64,000 nucleotides of DNA from Pseudogymnoascus verrucosus (GCA_001662655.1 KV460231.1), one strand, 5' to 3'; shown: positions 1 through 64,000, counted from the stretch's first letter. Numbers and translations are program-made. The notes: generated by a model not told the origin, from the sequence alone.

Positions 1-2089
1 CTCGACACATTGAGCACCAGAATGCCGGCCCGAGTCGAGAAGATCGTGCAGACGAGGCCTCGAGGCCCTCCAACCCCGAACCTCACGACACCCGCCGAAC
101 TAGACTCACCTACACACTCGAATCATGATCCGCCGCCGCCGCCAACGCCAGCAGCGAGTCCGGGACCGGACAACATGAGGCCGGATTGGAGCGCGGCAGG
201 AGACCAGGAAGACATATTCCTCGCGCAGATCCGACAATACTTCAAGCAGCGATCAGGGCCAGAGCGTACGAGGATACTGGGGGACCTGTTGAACCTGTGC
301 ACAAGCCAGCAGCTTAGTTTTGTATCACAATATGTCAGCCCGCTGCTAAAGAAGGACCCCTTCACCAGCCTGCCGGACGAGTTATGTTTGAGGGTAAGGC
401 CCTTTTTTCTTGTCTTGTCTCGACACTTTGTGAGATTTCGGGTGCTAATTGTTTCGGATTAGGTGCTGTCATTTATCGACGATGGGAAGGTCTTGGCCCG
501 AGCGTCACAGGTCTCACGCAGGTGGAGGGATCTATTGGCTGACGACATGACGTGGAAGAACCTCTGTGAGAGACACGATTACAGGCGCCGACTCTCTGTC
601 CGCGACGACACCATCGAGCCGAATAGTCCTATTCCACCGTTGCCTGTGAGGCCTCAAGCATATCCCCTTGTGACGTCCGCGCCGCAACTCTTCGGCGCCA
701 ACTACGTCGCCTCAGCCCCGCCTTTCACATCCCACTCGCGCAGTTTCGATACTGCGACGGCGCACTCGAAGATGACGAAGAGGCCGCCCATCAGATCGCA
801 CAAGTCATACTTCAAGCAGAGGTACTTGGTTGAGACGGCGTGGAGGGCTGGCGGACAGCATGTTTCGCGACACATTACGCAGGATCAGGGCGTTGTTACC
901 AGCTTACATCTGACGCCGAAGTACATTGTCGTCGCACTCGACAATGCTAAGATTCACGTTTTCGATACTGATGGTGATAATCAGAAGACCCTGCAGGGCC
1001 ATGTTATGGGTGTGTGGGCGATGGTTCCGTGGGGCGATACACTTGTTAGTGGAGGATGTGATCGTGATGTTCGGGTCTGGGACATGGCTTCTGGGTACGT
1101 TTGATTGCGACACTTTCATTATAAATGCTAACATCTATCACAGCGAGAGTAGACATACCCTGAGGGGTCATACATCGACTGTGCGATGTCTGAAGATGTC
1201 CGATGCCAACACCGCCATATCCGGATCCAGAGACACAACCCTTCGAATCTGGGACATCAAAACCGGCCTCTGCAAGAACGTCCTCGTCGGCCACCTCGCC
1301 AGCGTCCGATGTCTCGAGATCCACGGCGACATCGTCGTCTCCGGCAGCTACGACACCACCGCCCGCGTCTGGAGCATCTCCGAAGGCCGCTGTCTCCGCA
1401 CCCTCAACGGCCACTTCAGCCAGATCTACGCCATCGCCTTTGACGGGAAGCGCATCGCGACAGGCAGCCTCGACACCAGCGTGCGCATCTGGGATCCGGA
1501 GAATGGGACCTGTCAGGCTATACTGCAGGGCCACACGTCGCTTGTGGGACAGCTGCAGATGCGTGGGAATACGCTTGTTACGGGCGGATCGGACGGGTCG
1601 GTGAGGGTATGGTCGCTGGAGAAGATGGCGCCTATTCATCGGCTGGCGGCGCATGATAATAGCGTCACTAGTCTGCAGTTTGATGATAATCGCGTGGTCA
1701 GTGGTGGCAGCGACGGACGTGTGAAAGTCTGGGATCTCAAAACCGGACACCTCGTGCGCGAACTCACCGCCCCCGCTGACGCGGTGTGGCGCGTCGCGTT
1801 CGAGGAGGAAAAGTGCGTGGTCATGGCGAGTCGGTCGAATAGGACAATTATGGAGGTGTGGTCGTTTTCGCCGCCGCTGGAGGCTGCCGGCCAGGAGAGA
1901 ACGGGGTTTATGCATAATCTCCCCCCGAGACCGTTGAGTGAGACGGGGTATCGGTTTACGGGGGCGGATGAGGATATGGGGGGGTTGGAGGGGGGGGATG
2001 CGACGACGTATGCGAGGGATGATATTGATATGGAGGACGCGGGGCCTTCGACGGCACCGCCGAGGCCGAGGACGTTTCTTGATGATTGA
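1..2089 (+). CDS. F-box/WD40-repeat SCF substrate adaptor (Cdc4/Fbw7-like family); frame open from base 1, so 5' end may lie upstream
   Basis: F-box motif DPFTSLPDELCLRVLSFID...SQVSRRWR split by intron 394-462; second intron 1095-1143; multiple GH...WD repeats; stop TGA at 2089. Confidence 0.9.
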
Positions 2090-3475
2090 GTGGCTGGGGG
2101 GAGGGGGGATGGTATGGGTTGAGCTGGTGATGGGACTCTGAGGACGAGAATTCGCAGCTCAGCTCACTTCATTGCCGATACGTTGTCTCAAAGGTGGTCG
2201 GTCTCCTGCGACGACAACGGAACGAACTGTATGAGTATAATCGTCTATACTGACCATCCTCACAACAACTCGCTATTGCTATACACCACTATGCATGTCT
2301 GTAAAGACAAACAAGACCGCCTAAACCAACACCCTCACCTACCTCTTCTCAACTCACCGTTCGATTTTCGAGCCATGAAACGACGACCATCATTGGACAC
2401 CCACACTCAGTCACCACACCCATTATCACACTCAATAACGACCTTCAGAATGAAACGGAACGTAACATACAAACATCAACATCGCGCGCTTGTTTTCTCA
2501 GACACAAAATGCATACAACAAATACTGGAGTTTTCTGTCTTTCTCTCTTTTTTTATAACTCTTTTTTTCGATATGCCAAAGGGTAGGCACAGGGCTGGAG
2601 TAAGTCGTTTGGGTCGTTTGGTTGGGTTGGGGGGGTAAATCTGGGAACCTGATAGGGATACGGGACTGGTGTATGGGATGGATGGACGGTGCAAACTTGG
2701 GAGGAGGCATGGGATGGGAGGCATACCCAATTTGAATTATTATTTTGATAAGTTTGGCTTGTTTTATGGCTTGAATAACTTAGATTATGGGGGAAGGAGA
2801 GAGGGTGAGATAATACAACAAAATCAAAATCCACCGAAGGACGAGAGTGGGTGGGTGTTTTTAAAACTTATTTGTGAGTCCACGGAGATAGAAAAAGGTG
2901 TGAGGGCGGCGCCTAGATGTGCCCAGGGATTAAAGAAAAGGCTGTGCGTGCTGCGAAGGAAAGCAAAAGGAAAGGCCTTTCTTCGGGGACATCTTTGCCG
3001 TAATTCCGGATCTAGAGTGGAATCCACTCGTAACGTAATCGTAATCGTCTCACACCTTTTTTGTGTTTAGGAGAGTGTACCTTTTCCTTTTTGATGGATG
3101 TTCGGCGAGGATAGTAACTGGATTTGCAGTGAGTGAGTGACTAGGTAAATTGTAAGTCATTAATTCGGACTTCAATACAGGATATATCTACAATAACCTC
3201 ACTAACTAACTCCTGAATTGAATTACGGACATCCGTCCCCGTATACATCGTTAATTAATCCGTCGGGGCAACAACTCCCCAATCTACGACTAAAAGTAGT
3301 AGAAGTACCTCCCAAAGTACCCCCAAACCACGTGACGCCCCCAATCAATCCGCCGCGCTAAAATAATGTTGAATGGGTCCCGCCGCCCTTCTCCAACAAC
3401 ATTTCTCTCCAGCAATCCGGCGAGTGTTTTGTTCAATTGCACACCCTAGCAACACCACCACATCAACCACACAAG

Positions 3476-4961
3476 ATGTTCTCACAGGCGCTGAGGACGA
3501 GTCGCGCGGCGGGCTTGCCAAAGGCACAGTTCGCCAGGAAGGCAGTCATGGCTCGCCGCGCTGTGACGACGGATGCGGCGTCGGCTCATGCGGAGAAGGA
3601 GAGTGTTCCTGAGGTAAGATTTATCAATTGAGACGGGGAGGAAGGATAGAGGATGGGGATTTGATGGATAGGTTTGCTGACGTGATGGGGGATATAGGAG
3701 GATGATAAGCCGTTCCAGGTCCAGCTTTCTGATGAGAGCTTCGAGACTTATGAGCTTGATCCGCCGTCGTACACGCTTGATACTACGAAGAAGGAGTTGA
3801 AGCAGATGTACTACGATATGGTAGCTACCCGGTAAGCACTCCCACACAGCTCCCACAGCTCCCCTCCCTCCCTCCCCATCCATCCTCATCATCCCTCAAT
3901 GGCACCATCCATCCTAACTCCCATCCCAGCCGCATGGAAATGGCCGCCGACCGTCTCTACAAAGAGAAGAAAATCCGCGGCTTCTGCCATCTCTCCACCG
4001 GCCAAGAAGCCGTCGCCACGGGCATCGAGCACGCCATCACCAAATCCGACGACGTCATCACCGCCTACCGCTGCCACGGCTACGCTCTGATGCGCGGCGC
4101 GACCGTTAAGTCGATTATCGGCGAGCTGCTGGGCCGTCGCGAGGGTATCGCCTACGGAAAGGGAGGATCGATGCATATGTTCGCCAAGGGATTCTATGGT
4201 GGTAATGGTATTGTGGGAGCCCAGGTGCCGGTTGGAGCGGGGTTGGCGTTCGCGCATAAGTATAATGGGAATAAGAATGTTACTGTGGCGCTGTATGGAG
4301 ATGGTGCGTCGAACCAGGGACAGGTGTTTGAGGCGTTTAACATGGCGAAGTTGTGGAATTTGCCGGTGCTGTTTGGTTGTGAGAGTATGTTCCCCTTTCC
4401 CCCGACGCGTGCGTCGTTTGCCAAGTGGAATCCAAGACTAACGATTGGCGTCTAGACAACAAATACGGCATGGGTACCTCCATGAACCGCTCCTCAGCAC
4501 TCACCGACTACTACAAGCGCGGCCAATACATCCCCGGCCTCAAAGTAAACGGCATGGACGTCCTCGCCGTCAAAGCGGCCGTCGCCCACGCCAAATCCCA
4601 CGCCGTCTCCGGCCACGGCCCCGTCGTCCTCGAGTACCTCACCTACCGCTACGGCGGACACTCCATGTCCGATCCCGGAACCACCTACCGCACTCGCGAG
4701 GAGATCCAGCGTATGCGCTCTACCAACGATCCGATCGCGGGTCTCAAGTCGAGGCTGCTGGATTGGGAAGTCGTCAGCGAGGAGGAGCTGAAGGGGATTG
4801 ATAAGCAGGCGAGGAGTGATGTTGATAAGGAGGTTGCGGAGGCGGAGAAGATGGCTGCGCCGGAGGCGTCGGAGAAGATCCTGTTTGAGGATATTTATGT
4901 TAGGGGGAGTGAGCCGGAGTTTATGAGGGGGAGGACGGTGGATGAGACGTACTACTATTAG
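3476..4961 (+). CDS. PDA1: Pyruvate dehydrogenase E1 alpha subunit, mitochondrial
   Basis: IRGFCHL, TPP motif [22 protein letters not shown] phosphosite loop; Arg/Ala-rich presequence; introns 3614-3697, 3832-3929, 4385-4455. Confidence 0.97.
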
Positions 4962-5421
4962 AGGACGTTGCGTCGTTAGTACTACTATCTATTAGAGAGA
5001 GAGAGATTGAGATTGATTGGTGCAGATGGGGGTTTCTTGGGGAGGGAGAGGAGAGACAGTGGGGAGTGTAAGATAATACCGGACTCGTAGAATATATGCT
5101 CCTTTGTCTCCTACTTTGACGTCCATCCTGTGTAGGCCGTGATAACATGTATGGCACAAAGTTATGAAAACTGTAGATAACAATGTGTGAAGTGTGAAGA
5201 AGTACCATTTAAACGTGTTACCACGACAAACAACAGCTTTAGTAACAGAAATACCATAGACAACTACAGTACACGCTGCCACCTCGCACATGGCAACCTT
5301 TTCAAACCCACACCCTGTCCAATCTAGGACAGACCCTTTGCTCCAAGAACTCCCAAAAGCCCACTCACTGACTACTACCAACTATCTACAATATAAAGAA
5401 CCGCGCACTACTAAACAACAT

Positions 5422-6757
5422 CTAATGATGATGCCCAACCTGCGTCACCAACGGAATCAACATCCCCACCACACTCGCCACCGTATCCCTCAACACCGGG
5501 CCCCCTCCCCTCTTCCCCCCTCCTCCTCCTCCCCCACCACCACCATCACCAAACCCATTCAGTGTGGAAGACGAGGCGTGATCATGTCCCGCGGCATCAT
5601 CCTGCATCGCGTGCATAGCAACATACAAAAACGTGCCCGCTGAGAAGAGGAGGAGCATCCCAGTCCACCATTGTCCGTTTTCGCCCTCCATGCCCCCTCC
5701 TCCGCCGGTGATGTTGACGAGGAGCCAGGTTGTTAAAGCGCCGATGGGCGCGGCGAGGGAGAAGATTATCAGATGCCCTCGCGCGGCGCGTTTGGAGAGG
5801 CCTTGTTTCAAAAGGACGGAGGTGAGTCCGAATGCCGCGGGGGCTTTATGCAGCATTATCGCCAGAAAAATAATAAACCCCAGCTTCGTATTCGACGACG
5901 TGGCCGAGGCGCCCATGGCTATCCCGTCAGCGGCGGCGTGGATTACTAGCCCCGTTGTGGTGGCTAGACTGCGGGTTTGCTTGGGGGAGGGCGCGAGGGA
6001 GTGCAGGAAGGAGTCGGAGGAGATGGGGGAGGCGGGGGTGGTGTCGGAGAGGTTGTTGAGGCTTATGTGCCGTGTGGGGGGGGAGGCGAGGGTCGAGGTC
6101 GCGTGCCGCGGGAGCTTGTCGATGAGGAACATGAGGATGAATCCGGTGATTAGGGAGAAGCCTATGTAGAATGTTGGTGGAGAGCGTTCGGTTGCGTGGT
6201 TGTGGGCTGTGGTGGAGGAGGAGGCGGTGGTGGTGCTGAGGGGCGCGTCGTCGTTGTGGATGGTGGGGAAGTCCTCGAGGTTTGAGGATCCAGGCACGAT
6301 TGGGCCCGGCGGGGGGTGCACTGCGTCAGCGACGGTGGTGGTGTCAGCGCGACGATCGAAGATGCTGGTGTCGACTGGGATTACGGGGCCGGGGAGGGCG
6401 CTGGCGGCTTCGTAGAAAGTTGGGTTGTCGAAGGTTCGTGGGGTGAGGAGGGGGTGTGGTGGTGCCCTTGCGCCGTTTGTGTGGACGACCGGAATTGAGG
6501 AGGCGTAGACGGCTTCGATGCCCTCGGGGATGATTACTACGAGAGAGGTGCCGACGAGGACGCCCATGCCGATGGCGGATAGTAGGCGCAGTTGGGATTG
6601 GGAGAGGCTCATGGAGAGAGGTAGTGCGCCTGCTAGGAAGGAGCTGTTGCGGAGGGAGTTAGGAGGGGGTGGAAGTTGTATTGGGGGGGGGGGAGGGGAC
6701 GTACGCTACTGCCATTACCACGCTCAGCACGAGCAGGATGAAGAGGCCGTCTAACAT
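5422..6757 (-). CDS. ZIP-family metal transporter (Atx2/ZIP9-like)
   Basis: TTTGLVIHAAADGIAMGA and LHKAPAAFGL ZIP signature helices; exon 1 MLDGLFILLVLSVVMAVA; intron 6644-6704. Confidence 0.9.
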
Positions 6758-7260
6758 CTTGGAGAACTTCTGGACACCTGTTTGGTGCTATAAAACGTCC
6801 CTCTATATGTGGCGAGAATCAAATAAGCATCGTGTTCTTATATAGGCGTGCGGTGTAAGTGGCAGATATGATGACAGTGAGCGCAAACAAACAGGCGATG
6901 TCTTGAGAATCAAGAAGTTGTCTGAGATGCGTGGATTAGAGGTGGTGGTGGTGGTGGTTGTTCAAAAAGTGTACAGTCCACTCCTCCGTACTAGAGTAAC
7001 TAAACTACACAAGTACGTATGTTCCTTAGCCCCAGAGTCTCCTTTGACGCCATGCCGCCGTAGGGAAGGTTACCAAGTGGAGCAAACGCCACTAGCCGCG
7101 CTAGTACGGGGGACCATGTATATTGGAGATTGAGACGCGCTCACCACTCGGAATTACGCGACTGAAAGTGCGACTGCTAGTTTGATCGAGACTGACCTAA
7201 TATTTCCATATAACATCAACTTCACTTCAATCCCTCGCGCGATTAGACAAGAGAGCAAGG

Positions 7261-8927
7261 ATGGCAAGTTCACCGGACGATTGTAAGCTTATATTCCTTT
7301 TATCTACGAGCTTCGACGCTGCTACAGCTTCATGGACCGTGCCTTGTCGCATAGTTTCTTCAGCCTGTCCAAGCTAGGAAACCCGAAAATATGATCTGTA
7401 GCGCATATTTTGTGATAATAGTTTCGAGCAAAACTGACTTCATCTTCAGGGTCGACCCAATCAAATGACGCCCTACACATCTCACTTGTCCGCCCAGAAA
7501 ACGGGGCCTCCAAAACCATCAACACCTTCCATCCGAAGTTCACATATCCCATCTTCGGCGAAGAGGAGTCGATTTTCGGATACCAGAACCTGAAGATTCA
7601 CCTGAGATACAACGCCTCCGATATGCGCCCCGGGGTGCTCATCACATACAGCAAACGCTTCAAGGCCGTCGGAGACGTCGAGCCAACCGATCTAAAAGAA
7701 CTCCTCTCAGACTTCTTGCCAGAAAATGCGTTCCAGAAGTCTCCTGCGTTTGATGCGGCCATAAACGACCCAAACCTCAAGGACTTCACTCCGCCAGGAA
7801 AGCTGCTCAAGAGCCACGAGGAGGGTGATGCAGCATACGAAATCTGGTATGGAAACTCCGCGGATCCTGCGATCCAACAGCTTCTCCGCCGCCTGCAAAT
7901 ACTCGTCGCCCTCTTTATCGAAGGCGGCACCGCCATCGACGATGCGGAGTGGGGGTCAGGCCGTTGGACCGTATTCCTGCTGTACAAGAAGGGCCCTGCT
8001 ACGGGCGACGCATCTCCATACACCTTCATGGGCTACTGCACCGTCTACAACTACTACCCGATAATCCCCAAGCTCCCGCTTGCCGCCCCAGGAACTCAGC
8101 GCAAAGCAATCTCCCTCCCCGCCAACTCAGACACCGCAATCCCCTTCCCAGACCAATCTCTCTCCGACCTCCCCATCCGCTCGCGCCTAAGCCAATTCAT
8201 CATCCTCCCCCCCTTCCAAGGCGGCGGCCACGGCGCCCGCCTCTACTCCACCGTCTTCGCACACTACCAATCCGACCCGCAAACGGTCGAAATCACCATC
8301 GAAGACCCCAATGAAGCCTTCGACGACCTCCGCGATCTGAATGACCTCATCTACCTGCGCAGCCTTCCCGAGTTCCAAGCTCTGAAGATCAACACCGCTG
8401 CGGAAGTGAGGAGTAAGGGACGAGTTCCCTCGGACGAGATTCTCGAGCAAGCTCCCCTCAACGAGCTGCGCAAGAAAGTCAAGATCGCACCGCGCCAATT
8501 CCAGCGCCTCGTCGAAATGCAATTACTCTCCTCCATCCCTCCTAGCATCCGCAAATCCGGCCAGCTAGAGCACCTCCCCCCGAACACCCTCGCGACGAAG
8601 ATGAAACAGCGTGAATACCGACTCTGGGGTCTGCTGGTCAAGCAGAGGCTGTATAAGCATAACAAGGATAGCTTGATCCAGCTTGAGCACGGGGAAAGGA
8701 TTGATAAGTTGGGGGAGGTGGCGGGGAGTGTGGAGGAAGATTATGCGCGGTTGTTGGGGAAGTTGGACGGTGGTGAGGATGAGGTGAAGGATGAGTTGTT
8801 GGGGGTGCCGGAGGCGATTGAGTCGAGGGCTACGACGCCGGGGAAGAGGGCGGCGGAGGGGGATGAGCTGGATTTGTCGGTGAGGCAGAGTAAGAAGGTT
8901 AAGGTTGAGGATGCGGAGGAGGAGTAG
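7261..8927 (+). CDS. HAT1: Histone acetyltransferase type B catalytic subunit
   Basis: FHPKFTYPIFGEEESIFGYQNL, RLSQFIILPPFQGGGHG acetyl-CoA motif, EITIEDPNEAFDDLRD; intron 7283-7449. Confidence 0.95.
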
Positions 8928-9172
8928 ATAATGGACGGGGGGATAGGGCATGGATGGATGGTTTCGGGGATAGCATTGCATACTTCAAGATAGGCGTCGG
9001 AGCTGGGTTGCTACTGTTGAGCGTGTGAATACGCAGAATGAAAACTTATGAACTATGATGTTGACTTCTATTGTCTGCGCATGCTTTTGTATGTACAAGT
9101 TTGTCTATTTCTCTTTTGAACGGGACCGACGAGGCTTTGGAACCTCACAACTACCAGTGGTATCTCCCCCCT

Positions 9173-10342
9173 CTAAACATTCGCACCATTCACATTCTTC
9201 ACCCCCTGCCCCAACTTACTCGCCACCACCGTCGCAGCCCTAATAGCCTTCGAAACCACCCCCCTCGCCCCCCCATCCTCCAACACCATCAGCCCACCAA
9301 TAGTGCACCCCCCCGGCGTCGTAACCCGATCCTTCAACACAGCCGGATGAACCGGTGCCCGTCCCTGCTCCTTATCCCCCAAAACACCCATACACGCACC
9401 CTTCATCGTCTGCGCGGCCATCTTCGTCGCCTCTGCGCGCGGCAATCCCATCGCGACGCCGCCATCGATCGCGGCTTCGAGGAGGAGGAGGAAGAATGCT
9501 GGCCCGGAGCCGCAGAGGGCGGTGGAGGCATCCATGAGGTTGGGGGGGAGCCAGACGACTTCGCCGACGCATTTGAAGATCGTTTCGATGAGCATAGAAA
9601 CGCTCTCGTCGATGGGGGTGGATGGGGTGGCGAGGACGGTCATGGATTGTCCGATTCCGGCGGCGGTGTTGGGCATCGTGCGGACGACGGTGCAGCGGCC
9701 GACACCGCCGGGCTTGCCACCGTAGAGGGTGTTCTCGATATCCTCCGCCGCGACACCAGCGCAGATGGAAATGAGGAGTTTTCCCTCAAGCGCCTTGACC
9801 ATCCCGGGCTTGGAGAGGATGCCAGAGACCATGTAGGGTTTGCAGCCGAGGATAATGACGTCTGCTTCCTGGCAGGCCTTGACGTTGTCGTTCTGGATGA
9901 CCTTGAAGGTCTCGCCGGTGGTGTTGGCTTCGGAGACGGCGGCGTTGAGGCGCTCGACTGCGCTGTCGGAGCGGCAGGTTGCGATGTAGCTGGTGGGGGG
10001 GAAGAGGTGGTTGCCGTGTTGGTCTTGGAGGAAGGGGAGGGGTTCGGTGTTGCCGGCTTCGTCTTGGACGAAGGAGAGGCCTTCTTTGCCGACGTGGGAC
10101 ATTATGCCGGTGAGGATTCCTGTTCCGAGGGTGCCTGGATGGGAGTTAACATTTGTTCATGAGAACAGCACCGCCAGCTGGCTGGATGCCTTGAGGAGAA
10201 GCCACGCATCGGATCAAGGGTGCCACAAAAGAAACAGAAGTGAGAAGGGTAGATAGGGTATTTAGAGCTTACCACAGCCGATGAATGCGAGAACCTGCTC
10301 GCCCTCCTTGCGACGGCCAGTTGTGAGGATTGATGAGGCCAT
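9173..10342 (-). CDS. PRO3: Pyrroline-5-carboxylate reductase
   Basis: Spliced FIGCGTLG dinucleotide-binding motif (intron 10135-10272), LGCKP, RTMPNTA, ALCGSGPAF, VTTPGGCTIGGL. Confidence 0.95.
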
Positions 10343-10902
10343 GACGATGACTGTCTTATAGAATAACTTGTCTGAGGCCGTAGGGTATATAGTGAGTTCG
10401 GCAGCGTATTAAGTCCTTTATATTCGAGTTATACCTCCAATTGACCTGTAAATAGCTTTATAAGTTGAATCGACGTTGATATTGACAGTGCTATATGCCT
10501 CACCAGTTCCTCTTGGAAGTGGAGTACCCCGCAATAGCTCCACATCTTCCAAAACACTTACCTATTCTGCCCTGTTATCCCGCCTTGCTATCCAATTCTG
10601 CAGCTCTTACCGCCCGCCCGTTTCCAACCACAATTCTGCCATTCCCTACCGCCCAATAGCTCAGCTCACCAAAGAGAACATGCAACGGGCCGATATAAGC
10701 CCGCCACAATCAACGATAACCCAAGACATACTCTCGAAGCGCTGGTCGTCGAGCTCTCGTAAACCCCAAAAATATGTCTCGAACTCGCTGAAGGCTGCGA
10801 GCTTTTTTGAAGACGACAACAACCACTGACTTTCACTCCACAAGACCGCGGCCCCCTTCACAGACTGGAAATTATCACATTTTACCCCCCCTCGAGTACG
10901 CC

Positions 10903-11778
10903 ATGGCCGACCCATTCGAAGTGCGCATGCGCTTCACGAACCAGCTGCAACATCTCAATGCCTCCGTGACCAGCTCGCAAAAAGCGGCGCAATATGCGCT
11001 GAAATACAGAGATATGGATGAGGATCTGCACTCCTGCATCCTCGAGCAAGTCGAAAAGGTAATACGCACCATCCAAACATCTCCCTCCCCCTGGTCGCGA
11101 CCCCCTCCCCCCCCTTCCTTCAAAACTAGACCCCGCTAACCCACGTGCGCCTGGCAGAACTCAATGAATAACCGCGCCAACATCCTCTACTTCCTCGAAG
11201 CCCTAGCGGACCTAAGCAACACCAACGGTCACCGCGATTACATCCGCATGATGCAGCGGGACATCTTGCGCATCGTCGACGCCGTGGCGCCTGAGGACGG
11301 GTCGGGTGCTGCTAATATCAAGGTTGTGCAGAAAGTCCTCGCCAGCTTCGCAGCGAAGGGGTACCTTGAGGCGCAGACGGTGGGGGAGATAGACGAGTTG
11401 CTGCAGGAGCGCGATAGCGGGATGCCTGGCCTTGAAGGGTCGGGGGGCTCGCCGACGCAGTTGGCGGAGGGTATGGATGTCGATGACGGCGTGTGGGAAG
11501 ACCGTCGCGGAGACGCGGGCGGAGTGCGGCTTGATAAGAAGTTAGTAGAGCAGCGAATTGAGGAAGATCGCGAGAGGCATAAGAGGTTGAGGGAGCATCA
11601 GTGGGCGGTTCCTCCAGCGGTGGGGGAGGAGGAGGATGAGAGGGAGTTTGAGATGTTGTTTGAGGAGACGAGTAGTGTGGGGAGTGATGATTATAGGTTG
11701 TTTGAGGAGGAGTTTCTGGATCGGAAGAGGTGTGCTGAGGAGCATAAGGCGGATATGGAGGGGACGGGTGAGGCGTGA
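10903..11778 (+). CDS. CTK3: CTD kinase I gamma subunit
   Basis: MADPFEVRMRF...LNAS...DLHSCILEQ, MNNRANILYF, RIEEDRERHKRLRE; intron 11059-11157. Confidence 0.9.
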
Positions 11779-12705
11779 TGGGGGGGGTTGTGGGATGGGG
11801 TGCTTGGGTTTTGTTGGCGTTGGGGGAAGGGGCATTGGGTGGCGTTTGGGGTTGTGCCGGGCATGTTGAGGATATCTCTTGTTACATGACTTGAACCTGG
11901 TTGATTAGTTTGGTGGCTACCGTAGATCTTCCGTCCATATTGAATGAGCACGTAGATACTGATACCAATGCCTGATCCCGAAAGATTCAAATGTGATGAA
12001 CAGGTTGCCGGTGGGCGGGTCGTACTCGAAAATTAGAAGGACTTGACAGACACCAACTCCAGACGGAGCGTTTCAGCTGGCGAGATAGACCAAGTAATCA
12101 TGGATGTACTCGTGTTGTCCGAAAGTCGGAGAGGGATTGTTGATGACAGAGGGCTGGCACCAGCTATGTCAGCAGATCGAGTTTCTCTGCTTCCATTGCA
12201 AGGCTTGGATGACTCTTCGGCCTATTGGTTTCAACGAGTAGGCGTGATGAGAATGCAGGACAGTGACTGGGCGTTGATGCCTTGTGAATGGTCCTGAAGC
12301 AGCTGACTTCATGAAGTCTACAGTATGGCTGTAGAATGGCAATCGTAGCCATGGTGGCAGAACGCCTTTCTCGTGGTCATATCTGCGTTCAACACTGATT
12401 GTCGTGTATGGCACTTGGGTCAGACATTTAAGCATCACGAGCAATTGCACATTAAGAATGATTTGTCATGTAATTTCATTGAATCTGTGTTTCTAAAACA
12501 CTAGCCATAAACCGGCCCAGACGCCCATATCCTCCCATCCACGGCTTGAACAGCCTTCATAAACGCCATCACCGATTAAAAAAGTCAATGCAGAGTAGCA
12601 AAAAAGCCACCATCATCAAACCCCTCCACCAATGAAGACGTCCATAACGCGAACACGAGCGCGCTGATCCACAGGAGCGAGACGCGACGGAGATGAAACC
12701 ACTCG

Positions 12706-12881
12706 AACCCTGCCGTAAACAGCATGCTAGACCGTCCGGAGACTATCAAAAGTACGAATATGTGGAAGTCATCAACCGAAGCCAGATCAGGTTGTAGTTG
12801 AAGATGGTGCATCTCGATGTGAGAACAGATGAAACCCTGCCGTAAACAGCATGCTAGACCGTCCGAAGACTATCAAAAGTA
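12706..12881. repeat. Two direct copies (12706-12754, 12833-12881) of a 49-bp sequence downstream of histone H4
   Basis: AACCCTGCCGTAAACAGCATGCTAGACCGTCCG[G/A]AGACTATCAAAAGTA, one mismatch between copies. Confidence 0.95.
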
Positions 12882-12999
12882 ACGTATATCTGAATCGAGA
12901 CACAACCACTGAGGGCGCAGCGAGGCCAAGAGATGTTGGAGATCGTGAGGGAGAGGAATGATGGTGTGGCGTATTGGAGTTTGTTTGTACAGAAAACGC

Positions 13000-13584
<585 letters not shown>

Positions 13585-14274
13585 GATGAAGTTGTTTGAG
13601 GATGTGTGAGTGGTTTATTGATGGTAAAGCACGTCGAAATAGACGCGTTTGATGATGATAGATGGATTTGTTGTTGGGTTGTCGATATGTCGTAGATGAA
13701 AAGGATCAAAAGAAGAAGCGGGGGTGGAAATGGGCACTTATTGATATAAGCGTGTTTCCTTCTGTTGTGAGCGTTTGAATCACTCAGTAATGGAAGGGTA
13801 CGCTAGTCCTCTTTCGGTTGTTATTTTGTGATTTCGTCGCGCTCCTGCAGGGAACAATCAAGCGAAATGGGGAAACAGCCGAGAATCACTGGACCGGATC
13901 AACAAAGTAGCCGATATTGGCTTCCCGCGATGCACGTCAGATTGTTCTGGTCCTGATCTCCTAAATATATATGCAACGGCTGTCCCAAATAGATGTATAA
14001 GCAGTCTGTGTCTGAATGTATATTCAAGGAGACGCTGTCTGAAATATATATACAAGAAGACATGTCTATCTCTCAAGTCTCGTAGTTCCAATTGCCAACA
14101 TACGGATGCACCTACCAACATCCCCCCACGCGTCCAGTAGAGTTCGGAGTACACATTTCACCATTCCCTGTCCCGTATTTGCTATGGCTTCAGATGAGGT
14201 TCAACTCATTGATTCATTATCATACACTCGATATCATGCATGCTATATACATATTGACTTTGGAACATTCACTC

Positions 14275-14781
14275 TCATGCCGCCATCCTCCTCTGCCTTC
14301 TGTTCTGAGGAGCTGCCTGTTGCTGCTCCTCCCCGCCCTGTGGCTGACCCTGAGGACCACCCAGCATCCCCCTCGCCGCACCGATCAGTCCCCAGCCCTT
14401 CCACAGCCCAAATACGGGAACAATGGCAAACAGCCACCATGCCTTGTCCCCCAATGCAAGAACAGCCAATAAGCATGCCCACGTGACCCACACGACGTCG
14501 AAGAGGTACTCGGTCAGTCCCGGCGCGGCCAAGTCCTCCCCAGCAGATTTAAGGCTGGACTTCCCATTCAGCGTAGTATACTTTGGGCGACCGCTGGACT
14601 CGAGGATGTACTGGCAAGCGAAGGCCGGGATGGACAGTACGGCGTAGGTGACGAGTGAGCGGGAGCGGAAGATGAGGCTGAAGACGATGAAGGCGCCATT
14701 GAAGACGAGACTGCCGATATGGAGGGTTGAGAGTGCGGCCACGTTTGCCTTGGCAAGATCTTTACGCGCTTTGCCAGCCAT
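14275..14781 (-). CDS. SND2: SRP-independent targeting protein Snd2/TMEM208 (DUF788)
   Basis: MAGKARKDLAKAN start, GRPKY...GEDLAAPGLTEYLFDVVWVTW, hydrophobic helices, basic tail. Confidence 0.85.
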   Translation of the reverse strand: MAGKARKDLAKANVAALSTLHIGSLVFNGAFIVFSLIFRSRSLVTYAVLSIPAFACQYILESSGRPKYTTLNGKSSLKSAGEDLAAPGLTEYLFDVVWVTWACLLAVLALGDKAWWLFAIVPVFGLWKGWGLIGAARGMLGGPQGQPQGGEEQQQAAPQNRRQRRMAA

Positions 14782-15670
14782 GGCGAAAGTTTTGGATGCG
14801 GTGTGCGGCGAGTTTGTTTGTTGTGTGGCGCCGAGTGTGAGGCTTGGGGCGTAAAGGCGGAAAGGAGTGAATATTACCCCGTTTCCAGCTGTATTTGGCG
14901 TAGTATTAAATATTAAGGCAGAAATATATCATTCCGCAGACGGCAATTATCTTCCACACACAGCTTCAAATATTCGGAATCTTTCAATATCGATGTCGTA
15001 AGCAACTGCTGTAAATCCTTTTCCAGTGAGGCTAGATCAAGAGCGCGCGGCTAAGGGTAATAGCTTGGCGTGCCGCACCCCGAAAAGCCCAAGCTGTCAA
15101 GGATGCGGCTTACATAATCACACCGCCGTTGCTGGGTTGGACCGCAAGCAGCCAACGAATGGTAAGCGCTGAAAGCAGGTGCACAACAACACCGCGACAC
15201 ACCTGAGAAGAAGCCGCCGTTCTCCTCAAAGTGTAGCAATCAATCTTCCTCGAGTGCGCTCCGATAATAGCCACTACTATTGCTGAATATAATATCCGAA
15301 AAGCCACTGAATAGTGTTGCGTCCGTCGTCGTACCTCTTGTTCGGCATCACTCGTTCCTCCGTTCGTTATTGCCTCACAGGTACCAACCGTCGCCAAACA
15401 AACCCGTCGATGTCACCGACCGATGCCACCCTTCCCACTATTCAACACTACAAGCTAACGACCCTTTCGTCGAACCCGATTACGTCTTTGTCAAAACGGT
15501 AGCTCAGGCGCAGCTACATTTCACTCCGGTAGCTTTGTCCTGGGACTTCGGCGTCCCTCGAACAACCTCCGCCAATACTACGACCCTCCAAGTATTATTA
15601 CTTGACGACTCCCATGGCCACATAGAAGAGACATATAGATACTATCCTGAGCTTCTTGCACAGCGCCGGC

Positions 15671-18243
15671 ATGGCGCCTTCGAATACCTGCGTCACGAAC
15701 CAACTCAGGCAATTAATACACTACCACATCGATAACAACCTCCTCAAGAACGCCCTATTCCTCGCCGAACGACTGGTTGCGTTCGACCACAGATCCTCTG
15801 AATCACAATACCTCCTGGCATTATGTCACTTCCGACTCGGCGACACCAAGTCAGCGTACGAGTACAGTAAAGCTGGCGGGTCGAGAGGAACACACTTAGG
15901 GTGTGCGTATGTTTTCGCCCAGTCTTCGCTGTCGCTGGAACGTCACAAGGATGGCATAGTAGCTTTGGAGAAGAGCCGGGGGCTATGGGGCGGAAGGAAT
16001 AGCTTCGGAAAACATAATCAATATTCACGGAACCCGTTACCTGACGCGGCGGCTGTGAACTGCCTTCTGGGCAAACTATACCACGGATATGGCGACAAGA
16101 AGAAGGCTATTAATTACTTGGAGGAGGCCCTCAAACTGAACCCGTTCATGTGGGATGCGTTTACAATTCTTTGCGATATGGGAGCAACTGTTCTGGTGCC
16201 AAATATTTTCAAGATGAGCCCAGAGATGGAGGCTGTGATCCGGAGTGGCGCACAGCAGCCGGAGAACTTAGTGTCGTCACAAGCAAGTGTCAGTCAAGGG
16301 CTCAGCGGCGGATTGTTCAGCGATTCGACGCAAACCAAACCTCCGGCGCGGTCGGCGCCAATAGCAACAGACATGGCAGATCCTTTTAATACCGCGCAGC
16401 CTCGAAGCTATGGGGGAGGTTTATTTGGCTTGTCACAAAAGGTCAATGAGAGCAGTATGAACATCTCTCATTTACCCACAGCTGGTGGAGGGGGACTCGG
16501 GCCAGATACGATGGAAACACCAACTGGGCCCACCTCGCAAATGGATGTGAGTGTTGTACCCATGGGAAGAGAGCCAGGTGTTGTCTCAGCGTTTCCTGTC
16601 GAGCCTCCGCAAGCCCCAGTACGGAGGAGTCGCCAGCAGGTTGGTGATTACGGTATGGAGGCACCGCCAAAGATGAACCGTGGTGGGGTCCCAGTCAAGC
16701 GATCACAGAAAGTTGATACGCAAAGAGATGCTCCTTTAGAAGGGTCCTTACAAAGCTCGTTACGGCCACCGGGCTTACCTTTGTTGGTCCCTGAAAGGAA
16801 ACGAACTGTTTCTGGACAAGTTGTTCAGCCACGGCAGACTCAACCAGAAGATCCTGGTGCGCCACAACGGAGAAGCGTCAGGCTTTTCAATCAGATAAGG
16901 CCCGTCAGCAGCAAGTCCACGGCAGCCTCCGCATCCACGGGAACTGGAAACCAACCGCGAGAGTTGAAGAAAGCGAGGCCGCCAATATCGAGGATGATGA
17001 GGCCCGGGTCGAGTGCATCTACGGTTGGCCGTGTCGTCAGTGGGAACAGGAAGCCAATGGAAGAAATGGACATTGATCAAAAAGAGTACCCTCCTCGGCG
17101 AGCACACCATGCAAATAGCGCACCAGCTGCCCCTGAGAAATCGTTGGAAAACGAAGCAGCAAGGCAAGAAGAAGCGTTAAGATGGTTACTTGAGCTATTC
17201 AGAAAGTTGGGCACTGGATACTTCGCTCTATCACGGTATGAGTGCATGGAAGCGTTGCAAGTATACAGTTCACTGCCACGCGCGCAACAGGACACACCTT
17301 GGGTCTTGACGCAAATGGGCAAGGCATATTACGAGCAGGCTGCTTACGCCGATGCCGAAACTTATTACAAGAAGATACGGACAATGGCACCCACGAGGTT
17401 TGAGGATATGGAAGTCTACTCAACCATCCTGTGGCATCTCAAGAAAGAGACAGACTTGTCTTTCCTCGCACACGAGTTGATCGATGCCGACTGGCACTCT
17501 CCGTACGCTTGGTGTGCTTTGGGCAATGCCTGGTCTTTGGCACGAGAGCACGAACAAGCTTTGCGATGCTTCAAGCGCGCGACGCAGCTGAATCCCAAGT
17601 TTGCTTATGCTTTCACATTGCAAGGGCACGAGCATGTGGCCAATGAGGAGTACGACAAGGCACTCGCGGCGTACCGACATGGAATGGCAGCTGACAAGCG
17701 CCACTACAACGCCTATTACGGTGTCGGTCGTGTTTATGAGAAGCAGGGAAGCTACGATAAGGCGTTCACCCACTACACCGCCGCATCTATCATCAACCCC
17801 ACCAATGCTGTGCTGATCGGCTGCATCGGCACAGTTCTGGAGAAACAGAAAGAGCCAAGGCGCGCACTGGGTTTCTTCACCAAAGCCACGGAGCTGGCGC
17901 CGAGGAACACGCTCATGCGGTTCAAGAAAGCGCGTGCACTGATGGCTATTGGGGAGATGCAAGTTGCGCTCCAAGAACTGATGGTTCTCAAGGATATGGC
18001 GCCGGATGAAGCAATGGTTCACTTCCTGCTCGGGAGACTGTACAAGGGAATGAGAGAGAAGGGACTTGCCGTGAGGCACTTCACGATTGCGCTGAACTTG
18101 GATCCAAAGGTATGTTTCAACTTATCTCCCCGTGTCTCCAAAGGCACCACTAACGACGTACACAGGCGAGCCAGCAGATCAAGAGCGCAATCGAGAGTCT
18201 GGAGGGTGATGACGACGACGACGAACTGTCGATGATGGCGTAG
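15671..18243 (+). CDS. CDC27: APC/C TPR subunit Cdc27/Apc3 (BimA/Nuc2)
   Basis: N-terminal APC3 region (NALFLAERL, ALKLNPFMWDAF), C-terminal TPRs (MEVYSTILWHLK, AWCALGN, YAFTLQGHE); intron 18110-18165. Confidence 0.95.
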
Positions 18244-19165
18244 CACGCCGTCCTATCTTGAGGACACGGTGCTGAATTAATGCGAAACGAGGAATGGCGG
18301 CGGGGCGTTTGTTCCACACTTTTTTTGCTGCCCACGCCCACCACGGCTCCCACTCCGCCACACAAGCTGAGCAGAGACGAGGGCGCCCGGGAGTTTATTT
18401 TTGGGGGGAGGGAGGCACTACTATTACGAAAGGATACCTTATCATTAGCTTGCATTTGGGAGGTGCTGGCTCGCGGGATAATTGCATTGCTGTGCCCCTT
18501 GCACTTTCACATCATTACATAACGAGAGAAGTGAATATTGCGCAGGCGGCGGCGGTGGGTTGCATTGGAGCTTTTTATTTTTCTGAACTACGATGGCTGG
18601 TTCATAGCATGGATAGGGAGGCGGGGGGGAGGGTATATGGATACGGATATGAGTGAGGCGTTAGTAGGGCGGCTGACTGGCTGGCGGCACCACTTGGGGG
18701 ATGTTTGTACATAAGGGTGGGGTGAGGGGGGGCGTGGACGCTACGGCGGGAGAACATGCAATAGCATTGGTGGTGACGACATTTATTTGTCTCAAGTGCT
18801 TCAGTGATTGTGATTGTGATTGTGCATTTGCTATGTACGTGACTGATGTGCAAAAGCGCGTTCAAAGGAAAAAAAACAAAGGGTCAATACAGCCATACAG
18901 CCCAGCGCGCCATTCGACGGCCTCGTCACGTGGTGAATTCCATCTCCTTGTCGTTATAACGTTGACTGACTTCCCATGACTTAAAAAACAACTTATGCGC
19001 AAACCAGCTATCCATGGTAATCCTCCATGTGACTCTATCTTACAAGAACTGTCATTTCTTCAACAACAAATCCACACTCTAATGTCACGTGGTACCCCTT
19101 TCCGTCCTTGATGAGAAATCCGACTCCCTTCAAATTCTTCAAAAGACAAAATAGTAAAGAGTGCC

Positions 19166-20125
19166 TCAGTCAGTGCGTCTCTTCTTTCTTTCTGGTTCTT
19201 TCTCATCGGCAACAAGTTCTCTTTCCAAGCGGGCTCTCAAGAAAGCCTTCACTCGAAGGATGCCATGGGTGGTGACATAGTCAACTCTCGCTTGCCAGCG
19301 TCCACAGCGCTTCTTCATGTCTAGAATCGCCTGGCTGTACTCCATGATGACTTCCGTGGTTGCGCCGATTTTCTCTCGCTCGGTCTTGCAGTAGGCTTCT
19401 GATTCGTGCAAGAGCTCCTCGAGCTGCTCGTTGGTCATCAGCTCCCAAGCTGTCTTTGCCAATTGAGCGTGTTCCTCAAGAATGCGTTCCTCAAGGTCGC
19501 GTTCCTCATGATCGCGTTTAGCTGGGGATGCCGGTTGTTGGTTGTCTTTCTCGTAGTGCTTCCAAGCTGTGGGGTATTTGGCGCGGGTCTCGATGCTGGG
19601 GAAGCTGGGGAACCACCATGGTGGGCGGTTGGCGTATTCTCGGCGGAGAATCGCCATCTGGTTTTCGGGAGACTGGGGAGGCTCTGGGTAGATTTGATCT
19701 GGATGGGCCCTGTCTGTGTAGACGGTAACAATAAGCACTGTTTAAATATACTGGAAGGAAGACAACCTACAGTAATGCTCCCAAAACTTTCGGCGGCACC
19801 AGTACAGGTGAGCAGGCCATTCATTCTCTTGATAGCTTTTGGAACCGTACAGAGCTTTGAAGTATGTATGGTCAAGACAGTAGAGTTCCATCTTTTCTTC
19901 CTTGCTGATAGGTGCTCTTTTCTTTGAGATTTGGTTCTCCTTGGAGGGTCCCGCAGATGCATCATCATGGGGTTCAGCGAACTTCTGGCCATAAACTCCA
20001 CCAAATGAATTCACCCCTGGAGGTGTTGGAAAATCATCCAACGACAAGTTGGCAATCTTCTCATCAAAGTCATCTTGAGACTCTGGTCTTTTTCTCTTTC
20101 GCGTGGGCGAGGGTGGAGGCTCCAT
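19166..20125 (-). CDS. Hypothetical protein, probable paralogue of next gene; basic NLS-like termini and C-terminal coiled coil
   Basis: Two ORFs joined in frame by intron 19714-19770 (GTAGGT...ACAG); RRKFWEHYY...PWWF...TRAKYPTAWKHYEKD. Confidence 0.7.
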
Positions 20126-20806
20126 ATTTGAAGTCTGGTGTGGTTGGGGTTTGTTTCTTGGATTGTTTGTTCCTCCATTGTTTATTCTTCAATTGTGGCT
20201 ATCACCAGTACGTATCGGAGGCGGATATACCTTTATTGCGCTTCTGGCACCAAATATTATAAGAAAGGAAGGAACGACTCGGTGTGTTGGGCGCTTATTG
20301 TGGTTGGCGTGCGGCATCGGCAGTCCTGCCTCCCGAAGTCTGAAGAGGGACTACATGTTAGCTCAGGATTTACGCTGGCAATTTAGACTCAGAGAACTTA
20401 TTTCTTTTGTTCTATTTGCCAGCAGTTATCTTACTGATCATGCCCCTGAGTGATTGAACACCTCTGCTTGAATTATAGTTACTGTAATAGGTGTTATTAT
20501 ATGTACAGCCACTCTTCATACTTTCAGACGACACGAGTAGCTTTCGATATATGGGAGTGATATATGGGACTGGCAGGATCAGTTTGATTATAAGCTTTAG
20601 ACAGCACATTGTTATTTAGGGATTCATTTATGAGGCGATGTATTGCATTGCATGTCCTACAATTGAGTTGAAGGTTTCAGAAACTGCAGACAGCTACTGC
20701 AAACATTCAGCATGGCTCTTGTTCTCAACTGTTTGCCTGCCCGTCATCCAATTGCTCTTTGTATGCTCCATGCGACGTACAAACCGCTTAATCCATCCAT
20801 GCCTTA

Positions 20807-21806
20807 TTACTGATTGCCATGGCTATCATTTGCTTTTCTCGCAGCAAGAGTAATCTCCTGTACTTCCAAGACCGTCTGCTTCTCTTTCATAGCCTCCTCG
20901 AGTTTAGAAACATCTGTCTGTATTTCATTGAATTTTGCATCTGCCTCTGTCTGTATTTTGTTGGTTAGTGCAGCAGCTTCTCGACGCACTTCGTCAACTT
21001 TTTCACTAGCTTCTGCCTCTATTTTGGCGCAGTCTGTAACTGTTTTTCTCTGTAGCTCATTCACCATTGCAACAGTCTTTTTCCGTAGTTCATTAGCTTT
21101 TTTTTCTTTCTCGTCAAGCACGGTCCTGATTTCCGCCATCTGTAGCTTAACATCTTCAATCGACTTCTCCATTTCACTCGATGGGAGGTCCCAAAGCCCT
21201 GTCTTATCTGCTCCCTTAGGTGTTGCAGGAGAGCTGGCAGTCGTGGCGTTCAGTTCGTCCCAGGGATAAAGTAGCTGGCTGTCTTCAGAGGCATCTCCTG
21301 CGTCTCCATCCTTATAAAAGTGCGGCCACTTTTTTGGGAACCGCTCGCGAGTGTAGCCCTCAAGTCCCCAGAAATACCAAGGACATGACTTCCGGTGTTC
21401 CTCGACGATCTTGCGGACACGTGAATTCAAAGTTTGATTTCGACGTTCGGGGCAAGTGCCAGGTCCCTCTGTTGAATCTAAAGAAGTTAGTACGTGAAAT
21501 ATATATTTATAGCCCGCTGTGCAAATAATGCTTACAAAACTGGTCCCAGAACTTTTCCCGGGCATAGTGTTCTCGGTATGCAAGTTCAAATCTGTTTGGT
21601 AACAACTTCATAACCTCTTCGTATTGCTCTCGGTCGAGTCTGTCCAGCAGTTGCTCCTCTGCCCGATCTCGGGGAGGGCGTTTTCTCTTTGGAGATCCAG
21701 TCTCGCCATTCGCATTCTTTGATTTCTTAGCCCCCACAGAGCCACTCGATTGTTCTGCGTCCGCGGGACTTTCACTCTCGCAACGAGGTCTTTTGTATCC
21801 TGCCAT
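20807..21806 (-). CDS. Hypothetical protein, probable paralogue of previous gene; NLS-like N-terminus and C-terminal coiled coil
   Basis: Two ORFs joined by intron 21478-21535 (GTAAGC...CTAAC...TTAG); REKFWDQFY...PWYF...TRERFPKKWPHFYKD. Confidence 0.72.
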
Positions 21807-22358
21807 TGTTTGCACGGATATTGTCGAACGATGTGTCTTTGAAATGATTAACAATTAACACATGCGTGGCTGATGGGCGTAAACAGTTGTGTGGATGATG
21901 GTTGGGGGTGAGTTTGTTGTGTACTAAGATATTCAGGTCGGATCAAGTGCACGTCTCCCAAGAATAAACTGAGGTTCATGTAAGGGTTTATCTTCTGCCT
22001 TTGTGTGTATAAGTTAGTAGGCCGAAGCAAGATATCAGAGCCAGGCGCTTTCCAGGTTCACTAAGCGTGAGGCAAAGTAAGATGAAGTAAGATAAAGAAA
22101 GATAAGGTTGATCAATATCTTCAGTTTAGCAAAGGCTGCGCTAGCGAGGCTCATTGGCTTCTATTACCAGCTGTAGAATTATTTATTACAACTCCCGAGA
22201 GGCTGGCCATTTGAGTTTGTATAGGCGATGAAGGTGAATAGATGCCAAACTAAGCAAGCATAACAAACTATCTCTACATGTCCAAATCGAAAATCCCATT
22301 GCTATTGCCTCACGAATTCTCTAACTATTTATGGCCTAAAGCGTTAGTTTTAATTATA

Positions 22359-23495
22359 TTAAGGAATAGGACAAGACCTACAAGCTACTAGCTTCCTGAT
22401 CTCAGCAAAGACTTGTTCCATGTGCCGGTCCGATTTAACAAACGCAATTGCTAAATACTCTGTAGGCTTTGCAAAAAAGAAGCCTTGATTTGGTGCTGGG
22501 TGGCCGAAAACTGATGCATCAAAAATCGCATCGTGGATTTTCGAGTAGCGATCCCATTGCTCATTCGGCTCTTGTTCTTGTAACCATGCCCAGGTGTCGA
22601 AGAGATGGGCATCTTCTATATATAGCCCAAGGTAGTTTTTACACCTCGTGGCTACTCTAGTCAGCATATTTCTGTACCGTAGCTCATCAAATAAGGCTTG
22701 GAGGTGCTCTCTATCTGCAGTCTGCCCTTCAGCCAGGCGCCGAAACCAACTATGCTGCGGATTACATCCTGATGCATCATTGCCAGGGAAGCTTTCCAAA
22801 TATTGTCTGGCTTGTTCGGCTACTATGCTCGCAAAGTTTTCAGGGAGCGCCTGTCCTGAAGCAGTGGATCCATATTCTCCAGCTCTCCATGAAGCCAGCT
22901 TCTCAATATCACTAGCTATCTGTACCATTGAGCGACCCGTGCCGTAGAAAGCGATCGCCAGATATTCCGAGGGTTTAGTGTAGAAGAGACCGACCGGTGA
23001 ATCGAAAATATTCGGGTGACGAATCAGTGATACGATGCCCGTGTAACGTGCCCATGGTGCTTTTTCCCTCATAAGTTTGTTACAGTACATTTCTGCTACA
23101 ATTCTTCTCTCCCATGAAAGTACATCAAATAGATGTGCATCTTTAATCGACAGGCCTAGATAATTTTTCATCTCCGTTGCCAACTTAATCATCGAGAGTC
23201 GATGGGACAAAACGTCAGAGTCCTCTCCAAGGCCATCTTCGAATTGAATTTCTCCTCGTGCTAACTCCCCAAACCAGGTATGGTATGGTGTATTGCATCG
23301 CGATGCATGATTGCCAGGGTAGCTGTTCATATACTGTCGTGCTTGTTCACACACGATGTCTGCGAAGAGTCTTGAAAAATCTCGTCCCACGATGGCTTGC
23401 CCGGGCTCTCCGTTGCGGAAGGTAATTGTTTCGTCTTCCAAACCAGGGTTTGGAGCTGGATTGGTTTGAACTACTGAATTGTGGAAGATTCTCAT
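22359..23495 (-). CDS. Hypothetical protein made of two tandem copies of a ~160-aa helical domain (alternative ATG at 23603)
   Basis: Intronless ORF; EQARQY.xS.PGN.AS.CN, KNYLGL.I.DAHLFD and KP.EYLAIAF each occur twice. Confidence 0.8.
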   Translation of the reverse strand: MRIFHNSVVQTNPAPNPGLEDETITFRNGEPGQAIVGRDFSRLFADIVCEQARQYMNSYPGNHASRCNTPYHTWFGELARGEIQFEDGLGEDSDVLSHRLSMIKLATEMKNYLGLSIKDAHLFDVLSWERRIVAEMYCNKLMREKAPWARYTGIVSLIRHPNIFDSPVGLFYTKPSEYLAIAFYGTGRSMVQIASDIEKLASWRAGEYGSTASGQALPENFASIVAEQARQYLESFPGNDASGCNPQHSWFRRLAEGQTADREHLQALFDELRYRNMLTRVATRCKNYLGLYIEDAHLFDTWAWLQEQEPNEQWDRYSKIHDAIFDASVFGHPAPNQGFFFAKPTEYLAIAFVKSDRHMEQVFAEIRKLVACRSCPIP

Positions 23496-24002
23496 TGTGG
23501 ATTTGGGCTGTGAGCGAACCTGATGCAGAAAATGTGATTTCCTCTTACTCTTCAGGATTTGGTGCAGAAGAAACCTCAAGCACGCAACAAACGCAATATT
23601 CATATAGTGTATTCGTATCGTACTTCCGGTGACTCACTTGGACAGAATGGAACACACTAAATATATGGTATGATAATTCAGGCCATATTCCCAAAAGGAC
23701 TAGGCCAGGGCTAATGTGAAGCTACCGAAGCTAATATAAAGTTTGGGTCTAACATGCACTTGTGGGGGTAAGCTTCGTTTCCCCCTGACTCTTCTCATAT
23801 TTTCAGTGTAAACGCTTTTTATTTGGCGTTAACTAAACTAAAATAGTCTAATTATCCAGTCCATATGGAAATTAATACAGTTAGTGTGAGAGTTTCTGTG
23901 TTTATAATAATACCCTTCTCAGTCCTGCCATTGGATTTATCATCACCAAACACTACACCTCCAAACTGCAACTTTCCAGTCTTTGCTCTAATACACAAAT
24001 CA

Positions 24003-25007
24003 ATGATGGATATATTCTACGATATCGCCGTATATAACGGCCAAGGAATAACTACCCGCCGCGTCTCGCTAGAGGAAGTAAGATGCTTCCTCCTGGGTGC
24101 ACCTGACGATTTTGAACTCGCTGGGATAGCCATCAACGCTTTATATCATATTACCCATGAACCCATAAGCGACATGACGGTGATAGAACTCGGTAATTTC
24201 TTCACCGTGTTGTGTGACAGGCACGATTGGCCAATACAACCTAATCCAGGACTAACGCTCACTGTGAGTTTCGGGATGCCTCGATAAACGAGAAAATGCT
24301 AACAGCACCACAATAGTATAATCGATACGTTCAGGTTATGGCGGTTGTGCGTACGTTGACCGATTTCTTCCCAAGTCCTCTTTTGGTTCTTAACTTACGT
24401 TGCGACAGAATTACCAATCATTCCTGACAATGTCCCTCTCTCAAAAGCCAACCAGTATACCTACTTCCGCGACTGCAGACACCGAAAAAGACTTAAAGAC
24501 CGCTGGGAAGCGGTCAAGGCTGAGTATCTAGCTCAAAATCCCCATATGACAAATCCTGGGGCCCAGCCCCGACGCATATATGAAGTCCGCCGGAAAATGG
24601 CTCATGACCTTGGATGTTCATATTCCCCATCCCCTCCTTCGCTATCCACAAACTAACATCTCGCAGGGGTCCACGAAGACAGATTTCACCTCTTCGAGGC
24701 CCCGCCTCGCCCCTTGGAAGAGTTTTACCCAGTGTTTCCCCGACCCCTATGGGATATGCCATTTATGGGTAATCCTGGAATGGAATTGCCTATGTTGCCA
24801 CGCTTCAACGGACGAAGGGCTCTTCCAGCGTCATCGGTACCGCGGGCAGCAGCGTCACTGTCGGAGCTGCGCAGCCTGGACCAGCCAATAGTGAGGCCTT
24901 TGCAGAACGGCGCAGACCAATTTGATTCGGCGACTGCTAGCTCAGGTACTGAACCGCGGACGAATGCGGATTTGGATAGTAATGCTGCGACTGCAGGATC
25001 GGAATAG
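24003..25007 (+). CDS. Hypothetical protein, four-exon model
   Basis: Introns 24264-24316, 24351-24408 and about 24615-24666 (weak GTTCAT donor, good CTAAC/CAG) join short ORFs in frame. Confidence 0.5.
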
Positions 25008-25674
25008 AGTGGAATGTAAGCATGATTTGGAGTTGGTATGATTGTCGAGGTTTGAAATTAAATTGCTTTGAAGGGTTAGGTTTGTATACTTGCAAGGGAT
25101 TGAAGCTGTGTTGTTTTGAAAAATGTCAGCGGGGTTCAAAGGTGTTGTTTTCAAAGTTTCACTCGTTATGCCTTTATATTTTTTACGGTTATGGCCCTCA
25201 CAGGGCATGTTGTATACGGCCCCTTACCTAGAATTTTAGGGCAGCACAAGTATTATTACTATGGCAGGATACGGGATCCTTTATTTGCGTTTGTTTGAGC
25301 TTGGCTTGCATATCCCCCTCGTTGCATCAGGGACCATAGTTTGAGTATCGTACAACCAACCGCGAATCACACATTTTAATGTAAAACTTCCAATTTTGAA
25401 ATATCTTTTCATTTCAGTCTATGAAGCCACTTGAGTTAATATTGGCTATTTCTGCATCCCATCCCCGCGCAAAATTCCGTCTCCTTATTCATCGTAACAT
25501 GCATCTTTCTGATTCTTCAGGGCCGAAGCAAACAGCGAAGTTTCATATAAACGGCAGAAAACCCATATAGTCCTCCTTCACGCACAATATAGTGGGATTC
25601 AAGAAATCAGCGGCACGCTTCTTGCAGGTAGTATAGCCGCCAGCAAACGTTTTCTCAACGCCTTCAGCTCCAGC

Positions 25675-27837
25675 TTATTTTCCAGCCAGTCTATTGAACT
25701 TCAGGGGAATAGCGTTGTCTTTAGACCCAAACGTAGCTGAAGATCCGAAACTTTTCTTTCCGCGGCTATATCCTCCATCTGCAGTCGTTTCCAAATCGGA
25801 AGCCCCATCGTCGTCAGTTTCGGCTGCAGCCAGCATCGCAAGGCGGTCTGGGTTGATCCCCGCCACGGCTATTTGGACAGTTTGAACCGAATTTTTGGGT
25901 GCTTTGTCGGAGTTGCTGCCCTGACGGTTTGGGTTTTGAGAGCCATTCGAAGAGTTCATACCACTTGGTGGGGAGACTTCCTCGGTCGCCGACGCCCACA
26001 ATGGCATATTGCTCGGAATAGCGACTGGATTCATAACAGTTGTTGATGTTGGGCCCCAGCCTGGTGGTGCAGGGGCTAGGGTTTTGTCCCACTGAGCCTG
26101 ACCATGGTCCCTGATGTTCGTAGAAGCACCCTCGTTGCTATTGAGCTTGGCTGCAGTGACGATTTGTAGGGTACGGTTATGGCCATGGGACTTTTCAATA
26201 TTGTCTCTCCATTCATTGAACGTGGTAGGAACAGGTTGGTATGGTGTATTAGCCACAGGCTCCCCCCATCCATCGGCTGCTGTAATAGCGGGCAGGTTCG
26301 TTGCATGAGCGACGGGCTCGCCCCAAGAATCAGCAAAACTCATTGGAGCTGATTTATCAGTCAGGGCTCCAGCTGGAGCGTTTTTTTCAGCAGACTTAGT
26401 CGTGAAGGAATTTGCAGGAGCCACATTGGAAACTTCAGTGCCCCAGTCCATGGCAGACGGTTGAATTGCAGAAGTTGCAGCACTGGCTCCCCATGGGTCG
26501 GCTGTGGTATCCATAGTGCTTTGAAGAAAAGGAAGCGCAGGTTCAGTGCTGGCGCCCCATGGGTCGGCTGTGGTATTCGCAGTGCTGCGAAGAGAAGGGA
26601 TGGCAGATTCAGTGCTGATGCCCCATGGGTCGGCTGCGGTATTTGCTGTTTTACCGATGCCCTCTGTGGTCGTAGAAGACAATCCATTCGTTGAAGTGCC
26701 TGTAATGGCTCCCCAAGCATTGCTTGTGTCTTCAGAAACTGGATCGGTGCGACTGGCAGAAGTTTTGTTCCAGGGATCGGAGTCGGTCACGGTTTGAACT
26801 TTCGTGACATTGGATGTACCAGAAACTCCCCATGCATTTGACGATGCGGTCGCGTTATTCACTGCGGAGCTCAGGCTTGGGGGGAGTGGGGTTGCAAAAG
26901 GGTCTTCATTGACGGACCAATCTGTAGCAGCTGCAACGACGGTGGTAACGACTTTCTTCGAGACTTCGGGCTCTCCCCACGCAGCTGCGGCTGAGTTGGA
27001 CTCGACAGTGGTCTCAGCAGCCGCGCCCCATGGGTCTGCAGCATTAGTAACAGTTGTCTTAGAAGAATCAGCAGCACCCGAGCCCCATGCTCCAGAGTTG
27101 GCTTTGGCGCCGGAGCCTTCATCGCTCGCCTTCGGATTGTTTGCTGCTTTGGCCGGAGTATCAACTTCCATAGCATCACCCCAAGCACTGGCGGCAGCAG
27201 AAGCATCTCCATTATTTTCATTTGCCTCGGTGCCCCATCCATCCCCTGATGGCGCAGGAGCAGTATCATTACCCCATCCATCAGCGACCCCAGCACCAGT
27301 ATCACCAGAAATTATAGCTCCGGCGTTACCAACGTTCAGGCGTCTCTCCTGGTCTTCGCGCCTCTTGACCTCTTCGGCTGCCTTTCTGCCATTGTCCCAT
27401 TCGGCCTTGGTTCCAAGGAATTTGAGACCGCGGATCCAGATTTTGTGGGTAGATCTCGTCAGTCTCGCCGTGGGCTGTCTATCGATGACGGCAATGGCAC
27501 CCTTCCTATCACGAAGGAAGAAGTGAAGTAACTTCTCTACCTCCTCGACAGGGATATCATGTGTATAGTCGGACTTGTGGAGGGCTCGATTCAAAGCAGT
27601 GGCCACATCCACGTATTTTAACTTGTCTGGATCGGCCACTTCTTTGGCTCTGCGAGAGTTGCGGCCCTTTTGGCGCGGAGCAGTGGAGTCGGAGAGCTTG
27701 GAGAATTCGTCTTTTTCTAAGCCGGTTCTGTGGATGTTGCGGATGATCAGGTTCATGAGGACGGTTGCTTCGAAGTCTGTCCATTTGTGGCGGGGGTGCT
27801 CATCTTTGGCCACCTGGCTGTTGGGTTGAGAAGCCAT
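25675..27837 (-). CDS. WG/GW-repeat protein with folded N-terminal domain (weakly Myb/SANT-like) and long disordered tail
   Basis: 720-aa intronless ORF; 15 WG dipeptides (DPWG, DGWG, AWG) in Ser/Thr/Ala/Asn-rich sequence; three 66-bp repeat units near 26480-26660. Confidence 0.8.
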   Translation of the reverse strand: MASQPNSQVAKDEHPRHKWTDFEATVLMNLIIRNIHRTGLEKDEFSKLSDSTAPRQKGRNSRRAKEVADPDKLKYVDVATALNRALHKSDYTHDIPVEEVEKLLHFFLRDRKGAIAVIDRQPTARLTRSTHKIWIRGLKFLGTKAEWDNGRKAAEEVKRREDQERRLNVGNAGAIISGDTGAGVADGWGNDTAPAPSGDGWGTEANENNGDASAAASAWGDAMEVDTPAKAANNPKASDEGSGAKANSGAWGSGAADSSKTTVTNAADPWGAAAETTVESNSAAAAWGEPEVSKKVVTTVVAAATDWSVNEDPFATPLPPSLSSAVNNATASSNAWGVSGTSNVTKVQTVTDSDPWNKTSASRTDPVSEDTSNAWGAITGTSTNGLSSTTTEGIGKTANTAADPWGISTESAIPSLRSTANTTADPWGASTEPALPFLQSTMDTTADPWGASAATSAIQPSAMDWGTEVSNVAPANSFTTKSAEKNAPAGALTDKSAPMSFADSWGEPVAHATNLPAITAADGWGEPVANTPYQPVPTTFNEWRDNIEKSHGHNRTLQIVTAAKLNSNEGASTNIRDHGQAQWDKTLAPAPPGWGPTSTTVMNPVAIPSNMPLWASATEEVSPPSGMNSSNGSQNPNRQGSNSDKAPKNSVQTVQIAVAGINPDRLAMLAAAETDDDGASDLETTADGGYSRGKKSFGSSATFGSKDNAIPLKFNRLAGK

Positions 27838-28631
27838 GATGGGTAATCGTGTTGTTTATATCAGGAGAGGGTGTCCGGTGATGTGAATAGAAGGAATTTG
27901 TGTCATTAGAAGCTGGAACTGGAAGGGGTTTAACCTCAGACCCGGCTTCGGGCTTCTGATAGCTTGTTTGGTCAGCTTCCTTGGAAGGAAGTGTTTGTTT
28001 TGAACGAGGTTGTTGAACGTACTACGAGTTCCTCGTCGTGACGAAGTAACCCATATGAAGAATGGAAAGGCACACAAAATGAGATTAAAGTAGGACACAA
28101 GATTGGTAAGTATCATGAGAATTTAAAGTGAAATCAGAGTTACCCTATGGAGCCCATTGTGGTGGGTTCAAGGGGCAGTATAACGTGTTATTGTTGACGC
28201 AGGCTGCTTTGACAATTGGGTTGTCTTGGAAAGGAGAAAAACATCTAAGCGCTTCCAGCATCTCTGTGACCTTCCACAGCAGAATCCATGGCAACGATAT
28301 ATTAGCAAAGTTCACTTACCGGTTGCTTTTTGAAAAGGCTCTGTAAGACCTTGTTTTCGTTGTCTTTCTTGTCTTCGGTTCCGGAACAAGGTCGTTCAAG
28401 GCGCAACGAAATAAGACGGATCTCAATATTAGACTAAAGACTGTCACAGATTGCTTTGATTTGTAGAATATACCAAGACTTTATTATAGTAAATGTATAG
28501 CCTATATAGTATCTATCAACCCCCAATTTGCTTGTTGCTTTAATGTCGTAAGCTATATTGAACAAAATATATCAGGCGCTGTACACCTCGGCAACATTCA
28601 TTCCAGTTTATAATCAACGCTCGATCCTGAT

Positions 28632-30481
28632 TTAATCCTTTTGAACAATCACCCACAAATCGCCATCGAACAAGCTGGCTCTGCCATCGCTATCATCTTC
28701 AAGGGTATCTTTAATATGCCGATCGATCTTTCTCATGGCTTCTTCAACTCTTTTATTTTTCAAAGCAGCCATCGTAGCTGCTCGTATCCTGTCTTTGCGA
28801 ACTGAGTTCTGTCAGTATCTTTGTCTCAACTTCTTGGGATGCAACTACTCACAATTTAATATCACCTCAACATCTATTTCAAACTCGCGTGAGGTACCTC
28901 CCCTTTCCATCATTACCATGGCAAGATACTCCCACGGCTTTGGGAACACCTTCCCTTGCTTCTCCAAAATAGTCGCCGGAAACACAAACCTCGATGCCAA
29001 TATTCGAACAACCTCCTTGAGCCGATTCACCTGCTCACGCGATTGTTCTCTCTTCCATTTCTCTATATCGAAGCCGTTGCAGCTGCGCCCTTGTTCCTGT
29101 AGATCCAGACAGGAGACATAGCGATCGGCGAGCTCCATGAGGCGAAAGCGGTACTCGAGGTGTGCGGTCACCCTGTGGAGTCGGGAGAGACAGCAATCTG
29201 GGTTATTCTCTACTTTATGGATCAACGCACTCAGCAGTGCTTCTGACTGATCGTCTGCCAAGCCTGGCAGAGAGCGTCGGTATGCGTCGATAAGTGGCAA
29301 TAATTTTCGACGGGTTGACACAGTGTAGTGTGCTGGTTGTTGAGACTGAGAAGACCCCGCCAGGCTTTCCAGCCTGTTGAGCAATTCCGCAGGAAGCTCG
29401 TTACCGACAGGATTGGTGGGCAGAGCCAGGAGAGAAGACGAAGACACTGAGGGTTGACCATATGGAGAGAGGCTGCGGAGGGAGTACCAGGCTTCTTCCA
29501 ACTTGTACAGTGGGTTGCCCCGGCGTTTGTCAAAGTCTATTTCCCATGCATCGGTGTCGGGATCGAAATTTACCCCCCAGCATTTGACGCGTCCGCCTAT
29601 GAGTGAATCATATACAGCATTAATCAACTCTGGTATAAGTCTCTCTTCCATTCTCTTGTCGCCGGGATCCCTAGGGATCGTGAGCTCCTTGAAGGCTGGC
29701 GAGCTCAGGACTTCGATCATCCACACACTCCCACACGTTTTACCTCGACCTTCGTCCGCCAGGCGACGCTGAGTGAATGGATAACGGTTCAGTGGGCGAT
29801 TCATAAGAAGGCGCGAAGGTACGACCAACCAGCCTCCTTCCCTACCAGAGAATGGATTAGGCGTCACTAGCCCGGCGTCGACAGCGCCCATAGTCCAAAG
29901 GCGAAATTGATCCGAATTGAAGGTGTGGTTGTGAAGATGGATCCCTCCGTGTTTCATGGATCCATGCCCAATCAGTATTATCAAAATGGGTTCTCTGCAT
30001 TCCATTCCATCCTGCACCTCGATATCGAGTGTGTCTTTGAGCTCATCCCGGAGGGATTTGGGGTTGACGACCTTCACATCGTTCATATATCCACGTTGGA
30101 TCATAGTCCTATCGAGAACAATTCTGCGGGTTCCTTTTATATCCGCTGCCTCTATGTCAGTATGTCTTCTCTATTCCATGATTCTGCAGAGAAGAGAGTC
30201 TTACGATATGTGAGCAGGCTGTAGTTATCTACTATACGGTTAGGAGCGACGGAAGTTATCCATTTCTGTTGGACGCCTTGCCCCGCCAATAAATGATGCA
30301 AGAGATAGAACTGAGCATGATACCAGCCGTCTTTAGATGGATCTGACGGGACGGCTCCATGCTCGTCGTGTACGGAAGATATTCCACAAATCCCCACGAC
30401 ACGAGTGCCGGGAGAGACATCTGGAGGACTGAGGATAGGGAACTCGTATGACGTCGAGAAGATCGTCGGAGTGAAAGGCAT
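28632..30481 (-). CDS. Uncharacterised protein with clan-CD (caspase/legumain-like) N-terminal region and helical C-terminal domain
   Basis: Introns 30152-30204 and 28802-28852 give a continuous frame; beta-strand + HG motif ILIILIGHG; C-terminal QGKVFPKPWEYLA. Confidence 0.7.
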
Positions 30482-31737
30482 GATGCCTCTCTCTCCAGTT
30501 CCGTTCTTTAAAAATCAAAGTATATCGTTTTCGAAAACTGTGGTTAGTATCAATATGAGAACTGGTTTGGATGTTGGGCGGCAGGGGAAGGATGGAATAC
30601 GAATTCTGGGGGTTGTAAAGAATGTAGGTGCCTGCCTCTGTGACAGACTATGATTCCCGTGCCTGTCTGATTCAAACCCTTGGTTTACACGCCATAAGTG
30701 TTAATATACTAAAGTCATACGTTAAGTCAGAGTAGGCCGCGTCTGCATCGTAAGGTTTGCGATGGCGCCCGCTGTCATAAGTGTGAGTGGACCATAACTC
30801 CGCACCCCAACCATGGTTGGTCGTATCAGGCACAACACCCCATACAAACGATATTCAAAAAGTTAAAAGTGCAAAAGACTCACCAAATCTCATGTTGAGA
30901 TCTGATGAGGAGAAAATCACTTGATTTTACTTTGTAGAGTTAGATTAAGAATATTTTTTTATTTGTTGTCGGTTGCTGGAAGTCGAATTGGTGACCTTTT
31001 TTATTCATTTCCTTGCCCTGGCCAGATTGTCCAGACAGTGGTACTTCCACTGCGCCACTGTGCCGCTTGATTTAAAGATGGCTACAGTTGGCTTATAAGG
31101 CTTGGGTTTGTTTGGTTTGTTGGGGGGATGGGGTTGGGGATGTGTTGGCTGGGTTCCCCATGCTCTGGCTTGCTTTATTGAACACTGACAACTACTCGCG
31201 CCACTAGAGAGTCTAAAGGGGGTCCATAGATGGCTGGAAATAAATATTAGTTCTTTATTATTACGAAATGTACCCTTTGACTGTATTTATGACTCTTTAA
31301 AAACGTCATAATATAACCATGATATGATAATTATAGTCTTGACTAAAAAACCACCTTTATTTTAGTTGCCGTTTATTTAAACGCCAGCTTTTTTAGGGCC
31401 TTTATGGCCACAATATAGCCCTGCGTTACTGAGAATCTTTGTTCTAGTTATAGTCACTGTTAACATTGACTATTATTCAAGGTGTCTCTGACGATTTTTG
31501 CCGTACTAGTATTCAGAAAATAGATCATACAAAATAATAATCCAATATTTCTATTAATCCCCTTAGTCTTCTCTATCAGTACCGTTCGCTCTACTGCTAC
31601 CAAAACGCTCTCTTATCTATCAATGTAGTCCAAATACTTCTTTCTATACGTGTGCCGATTCCAAACAAGTTCCACATAATTCCAACCCAATCAAATCCCA
31701 ATATATCCAAGCTTCTATGTCTAGTCTAAAATCCAGT

Positions 31738-33066
31738 TTATAAACCGTTCAACTCCTCCAGTATCTCCTGGAACAATGGCCTTTCCTCCACCACCGGCCT
31801 CGTGCAGCGGTAATGGAGTTCGTTCAGTTCCTCCTCTATGAATGCCTCTTTCTCGCCGAAGACCTCGGGATCGAGCAGGCTGAGCATATCTTCTATGAGG
31901 TGGCCAAATGCGTACACCTCGAGCTTCTCAATAGCTTCAGAGTGCACATGTGTTTTGCTGTATACCGTGGCAGCACCGAAATCCCCGAGGAGCGCGTGCC
32001 CAGCTTCGTCAATCAGGATGTTATGCGCGTACAAGTCGCCATGTGTGATACCACTCTTGTGCAAATGTGCGGCTGCTGAGGCAATCGATACTAGAATGTT
32101 CTTGCACTTCTGAATCGTGAAGTACTTCCCAGGTGTGAAGTTGTCGCGTGTGCATGTCTGGAGCGAAGGAGGCAACCCCAAGTTCTCGAAGTGGGGAGGG
32201 ATGAGCTCGAGCACCAGCCCGCGCTGGTCATCGGGATGGCCGTGAACCTTCCCAATCGTGCTGATAAGATTCGAGTGCGTGCCTGCCGCCATACAGGCTG
32301 CCATTTCATCAATTGGCGACCCATCAGATGTGACCTCGCCCTTGAAAAGCTTGACGGCCACCTGCTTCGATTCGCTGTCGGCGTTTGTGGTCCAAAGGCC
32401 ACGTGAAATAACGCCAGATGCGCCTTCTCCAAGAAGCTCTTTGATCTGCAGTTCTTCCCAAGCAACCAAGCTGAGCACGGGGTTGTCAATAACAGTCTCG
32501 GTCTGAAGACAAGGGTTGCCAGCAAACGCCATGAACGACAACTCCGGCATAGTAAAGAGCCACAATGGTAGCTCTCCCAGTTTGTTTGCCGATAGACGTA
32601 ACAAGCCAAGTTTCTTGCAATTAGCCATCTCCTCAGGCAAGCTTTTGAGTTGGTTTCCAGCCAGCATGCACTTCTGAAGACGGTGGCATTGCCCGATGCT
32701 ACGAGGTAGCTCACCGATGAGGTTATTCGTCAAGATCAACCATCTCAGATTCGGAGGAAGCGAGCCCTCAGGAATCGTCTTCATGCCATTGCCCTTGAAG
32801 GCGACCATCTCGAGCGAACGACATTCCGCCAGCTGCTTTGGGAAAGCGGTGAAGCTGCAGTCTGAGAAGAAGGCGATCTTGAGATTGTGCAGGCGGCCGA
32901 AATCAGATGGGAGTTCTGAAAGGGAAGAATTGCCAGAGAGATCTAAGATTTCCAGCGATCGGGAGAGCTTGAAGATTTCCCGGGGGAACGTGGCAATTCC
33001 AGATGCGATCTTGAGGCGCTTGGTGCCGCGATACTCTCCGGAACGGAGGCCTTCAAGAGATTGCAT
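31738..33066 (-). CDS. LRR + Ser/Thr protein kinase, bacterial-type architecture
   Basis: N-terminal LRRs (LEILDLSGN, LRWLILTNN, LQKCMLAGN); kinase motifs LGEGASG, VAVKLFKG, HGDLYAHNIL, LGDFGAA; intronless. Confidence 0.9.
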   Translation of the reverse strand: MQSLEGLRSGEYRGTKRLKIASGIATFPREIFKLSRSLEILDLSGNSSLSELPSDFGRLHNLKIAFFSDCSFTAFPKQLAECRSLEMVAFKGNGMKTIPEGSLPPNLRWLILTNNLIGELPRSIGQCHRLQKCMLAGNQLKSLPEEMANCKKLGLLRLSANKLGELPLWLFTMPELSFMAFAGNPCLQTETVIDNPVLSLVAWEELQIKELLGEGASGVISRGLWTTNADSESKQVAVKLFKGEVTSDGSPIDEMAACMAAGTHSNLISTIGKVHGHPDDQRGLVLELIPPHFENLGLPPSLQTCTRDNFTPGKYFTIQKCKNILVSIASAAAHLHKSGITHGDLYAHNILIDEAGHALLGDFGAATVYSKTHVHSEAIEKLEVYAFGHLIEDMLSLLDPEVFGEKEAFIEEELNELHYRCTRPVVEERPLFQEILEELNGL

Positions 33067-33921
33067 GGTGCTTTTACACCTCACCAACGGATCTATTCAG
33101 ATGTAAGTTTGTGTTCGAGTTGGCATAGGACTTGTGCTTACCAACCAGACTACGACTTCAAATATCTCACAATTACTCGTAACACAGGAGTTCAGAAGTT
33201 CCAAAAATAGAAAGTGGGCTCTCCATCTTTGGGTGGATAAGATAAGCCGGCATGGGAAATATTTACTCCGAATCAGGTGATAGCACGATTTCTAATGTGG
33301 ATATGTGGATATTTAGCCCCTGAGATTCTCAAGAATCCGATCATCCCCTTTTTTTTTAGCATTAAGATACAGCTCATATTATAGTAGGGCTGATGAGCCG
33401 CATTTTTAAAGTATTGTATGCCTATAATCACTCGAGTTTCTGCGTAATTTAGTCCGAAGCCGCCGTTGTCGGCACCAGAGCGCGATACGTAAACAATTCC
33501 TGAAATAATGTCCCAGATACAGGCTCAATCTTTCAATCACTTATAACATAAACTTCCCTCTAAATTCCTAATAACAAATTTACGTATGTTGTGGACCCTG
33601 ACCCAAAAAATGGCTATCAAAAATGGAAAGGCCAGGTAAGGTCATCATCACCAAAGTGCACGGCTCATGCATGAATATCTCTGGTACCACCAAAACTTAA
33701 AACCTTCACGTTCGGCAAGGGTGCAACTTTAATCCGAGCAACGTTCCCCGTATCCTTACCTAGGCCCTCATTCGGAAGTCTACCTACCAACCCATCGAGC
33801 TCATATTACGCCCAAAGTCGGGGATGCTACTTCTTGCTTTACCTCTCAGTTGTGGATGTTAAAGATAGTAGAGGCATCTGGCCTCTCGGTACCCCCTCCC
33901 CGTTCCTAATTTGGCAGCCCG

Positions 33922-36900
33922 ATGTCTTGGGATTTGCTGAAGCGGTTCATCGAGAGCGATGTCTTTAACCAAAACCCCTTCCTCTCCGTAGCATATCTTT
34001 CGTAAGTGCCCCCGCAATTGGCTTTTCAGTGATAGCAGCTCTGACTGATTTTCCCCAACCAGACGATACGCGGATCATGTCGGAATTACCTACGTCCTGT
34101 GCTCGAAGTTGCGCCAGTTCAGTTATGAGGAGATTGAGTTCTTCTTACCACAACTATGCCACCTAATAATAAGTCTGGACAATGAGTCGATGGCATTGGA
34201 AGAGTTTATTTTGGATTTATGCGAAGAATCTGTGAATGGCGCGTTGCTTGCAAGTCAACCCCCCGATCTTTACCCCTCAATACGCGCGACTGACTGGAAG
34301 TAGACTTTCTGGCTCTTCCAAACGTACCTTCACGATTTATCGAGCAACCCTCAATCGACGGCTTTCAAGACATGCAGGAGGATATACAACAAAGTCCAGC
34401 GGATCGTCTTCGGCGTGACGGACACGGCGCGGGTGGAGAAAATTAAGGAGAACACGTTGCCCGTCACGGTTCTGGCAAGTTTTGTACTGGCCAGCATCGG
34501 CATGCCTGGGCTTCCCAGATGGGCTGGACCACTGGCGATATCACAGGCGCGAAAACCGCAAGAAAGTGAAGCAACTGTATCGGATTCAAGCCAGACGCAA
34601 AAATTAGCAAGGAGCCATACGGTAGCAGGGAGTGGAAGCCGGCAAAGGAGGCCGAGGGATTCCCTAAGAGCAGCGAGCGCCACTGACACGAGGGTGGGAG
34701 GAGAATCGGACACAAAAGCCCCTCGAGGAGCATCATTGGAGGCTAGGCCGCCATCGTCACAGTCAACCCGCAAATCCGCCCTAGATCGAAGCACGAAACG
34801 GCCATCACAATTTACATTACAACCTCCAGATGCGCAATCGAGCACGATATCTTTGCCATTACCAGAGCCAAGCTCACCGAAATCTGTGGCCCGCCCTCTC
34901 ACGCCGCTCTCTGCCCGATTTGGCCCACGGCCAGATATACCACATAGGCGGCATACCCACCAGGTCAGGCCGTTATCCCCTTCGGTCCTCAATACCCGTC
35001 AGAAAGGAAAGCTTCTTCGGCAAAATTACTTTAGGAGTGAGATCCAATTTTTGACTGCCTTGGAAAACATCTCCACTCGGCTTATAATGGTACCGAAGGC
35101 GGCCCGGCTAAGCGCTTTACGCGCCGAGCTCGTTATGATCGCTCAAGATCTGCCAGCAGAGGTTGATATCCCGGTCATATGCCCGGCGACTCTCGTTGAT
35201 GGGGTTCCAAGCAAAAGCAAGCATCACAGAATTGTTCGGCTGAACCCTACTGAATGCACTGTTCTGAACAGTGCCGAAAAAGTTCCGTATCTCCTAATGG
35301 TGGAGGTCCTACGGGATGATTTCACGTTCGACCCTGAAGCGTCAGAAAACGATGCATTATTGAAGAAGCTCCTTGCAGAGCAGGGCACAAGTAGAAGGCG
35401 GATATTTGACCTTCAAGATGCACCACGACTACCCACTGTTGAGGCCCAGCAACCTAAGTCAGTACCTGACAGTGTTTTTGAACCAGTTCAGGGTGACCTT
35501 GGAACATCTCCTGCGATACAAGGGGAAGATGAAGGGCACATTCCGGCGGTGCCAGACCTCATTAGAAGCACCTCAACAGTATCCAGTCCCTCGACAGCCA
35601 CACAATCCACTGTCCAATCAATAACCTCTTCGCATCCAACACCACGGACGTCTGGAACCTCCAACTCTGGATCAAACAGCCCGGGCCAACCCCGAAAGTC
35701 GACCCTACCTCTCCACAGCCGACCAAGCGGTTCGGACCAACCCAACTACCCAGCATTGGCGACTCACATCCGAACAGCGGCCCAAATGCTGACACAACTG
35801 GAATCCACGAGTGGCAAGCGGCCGCGGAGCGAAGTCGATGCCATCCGAGCAAAAATTATCGCAAGTATGCAAAGCTTGGAGGAGCAAAGTTTTGGCAACC
35901 ACGATACACCCACTTTCGATACGATAATGGCCAACGCAAATGCAGCGCCGGTTAACAACGATGATGAAGATGTTGAAGGTCTAGCGCTGGAACTGGTCAC
36001 CACTGGAGCTGGCGCTGCCCGAATGGAGAACGATGAGAAAACCGGTGGTGTGCAAAGAAAGGGAGACCGGGACGATCCAAGTGCAGCCATGTTCGGTGAG
36101 GCTTGGTCGGAGAAAAAGGAACGCATCAGAAAGTCTTCACCATATGGTTGGATGTCGAATTGGGATCTCATCAGTGTCATCGTGAAGACTGGAGATGATC
36201 TGAGGCAAGAAGCGTTTGCTTGCCAGCTGATTCAAGTTTGTGATAAAATATGGCAGGATGCTGGCACTCCTGTGTGGGTCAAGCGGATGCGTATTTTGGT
36301 GACGGGTGAATCTTCTGGCCTTATCGAAACGATTACCAATGGTGTCTCTTTGCATTCAATCAAGCGCAGTTTGACACTGGCGACTATTGAAGCCGGAAAC
36401 AACCCACGAGGCAGGATAGCCACACTACGTGACCATTTTATAAAGGCATTTGGCGACCCAGAGGGGGAGCAGTACAAGGCAGCCGCCACGGAATTCAAGC
36501 GGTCACTTGCGGCATACAGTATCATCTCGTATGTCCTGCAACTCAAGGATCGACATAACGGCAATGTCCTCATCGATAACGAGGGGCATATTGTTCACAT
36601 TGACTTCGGATTTATGTTGTCTAATTCTCCTGGATCGGTCGGCTTCGAGGCGGCTCCATTTAAGCTCACACAAGATTATGTGGATGTCTTGGGGGGAGTA
36701 AACTCTGCAGAGTTCCAGGATTATAAGGTGTTATGCAAGCAAGCTTTCCAAGGTATGATTACTCCAGTGATTTGAAGGTCCAGTACTGATCATAGGCAGC
36801 TCTACGACGCTCTGCAGATAACATCATTGACCTCGTCAGCCTAATGGGCCACGGCTCCAAAATGCCATGTTTCCAATATGGTGTTCTCCAGGCCACAAAT

Positions 36901-37094
36901 ATGCTGCGCCAACGGTTCCAGCTCCAGTTGAGTGCTGACGAGGCGGAGAAGTTTGTTGAGACAGACTTGATTGCCAAGTCGCTAGGAAGCTATTATACAC
37001 GATTGTACGGCCACACTCTCCACTTCCAAATATAACTTACTAACCTTCTGGTAGATACGACACATACCAATACCGGACACAGGGTATATACTAG
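33922..37094 (+). CDS. PIK1: Phosphatidylinositol 4-kinase type III beta
   Basis: EIEFFLPQLCHL, VLNSAEKVPYLL, VKTGDDLRQE, LKDRHNGNVL, HIDFGF, FEAAPFKLT; introns 34002-34062, 34250-34303 (GC-AG), 36753-36799, 37005-37054. Confidence 0.96.
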
Positions 37095-38807
37095 AGGCAG
37101 CCGTCACAAGTTGCACCTGCTTGAATCATAGCGTAGCGAAATGATATCAAGCCACGGCATCTGGGCGTAGGCGTTTGTTTGGACATTACGGGATGCATCA
37201 TCTCCAGAAACAGATCTGAGAGCATTAGTGAGAACCTGGTTTTTTGTTTGGTGGGTGACGCTGTTGGGAATTATATAGAAAACGACCTTTTGATTTATTG
37301 TATATAGGCAAAAGCTGGCTCGGCCCACAATATAAAGTGGTATTGAAGAACTTTGCTGTTGACTGGATGTTTGATCTCCGTGGCCGATACCATGGAGATA
37401 AGTGCGACTTATCTCGGGGTGTGTGACCTGTGTTTATATCAGGGACTGTGTTTACAAAGGGAGGTTGGGAACAAAGCCGAATTCGGTTGGAAGCGGAGTT
37501 GAGGCCGAAGGGCTGAGGCCGAGGAGCTGGATGGCCGACAAAGGCATCCATAACAATGAGACCGAGCTACAAAGAACTATGTGTATCAGTGCCGCCTCAG
37601 TAATTATAAGTTCAAATCAAACCAACGGCACATAATTCCATCAACCTGTAGATTCAAATTCCGGCCGCTGGAAGCGGAAACGGTGTATCCGGAGCAACTC
37701 TTGATATCTGAGATACCAACGGACGGGATGTGCAGCGGAAAGTCTCATAAACACAGAAAGATTCTTGATTCGTATAAAAGTATATTTCGCCGCAGACGTA
37801 TAATGCTGCCAGCTCAAGTATTTAATTGTAGTCCGCTGGAATGCGAGAACAGAATATCCAGCTTGGCCTGCTCATACCAGGGCACTGACAGCTGAAACTG
37901 GTAGCGGAAACTCTAGCAAACGCCTATAAGGGGGTCAGTCACTGAGAGGGCTAGGGCGAGCTAGCCGGTGCAATATCCCACGATTTGCCGCCATTCGGTG
38001 CTCTCGGCTGCCGCTGAAGTGAATGGCCACCGAGAAAAGGGGTTTGTGTCGGATAATATAACTTCAAGCTCGGCGAGGGGCGGCATCGGCGTCGGCGAGA
38101 ATAAGTGAGTAAATATATATATGAAACTGTAATTATCATGATTAGTATCTTCGTAAAGCCCTGTGTTAGTAATAGTAACGTTCGGCCTCCCTCTGCTTTC
38201 CCATTCTCCGTAGCAACCCAGGTAACCTGCGCGTGGGCAGTGTCCTGCCGCCCACACAACCCCTCGATCTTCCTCCATTTTCACTCTTTCCACCCACAAA
38301 CGTCAACAACAGCAAGATCAACCACAGCGCCCACCAAACCAAACAAACCAAACCAATACCAGCAACACCATCACCATTTCTCAGTAAGTCTTCTTCATGA
38401 TATCAATCTCAGGTCATCTTATACTTACCTCCTTTCTCCTTCCAGCTCCGAAGGAAAAGTGCATTCGTGCCGTGCATCCCTCGAACCAAGGGACCATTTT
38501 CCAGGAGAAGATTCCGGGTGAGTTCCACCGTCTCAAGCCGAAGACAGCTCTTGACTGACTTGATATATAGGTCCAAGATCCGTTCAGTTGGCCAAAGAGG
38601 TCAGCTCAGAATTGCAACGACATTGTAAGTTCACCTCCCTTTAACCCTTTCTCCTTCATAGCCTTTCAACCACCCCTACCCGCTTCCAAGGACCGAGAGC
38701 ACAGAGCAGCTCTCTGCTTCCTTGATGATTCACTTCTCATTCCTCATATTTGAATCCCTTGCTGACTGACCACCACAACCAGATCCGAAGATTATTGTGC
38801 CAACACA

Positions 38808-41800
38808 ATGTCTTCGAAGGACAACACCACCTCGACCCTCCCCAGCCATCGTCGCGCCAAGTCGCACGATGTGCGCTCCACCACGGCCGTCGAAGGCCCT
38901 CGTCCAAGCCTCCCGGGATCCATCCCCTTCTACCCTCGCGTGTTCGGACTCGGCCTTGGTTTCGAGTCGCCCACTGAGCCCGGCGATCTAGCCGCAGCTC
39001 AAGCCGCACCCGTTTCCTCGGCTGGAGAACAGCCCATCCTGGGCACCGACACCGAGGGTAGCGCTGGTGAGGGCGCTGTATCAGCGTCGCCCGCTGGTTG
39101 GTCGCAGGTGTTAAACCCTCTTCCAACCATGGCGACCGGCGCACCTTTGCCCCCTATTATAAAGGGGGTCACCAGCTCGGATCCCGCGGACTTGGAAGCC
39201 GCCGCCGCCGCCGCCCCGCCCCAGCCACCACTTTCCAAGGTGGCTACTCAGGGCCCAGGAGGCAGCAGCAGCGCGGCTGTCCGCTCTCACGAAGCGGTTG
39301 CGTCCTCGTCGTCCGCCTTCTCCAGAGGCGGCTCGACCCGCACCGCCGTCCGCGAAGACCAGGACCGAGTGCGCCCCCCGACGCGCCCCCATCCACCACA
39401 ACTGCTCCCCGGCTTCGTGAGCCCTCGCAGCCGTCGCGACGCCCGCATCCAGACTGGCGCCCAAGCCGGCCCCAGCAGCAATGCTGGACGCCGCCCAGTC
39501 ACACCTGTGCACCAGGTGATCCCCACCTACGATCAGCGTAGGGAGGCGGAGGATGCGTGGCTCCGGCGCGAGGAGCTTCACCGCCGCGAGTGGGAGAGGC
39601 AGCAGGAAAGACAGCTGTCGGAGTTCAACGGCAGCGCCTGGCACTACCCCGTCGGTGCTGTCGTCCGTCGGCAGCCATTCGTGGTTGCCGGACCCCGAGC
39701 TCCGATAGCCCCTGCCGCCGCCGCTGCCGCCGGTCCAGCTTTCCTTGGCCGACCGCGCGGCAACTCCCAGGCTTCGGCCATTGAGCAGGCCTCTGCTTTT
39801 GGGAATGTCGTGCCTGGCCCCTCGCACCGCGCCCGATTCGTCAGCGTCCCAGCTGGCGGGTACGGCGCCGTTGACGATCGCCAGACACGCATTCGCAGTC
39901 CGAGAACCGCCGCCGTTGCCTCGTACGCCGATTCTCCCGGTCATGGACCGTACCTTGGGGGTTCCCGCTTGGAAGGCCAGGGTGCTTATACGGAGCACCC
40001 GAGCCCCAGCACCCCTGAGGGCATGACGCGGGAGATGTACGAGATGATGTGTGCGTTCAGTGAGGACGTGCGCCAAGAGCAAGAGGACGTGGATGAGGAG
40101 GTGGAGGATGAGGGAGAGGCTGCCGCCGCCGCCGCTGCCGCCGAAGCCGCGAGCTTCAGAATGCCAATGCCGGGCATCAACCAGCACGGCCATCTCGAGC
40201 TGCTCCGCGGTCTAACCCGGGCAGAGTTCGAGGCCGAGCAAAGCCAACTCATGGCTGATGCCCTGGCGTTTTCTGAGCTCGTCGGCGCGGAAGAGGAGGA
40301 GGAGAAGGAGGTCGCTGCCGCCGCCGCGCAAGAGGCCGAGGATCGTCGTCGTGATGCCAACAGGCACCGACACCCTCGTGTCTCGTCGCCGGGCGCCGCC
40401 TCCGCGTCCTCGTACTACGGTACTGGGACCCTCGATGCCGAGACGTGGCAGGCAGCCGAGGATGAACTGTGGGACGTGCTGAATCGGCGCAGAGTCCCTA
40501 GCTACGACGAGAAGGGCGCGCTTGTGTTCCCGACTAGCCCGTCAGCGGCTGAGATCGCACGGGAGCGCGCCGCTATCTTCAAGCGTGCTAGGAGACGCGC
40601 CGAGGAGGCGGTAGGAGGAGCGTCGCAGGGTGCTGGATGGGGCGGTGAGGGTCCACTTGACAGGAACCCCCCGCAGATCCCGTTCGGTATCCCTGAGGAT
40701 ATATATGATCAGGCCTGCGCCTTCAACGAGCAGGTGCGTCAGGAGGAGGCGGATCGCGAGCGTGCGGAGGGCCAGGCTGGTCCTTCGCACACAAGCCCGC
40801 TGCCCGCCCCTCTCGCCTGCCCACCAGGCCTGATCGAGTGGGGTGTGACGGAGGAGGGCCTGATTTCGGCGTGGAGGAACCACGTGGCTCAGCAGCCAGC
40901 TGGGCCACACGGTCCCCCAGCAGCTGGATCAGGTGTTGAGCAGCACGGTGCTCAACCCCCTCCCGTCCACCACCACGATCCGTTCGACGAGCGCGATGTG
41001 GCGGCGATTTCTCGGAGCACAGCAGCAGCAGCGCGATCCGGGATTCTTCTGGGTCGCAGCAGCGCGCGGCGCAGCTCGGCGAGGAACGCCACGCGCGGCT
41101 CCTATTATCCCGCGGAGATCTCGACGGGGAGTCCTCGCCCAAGAGGACGCGGTGTTGTCGTAGGTGAGTACGTTGCTCCTCCCGAGCAGGCAACCCCCCT
41201 TCCGGCCCGTAGGAGGGCCATGCGGACACCGTCGCCGTCGGTGTACAGTAGGACCTCCGGCTTTGGCACTGTCCAGGCCGCGGTCCAGCGACCTGTCATC
41301 AGCGGGGTGTCCAGTCCTGATCGTGGCGATGTCTTCGGGTCGCCTTCCATTGAGTTGGCGCCTGTCTTCGCGGGCATCCAGAGGAGGAACCTAGCTTCGT
41401 TTAACGAGCAGGTGAACTCTGGCTCTGACCCCGTTGACGAAGACACGTCGCGAGAGGGACAGGAGAAGGAGGGGGTTAAGGGTAAAATGGTGATCCGAAA
41501 CGGATCCGCTGCGCGTGCGTCCTCGTCGTCTCTGAGCGATGGGGGGGGCCATGCATCCAGATGGGTGTATGAGAGCCCCTCCATCGGCAAGATGGACTTC
41601 GGTCCCCCCAGAGACAAGGGCAAGCGCGCCGCGACCGCTTCGGAGGTGGCCGCGCAGGTCGTCGAAGAGGAGATGCTGCTTCTTGGCACTTCTGCTTCGC
41701 CTGCTGCAACCGAGATGGAGAGGGATGAGGGAGAGGGTGAGGGTGTTATCAGACCCCCCAGCCCAGCCGTCTCGCAATCAGAGACCCTGCTGGACGATAG

Positions 41801-43394
41801 CGGGTCACGAGACGAGCTCCCCCCTCCTCCCCCCTCTCCAACTCCACCACCACCACCATCCTCAGCCGCAGCGCCGATTTTGGTCCCGCTCCTCGCCGGC
41901 GCACACCGAACCCTCGATCTCGACGAGGACTTCGAGTACGACGCCGGCATCGAGGCAGCGCCCAAGTCGACGCGTAGGGCGAAGGTCACGGGCGGACTGC
42001 GCGGATTCGCCAGGGGCATCAAGGACGCGCTCTCGTCTTCCTCGCGGAAGGCAGCTGCGCGTCCACCCCCCCAGCAAGCCGCCGCAGTCGCGACCCCAAG
42101 GCCGGAGATCGTAGATGGAGAAGCGAACCAAAGCACCGCGACAGGTCTGAGCGTCGGTGGGCGACCGGGAGTGTTCGCGTCCCTCACAGGACGCTTCACT
42201 CCCCGTCCTGGCAGTTCAGCCAGCGCCCACCGAGCGCCTCTCGCAAAAGTCAGCGGAACTGGCTCCCTGGGGTCACGACGCTGGCCGGCGCGCAGATCGT
42301 CGCTGGCGCGCGCATTCTCGATCCCGAATCTTCGGTCACCTTCCCTCACGGCTGGGACCCTTAATAAGCCGCTTCCGCAGACGCCGTTGTTCGTCGTGAG
42401 AGAGACGGCCTCGGGCGATGAGGCGTCGTCTACTCCGGACATCGGGGAGTCTGTGGAGTCCGTTGGGTTTCTTCGTCCTGTCACCGCCGCTGTGGAGGGA
42501 CAGTCTCTAAGACGGGGCCGCTATGTTTCGTTCGCGGATCAGCACCCCAGCACAACCGCCAGATGGCTTCGGTCATCTGGTAGTGCTCACGAGATTGTCC
42601 CCCGCGGCGAGGAGCAAAAAGAGGAGCCCACTCCCGTCCGCGCCCAGCAGCAACAGCGCATCGACGATCTCTCAGCCGCCCTCGAGGATGCCGAGAGTTC
42701 GCGCCTAGCAGCTGAGGCGCGCGCATCAGCCGCAGAAGCGGAGCTCACTCGCGCCCACGCCGAGCTGGACGTCTACGTTGCGGAAGCGACGGTGGCCCAG
42801 CGCGCGCTCACGGCGGCACGAGTCGAGTTCCAGCTGCAGCTCGACCTTGCGAGGCGGGAGACCGAGCGGCACGCTGCGGAGACCGAGCGTCAGCATGAAC
42901 GCCACTTGGACTACCTTCGCGTTCTGGCGGAGGCCCATGGGGCGGAGCGACAGGGTCTGGAAGCTCAAATCGCCATGCTGTATTCTGCAGTTGGCGGTCT
43001 CCAGACTCAGTTGCTGTATGCTGGCGTCGGCGTCCCGCAGCAGCAACAGGGAGGAGCGCGAGGTGCTCGCCAGTCGTTGCAATTCCCGGCTGCCCCAGCG
43101 GCGGCCCAGCAGGAGGAGGGGACTGCTGCAAATGAACCCCTCCCACCACCACAACAACCACCCAGCCCCGAGTTCGTATACCTCGGACCCCGTCACCGCT
43201 TCGGCAGCCGCCTGCCCGAACCGGGACTCTTCCAGATCCTCTCCCACCCCATCCCGCTCCCGCCCCAACAACCCCCCTTCGCGCCCTCGGAGTCGGTGCG
43301 TCTCGCGAATCGTGCGGGGCGCCTGGCTGCTGAGGCGGGGGGGGCCGAGTATAGACAGCGCATGAGGCGGAGACAGGTGCCTGACTCGGATTGA
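38808..43394 (+). CDS. Large low-complexity orphan protein (1528 aa) with short internal repeats and a C-terminal coiled coil
   Basis: Single 4.6-kb open frame, ACA ATG context, preceded by three apparent introns; helical segment RIDDLSAALEDAE...LEAQIAML. Confidence 0.8.
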   Translation: MSSKDNTTSTLPSHRRAKSHDVRSTTAVEGPRPSLPGSIPFYPRVFGLGLGFESPTEPGDLAAAQAAPVSSAGEQPILGTDTEGSAGEGAVSASPAGWSQVLNPLPTMATGAPLPPIIKGVTSSDPADLEAAAAAAPPQPPLSKVATQGPGGSSSAAVRSHEAVASSSSAFSRGGSTRTAVREDQDRVRPPTRPHPPQLLPGFVSPRSRRDARIQTGAQAGPSSNAGRRPVTPVHQVIPTYDQRREAEDAWLRREELHRREWERQQERQLSEFNGSAWHYPVGAVVRRQPFVVAGPRAPIAPAAAAAAGPAFLGRPRGNSQASAIEQASAFGNVVPGPSHRARFVSVPAGGYGAVDDRQTRIRSPRTAAVASYADSPGHGPYLGGSRLEGQGAYTEHPSPSTPEGMTREMYEMMCAFSEDVRQEQEDVDEEVEDEGEAAAAAAAAEAASFRMPMPGINQHGHLELLRGLTRAEFEAEQSQLMADALAFSELVGAEEEEEKEVAAAAAQEAEDRRRDANRHRHPRVSSPGAASASSYYGTGTLDAETWQAAEDELWDVLNRRRVPSYDEKGALVFPTSPSAAEIARERAAIFKRARRRAEEAVGGASQGAGWGGEGPLDRNPPQIPFGIPEDIYDQACAFNEQVRQEEADRERAEGQAGPSHTSPLPAPLACPPGLIEWGVTEEGLISAWRNHVAQQPAGPHGPPAAGSGVEQHGAQPPPVHHHDPFDERDVAAISRSTAAAARSGILLGRSSARRSSARNATRGSYYPAEISTGSPRPRGRGVVVGEYVAPPEQATPLPARRRAMRTPSPSVYSRTSGFGTVQAAVQRPVISGVSSPDRGDVFGSPSIELAPVFAGIQRRNLASFNEQVNSGSDPVDEDTSREGQEKEGVKGKMVIRNGSAARASSSSLSDGGGHASRWVYESPSIGKMDFGPPRDKGKRAATASEVAAQVVEEEMLLLGTSASPAATEMERDEGEGEGVIRPPSPAVSQSETLLDDSGSRDELPPPPPSPTPPPPPSSAAAPILVPLLAGAHRTLDLDEDFEYDAGIEAAPKSTRRAKVTGGLRGFARGIKDALSSSSRKAAARPPPQQAAAVATPRPEIVDGEANQSTATGLSVGGRPGVFASLTGRFTPRPGSSASAHRAPLAKVSGTGSLGSRRWPARRSSLARAFSIPNLRSPSLTAGTLNKPLPQTPLFVVRETASGDEASSTPDIGESVESVGFLRPVTAAVEGQSLRRGRYVSFADQHPSTTARWLRSSGSAHEIVPRGEEQKEEPTPVRAQQQQRIDDLSAALEDAESSRLAAEARASAAEAELTRAHAELDVYVAEATVAQRALTAARVEFQLQLDLARRETERHAAETERQHERHLDYLRVLAEAHGAERQGLEAQIAMLYSAVGGLQTQLLYAGVGVPQQQQGGARGARQSLQFPAAPAAAQQEEGTAANEPLPPPQQPPSPEFVYLGPRHRFGSRLPEPGLFQILSHPIPLPPQQPPFAPSESVRLANRAGRLAAEAGGAEYRQRMRRRQVPDSD

Positions 43395-43450
43395 GATCCA
43401 GTTGGGTGGCCTTGTCTTCGTTCCCTTTTCCAGAAAGGATGCGGCTCGGG

Positions 43451-43918
43451 ACAGCCAACGTGGCTTCGGACTTGTTGTTCGGGGCTTTGTTTCACATGGC
43501 TGTGCGGGGGTGTGGGTGAGCAGCCGACGTGGCTGAGAACGGTTTCGAAGTTCTCGGCTTTGTTTCGCATGGCTGCTCGAGGTGAGAGGAAGTGATTGCA
43601 GCCAACGTGGCGCAGGAGATCGAGCCTTTAGGCAGTCTTCTCGCTTTGTTTCGCATGGCTGCATCTGGAATCCCGGCGCGACCAACGTGGTCCTGGAGCC
43701 TCTCTTTCCCTTGCTCCTCGACTTTGTTTCGCCTGGTCGCCTTTGACGGGGACAGCCAACGTGGCAGGAGATTCTCGCCATCAGGCACTCTCCTCGCTTT
43801 GTTTCGCCTGGCTGCCTCTGTGCTGGTATCCGACGAAGAAGAAGAGTCGCCAACGTGGTCGGTGACTGACGTTTTGACGTCCCGGCTTTGTTTCGCATGG
43901 CTTCTTCTCTCTTCTTCT
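43451..43918 (+). promoter_or_regulatory. Tandem array of six structured RNA elements in the probable 3' UTR (candidate cis-regulatory motif)
   Basis: Each unit: outer stem, ACGT, inner hairpin, TTGTTTC(G/A)C(A/C), outer stem; compensatory changes in both stems. Confidence 0.8.
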
Positions 43919-45283
43919 GGGTTGTTGTTTTGGTCACTGTTCTCTTCTCCTGTGCTTTTGCGTGTCTGTCTTTTTGTCTTTGTGTTCTCCGGCCCTGTGT
44001 GGTTTTTGCGGCGTGTGCGCGTCTGTGTGCTTCTCTCTGCGTGTGCGTGTCTGGCTTTGTGGCTTTTGTGTTTTGGGCTCTGTTTGCTCCTAATTGTCAG
44101 TTTATATCCTGACGCAGAGTTTGTCAGCCACCGTGCCTGTTCGTCATTTGGCGCCTGGCTTCTGGCTTCTTGTATGTAGAATAAAGAAGCTTTTTACTCA
44201 CTGCTGGTGCATTTGCTAGCTGTGCTTGTGTGTTTGGTGGTGGTGTACTGACAATAGGGGGTCCGATGCTTGGTCGCTCGATGGAGTGGGATGGGTGTTA
44301 GAAACTGGAATAAGGATTTGGGAAGATGGATTCGATGAGACTCACCAGTGATGGGAAGTACCTCACCTCCCCTTCATCTTGATATCTGCTAACTCTCACT
44401 CAAAAGAGCAAAAAGCCGCCTCTCCCATGGAGTTTGTCGTTGTCGACTCCCCTGCCGCCGATGAAGAAGAAAAAGGAGGAAAGGGGCCCCAAAAGCGCAA
44501 GCGTGCGCGGTCAGTTAGGGCGAGGGCACCGCCTCCCCCGCAATTTCCGCTGAGTCGACACCTCTCCTGCGCGACGACGTCGTTACAATGGTCACGCGGT
44601 GGCAAAGAGGTGAGGAGGGACAAAGGAAGGGTTGAGGAGGGAGGAGGAGTGGGGGGGGACACGACATGTTGGTGTGAAGGTTTTCTTGTCACTGTCATGC
44701 TTGAGGAGAAGGGCAACTTATGTTTTATTTTGAATGAAATGTTTTCTGATGAACGCATGAGCACAGTGATATGGGTGTGAGACTACCCACGGAATCAGAT
44801 ACCCAGTGGGACAGAGGGGGACTGTGGACTTCCACGCATCCATCCTCCTGCAGCTTCTTCTTGTGAAGCTGACTCCAGCTTTGGATATACCGATTTCAAC
44901 TTGATGCAGATATCACCAACGACACAGCACAGCTTGGATACGCACAGCATAATCACCAGTCGACCATACACAGCAAGCAAGCACTTGACTCACTTTCATG
45001 CAGTACTGACAAGAAACCTCCCAGGGAGGGTGATGCATATCACCAAGGAATGGGGAAGGGGGATGTGCACTAGGCACATTGGTGTGGACACTATTCACTC
45101 ACACTCACACAAGCATGCCGCCTCACGCAAGCCGTCACACGGCCCCCCCACGCCTCACAACACTCCCTTTCTCACCGACTCACCACCCTACCCACCGACT
45201 CACCTCTCAATACGCACCCTTCACCCGTCACGACAACCCCCTATTCACCAGCCTACGCCGCAATACCCACCAGACAAAGGGGA

Positions 45284-45405
45284 CAATAGCACCACAATAG
45301 CACCACAATAGCACCACAATAGCACCACAATACCCACCACAATACCAACACAATACCAACACAAGACAATGAAAAGAAAAAGACAATGAAAAGAAAAAGA
45401 CAATG
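45284..45405. repeat. Short tandem repeats (CAATAGCACCA)n and (GACAATGAAAAGAAAAA)2
   Basis: Directly visible 11-bp and 17-bp tandem units. Confidence 0.85.
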
Positions 45406-46201
45406 ACAAAGACAAAGCAGAGTGAGCAAAAAGGCGGTATTGTTCAAATAATCTTCCATTCATTCCCCATTCCTCTCCTTACTTCTCCCCCTATCTCTCT
45501 CCATCATACTCTCTCTCCCATACTACCCCCCATACTCTCCATACTCCCCTCATACTGTCACCATACCATCTCTCCATACTCTCCTTCTCTCCCTTTCTCC
45601 CCTTCTCTCCTTCTCTCCCCCCTCTCTCTGTCTGTCTGTCACTGTCTTAATTTCGCTTTCCCATACAAGACAGACAGCAGCCATCACCATACTGCAAGAA
45701 AAACAAATCAATCGGAGTAGTAAGTCCCTAATCGTTACGCCTAGCAAAAAAAAACACTCATCGCGGTATCACACACCACCAGAAAACACACAAGAAAAAA
45801 AGGATGTGGTTGAAGAAGAAGAAGAAGAAAGACAATCCCCTCCTGGTTTGTTCCGATTTGGCCTGTTTTCATCCCAAGAGTTCTCCAGCTTTTGTCGCAT
45901 CGTCGTTGTTCTTTTGTTCCAAAAAATAAAAAGCTTTTTTGTCGATATGCTTTTATGCTAGCTCCAAGAAGAAGAGAGAGGAAGGAAGAAAGGATATTCG
46001 CGCTTTCGCATGGTTGGTGCACAAATATTGGACTGCTGGGCAAAGACTGACTTGCTCTCGGTAGCAATGTCATCGGATGCGAAGGTGAAGGGCGCGCTGA
46101 GGTTCGAAAATGCGGTTCGGAAAGCCTTGAATTTGTCGATCGATCTGAAGATGGGCTGGGTACAATTGCGAAACCAGGTCGGGGATATACAGTCAGGTCA
46201 T

Positions 46202-47180
<979 letters not shown>

Positions 47181-49658
47181 ATCTGCGGTTTGGAGAGGAG
47201 GTGGAAAATGCGCGGGTATGTGGTATCCTCAGCAGCAGCCTCGGAGAGAGCGAGCTGCCTTGACGGGGTGTGGAGGGTTGTTGGTTGGAGGTGTGTGGAG
47301 GAGGGTGGATGCGGTGTGGCGGATTGAATTGTGGGAGGAGGTAGGTCGCGGGGTCGAGTTGTGGAATGGGGGTTGTTGTTGATTGCGTTTGATTGCGGAA
47401 GTTGCGGTTGTTGGTGGAGGTGGAAATGGAGGTAGGTTGTTGGTTTGTTGTGTAAGAGTGGTGGAGGTTGTGGTGGTTGTGGTTGGAGAAGAAAGATTGT
47501 TTCGAAGTGAAGTGACAGGAACACGGGCGAGACGTTTGAAGGAAGGAACGGGGCTTGCTTGGTTGTCTGTTGGCTATCTGTTTTCTGATGACAGGCGGTG
47601 ATTGTGGTGGTAGCGGTGGTGGTAGTGGTGGTGGGTAAGCTTGGGGATTGGCGCAAGGTTTGGGCGAGGGAGTAGCGTGGTGTATTAGCCGGGTGGAAGC
47701 GAGGGGGAGCTTTATCGGTGAGAGATTGCGGTGGGGAGGTAGGTGGGTGGGGACTGAGGGTGAGGAATGAAGAGAGAAAGGGTAAAAAGAAGAGAGGTTT
47801 TGGATTTGGAAAGAGGAGAGGAACAAAGGGGTGAAGATTGAGGATGAAGATGAGGATGGATTATGAGGTATCCTTAGTTTATATGTATGGGTTGTTGTAG
47901 TGTAAGTACAGAAGAAGGTAAGAGGGTGCGTGTGGTCTGTGGTGTGTGGTTGAAAAGGGGGTTGTGGCTTGAAAGTGGTAAGGCTGGTGTTGGTGTTAGT
48001 GGGTGTGGTTGGTGGTTAGTGGTTGGTGATGGGTGATGGGTGGTGGTTGAAGGGTCAAGTGGTGGAGAAAGTGCACTGTTGCTGCTAGATTACTAGATTA
48101 CAGTTATGTACTGTACTGGAGTAGAGTACGAAGGTTTATGAGCTTGCAGGGTTCACGACACGACGCAGACCGTTGACTGTGATGCAGCTGGGTGGACTGC
48201 TGTACTGTACTATACAGTATAGATCGTCGGTGTAGAGTGCAGAGTATAGGGAGTACAGTATAGAGGTTATACCGGTATAGTTCTACGAATACCCTCGTTC
48301 TCGGTGGTGTTCGAGAACAGTATCTTATCTCGAGGATGTACTGTACACTTTGACGTGCTATCCATCGCAATACACACACTCACCACCAGCCAAAAGCACC
48401 ACCGCCACTACCCGTTGTCAAACCTGCCAAAATTCCCACAAATTCCCACAATAACCCGTACCGCCCTCCCATCCCCTCCCTCCCATCCATCCTCCCCCTA
48501 AGAAACCACCGCAGCAAACCAAACAAGGATTCGTAACGCTTCGAACTGTAATTACCGTACGCCATGGTCCCCTAATCCTGTGGGGAAAAGGCGTGCAGCT
48601 ACGACACACGCTATAGTTGTTTTGCCATGCTATAAGCGTCGTTTGGCTGCTTCGCATTAACAGTACCTCCCTACGTATGCCTATTTAACCAGGGGCCTCG
48701 CACTCCTCTAACTGGCCCATCAAACCATGAAACGACGGGCATAAACGACTAGAGTAAGAGTACATAAAGCCGCCTACTAGAGGAAAGTGTACATAAGCAC
48801 TGTAAGTATCAGTTCGTGGGAATCGAATCCTAGCTTGCCACGGGCAGGTAAACTGCACTGCTGCATGTATAATTTCTTCCAGAATCCAAGGAAGGGTTGG
48901 TTGGTCTTCTATTACGGTCCTTCTACTGCATCTCATGCTCATGCAGAGTTTCGGCTTCATATGTCATGCATTGAGAAGGATTCAGGATCTCTTACAGAAG
49001 AAGGTTACTCGGCTTCTAATCTTGTAGAGAAGAATGGTATGAGTCTCTTAGGGAGGGGGAGGGGGATCTGATATTGGACGTCGAACCTGTACTATAAACA
49101 CTTTCATCTATTAGACCTACTAAAGTATCTCATATCCCATATAACATATCCCACCACACCAGCTCACAAACACTCCCATCTCCTCCCCCTCTAAAAAACC
49201 CCTTCCTAGCAAAACAAATCACTCCCCCATCTCCTCCTATCCCCTTCCACCAAGCCAAAAATTCACTCCCCTCCTATCCCCACCCCTCAAAAATCCCCTC
49301 CAAACACTCCTAACCCCATCCGTCCCCAGTAAATTAACCTCAACCTCACATCACAACCAGAAACACACTACCCTCCCTCCATCCCAATGCAGTCTAGCGC
49401 CGTGACCTAAAACGAAACCAAATGCACCCCTACCCTACACGCTAAGGTTTAATCTCCCGAACCAGACTGGACTGTGCGCGAGGTGAGGTGAGGGAGGTGA
49501 TGGTGTCAAGTTGTCAGCCTTGCGCGGGAGGCTGATCTTTACACGTTCGAGATCAGTTGCTCATCAACGTATCTGTGGTCGTGGGATATATGTGGTAGTA
49601 TCGAAGTCGATATCGAACTGGGAAACGCAATACTTCGAATACTTAGAATACTTTGAAT

Positions 49659-49695
49659 AGACCAGACCAGACCAGACCAGACCAGACCAGACCAG
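49659..49695. repeat. Pentanucleotide microsatellite (AGACC)n
   Basis: About 7 perfect copies just upstream of the next ATG. Confidence 0.9.
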
Positions 49696-49721
49696 GGCAA
49701 TCAACGCAAGGAAACGACATC

Positions 49722-50393
49722 ATGGCCTCAACGACAACCACCACAACCACAGCGGGGACGACGGCGGATATAGACGCACTCTTGACGACTTATCTCGAGC
49801 TCTTGCATACGTACACCACGCTGCGGAGCAAGTTGACTGCGCTACAATCATCCGTACGTCCCCCCTCCTCTCTCCTCATTTCAAGAATACAAGCTAACGA
49901 GAAGAAGACATCCCTCTCCCTCGCCCGCGCGAACTTCAGTACACCACATCAGATGGGTTATACATCCGGCAGTAACTCCAAACTACGCGCTTCAGTGCGA
50001 CTGCACGTCATTCCACCGGATGACGATGAAGCCAACGGCAGTGAGGAAGAGGGAGAGGGAGAGGCGGTGTTCACACTCCACGCCATCGACCCTGAACCCG
50101 CCTCGAAGAAGAAAGAGGGAGATGATACGGGTGATGAGGATGAGGAGCGTGGTGCAGACGACGAGGAGGGAGAGGATATAGATCCCACACCCTCAACAGT
50201 GAAAGGACCGCCGCCACTTCCACACATATTTGGCGTCCTAGCCCCGCCCTCCCTACGAGAAGCGCAGGCGTCGGCGATAGACGCGGTACAGATGATAGTC
50301 GAGCTGGCTGGTGTCAAGGTGAGGATGAGGGGTTTAGAAGTTGAGGTGCGTCGTGCGCGGAAACGGGCGCTCAGGGCTGAGAAAGGACGGTAG
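49722..50393 (+). CDS. VMA22: V-ATPase assembly factor Vma22/CCDC115-like
   Basis: IDALLTTYLELLHTYTTLR, SLARANF, FGVLAPPSLREAQ; probable intron 49854-49907. Confidence 0.75.
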   Translation: MASTTTTTTTAGTTADIDALLTTYLELLHTYTTLRSKLTALQSSVRPPSSLLISRIQANEKKTSLSLARANFSTPHQMGYTSGSNSKLRASVRLHVIPPDDDEANGSEEEGEGEAVFTLHAIDPEPASKKKEGDDTGDEDEERGADDEEGEDIDPTPSTVKGPPPLPHIFGVLAPPSLREAQASAIDAVQMIVELAGVKVRMRGLEVEVRRARKRALRAEKGR

Positions 50394-51366
50394 GGGTGGG
50401 GGGTTAGGAGGAGGGAGGGACTGAGGGGGAGGGTGTGGGAGGGAGGTGGGTGAGTGGGTGTAGGGTAGGGTAGGTAGCTACGATTAGATCACGATGAGCA
50501 GGATATACAAATACAGATATAAACACACACTTACACACTTACACACTTACAAAATCACACACAACAGACCAAACCACAACAGACCAAAAACGGAAGTAGT
50601 GCTCAAAAACCCAGGTATTCCATTATCCCCACTCCCAGACTATGCCACTAAATGTCCCTATGCCCTGACATCCCACGCCTATCTCATATTACATCTCCCC
50701 TCTCTCCCACTCCCTGGGGGTAGGTGTCGCTCTATTATATGGTATTATATCTCTCCCCTCTCTTCTCCTTCCATCTTCAGTCCATCCGTATCTCACCAGC
50801 TTCCATCCCCTCCCGTATCCAGCCCGTTTTCGTTCCTCTCGCGTCCCTTTCCAAATGAAACTAGGCTTCGATCCAAAAAAGACTAGCGATTAAAAAAGAC
50901 CTAAGACCTAAAAAGCAGGGATGATATCACAACGCGCGCGCGACGCAGCAAAAAACAGTAAAGCAAATAGCGCCCGAGATTCCAACCGCGAAAAACAAGT
51001 AAGCACGAAAGCAATCGATGGACAACAAGAACAAAAAAAAGGTAGGCGTGCCCGTAAGGTAAGATGAGCAGCAGTGTGATAGGGTCAAAAATAACGACCC
51101 CAAAAAAAACAATAGTTTGCAAAAGGACAGCAACAAGCAGCAAAAAAAGTAGGATATTAAAACAGTAAAAACCAAAGTATACAAGCAAAGAAAGGTAAAA
51201 AAGTAAAAAAGATAGATTATCGATGTTGGTACAACGCTCGTCGCAACTCTCAGCCACTCCCTCTCCATCACCGTCAACCGTCACATCACATGGAGGTCAG
51301 AGCAGATGAAAGGCCGGACAACCACGCAGCCAGACGAAAAGGCACAACAGATCAAGCCAAAGCAGA

Positions 51367-53985
51367 CTAAGAAGCCTCCTCAGCCCACCCATTCAACCCC
51401 CCCTCCTGGAGCGCAAGTCCATACCCCCCACCCCCACCCGCACCTCCCCCCACAACACCCATCCCCGCACTCATCCCCCCCGCATTACCAAACCCCAATC
51501 CCCCCATCCCGCTCACAAGTCCCGAGAAGGAAGATTGATACGCGTGGCCCCTGCCTGCGAAACCCTGCCCACCACCGCCGCCGTTGACGCCAAGGCCGTT
51601 AGAGGAGGTGGTTGACTGGTTCGAGGAGTCCTGCGCGAAGAATGGGAGAGATGCCGCTCTCGCGTGTTGGCTCCGCGCGTTGGAAGGGGCGAGGAGACCG
51701 CCTACAGTCGTTGAGCTTGAGGTAGGGGCTGCGTAGCCGTTGGAGATAGACGCAGAATGCTGATGTCCGCCATGCGAGTGTGTTTGGATTCCTAGTCCGT
51801 CTGCTTGCCCATTCTGGTTGTTGTTGTTCTCGCCACCATTATCCCCCCCTGCACCATTCCCATAAATCTGCTGCACAAGCGCCTGCTGTCTCTGCTGCTG
51901 ATACGTCGCCTGCGCGCCCTCGAGGGACTGCTGATGCTGATGCTGCGCGTGCTGCGCCGCCTGCTGCTGGCTCATCTGATTGAGGTACATAGTCAACGGG
52001 TTATTGCTCCCCGCGTTCAGGACAGCGCTAGCGGTGTTGGCTTGGGCGGGCTGGAAGGAGGTAGTTGGGGCTTGGGAGTTTGTCGGGCTGGAGCCGTTTT
52101 GGGAGTTACTCTGGTGCCCTGCTGAGGCGGGGGAGTTGACGCCGTCTGCGCGGTTGGGCTGGGCCTGCTGCTGGGATTGCTGTTGGAGCTGGCGTGGTGG
52201 GTTTCCGCAGCGGTCTTTGCCGAAGTTGACTTTGAAGCGACGGTAATCCTCCTTTCCGCGGATGGCCTCGATGGCTTTGATAGCATTAGCGATATTGGTG
52301 AAGTTGACGAACGCGCACGATTTCTCGCGCAGCGTGTTGACGAGCTCAATCTCGCCGTACTCGGTGAAGTCCTGACGCAGACGGTCCTCGGTGAAGGACT
52401 CGTCGAGGTTGCCAACGTAGACGTTGCGCGAGGCGCCGCCGCTGACGGCGAGGGCGATGGCGGGGGGGAGGGCGCCGGAGTGCTTGCCCCACCCGATCTT
52501 GAGGCGGCGGTTGTGGATCATCAGGCCTTGGAGGTTGCTGAGGGCGTAGAAGGAGGCCGCAGAGGTGGGGTCGATGAAGGTCACGAAGCAGATGTGCTTG
52601 TCGGGGATGTAGCGGATGTGGTGTAGGAGGCCGCCACGGACGACATTGCAGATCTCTTCGATGGTGGTCTCAGGGTGGATGTTGCCGAGGTAGACGGTGC
52701 GGTTTCCGAGGTTGTTGATGCCGCCGGCGGTGGTGGCAACGGCGGCTGCTGCGACGGACTGCTGGGCTAGAGCGTTGGAGATCAGATCACGGTCCGCGCC
52801 GTTCAGGACATGGGCGTAACCAGGAGCAATACCAAGGTACTGCGCCGCGTTCTGCTGCTGGGTCTTGGACACATACGCGCAGCGGTCCTTACCGTAGTAG
52901 ACCTTGCGAGGAGCCTGCCACTTCGGCTCCTGTGGGAGCTGAGAGACCGCCTTGATTGCATTTCCAATAGACAGGAAGTGAACGAATCCGATTGCCTTTT
53001 CACGGACAATCTTGACTGTATCGATGGGGCCGAACTTGCCCAGGTCCTCGCGCAGCTCATCCTCGGTAATGTCTTCCGACAGATTACCAAGGTAAACGTT
53101 TCGCGAGGCGCCGGACTGCTGCACGGCGAGTGCAACAGACGTCGGGACCTGGGACGGCTTGCCCCAGCCGATCTTGATGTCCTGTCCGCGGATAGCCAGT
53201 TTCTTCAAGATGGCATCCGAGTGGAAGTGAGTGGCAGAGGCACCATCCAAGAAGGAGATGAACGCGCAGTTCTTGTCTGGGAGGAGTCTGACGGACTCAA
53301 TCTGTCCACTACGGACATGACCCAAAATCTCCTCAGCGGACGTCTCAGGGGGGATGTTGCCAAGATAGACAGTCCTGCTCGTTCCGGCCGCGATGCCCTG
53401 GGCCTGCTGCGGCGAAGTCGGCATCTGCATCTGCATTTGCATCTGTAGCTGCATCTGGTTCCCCAGAGCAGCGTATCCCTGAGTCGGAGACTGCGGGGCG
53501 TAGAACTGCGGAGCACCATAAGTCGACGGGGAAACTATGGCCTGGTAAAGTTGTGGTGACATCTGGCCCTGGATGGGGCTGGCCATGCCGTTTTGCTGCT
53601 GCTGCTGTCCATTATGCTGCTGGCTGAAGTTGGCAAAATTCTGGAACTGCGGGTTGGCAAATGCGGCCGGGGAGCCCGGTTGAAAGGGGCTTCCGAGGAG
53701 GAGCTGGGACGGCAGTAATGGGGTGAACTGCATGTCGAAGGCGGTCCCTGGTGTGGAGGCATCAGCCCCGTTCTGCCCTAGCGGTTGCGTGTTGATCGAA
53801 GGGATGTTCGCTGCACGGTTTGGATGCCTGTCGCCGTATCCGCCCATGGAGAACTGGTTCGAGCTGTAGGCGCCGTGGGAGAAGCCCGTCTCGGAGAGGG
53901 ATGGTTTGGAGGCATGGCCGGGGAAGCGGGAGGCAGTCCTGGCGTTTGGGCCGTTCATGGCGCTGGTTGATGCTGTTTCCTGCAT
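51367..53985 (-). CDS. MRN1: Four-RRM RNA-binding protein (S. cerevisiae Mrn1 / S. pombe Nrd1 family)
   Basis: RRMs [48 protein letters not shown] motifs; Gln/Gly-rich flanks. Confidence 0.9.
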
Positions 53986-55898
53986 ACCCAAAAGATGAGG
54001 TGGGAGGACAAAGTTGTCCCGCACCGGTGGTGATAATACAGCCGTGTTGAAGGATAAAGTGCCTTGTGAGGCACGAAAGTGTGTAGTAAAACTGATAGCT
54101 TCTGAAGAGAAGGTTGTAGATGGCCCAATATATGTTTAAGACAAGATCAATTCGAATTGAAAGATATTATAGCTTATAGCAGGGGCGTATAAAATGAGGT
54201 TGATATGAAGTATATAGCCCACGCGGAGGCAAAAAGGGGAGGTTTGTTTTCGATATGTTCGATGTTTGATTGCTTTCGAGCGAGATTGTATACAGGCGTC
54301 TCAGCGGACCATCGCACGAAGGGGGTTGTTTATCTTGGGGCGAGAGAGCGTAGCGTAGCGTTTCGCAGGGTTGAAGGTTTGAGCTTTCGGATAGATTTCG
54401 AAATCGGGATAGCTGCGAGCTAAACAAGCTGGTAGGCAAGAGGTATGTATGCAGCCGCGGATCTCTCCTTGCAGCAAAGAAAAAACGGTCTTCTAGAAGC
54501 TCAAAGGGCGAGAGAGAAAATCGACAGGTTCGGTGGAGCTCGGGATTTTTTTTGATCGCTGTGCTGTTGGTGTGGCTGCTGCAGGGGGCGTGTGTTAAGG
54601 AAAGGGACCTGTTTATTCGGGGAGCAGAAGAATAGGTGTAAAGGTATGCGTATTTTAACAAGGTGAACGAGATTGGAAGTAAGAAGCTGAAGCTGTTCAA
54701 AAAAATTAAAAAGGGCAAAGAACACGAAGAAGAGACACCAAAAGGAGTGGTGGTGTTTTTTGGGTATTGAAGGATGAAGGTTTGGAGATGGAGGTTTGGG
54801 GGAGGGAAGGGAAGGGAAAGAAGGGTAGGGGACAAAAAGGCAAAGGTGTGGCGGGAAGGGACCAACCAAAGAGTAGAATTGGGGAAAGAAATGAGCTTCT
54901 GGGAGGGAGAGAGAGAGGGACCTGGGGGGTGGATGGAGGGTGGAGGGAGGGGGTGGTGACTGGGATGTTCGTATCGGACGTATTGGGTAATTGGGGGCCC
55001 TGCATTTTCTCATGGGCGAGATTTGGGTGACAAGGAGATTTGAGATTAAATATGGGCGTAAATATAGAATTAATGACCGAGTTGGGGCTGAAGAAGGGTG
55101 GATAAGAGGCTGATCTGGAGGGAATATGGCTTAATGGAGTTAGAGGTTGGTGGAGATGGAGATGAGGAGTTCCATTTGATGATTTGATCTTGGATGTTGG
55201 AGCCAATGAGAGAGTTTTGCTGGGGGGTATTTCTTGTACTCTTCAAAGTAAAGCCAGAGGTGGTAAAAATGGTGGAAATGGTGGAAATGGTGGTAAGAGC
55301 ACCCACCAGAGCAACTCTAGATGTCAAGGGGAATGCTAGCCTGATTGGGGGTTAGTGTGGTTTGGGAATACTACGGATCAGGGGTAGCGGGTTGCACAGT
55401 TGAGTTAGTTTGAGTTAGGGAGGGAGGACAGAAAGGGGATAGTGCAAGTAAGTACAAAGGTACATCAGGAGAAAAAGTGGTGAAGAGGGGTGTATGTATA
55501 TAGGGAGGGTTGTATTGTATAGGAGTCAAAACACAGGGAGAGAAACAGGCAGGACAGGGAGAGGGCATACAAATACACACACAGACAGTATATTCTATAT
55601 ATCCTAGCCTCATTCTACCCATCTTAGGAGCACCAAAAAAAAAGGTCTCACCATTACAGCCACTACCAACAAGTCCCGATCGAACTCTACCTGCTAACTC
55701 ACACCCTCCGGCCCATCATATGCAGCCTCACAGTCCATGCATCCCCATCGGCCCCAGTCTTTATGCACGCTGCAACTCTTACGCACAGCGCCGCAGATTA
55801 GGGTACAGGAGGAGACCAACGCTACGACTTACGGAGGGGACTACTAACTCTACTAACACTCCTAAGCATACTCTACCGACTAACCACTACCACCACTA

Positions 55899-55940
55899 CT
55901 AACCATACTAACCATACTAACCATACTAACCATACTAACC
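55899..55940. repeat. 9-bp tandem repeat (CTAACCATA)n
   Basis: About 4 direct copies. Confidence 0.85.
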
Positions 55941-56586
55941 CTCCTAACACTACTACTATACATAACAGACAAAACATCTACATCCATACCAACCAACCCC
56001 CCGCCCCTACCAAACACCCCAAGCCCCCCAGCAAGGGGTCTGAAACTGGCAGATTGCAAACGCCTAGAACCGATGAGACATCCGTATGGAGTAACACTGG
56101 GTGTGTAGTGTAACCTGCGGGCTGCCGGTCCCAGGGAGTAGTAGTGGTGCTGTTTTGCATGGATGGGATGGGATGGGGGTGGTGGCTAGGGGGACGGACT
56201 ACATGCGGCTAGGGCGGGAGGCATGCAAGGAGGTTATTAAAAGTGTAAATTGCGAGAGAGGGTTTATCTTGCCGCTGGTGTGATCACGGGAGGAAGAGAC
56301 CAGTAACCAGAAACTAATTCACACACAGAGATTCCAGCAGATCTCGTTGACTACTGTATAAGGGATCTTGATATTGTTGCTTAACATTCTTTCTATCTAA
56401 TCAACTACTCATCACCCTGTCCCTCCCATCCACCCCCGATCACCACCACAGCATTCCATTGCACCGCCACCGCATCCAAACAATGCCACGGCTCATGCTA
56501 GCTAGCGGGACGAACGGGGACGTGGCCACAAAGAAAGCGCGACGACGCATAGACCGGGACACTCCTCCGAATGAACCCCAACTAAA

Positions 56587-58491
56587 CTACGGCTTGCAAC
56601 GCCCCATGAAGCGCGGGTACAAGCAGCACGTCCTCACAGAATGCTGGTTGCACACCCACGCGAGGAAGCGCTCTAGACCCAGTCCGTAGCCGCCGTGGGG
56701 GGAGGTGCCGTATCTGGGAGGGGGGTATGTATCAGCCGATTGCTCATTACTTTAATTTTACAGCTATGGTAGTCACGGGGGAGTAATTGAGGGGATATGT
56801 GGGGGTGCGTGGGAAACTCACTTGCGCTGGTCTGTGTACCAGTAGTACTCCTTTGGCGGGATGCCCTCGCGCTCATACGCGGCCATCAGTTCCTCGTAGC
56901 CTTCCATTCTCATTGAGCCGCCGACGATCTCTCCGACGCCGGGCATGAGGACGTCGACGCTCTCGGTGACACGCGGGTCGTTAGGGTCACGCTTCATGTA
57001 GAAAGCCTTGATAGCGGTAGGGAAGTGCGTGAGGAGGATAGGCAAGTTAATGATATCCGTCATCCTTCTTTCCGCAGCCTCCGCAATATCGTCGCCGAAG
57101 ACGTGGGGGTTGCCCTCCTCGTTGAGAATAGGGGGATCTTGGGCGTTGAGCCAGTCAATGGCGTCAGAGTAGCGCATGCGCTTGAACGGGTGCGCGGGCG
57201 CCTTGAAGTCAGGGTTGAGCTCCTTGATGTATCCCGCGATCTCGGGGTCGGCGAGGATGGTCTCGATGACGGTGCCGATCATCAGCTCGATGTGATCGAG
57301 GAGGTCGTCGAACTCGATGAAGTCCAGCTCGGCCTCGACGTGGGCGTACTCGGCCAAGTGGCGACGGGTGAGGGATTTCTCGGCGCGGAAACTCTTCTCG
57401 ATGCAGTAGACGTTGCCGAGGCTCTGGATGGCGGTCTCGAGGTAGAGTTGGGAGGACTGGGTGAGGTAGGCTTTCTCGTCGTAGTAGGGGAGCTCGAAGA
57501 GGGTGGAGCCGCCTTCGACTTGGGTCTGGACGAGGGCTGGGGGGCTGACTTTGGTGAATTTAAGGTCCTTGTAGGCTTTTGCGAAGGCCCATTCGACGGC
57601 GGAGCGGACTTTCATGACGGAGGAGGCGTTGTCGCCGCGGAGGACGAGGTGTCTGTTATCCAGCATCTGGGCGTCCCACATGTTCTTCTCTGAGGAAACC
57701 TTGTTGGTGATGGCATCGTCGCCGCTGGGCGCGGAGCCAATAACCTTGTAGTAGTCGACCTGGAGCTCACGGCCATCTGGAGCAGTGGCTCCGTCTGGAA
57801 GCTTGCGCATCTCACCGAACAGGGCAATCGAGGTGCCTTGGGCGAAGGTCAGAGCATCGTAGGTCTTGGTCAGGTCGCCGGTAAGGACACACTGCAGGTG
57901 ACCGTAACCGTCGATCAGGGTTATAAATGTAGCCTGCTTCTGCTGTCTCAATCTGTGAATGCGTCCACAAATCTTGACACGTGCTCCCTTGACATCCCCC
58001 TCTCCCAGCTTGATATTCTTATCGCCGGTTGTAGTTCTCACAGCCTTTGGCAGCGACGCATCTTCCGTGAGGACGATCTTCTTCGCGTCCTCAAGGTTGT
58101 TGAGGCGTTGCTGCTCCTTCTCAGCCTCGGCAGCGGCGATCTGCTGCTGCTTAACCAACTTCTTCTTGTGCTGGTCGAGCGCATTCTGGGCCTTCTTCAC
58201 GGCGCTCTTCGCCGGCTCCTTCCACGCCAATCGCTCAGATGGGTCACCATCCGCGCTCACGGCGCCCGTAACAGACGCGCGCTGGAGATATGACTTGTTC
58301 TCCGCGCCGCCGTGCTGGATGAATGCATAACCCAAAGATTTGTACGGCTTTGCCTCGGAGCCATCTGCGCCCTCCTCGTCCTTGCCAGCGTCCAAGTCAA
58401 TGTAGATCGCGTTGGTAGAATCGGTCTGTGCGCTTCTGGTCGGCAGAATCTCCTCGATCTTGGCCTTGACGGCGTCGAGAGTCGAAGCCAT
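56587..58491 (-). CDS. DED81: Cytosolic asparaginyl-tRNA synthetase
   Basis: OB fold [46 protein letters not shown], motif 3 [11 protein letters not shown]; intron 56714-56821. Confidence 0.97.
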
Positions 58492-58766
58492 CGTAGTCGC
58501 GGTGGGGGGGAAGTTGTGTTTATTTTTATTTCTTGTAACTCTCTTTCATCCCACAATGCCAGCGAGCCCTTTGGTGGGGGTTGTCCTCACCGCCTCTGAG
58601 TCACTAAGGGAGTCTGCCGTAAACGGATTAGCGCCTAATTAACACGGACGACGCGCTTTCCGTGCCGGCGGCCCAAGTCGCGACTTATGGAATTCTAGGC
58701 AGGCAGGCGGTCGGTCGCGAGGGAAGGTTTTAGAAGAGGGAATTCGAGTGCCTCTTTTTTTTTTCA

Positions 58767-61700
58767 ATGAACAAAGCAATTGTTGTGTCTCCAAGACGAC
58801 TTTTAATCTCTGCTGTCAACCTATCTAGTCGGCTTTTGGTTCTTAGGTCTTCCAGCACAATGCCTCCGAAACAGGCAACGCTTGGGTATGTAAAGCCTTC
58901 GCAGACTACGTTGGGGTGCGTGGAGAGCTATGAGCTGTCCAACTCCCCGGTTTTGGATATTGTTTCTGACGCTGCGGTTATACAGGAGGTTTTTTGGGGG
59001 TTCCAGTAGTGCGAATCCAGCTCCTCCGAAACAAACAACTCTCTCGTTTTCCTCGAAATCCACGAATGAATCCAAGGTCAAGACACCAGTGAAGAAAGAG
59101 GAGCTTGAGGATGAGGATACACCAAATGAGAACCGAACCCCTAAAAGTGATGAAGATGCTGTGAACGAGCAGCTGGCCTCGGAGTTGAAGGCTAGCCCTT
59201 CACCCAATGGCAAAGGTGCGTTTCCCCAACTCGGCTTGGCCATTATGGAGTGCAGGACCCCAATTAATTCAATTCAGACTCCAAGAAACGGATTAGAGAC
59301 GAGGCTCTGGAAGATTTCAAGAGTGAAGCTGCAGCATCCGACGAATCAAAAAAGCTAAAGGAGGAACAAGAGGAGGAAGAGGATGAGGAACCCGTCTTGA
59401 AACGATCGCGTCGAAGCGGCCAGGAATCTACGGTGTCGAAGAACGCATCCGAAACCAAGCCAAATAAGAAAGATACTGCAGCAGCGAATAAGAAAGGCAC
59501 GGGAAAGGCAGCTACTAAGGGTATCAAGAAGGAGATAGTCGAGATTGAAGACGATAAACCTCTCGCCAAGCCAGAGAGGAAAGCATCAGCCACCCCCGAA
59601 GCCAGCTCAGAAGTAGAGGAGGAGATTGAAGAAGATGAGGAGGATGAGAAGCCAGAATTGGCTGCGAAAACCCGAGAGAAGATACAAACAACCCTGAAGT
59701 CGAATAGCAAGGACCCATATCCAGACTGGAAACCGGGAGAGCCAGTACCATACGCAGCACTCTGCACGACCTTTTCGCTCATTGAGATGACGACGAAACG
59801 TTTAATCATTGCTGCGCATTGCTCTCTCTTCTTGCGTCAAGTCCTCCGCCTCACACCCGACGATCTCTTACCGACTGTTCTCCTCATGATCAACAAACTG
59901 GCGGCAGACTATGCTGGCATTGAGTTGGGTATTGGCGAGTCGCTCATAATGAAAGCTATCGGCGAAGCCACCGGCCGAAGTCTGGCAGTCATCAAGCAGG
60001 ATCAAAAGGAGATCGGCGATTTAGGCCTGGTGGCTGTCAAGAGCAGGTCTAACCAGCCGACCATGTACAAACCCAAGCCGCTGACGGTCAGGGGTATTCA
60101 CAAGTCTCTGTTGAATATTGCAGTGATGCAGGGCAATGGAGCACAGACCCGCAAAGTGGACGGTATCAAGAAACTGCTCTCTGCTGCTGATAGCGGAGGC
60201 GGTAAGGTCGATCTTGCAAAGGACAAGGGAGGCCCAAGTGAAGCCAAGTTCATCGTCAGGTTTCTGGAGGGTAAACTAAGACTCGGCCTGGCTGAGAAGA
60301 CGGTCTTGGTATCGCTGGCTCAGGCCATGGTCTGCCACGAGACCGAGAGTAAAGGAAGAGATAAGGTGCCTTCTACGGATCAGTTGGCTAAGGGGGAGCA
60401 AGTCCTGAAAGCCGTGTACAGGTAAGTCAATTCTTCCCACGTGTAAGATCCAGACTCTAATCTATCAAATAGTGAACTCCCCAGTTACGATGTAATTATC
60501 CCAGCTATGCTCCAGCATGGCATCTTCAACCTCCGAGACAACTGCAAGCTCCAGCCAGGAGTACCTCTCAAACCCATGTTGGCAAAGCCAACCAAGGCCA
60601 TTACAGAAGTCCTTGATCGATTCGAAGGCCAGACATTCACTTGCGAGTACAAATACGATGGCGAAAGAGCCCAGATTCATTACGTATCCAAAGACTCCGA
60701 GACAAAATACCAAAGCAGCGTTCCCGCAGCAGCCAAGGGAACAGCAGGTGGACTCGCAGCCATCTTCTCGCGCAACTCGGAGGACCTATCCAAGAAATAC
60801 CCCGATATCTTAGAGAAGCTCGGCACGTGGGTCAAGCCGGAGACCAAGAGCTTCGTCCTCGACTGCGAAACCGTAGCCTGGGACACGGTAGAGAAGAAAG
60901 TGCTCCCCTTCCAGCAACTCATGACGCGCAAGAAGAAGGACGTCAAAACCGAAGACGTCAAAGTCAAAGTCTGCGTCTTCGCCTTCGACCTCCTCTTCCT
61001 CAACGGCGAAGCCGTCGTCGAAAAGCCCCTCCGGGAGCGCCGCTCCCTCCTGCACACCGCCTTCACCCCCGTCGAGGGCGAATTCGCCTTCGCCACCTCC
61101 ATGAACGGCCAGGAAATCGACGACATCCAAACCTTCCTCGACGAGTCCGTCAAGGCCTCCTGCGAGGGCCTCATGGTCAAGATGCTCGACGGCGTCGAGT
61201 CCGGCTACGAGCCCAGCAAGCGCTCCCGCAACTGGCTCAAGATCAAGAAGGACTACCTCGCCGGCATCGGGGACTCGCTCGACCTCGTCGTCCTCGGCGC
61301 TTACCACGGAAAGGGGAAGCGAACCAGCGTGTATGGCGCGTTCTTGCTAGCCTGTTATAATCCCTCCACCGAGCGCTACGAAACAGTCTGCAACATCGGC
61401 ACGGGCTTCAGCGAAGAGGTCCTCGAGACCCTGCACGCCCAACTCTCCGACACCGTCATCGATCGCCCCAAACCCTTCTACGAGCACAGCAAGGTCAACG
61501 CGCACCAACCCGACGTGTGGTTCGAGCCGCGCTATGTGTGGGAGGTGCGCACGGCGGACTTGACGCTCAGCCCGAAGTATCGCGCTGGGTATAAGGAGGG
61601 CATCGCCGGGGATGCGGAGAAGGGGGTTAGTTTGAGGTTTCCGAGGTTTATTAAGATTAGGGATGATAAGAAGGTTGATGAGGCGACGAGTAGTAGACAG

Positions 61701-61772
61701 ATTGCGGAGATGTATAGGAGGCAGGAGAGTGTTAGTAAGGGGCCCGCGGCGGATGATGATTTTGAGTATTAG
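58767..61772 (+). CDS. CDC9: ATP-dependent DNA ligase I (second ATG at 58860)
   Basis: PIP box QxTLGRFF, active-site CEYKYDGERAQIH, CEGLMVK, WLKIKKDYL, SLRFPRF; introns 58886/58916-58985, 59216-59277, 60422-60472. Confidence 0.97.
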
Positions 61773-62120
61773 ATACTCTTATACTGGGTTTGCGGTTCGT
61801 GGGTGGGCGAGCGTTGGAGTTTATGGGATGGGCGGGCGCGCTTTGCTTTGATTTGAAGGGGAAGGGGTGTGTATACATATGAGCGTGGCTTAACTAGGAA
61901 ATATTTGCTTGTTTTAAATTCAAACGATATTTTCCACAAAAATCAAACCAAAAACGTGAAATCGCAGAATTATTGACACCAACCATATTATCAAGTCTAA
62001 CTTTGTGTGTGTGAGTGAATGCAGATTATCGAATTATCAAATTATAATTACTAATTCCCTATTTCCCTATTTCCTTCCTTATCACCGAACGTTTTTACCA
62101 GCCAATGTATGCATATCCAC

Positions 62121-63891
62121 TCATTGACCAATACACCCCCCCCTCTCCTTCCTCTCCTTCACCTCCTTCCCCCCCTTCAATCCCATCCCCTCTTTCTCCC
62201 TCACCCCATTCCCCTCCTTCTCCCCCTCCCCCTCCTCCTCCCCCCCTTGTCTACCCAACCAACACCCCTCCCGCCCACCACCCTCCGCTCCTTTCGTCCC
62301 CTGATACCAACCCCCCCCCAACACCCCCTCCACCCTCCCCCACTCCCCCACCTTCCCAAGACTCTTAACATCCAAATCCCCCAACCTGGCCCTCAGCACC
62401 CCTTCCCCATCAGGTACAACAAGAAAGACTGTGACGTCGCGGAGTGTCATGGCGATTTGTAGGCCTTTGAGAGAGGTGGATGAGGAGGGGGAGGAGGGGG
62501 AGGAGAGGAGGTGTGAGACGCCGTATGGGTCGCAGGTTGTTTGGATGTGGCGGAGGTGGCGGAGGAGGGGGGATGTTAGGGCCCAGGAGGTTAGGCGGCT
62601 GAGGGTGTGTAATTGTTCCGAGGTCGCGGCGGTGGGCGGTGTGTCGTTGTGGTTGGCATTGGGTACAACGTTTTGGGCAGCAGGTTTAGTACTCCCGTCC
62701 TCGACAACGCTACTGCCATTTTGGGTAATAGAGAGACTGGTGCTGTCAGTAGGAGCAGAAGCAGGTAACCCAAGCAACAACCCCGCAGCGCGTCGCACAT
62801 CAGCAGGAGAGGAGGAAATCAGGTCCAGTGGACAGAAAGAGGGTTTTGAGATGCCTCGCTTGGCGTGGAGGGCGCAGGTGCGGCAGCGTTTTGAGCCGGG
62901 GGGGGCGGAGGGGGAGGGGGCGAGCCATTTGGGTTTGAATTGGATTAGGGTTGATGATGTTGCTGGGGGGGGTTGTTAGTTTTGTCTTTCGCTGTGTATA
63001 TTAGACTGGGAGGGGGGAAGAGGGAGGAGAAAGGGGAGAGGGAGGAGAAAGGGGAGAGGGAGGAGAAAGGGGAGAGGGAGGAGAAAGGGGAGAGGGAGGA
63101 GAAAGGGGAGAGGGAGGAGAAAGGGGAGAGGGTGGGAGGGGGAGAAGGAGGAAGGGGCAAGGGAGAAGGGAGAAGGGGGAACTGGAGAAGGGGGAAGTGG
63201 AGAAAGGGAGAAGGAAAAGCAGACATACGAGGCGACATATCCGTAATAAGAAGCGCATGCGGATCATCCGCCAAATAAACCCCATGCCTCTGCCTCGGCC
63301 GCGGCGAATCTGCGGATGCCTCCTCGGCGGCTCGCAGAGCAGCGTTGAGAGTCTGGATTAGGTGCGATGAACCGAGGGAGACGAGACGGATGTCGATTAG
63401 GTCTTCAGCGGGGAAGAGCGGCGCGATGGAGGTGCGGAAGGCGATGTGGGCGTCGAGTGTGGGCGTGGTGGTGGGGAGGTCTTTGCGGAAGCGGAGGAGT
63501 TTGCCTGGTGGGGGGTGGTGTTAGGTTGTTGTTTGATTTGTGGGGGGAGGGGAAATTTGGGGGAGGTGAGGGGGGTAGTGGTGAGAGATGGGGGGTAATG
63601 GCTTCATTGTGTGAGCTCTGCCCAGGGGTGTAGGAAAGCTCCAGGACAAGGGCGTGGGATGCTCAAAAAGGGGAATCACGTGATAGTTCGACTGAATCTG
63701 AGAAAGAACATACCGTGCCAGGGATTAGTTGCTGTGTCCTCTCCTTTCTCCTGTATATCGCCATGTTGGGGCGTGTTACTCTGCGGAGGGACGTTTATAG
63801 AGTAAACCACGTTTGCAGCGCCCTCGCTCAGGTAGGTGGCCGAGATGTTGCTGGGTAGCTCCAGGATCGTGTCTGGTGGGAAGTCCATCAT
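62121..63891 (-). CDS. IPK1: Inositol-pentakisphosphate 2-kinase
   Basis: YLSEGAANVVY, LLRLRK, FKPKWL, CRTCA, FCPLDL, TLRDVT, DLDVK; introns 63505-63713 and 62963-63228. Confidence 0.88.
63023..63130. repeat. 18-bp minisatellite (GGAGGAGAAAGGGGAGAG)x6 inside the IPK1 intron
   Basis: Six perfect all-purine copies on the + strand. Confidence 0.95.
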
Positions 63892-64000
63892 TCTGGGGTA
63901 TGTGATATTAGAGATTAGAGATTTCTAGGTAGCAGAGGTGTATGCAGGTGGATGGGATGGGCTGCTGCGGCGATTAGGGATTGTTATATGCGTATATGGG

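Follow-up and report, generated by a model that had tools for sequence, protein, structure and literature searches.

The 64,000 nucleotides of Pseudogymnoascus verrucosus DNA analysed here (GCA_001662655.1 KV460231.1; hereafter the window) contain an intron-less open reading frame (ORF) of 1528 amino acids on the + strand (38808..43394), whose putative 3' untranslated region (3' UTR) holds an array of six units (43449-43918, + strand), each predicted to fold into a hairpin. Among the other larger ORFs of the window, Pfam identifies a fungal HAT1 C-terminus, ANAPC3/TPR, PI4-kinase, AsnRS, DNA ligase and an RRM protein. The neighbouring gene on the downstream side, a Ras-family fragment on the - strand (45741-46496), is convergent. 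Microsatellite-like arrays occur downstream of the six units as well (45283-45417), comprising (ACAATAGCACC) in 7.4 copies and a 17-nt unit in 3.2 copies. An 872-aa protein with several RRMs (RRM_1, occluded RRM, PF10378) is encoded on the - strand at 51367-53985, 7.5 kb off the array, to which it is linked by proximity alone.

The 1528-aa protein is rich in alanine, proline and arginine, mainly of low complexity, and has a coiled-coil-like stretch towards its C-terminus. No Pfam family was found on this ORF, and the best scores for its C-terminal 300 residues in the ESM Atlas (0.85-0.88) lie below a meaningful level. Eleven relatives with 66-89% identity were found, seven of which are 'hypothetical protein' entries of Pseudogymnoascus species; every named relative belongs to this genus, so that the term orphan gene, as used in the original prediction, is correct if taken to mean genus-restricted. 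The gene is also young and evolves fast. Literature searches found no mention of GMDG_00603 and nothing relevant on UTR structure in Pseudogymnoascus. Within the protein, an internal motif is present in three copies (P0001; CAFSEDVRQEQE, CAFNEQVRQEEA, ASFNEQVNSGSD). The RG stretch STGSPRPRGRGVV is invariant in 11 of 11 aligned relatives, the protein carries an invariant SPRPRGRGVV stretch, and the RG motif could bind RNA. The NCBI model of one relative (P0002, 2541 aa) joins a PI3/PI4-kinase domain to a protein of the 1528-aa type; since the kinase ORF of the window is separate and lies just upstream (34502-36775), this fusion is probably an annotation artefact.

The same C-terminus, ...PDSD or PNSD, is found in nine of ten relatives compared, and the tenth, an ENA prediction, differs just at the extreme end, which implies that the stop codon is conserved. 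The stop ends at 43394, in agreement with the 57-nt gap to the array given by the original prediction. The spacer up to unit 1 (43395..43448, + strand) forms a small CCUUUU...AAAGG hairpin in the global fold. Behind the array, the rest of the putative 3' UTR (43919..44179, + strand) is G/U-rich, strongly so at 43919-44100; it contains a 28-nt tandem repeat (43995-44053, 2.1 copies) and GGCUUUGU-like words, and GGCUUUGUGGCUUUUGUG-like words echo the 3' core of the units. Likely polyadenylation signals follow at 44171..44185 (+ strand), where UGUAUGUAG precedes AAUAAA, judging from the sequence alone. The array therefore lies, as had been proposed, 3' of a conserved stop codon and 5' of the AATAAA at 44180, and together with the convergent neighbour this position would fit a 3' UTR of about 800 nt. 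A single 174-nt contig of run X1, perhaps an RNA run, matches 43867-44040 with two differences, and is not taken as expression.

All six units share the elements CCA-ACGU-GG and CU-UUGUUUC(G/A)C(A/C)-UGG. The pattern ACGTGG-N15-45-TTTGTTTCRC has six matches in the 64-kb window, all on the + strand between 43458 and 43896, where 100 dinucleotide-preserving shuffles give an expectation of 0.00; TTTGTTTCGC with up to one mismatch matches ten times in the window, six of these inside the array. After alignment of the units with MAFFT, the invariant columns read CC-ACGTGG and CTTTGTTTC-C-TGG, and both CCAACGUGG and CUUUGUUU are identical in six of six units. The six units score 62.8-72.8 bits with a covariance model derived from them, while the next best hit in the window reaches 12.9 bits; on their reverse strands, the units score at most 12 bits. 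Neither this model nor the pattern search found an array-like element elsewhere in the 64-kb window. The originally predicted unit boundaries, the variant TTGTTTCACA in unit 1 and the quoted P1 arms all agree with the sequence.

Outside these two cores the units have little in common. They are spaced at 69, 78, 80, 74 and 94 nt, and the pairwise identity of the variable parts between the cores is 0.38-0.67, against 0.49 +/- 0.07 for shuffled sequence. The sole pair above this random-level range is formed by units 3 and 5, whose variable parts are 76% identical, which marks them as a younger duplicate pair; the claim that the apices are unrelated therefore stands for the other pairs (38-67%) and fails for this one. 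Units 3 (43596-43664) and 5 (43750-43817) also have an AGGAGA/UCUCCU stem in common. Tandem Repeats Finder (TRF) at a minimum score of 30 reported no array at 43451-43918 (0 of 16 rows), because the units are unalike outside two short cores. A minisatellite or other tandem DNA repeat with head-to-tail units alike along their entire length was rejected on these grounds, with no TRF array and random-level identity of the variable parts in all but one pair. A protein-coding repeat was rejected too: the cores occur in all three frames, the spacings are not multiples of three, and no Pfam family was found on the open frames across the array, which together argue that the array is not a protein repeat.

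When each unit was folded alone as RNA with ViennaRNA, a common architecture emerged that supports the hairpin model of the original prediction. It comprises an outer helix (P1), a 6-nt bulge on the 3' strand, the short helix ACG:UGU, a U.U mismatch, an inner helix (P2) and a variable apex. P1 comprises at least 7 bp and closes with CCA/UGG, a rule from which unit 6 deviates; the bulge reads UUC(G/A)C(A/C); ACG:UGU consists of the three pairs A-U, C-G and G.U; and P2 begins with G.U followed by G-C, its apex being free. Folding energies of the single units range from -24.8 to -33.8 kcal/mol (z -2.7 to -5.3), and 0-2 of 200 shuffles fold equally well. An open 4x10 loop had been considered first, with pairing of ACG to UGU beside a UUCGC[A/C] bulge as the alternative; it is this alternative that ViennaRNA predicts in five of six units. 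The relatives described below agree better with it as well, since they retain ACG and UGU whereas their bulge drifts in sequence. In the global + strand fold of 43395-43960, the hairpins of units 1-4 and 6 are retained and unit 5 is rearranged. By eye, the 5' arms of P1 and P2 may also pair with each other across ACG (AGCCA-ACG-UGGCU; 43455-43470 and equivalents, with GACCA/UGGUC as the unit 4 equivalent); such an alternative local hairpin would have 4-6 bp and be far weaker than the minimum free energy (MFE) fold.

Within this architecture the helices, all on the + strand, are specific to the unit. Unit 1 (43449..43505) has the P1 ACAGCCA/UGGCUGU and a 10-bp P2 with four G.U pairs, its 3' strand being UUGUUUCACA (-26.6 kcal/mol, z -4.73; 67.6 bits). 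In unit 2 (43518..43579), P1 is GAGCAGCCG/UGGCUGCUC and P2 is GGCUGAGAAC/GUUCUCGGCU (-33.8 kcal/mol, z -5.31; 72.8 bits). Unit 3 (43596..43664), the paralogue of unit 5, combines the P1 UGCAGCCA/UGGCUGCA with a P2 that contains a bulged C and an inner apical hairpin (-31.6 kcal/mol, z -3.59; 66.3 bits). Two pairs of P1 are swapped in unit 4 (43676..43742; GCGACCA/UGGUCGC) with respect to the other units; its P2 is GGUC..GGAGC/GCUCC..GACU and its 3' strand has a terminal C (-24.8 kcal/mol, z -4.47; 69.6 bits). Such a terminal C is also present in unit 5 (43750..43817), with P1 ACAGCCA/UGGCUG and P2 GGCAGGAGA/UCUCCU(C)GCU (-27.8 kcal/mol, z -2.89; 67.3 bits). Unit 6 (43832..43918, core 43844-43906) has the P1 GCCA/UGGC and the P2 GGUCGG/CCGGCU with an inner GACGU/ACGUC hairpin (-31.8 kcal/mol, z -2.73; 62.8 bits); its MFE fold deviates in that the regular P1 is just 4 bp long and is extended by a long imperfect purine/pyrimidine outer stem, GAAGAAGAAGAG/CUUCUUCUCUCUUCUUC.

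Compensatory change between unit-specific stems, a central claim of the original prediction, is borne out by several measures. Standard pairs fill 86.4% of 132 pair cells; shifting the 3' partner by 1-3 columns lowers this share to 37.7-48.4%. Both sides have changed in 9 of 22 pairs. The covariation score of 0.339 exceeds the 0.207 of shuffled alignments, and is reached by 0 of 500 shuffles. These figures lean towards the model, since the alignment was fitted to the structure and its rows are six paralogous units of one genome. An independent test computed the duplex energy for each combination of a 5' and a 3' arm, excluding the conserved end pairs. Out of 720 ways to assign the 3' arms, only 2 perform as well as the cognate one, in P1 as in P2, and the second of these reflects, in each helix, units that have an arm in common. 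The clearest P1 swap is that of unit 4, with CGACCA/UGGUCG as opposed to CAGCCA/UGGCUG.

The pairing is also biased towards one strand. In the MFE folds, G.U makes up 21 of 143 pairs on the + strand and 7 of 129 on the - strand. The column model contains 27 G.U/U.G cells versus 6 A.C cells; leaving out the two invariant G.U pairs, the counts are 15 and 6. Some of the A.C cells stem from register shifts at bulges. The region 43395-43960 folds at -232.3 kcal/mol on the + strand (z -3.13; 0 of 100 shuffles as good) and at -177.1 kcal/mol on the - strand (z -1.48; 10 of 100 shuffles as good). Taken singly, units 1, 2, 3 and 6 fold clearly better on the + strand, whereas units 4 and 5 fold about equally well on both (- versus +: -24.4 versus -24.8 and -27.9 versus -27.8 kcal/mol). 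The predicted + strand preference thus holds, both in the number of G.U pairs and in the folding of the whole region. Taken together, the array probably is a selected + strand RNA structure.

Could the hairpins instead be neutral DNA? An old palindromic minisatellite, the arms of which are refreshed by template switching or slippage, would produce paired arms with no RNA function. Template switching has indeed been proposed as a process by which complementary hairpin arms arise and are preserved (bioRxiv 10.1101/2021.04.15.439925 / PMC8794818). The youth and fast evolution of the gene would suit such an origin, as would the gain and loss of units, visible in the duplicate pair 3/5, in the absence of unit 3 from one relative and in the different order of units in another. 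However, template switching gives Watson-Crick pairs on both strands, while here G.U cells exceed A.C cells and the + strand folds far better. Moreover, a neutral repeat of such an age should not hold two cores identical in six copies, and neither the silence of TRF nor the random-level identity outside the cores is expected of it. We consider this origin unlikely. An even smaller chance is left for a regulatory cluster at the DNA level, in which six sites for a DNA-binding protein, composed of the half G-box-like ACGTGG and TTTGTTTCGC, would act on a neighbouring gene. Two fixed words do recur every 69-94 bp, and words with an ACGT core are typical targets of bZIP and bHLH proteins; yet DNA binding leaves the unit-specific complementary arms and the strand asymmetry unexplained, and a site between convergent genes (the + strand gene ending at 43394, the Ras fragment on the - strand) is not a promoter position. 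Such a cluster is highly improbable.

Three relatives carry the array, with five to at least seven units. In run X2, which contains a 249-kb record and therefore looks like a genome assembly, an 8306-nt contig with at least 80% likeness follows the ORF, enters the array at 43452 and continues to 44175, beyond which it goes on unlike the window (80% identity cut-off). Inside the array it has two joints, one from 43572 to 43849 with 20 other letters between, and one from 43700 back to 43553 with 15 letters between, which implies a different arrangement of units in the related genome. The translated + frame across the array, used as a query against Logan proteins, gave four matches, two of which are arrays of relatives (P0016 and P0013); the other two (P0014, P0015) were rejected as unrelated bacterial repeat proteins. 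In P0016 and P0013 the cores appear as peptide signatures in changing frames (5' core QPTW/SQRG/ANV, 3' core ALFRMA/LCFAW/FVSHG). P0016 has at least five units and lacks a counterpart of unit 3; of its five 3' cores, four can be read as TTTGTTTCGC(A/C)TGG and the fifth contains an additional nucleotide. P0013, from the most distant relative, has at least seven units in another order, with a unit-3-like copy behind a unit-5-like one. The missing unit 3 and the reordered copies indicate that the array gains and loses units.

CCAACGUGG and CUUUGUUU are compatible with the peptides in seven of seven and five of five complete units of the two relatives, and all seven 5' cores of P0013 are compatible with CCAACGTGG. 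Its 3' cores retain UUUGUU in five of six units and exclude CGC in five of six; the changed codons are UUY, UUY, UAY, AY.. and UUY, and the length of the bulge is unchanged. The bulge contains CGC in the source genome and is U-rich in the distant relative, in whose units it has changed together. The loop strands, originally described as almost invariant, are so in the source genome and one close relative and not in the more distant one (CGC excluded in five of six units); they are not invariant across the genus, which weakens the case for a strictly sequence-specific site.

The stems remain pairable in the relatives. Mapping the MFE pairs of the window on degenerate back-translations of nine matched units, 175 of 181 pairs can still form in the relatives, compared to 131-143 of 181 when slid by 1-3 positions; 160 of the 181 are simply unchanged. 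A change is forced in 21 pairs, only 2 of which changed on both sides, 13 on one side while still pairable, and 6 are broken. Both two-sided changes are swaps of A-U to G-C, at 43451/43503 (P1 of unit 1) and 43617/43638 (P2 of unit 3). A cognate-arm test over ten complete units of the two relatives found 77 of 20000 permutations as good for P1 and P2 together and 173 of 20000 for P2; it was not significant for P1 over the ten units (2904 of 20000) or for P0013 alone with P1 and P2 combined (2194 of 20000). Since the amino-acid strings fix about two thirds of the bases, this test is weak in the relatives.

These comparisons also bear on whether the hairpins might be selected for their bulk alone. 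Without a dedicated binding factor, generic structure could make a long 3' UTR more compact or stiffer, stop exonucleases that act 3'-to-5', protect the mRNA from the surveillance of long 3' UTRs, or respond to temperature by melting, and Pseudogymnoascus fungi are cold-adapted. Each unit has stable stems (-24.8 to -33.8 kcal/mol), the bulge of the relative drifts in sequence while its length and the helices stay, and a copy number of five to at least seven in the relatives is what one would expect if only structural bulk matters. What such a role leaves unexplained is the identity of CCAACGUGG and CUUUGUUU in six units and their compatibility in two relatives, amid surroundings that vary freely, and we regard it as no likelier than the neutral origin discussed above.

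Known RNA families offer no match. A search of 42800-44600 on both strands against Rfam 15 at E up to 10 found nothing in the array, as the original prediction of an unfamiliar family had suggested; two matches to miRNA models (17.7 and 16.4 bits, gathering thresholds 58 and 80) fall inside the ORF at 43098-43161. Several specific candidates were rejected. An iron-responsive element (IRE), which has a CAGUGN apical loop with a bulged C five pairs beneath it, is not present, as the six apical loops differ and none is CAGUGN. Kink-turns, the sites of L7Ae, Snu13 and L30, have a 3-nt bulge followed by tandem sheared G.A and A.G pairs; here, ACGU and UUGUUUCGCM are without a GA or AG step and the bulge has 6 nt. 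A Whi3- or Rbfox-type GCAU(G) site is present in just three of six units. Stimulators of stop-codon readthrough usually lie closer to the stop than the 57 nt that separate it from the first hairpin, which is too far.

A cluster of miRNA-like hairpins and a cluster of box C/D snoRNAs were likewise rejected, the former since its pattern of conservation is reversed here, with varying stems (9 of 22 pairs changed on both sides) and a fixed unpaired core, and the latter since such RNAs have a C box (RUGAUGA) and a D box (CUGA) beside a terminal stem, while none of the 23 places in the window that read RTGATGA is within 43400-43960. Both results concern a broader possibility, namely that the array is a separate non-coding RNA or serves as a substrate for processing, such as a small-RNA precursor for Dicer or RNase III or a polycistronic precursor similar to those of snoRNAs. 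In shape, six hairpins of 57-90 nt in tandem do resemble polycistronic hairpin precursors. Against this, conservation is the reverse of that at miRNA-like loci, the array contains no C box and no Rfam snoRNA or miRNA match, and the apical loops have no AGNN-type signal in common; a precursor is thus very unlikely. An array of small-molecule aptamers, similar to a riboswitch, would account for a conserved internal loop between covarying helices, which is the usual look of an aptamer. However, the bulge sequence changes in the relative, there is no match to an Rfam riboswitch, and we know of no precedent for six tandem aptamers in the 3' UTR of a gene without a metabolic link, all of which makes this reading extremely improbable.

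A dispersed mobile element, such as a MITE or a transposon end, would have more copies in other parts of the genome, and the 64-kb window contains none outside the array. The strict two-core pattern found 0 loci in JGI metagenome contigs, and a protein-profile scan of metagenomes based on the 11-sequence alignment matched 158 stretches, none of which was confirmed. Across 596 Gb of prokaryote genomes the strict pattern matched once, in an Acidobacteriaceae MAG (L001, 996-1051, - strand; 15.5 bits), by chance, as the P2 stem is missing there.

The reading we prefer, to which we assign a probability of about one half, is that the array provides docking sites for a trans-acting factor in the putative 3' UTR of a genus-restricted gene. 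The six units would be cis-acting modules of RNA within a 3' UTR of roughly 800 nt that belongs to a gene specific to Pseudogymnoascus. Each is predicted to form a long irregular hairpin in which a fixed helix-bulge-helix core is placed between helices that are free in sequence and constrained in pairing. The 5' strand of the core reads CCA|ACG-U-GG and its 3' strand CU-U-UGU|6-nt bulge|UGG; it is distinguished by two invariant G.U wobbles, a U.U mismatch and the 6-nt 3' bulge. A fixed non-Watson-Crick core between sequence-free helices is the signature of a site that is read by its shape plus a few bases, of which IREs, the U1A element and Roquin sites are examples, and the core may therefore be where the factor, most probably an RNA-binding protein, docks. 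With six such sites in 470 nt, the array could provide high-avidity, cooperative binding, and binding might then set the fate of the mRNA through localisation, translational repression or stability. We infer that the array is transcribed within the mRNA, and likewise that a factor of this nature exists and that its binding has such an outcome.

The concerted change of the bulge in P0013, which keeps the length and alters the sequence in its units together, suggests either a spacer or a site that co-evolves with its binding factor. A spacer would favour generic structure, while co-evolution would favour recognition specific to the lineage. Following the latter, one may speculate about a previously undescribed, lineage-specific RNA-protein recognition module: a multivalent, six-fold scaffold on the mRNA of a young, disordered protein bearing RG motifs, the bulge of which would co-evolve with the factor, possibly the encoded protein itself. 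This extension of the docking-site reading is doubtful, if somewhat less so than structural bulk or neutral repeats. If the encoded protein were the factor, an autoregulatory or condensate-forming loop would result.

Whatever its mode of action, the locus is a good lead: a strand-biased, internally covarying hairpin array of a kind absent from Rfam, restricted to one genus, variable in copy number and located on a young gene. Multi-copy structured elements of 3' UTRs, such as IREs, Roquin sites and zipcodes, are textbook examples of post-transcriptional control. To our knowledge, they come almost all from animals and budding yeast, and for filamentous fungi we are aware of very few mRNA elements whose fold is defined. 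With six internally controlled copies of one small module, the array offers an unusually clean start for a new RNA-binding specificity, and it allows the birth, duplication and retuning of a cis-element to be followed within one genus, on a young gene. The genus includes the bat white-nose fungus; the present findings have no bearing on virulence.

Two fungal surveys describe structured 3' UTR motifs with conserved internal loops, the function of which is mostly unknown, and term searches of both texts found no tandem structured motif, the word 'tandem' occurring 0 times (PMC5640933, PMC8216456). The motifs described there are conserved across fungal classes and single copy per gene ('predominantly single copy per genome', PMC8216456), whereas the array is six-fold and restricted to a genus.

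Bacterial REP/BIME elements resemble the array as imperfect palindromes just 3' of a coding region with variable copy number. They are transcribed into hairpins, while the hairpins of the array are predicted, and they consist of near-identical units spread genome-wide, in contrast to the unit-specific stems found here at one locus so far. Among elements that bind proteins, the polyadenylation-inhibition element of U1A mRNA contains, in its own 3' UTR, two asymmetric internal loops that are bound by the RRMs of U1A. Both systems repeat a helix-asymmetric internal loop-helix arrangement in a 3' UTR near a poly(A) signal; the U1A loop, however, is AUUGCAC/AUUGUAC and occurs in two copies, while the array has another loop in six copies and ends about 260 nt before AAUAAA.

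The 3' UTR of the transferrin-receptor mRNA carries five IREs, which are bound by IRP. Here, too, several small hairpins with fixed unpaired nucleotides and covarying stems lie in one 3' UTR, and multivalent protein binding sets the stability of the mRNA, which for the array is a proposal. IREs, which are metazoan, have a CAGUGN apical loop and a C bulge, in contrast to the free apices and the fixed internal ACGU / UUGUUUCGCM module of the array, and no part of the array was matched by the Rfam IRE models at E up to 10. Roquin recognises apical tri- or hexaloops by their shape. This vertebrate system has no sequence in common with the array. In the Nfkbid 3' UTR, six Roquin-bound stem-loops are reported to cooperate in post-transcriptional control (PMC6145892), and in having six stem-loops in a single, here putative, 3' UTR it resembles the arrangement proposed for Pseudogymnoascus.
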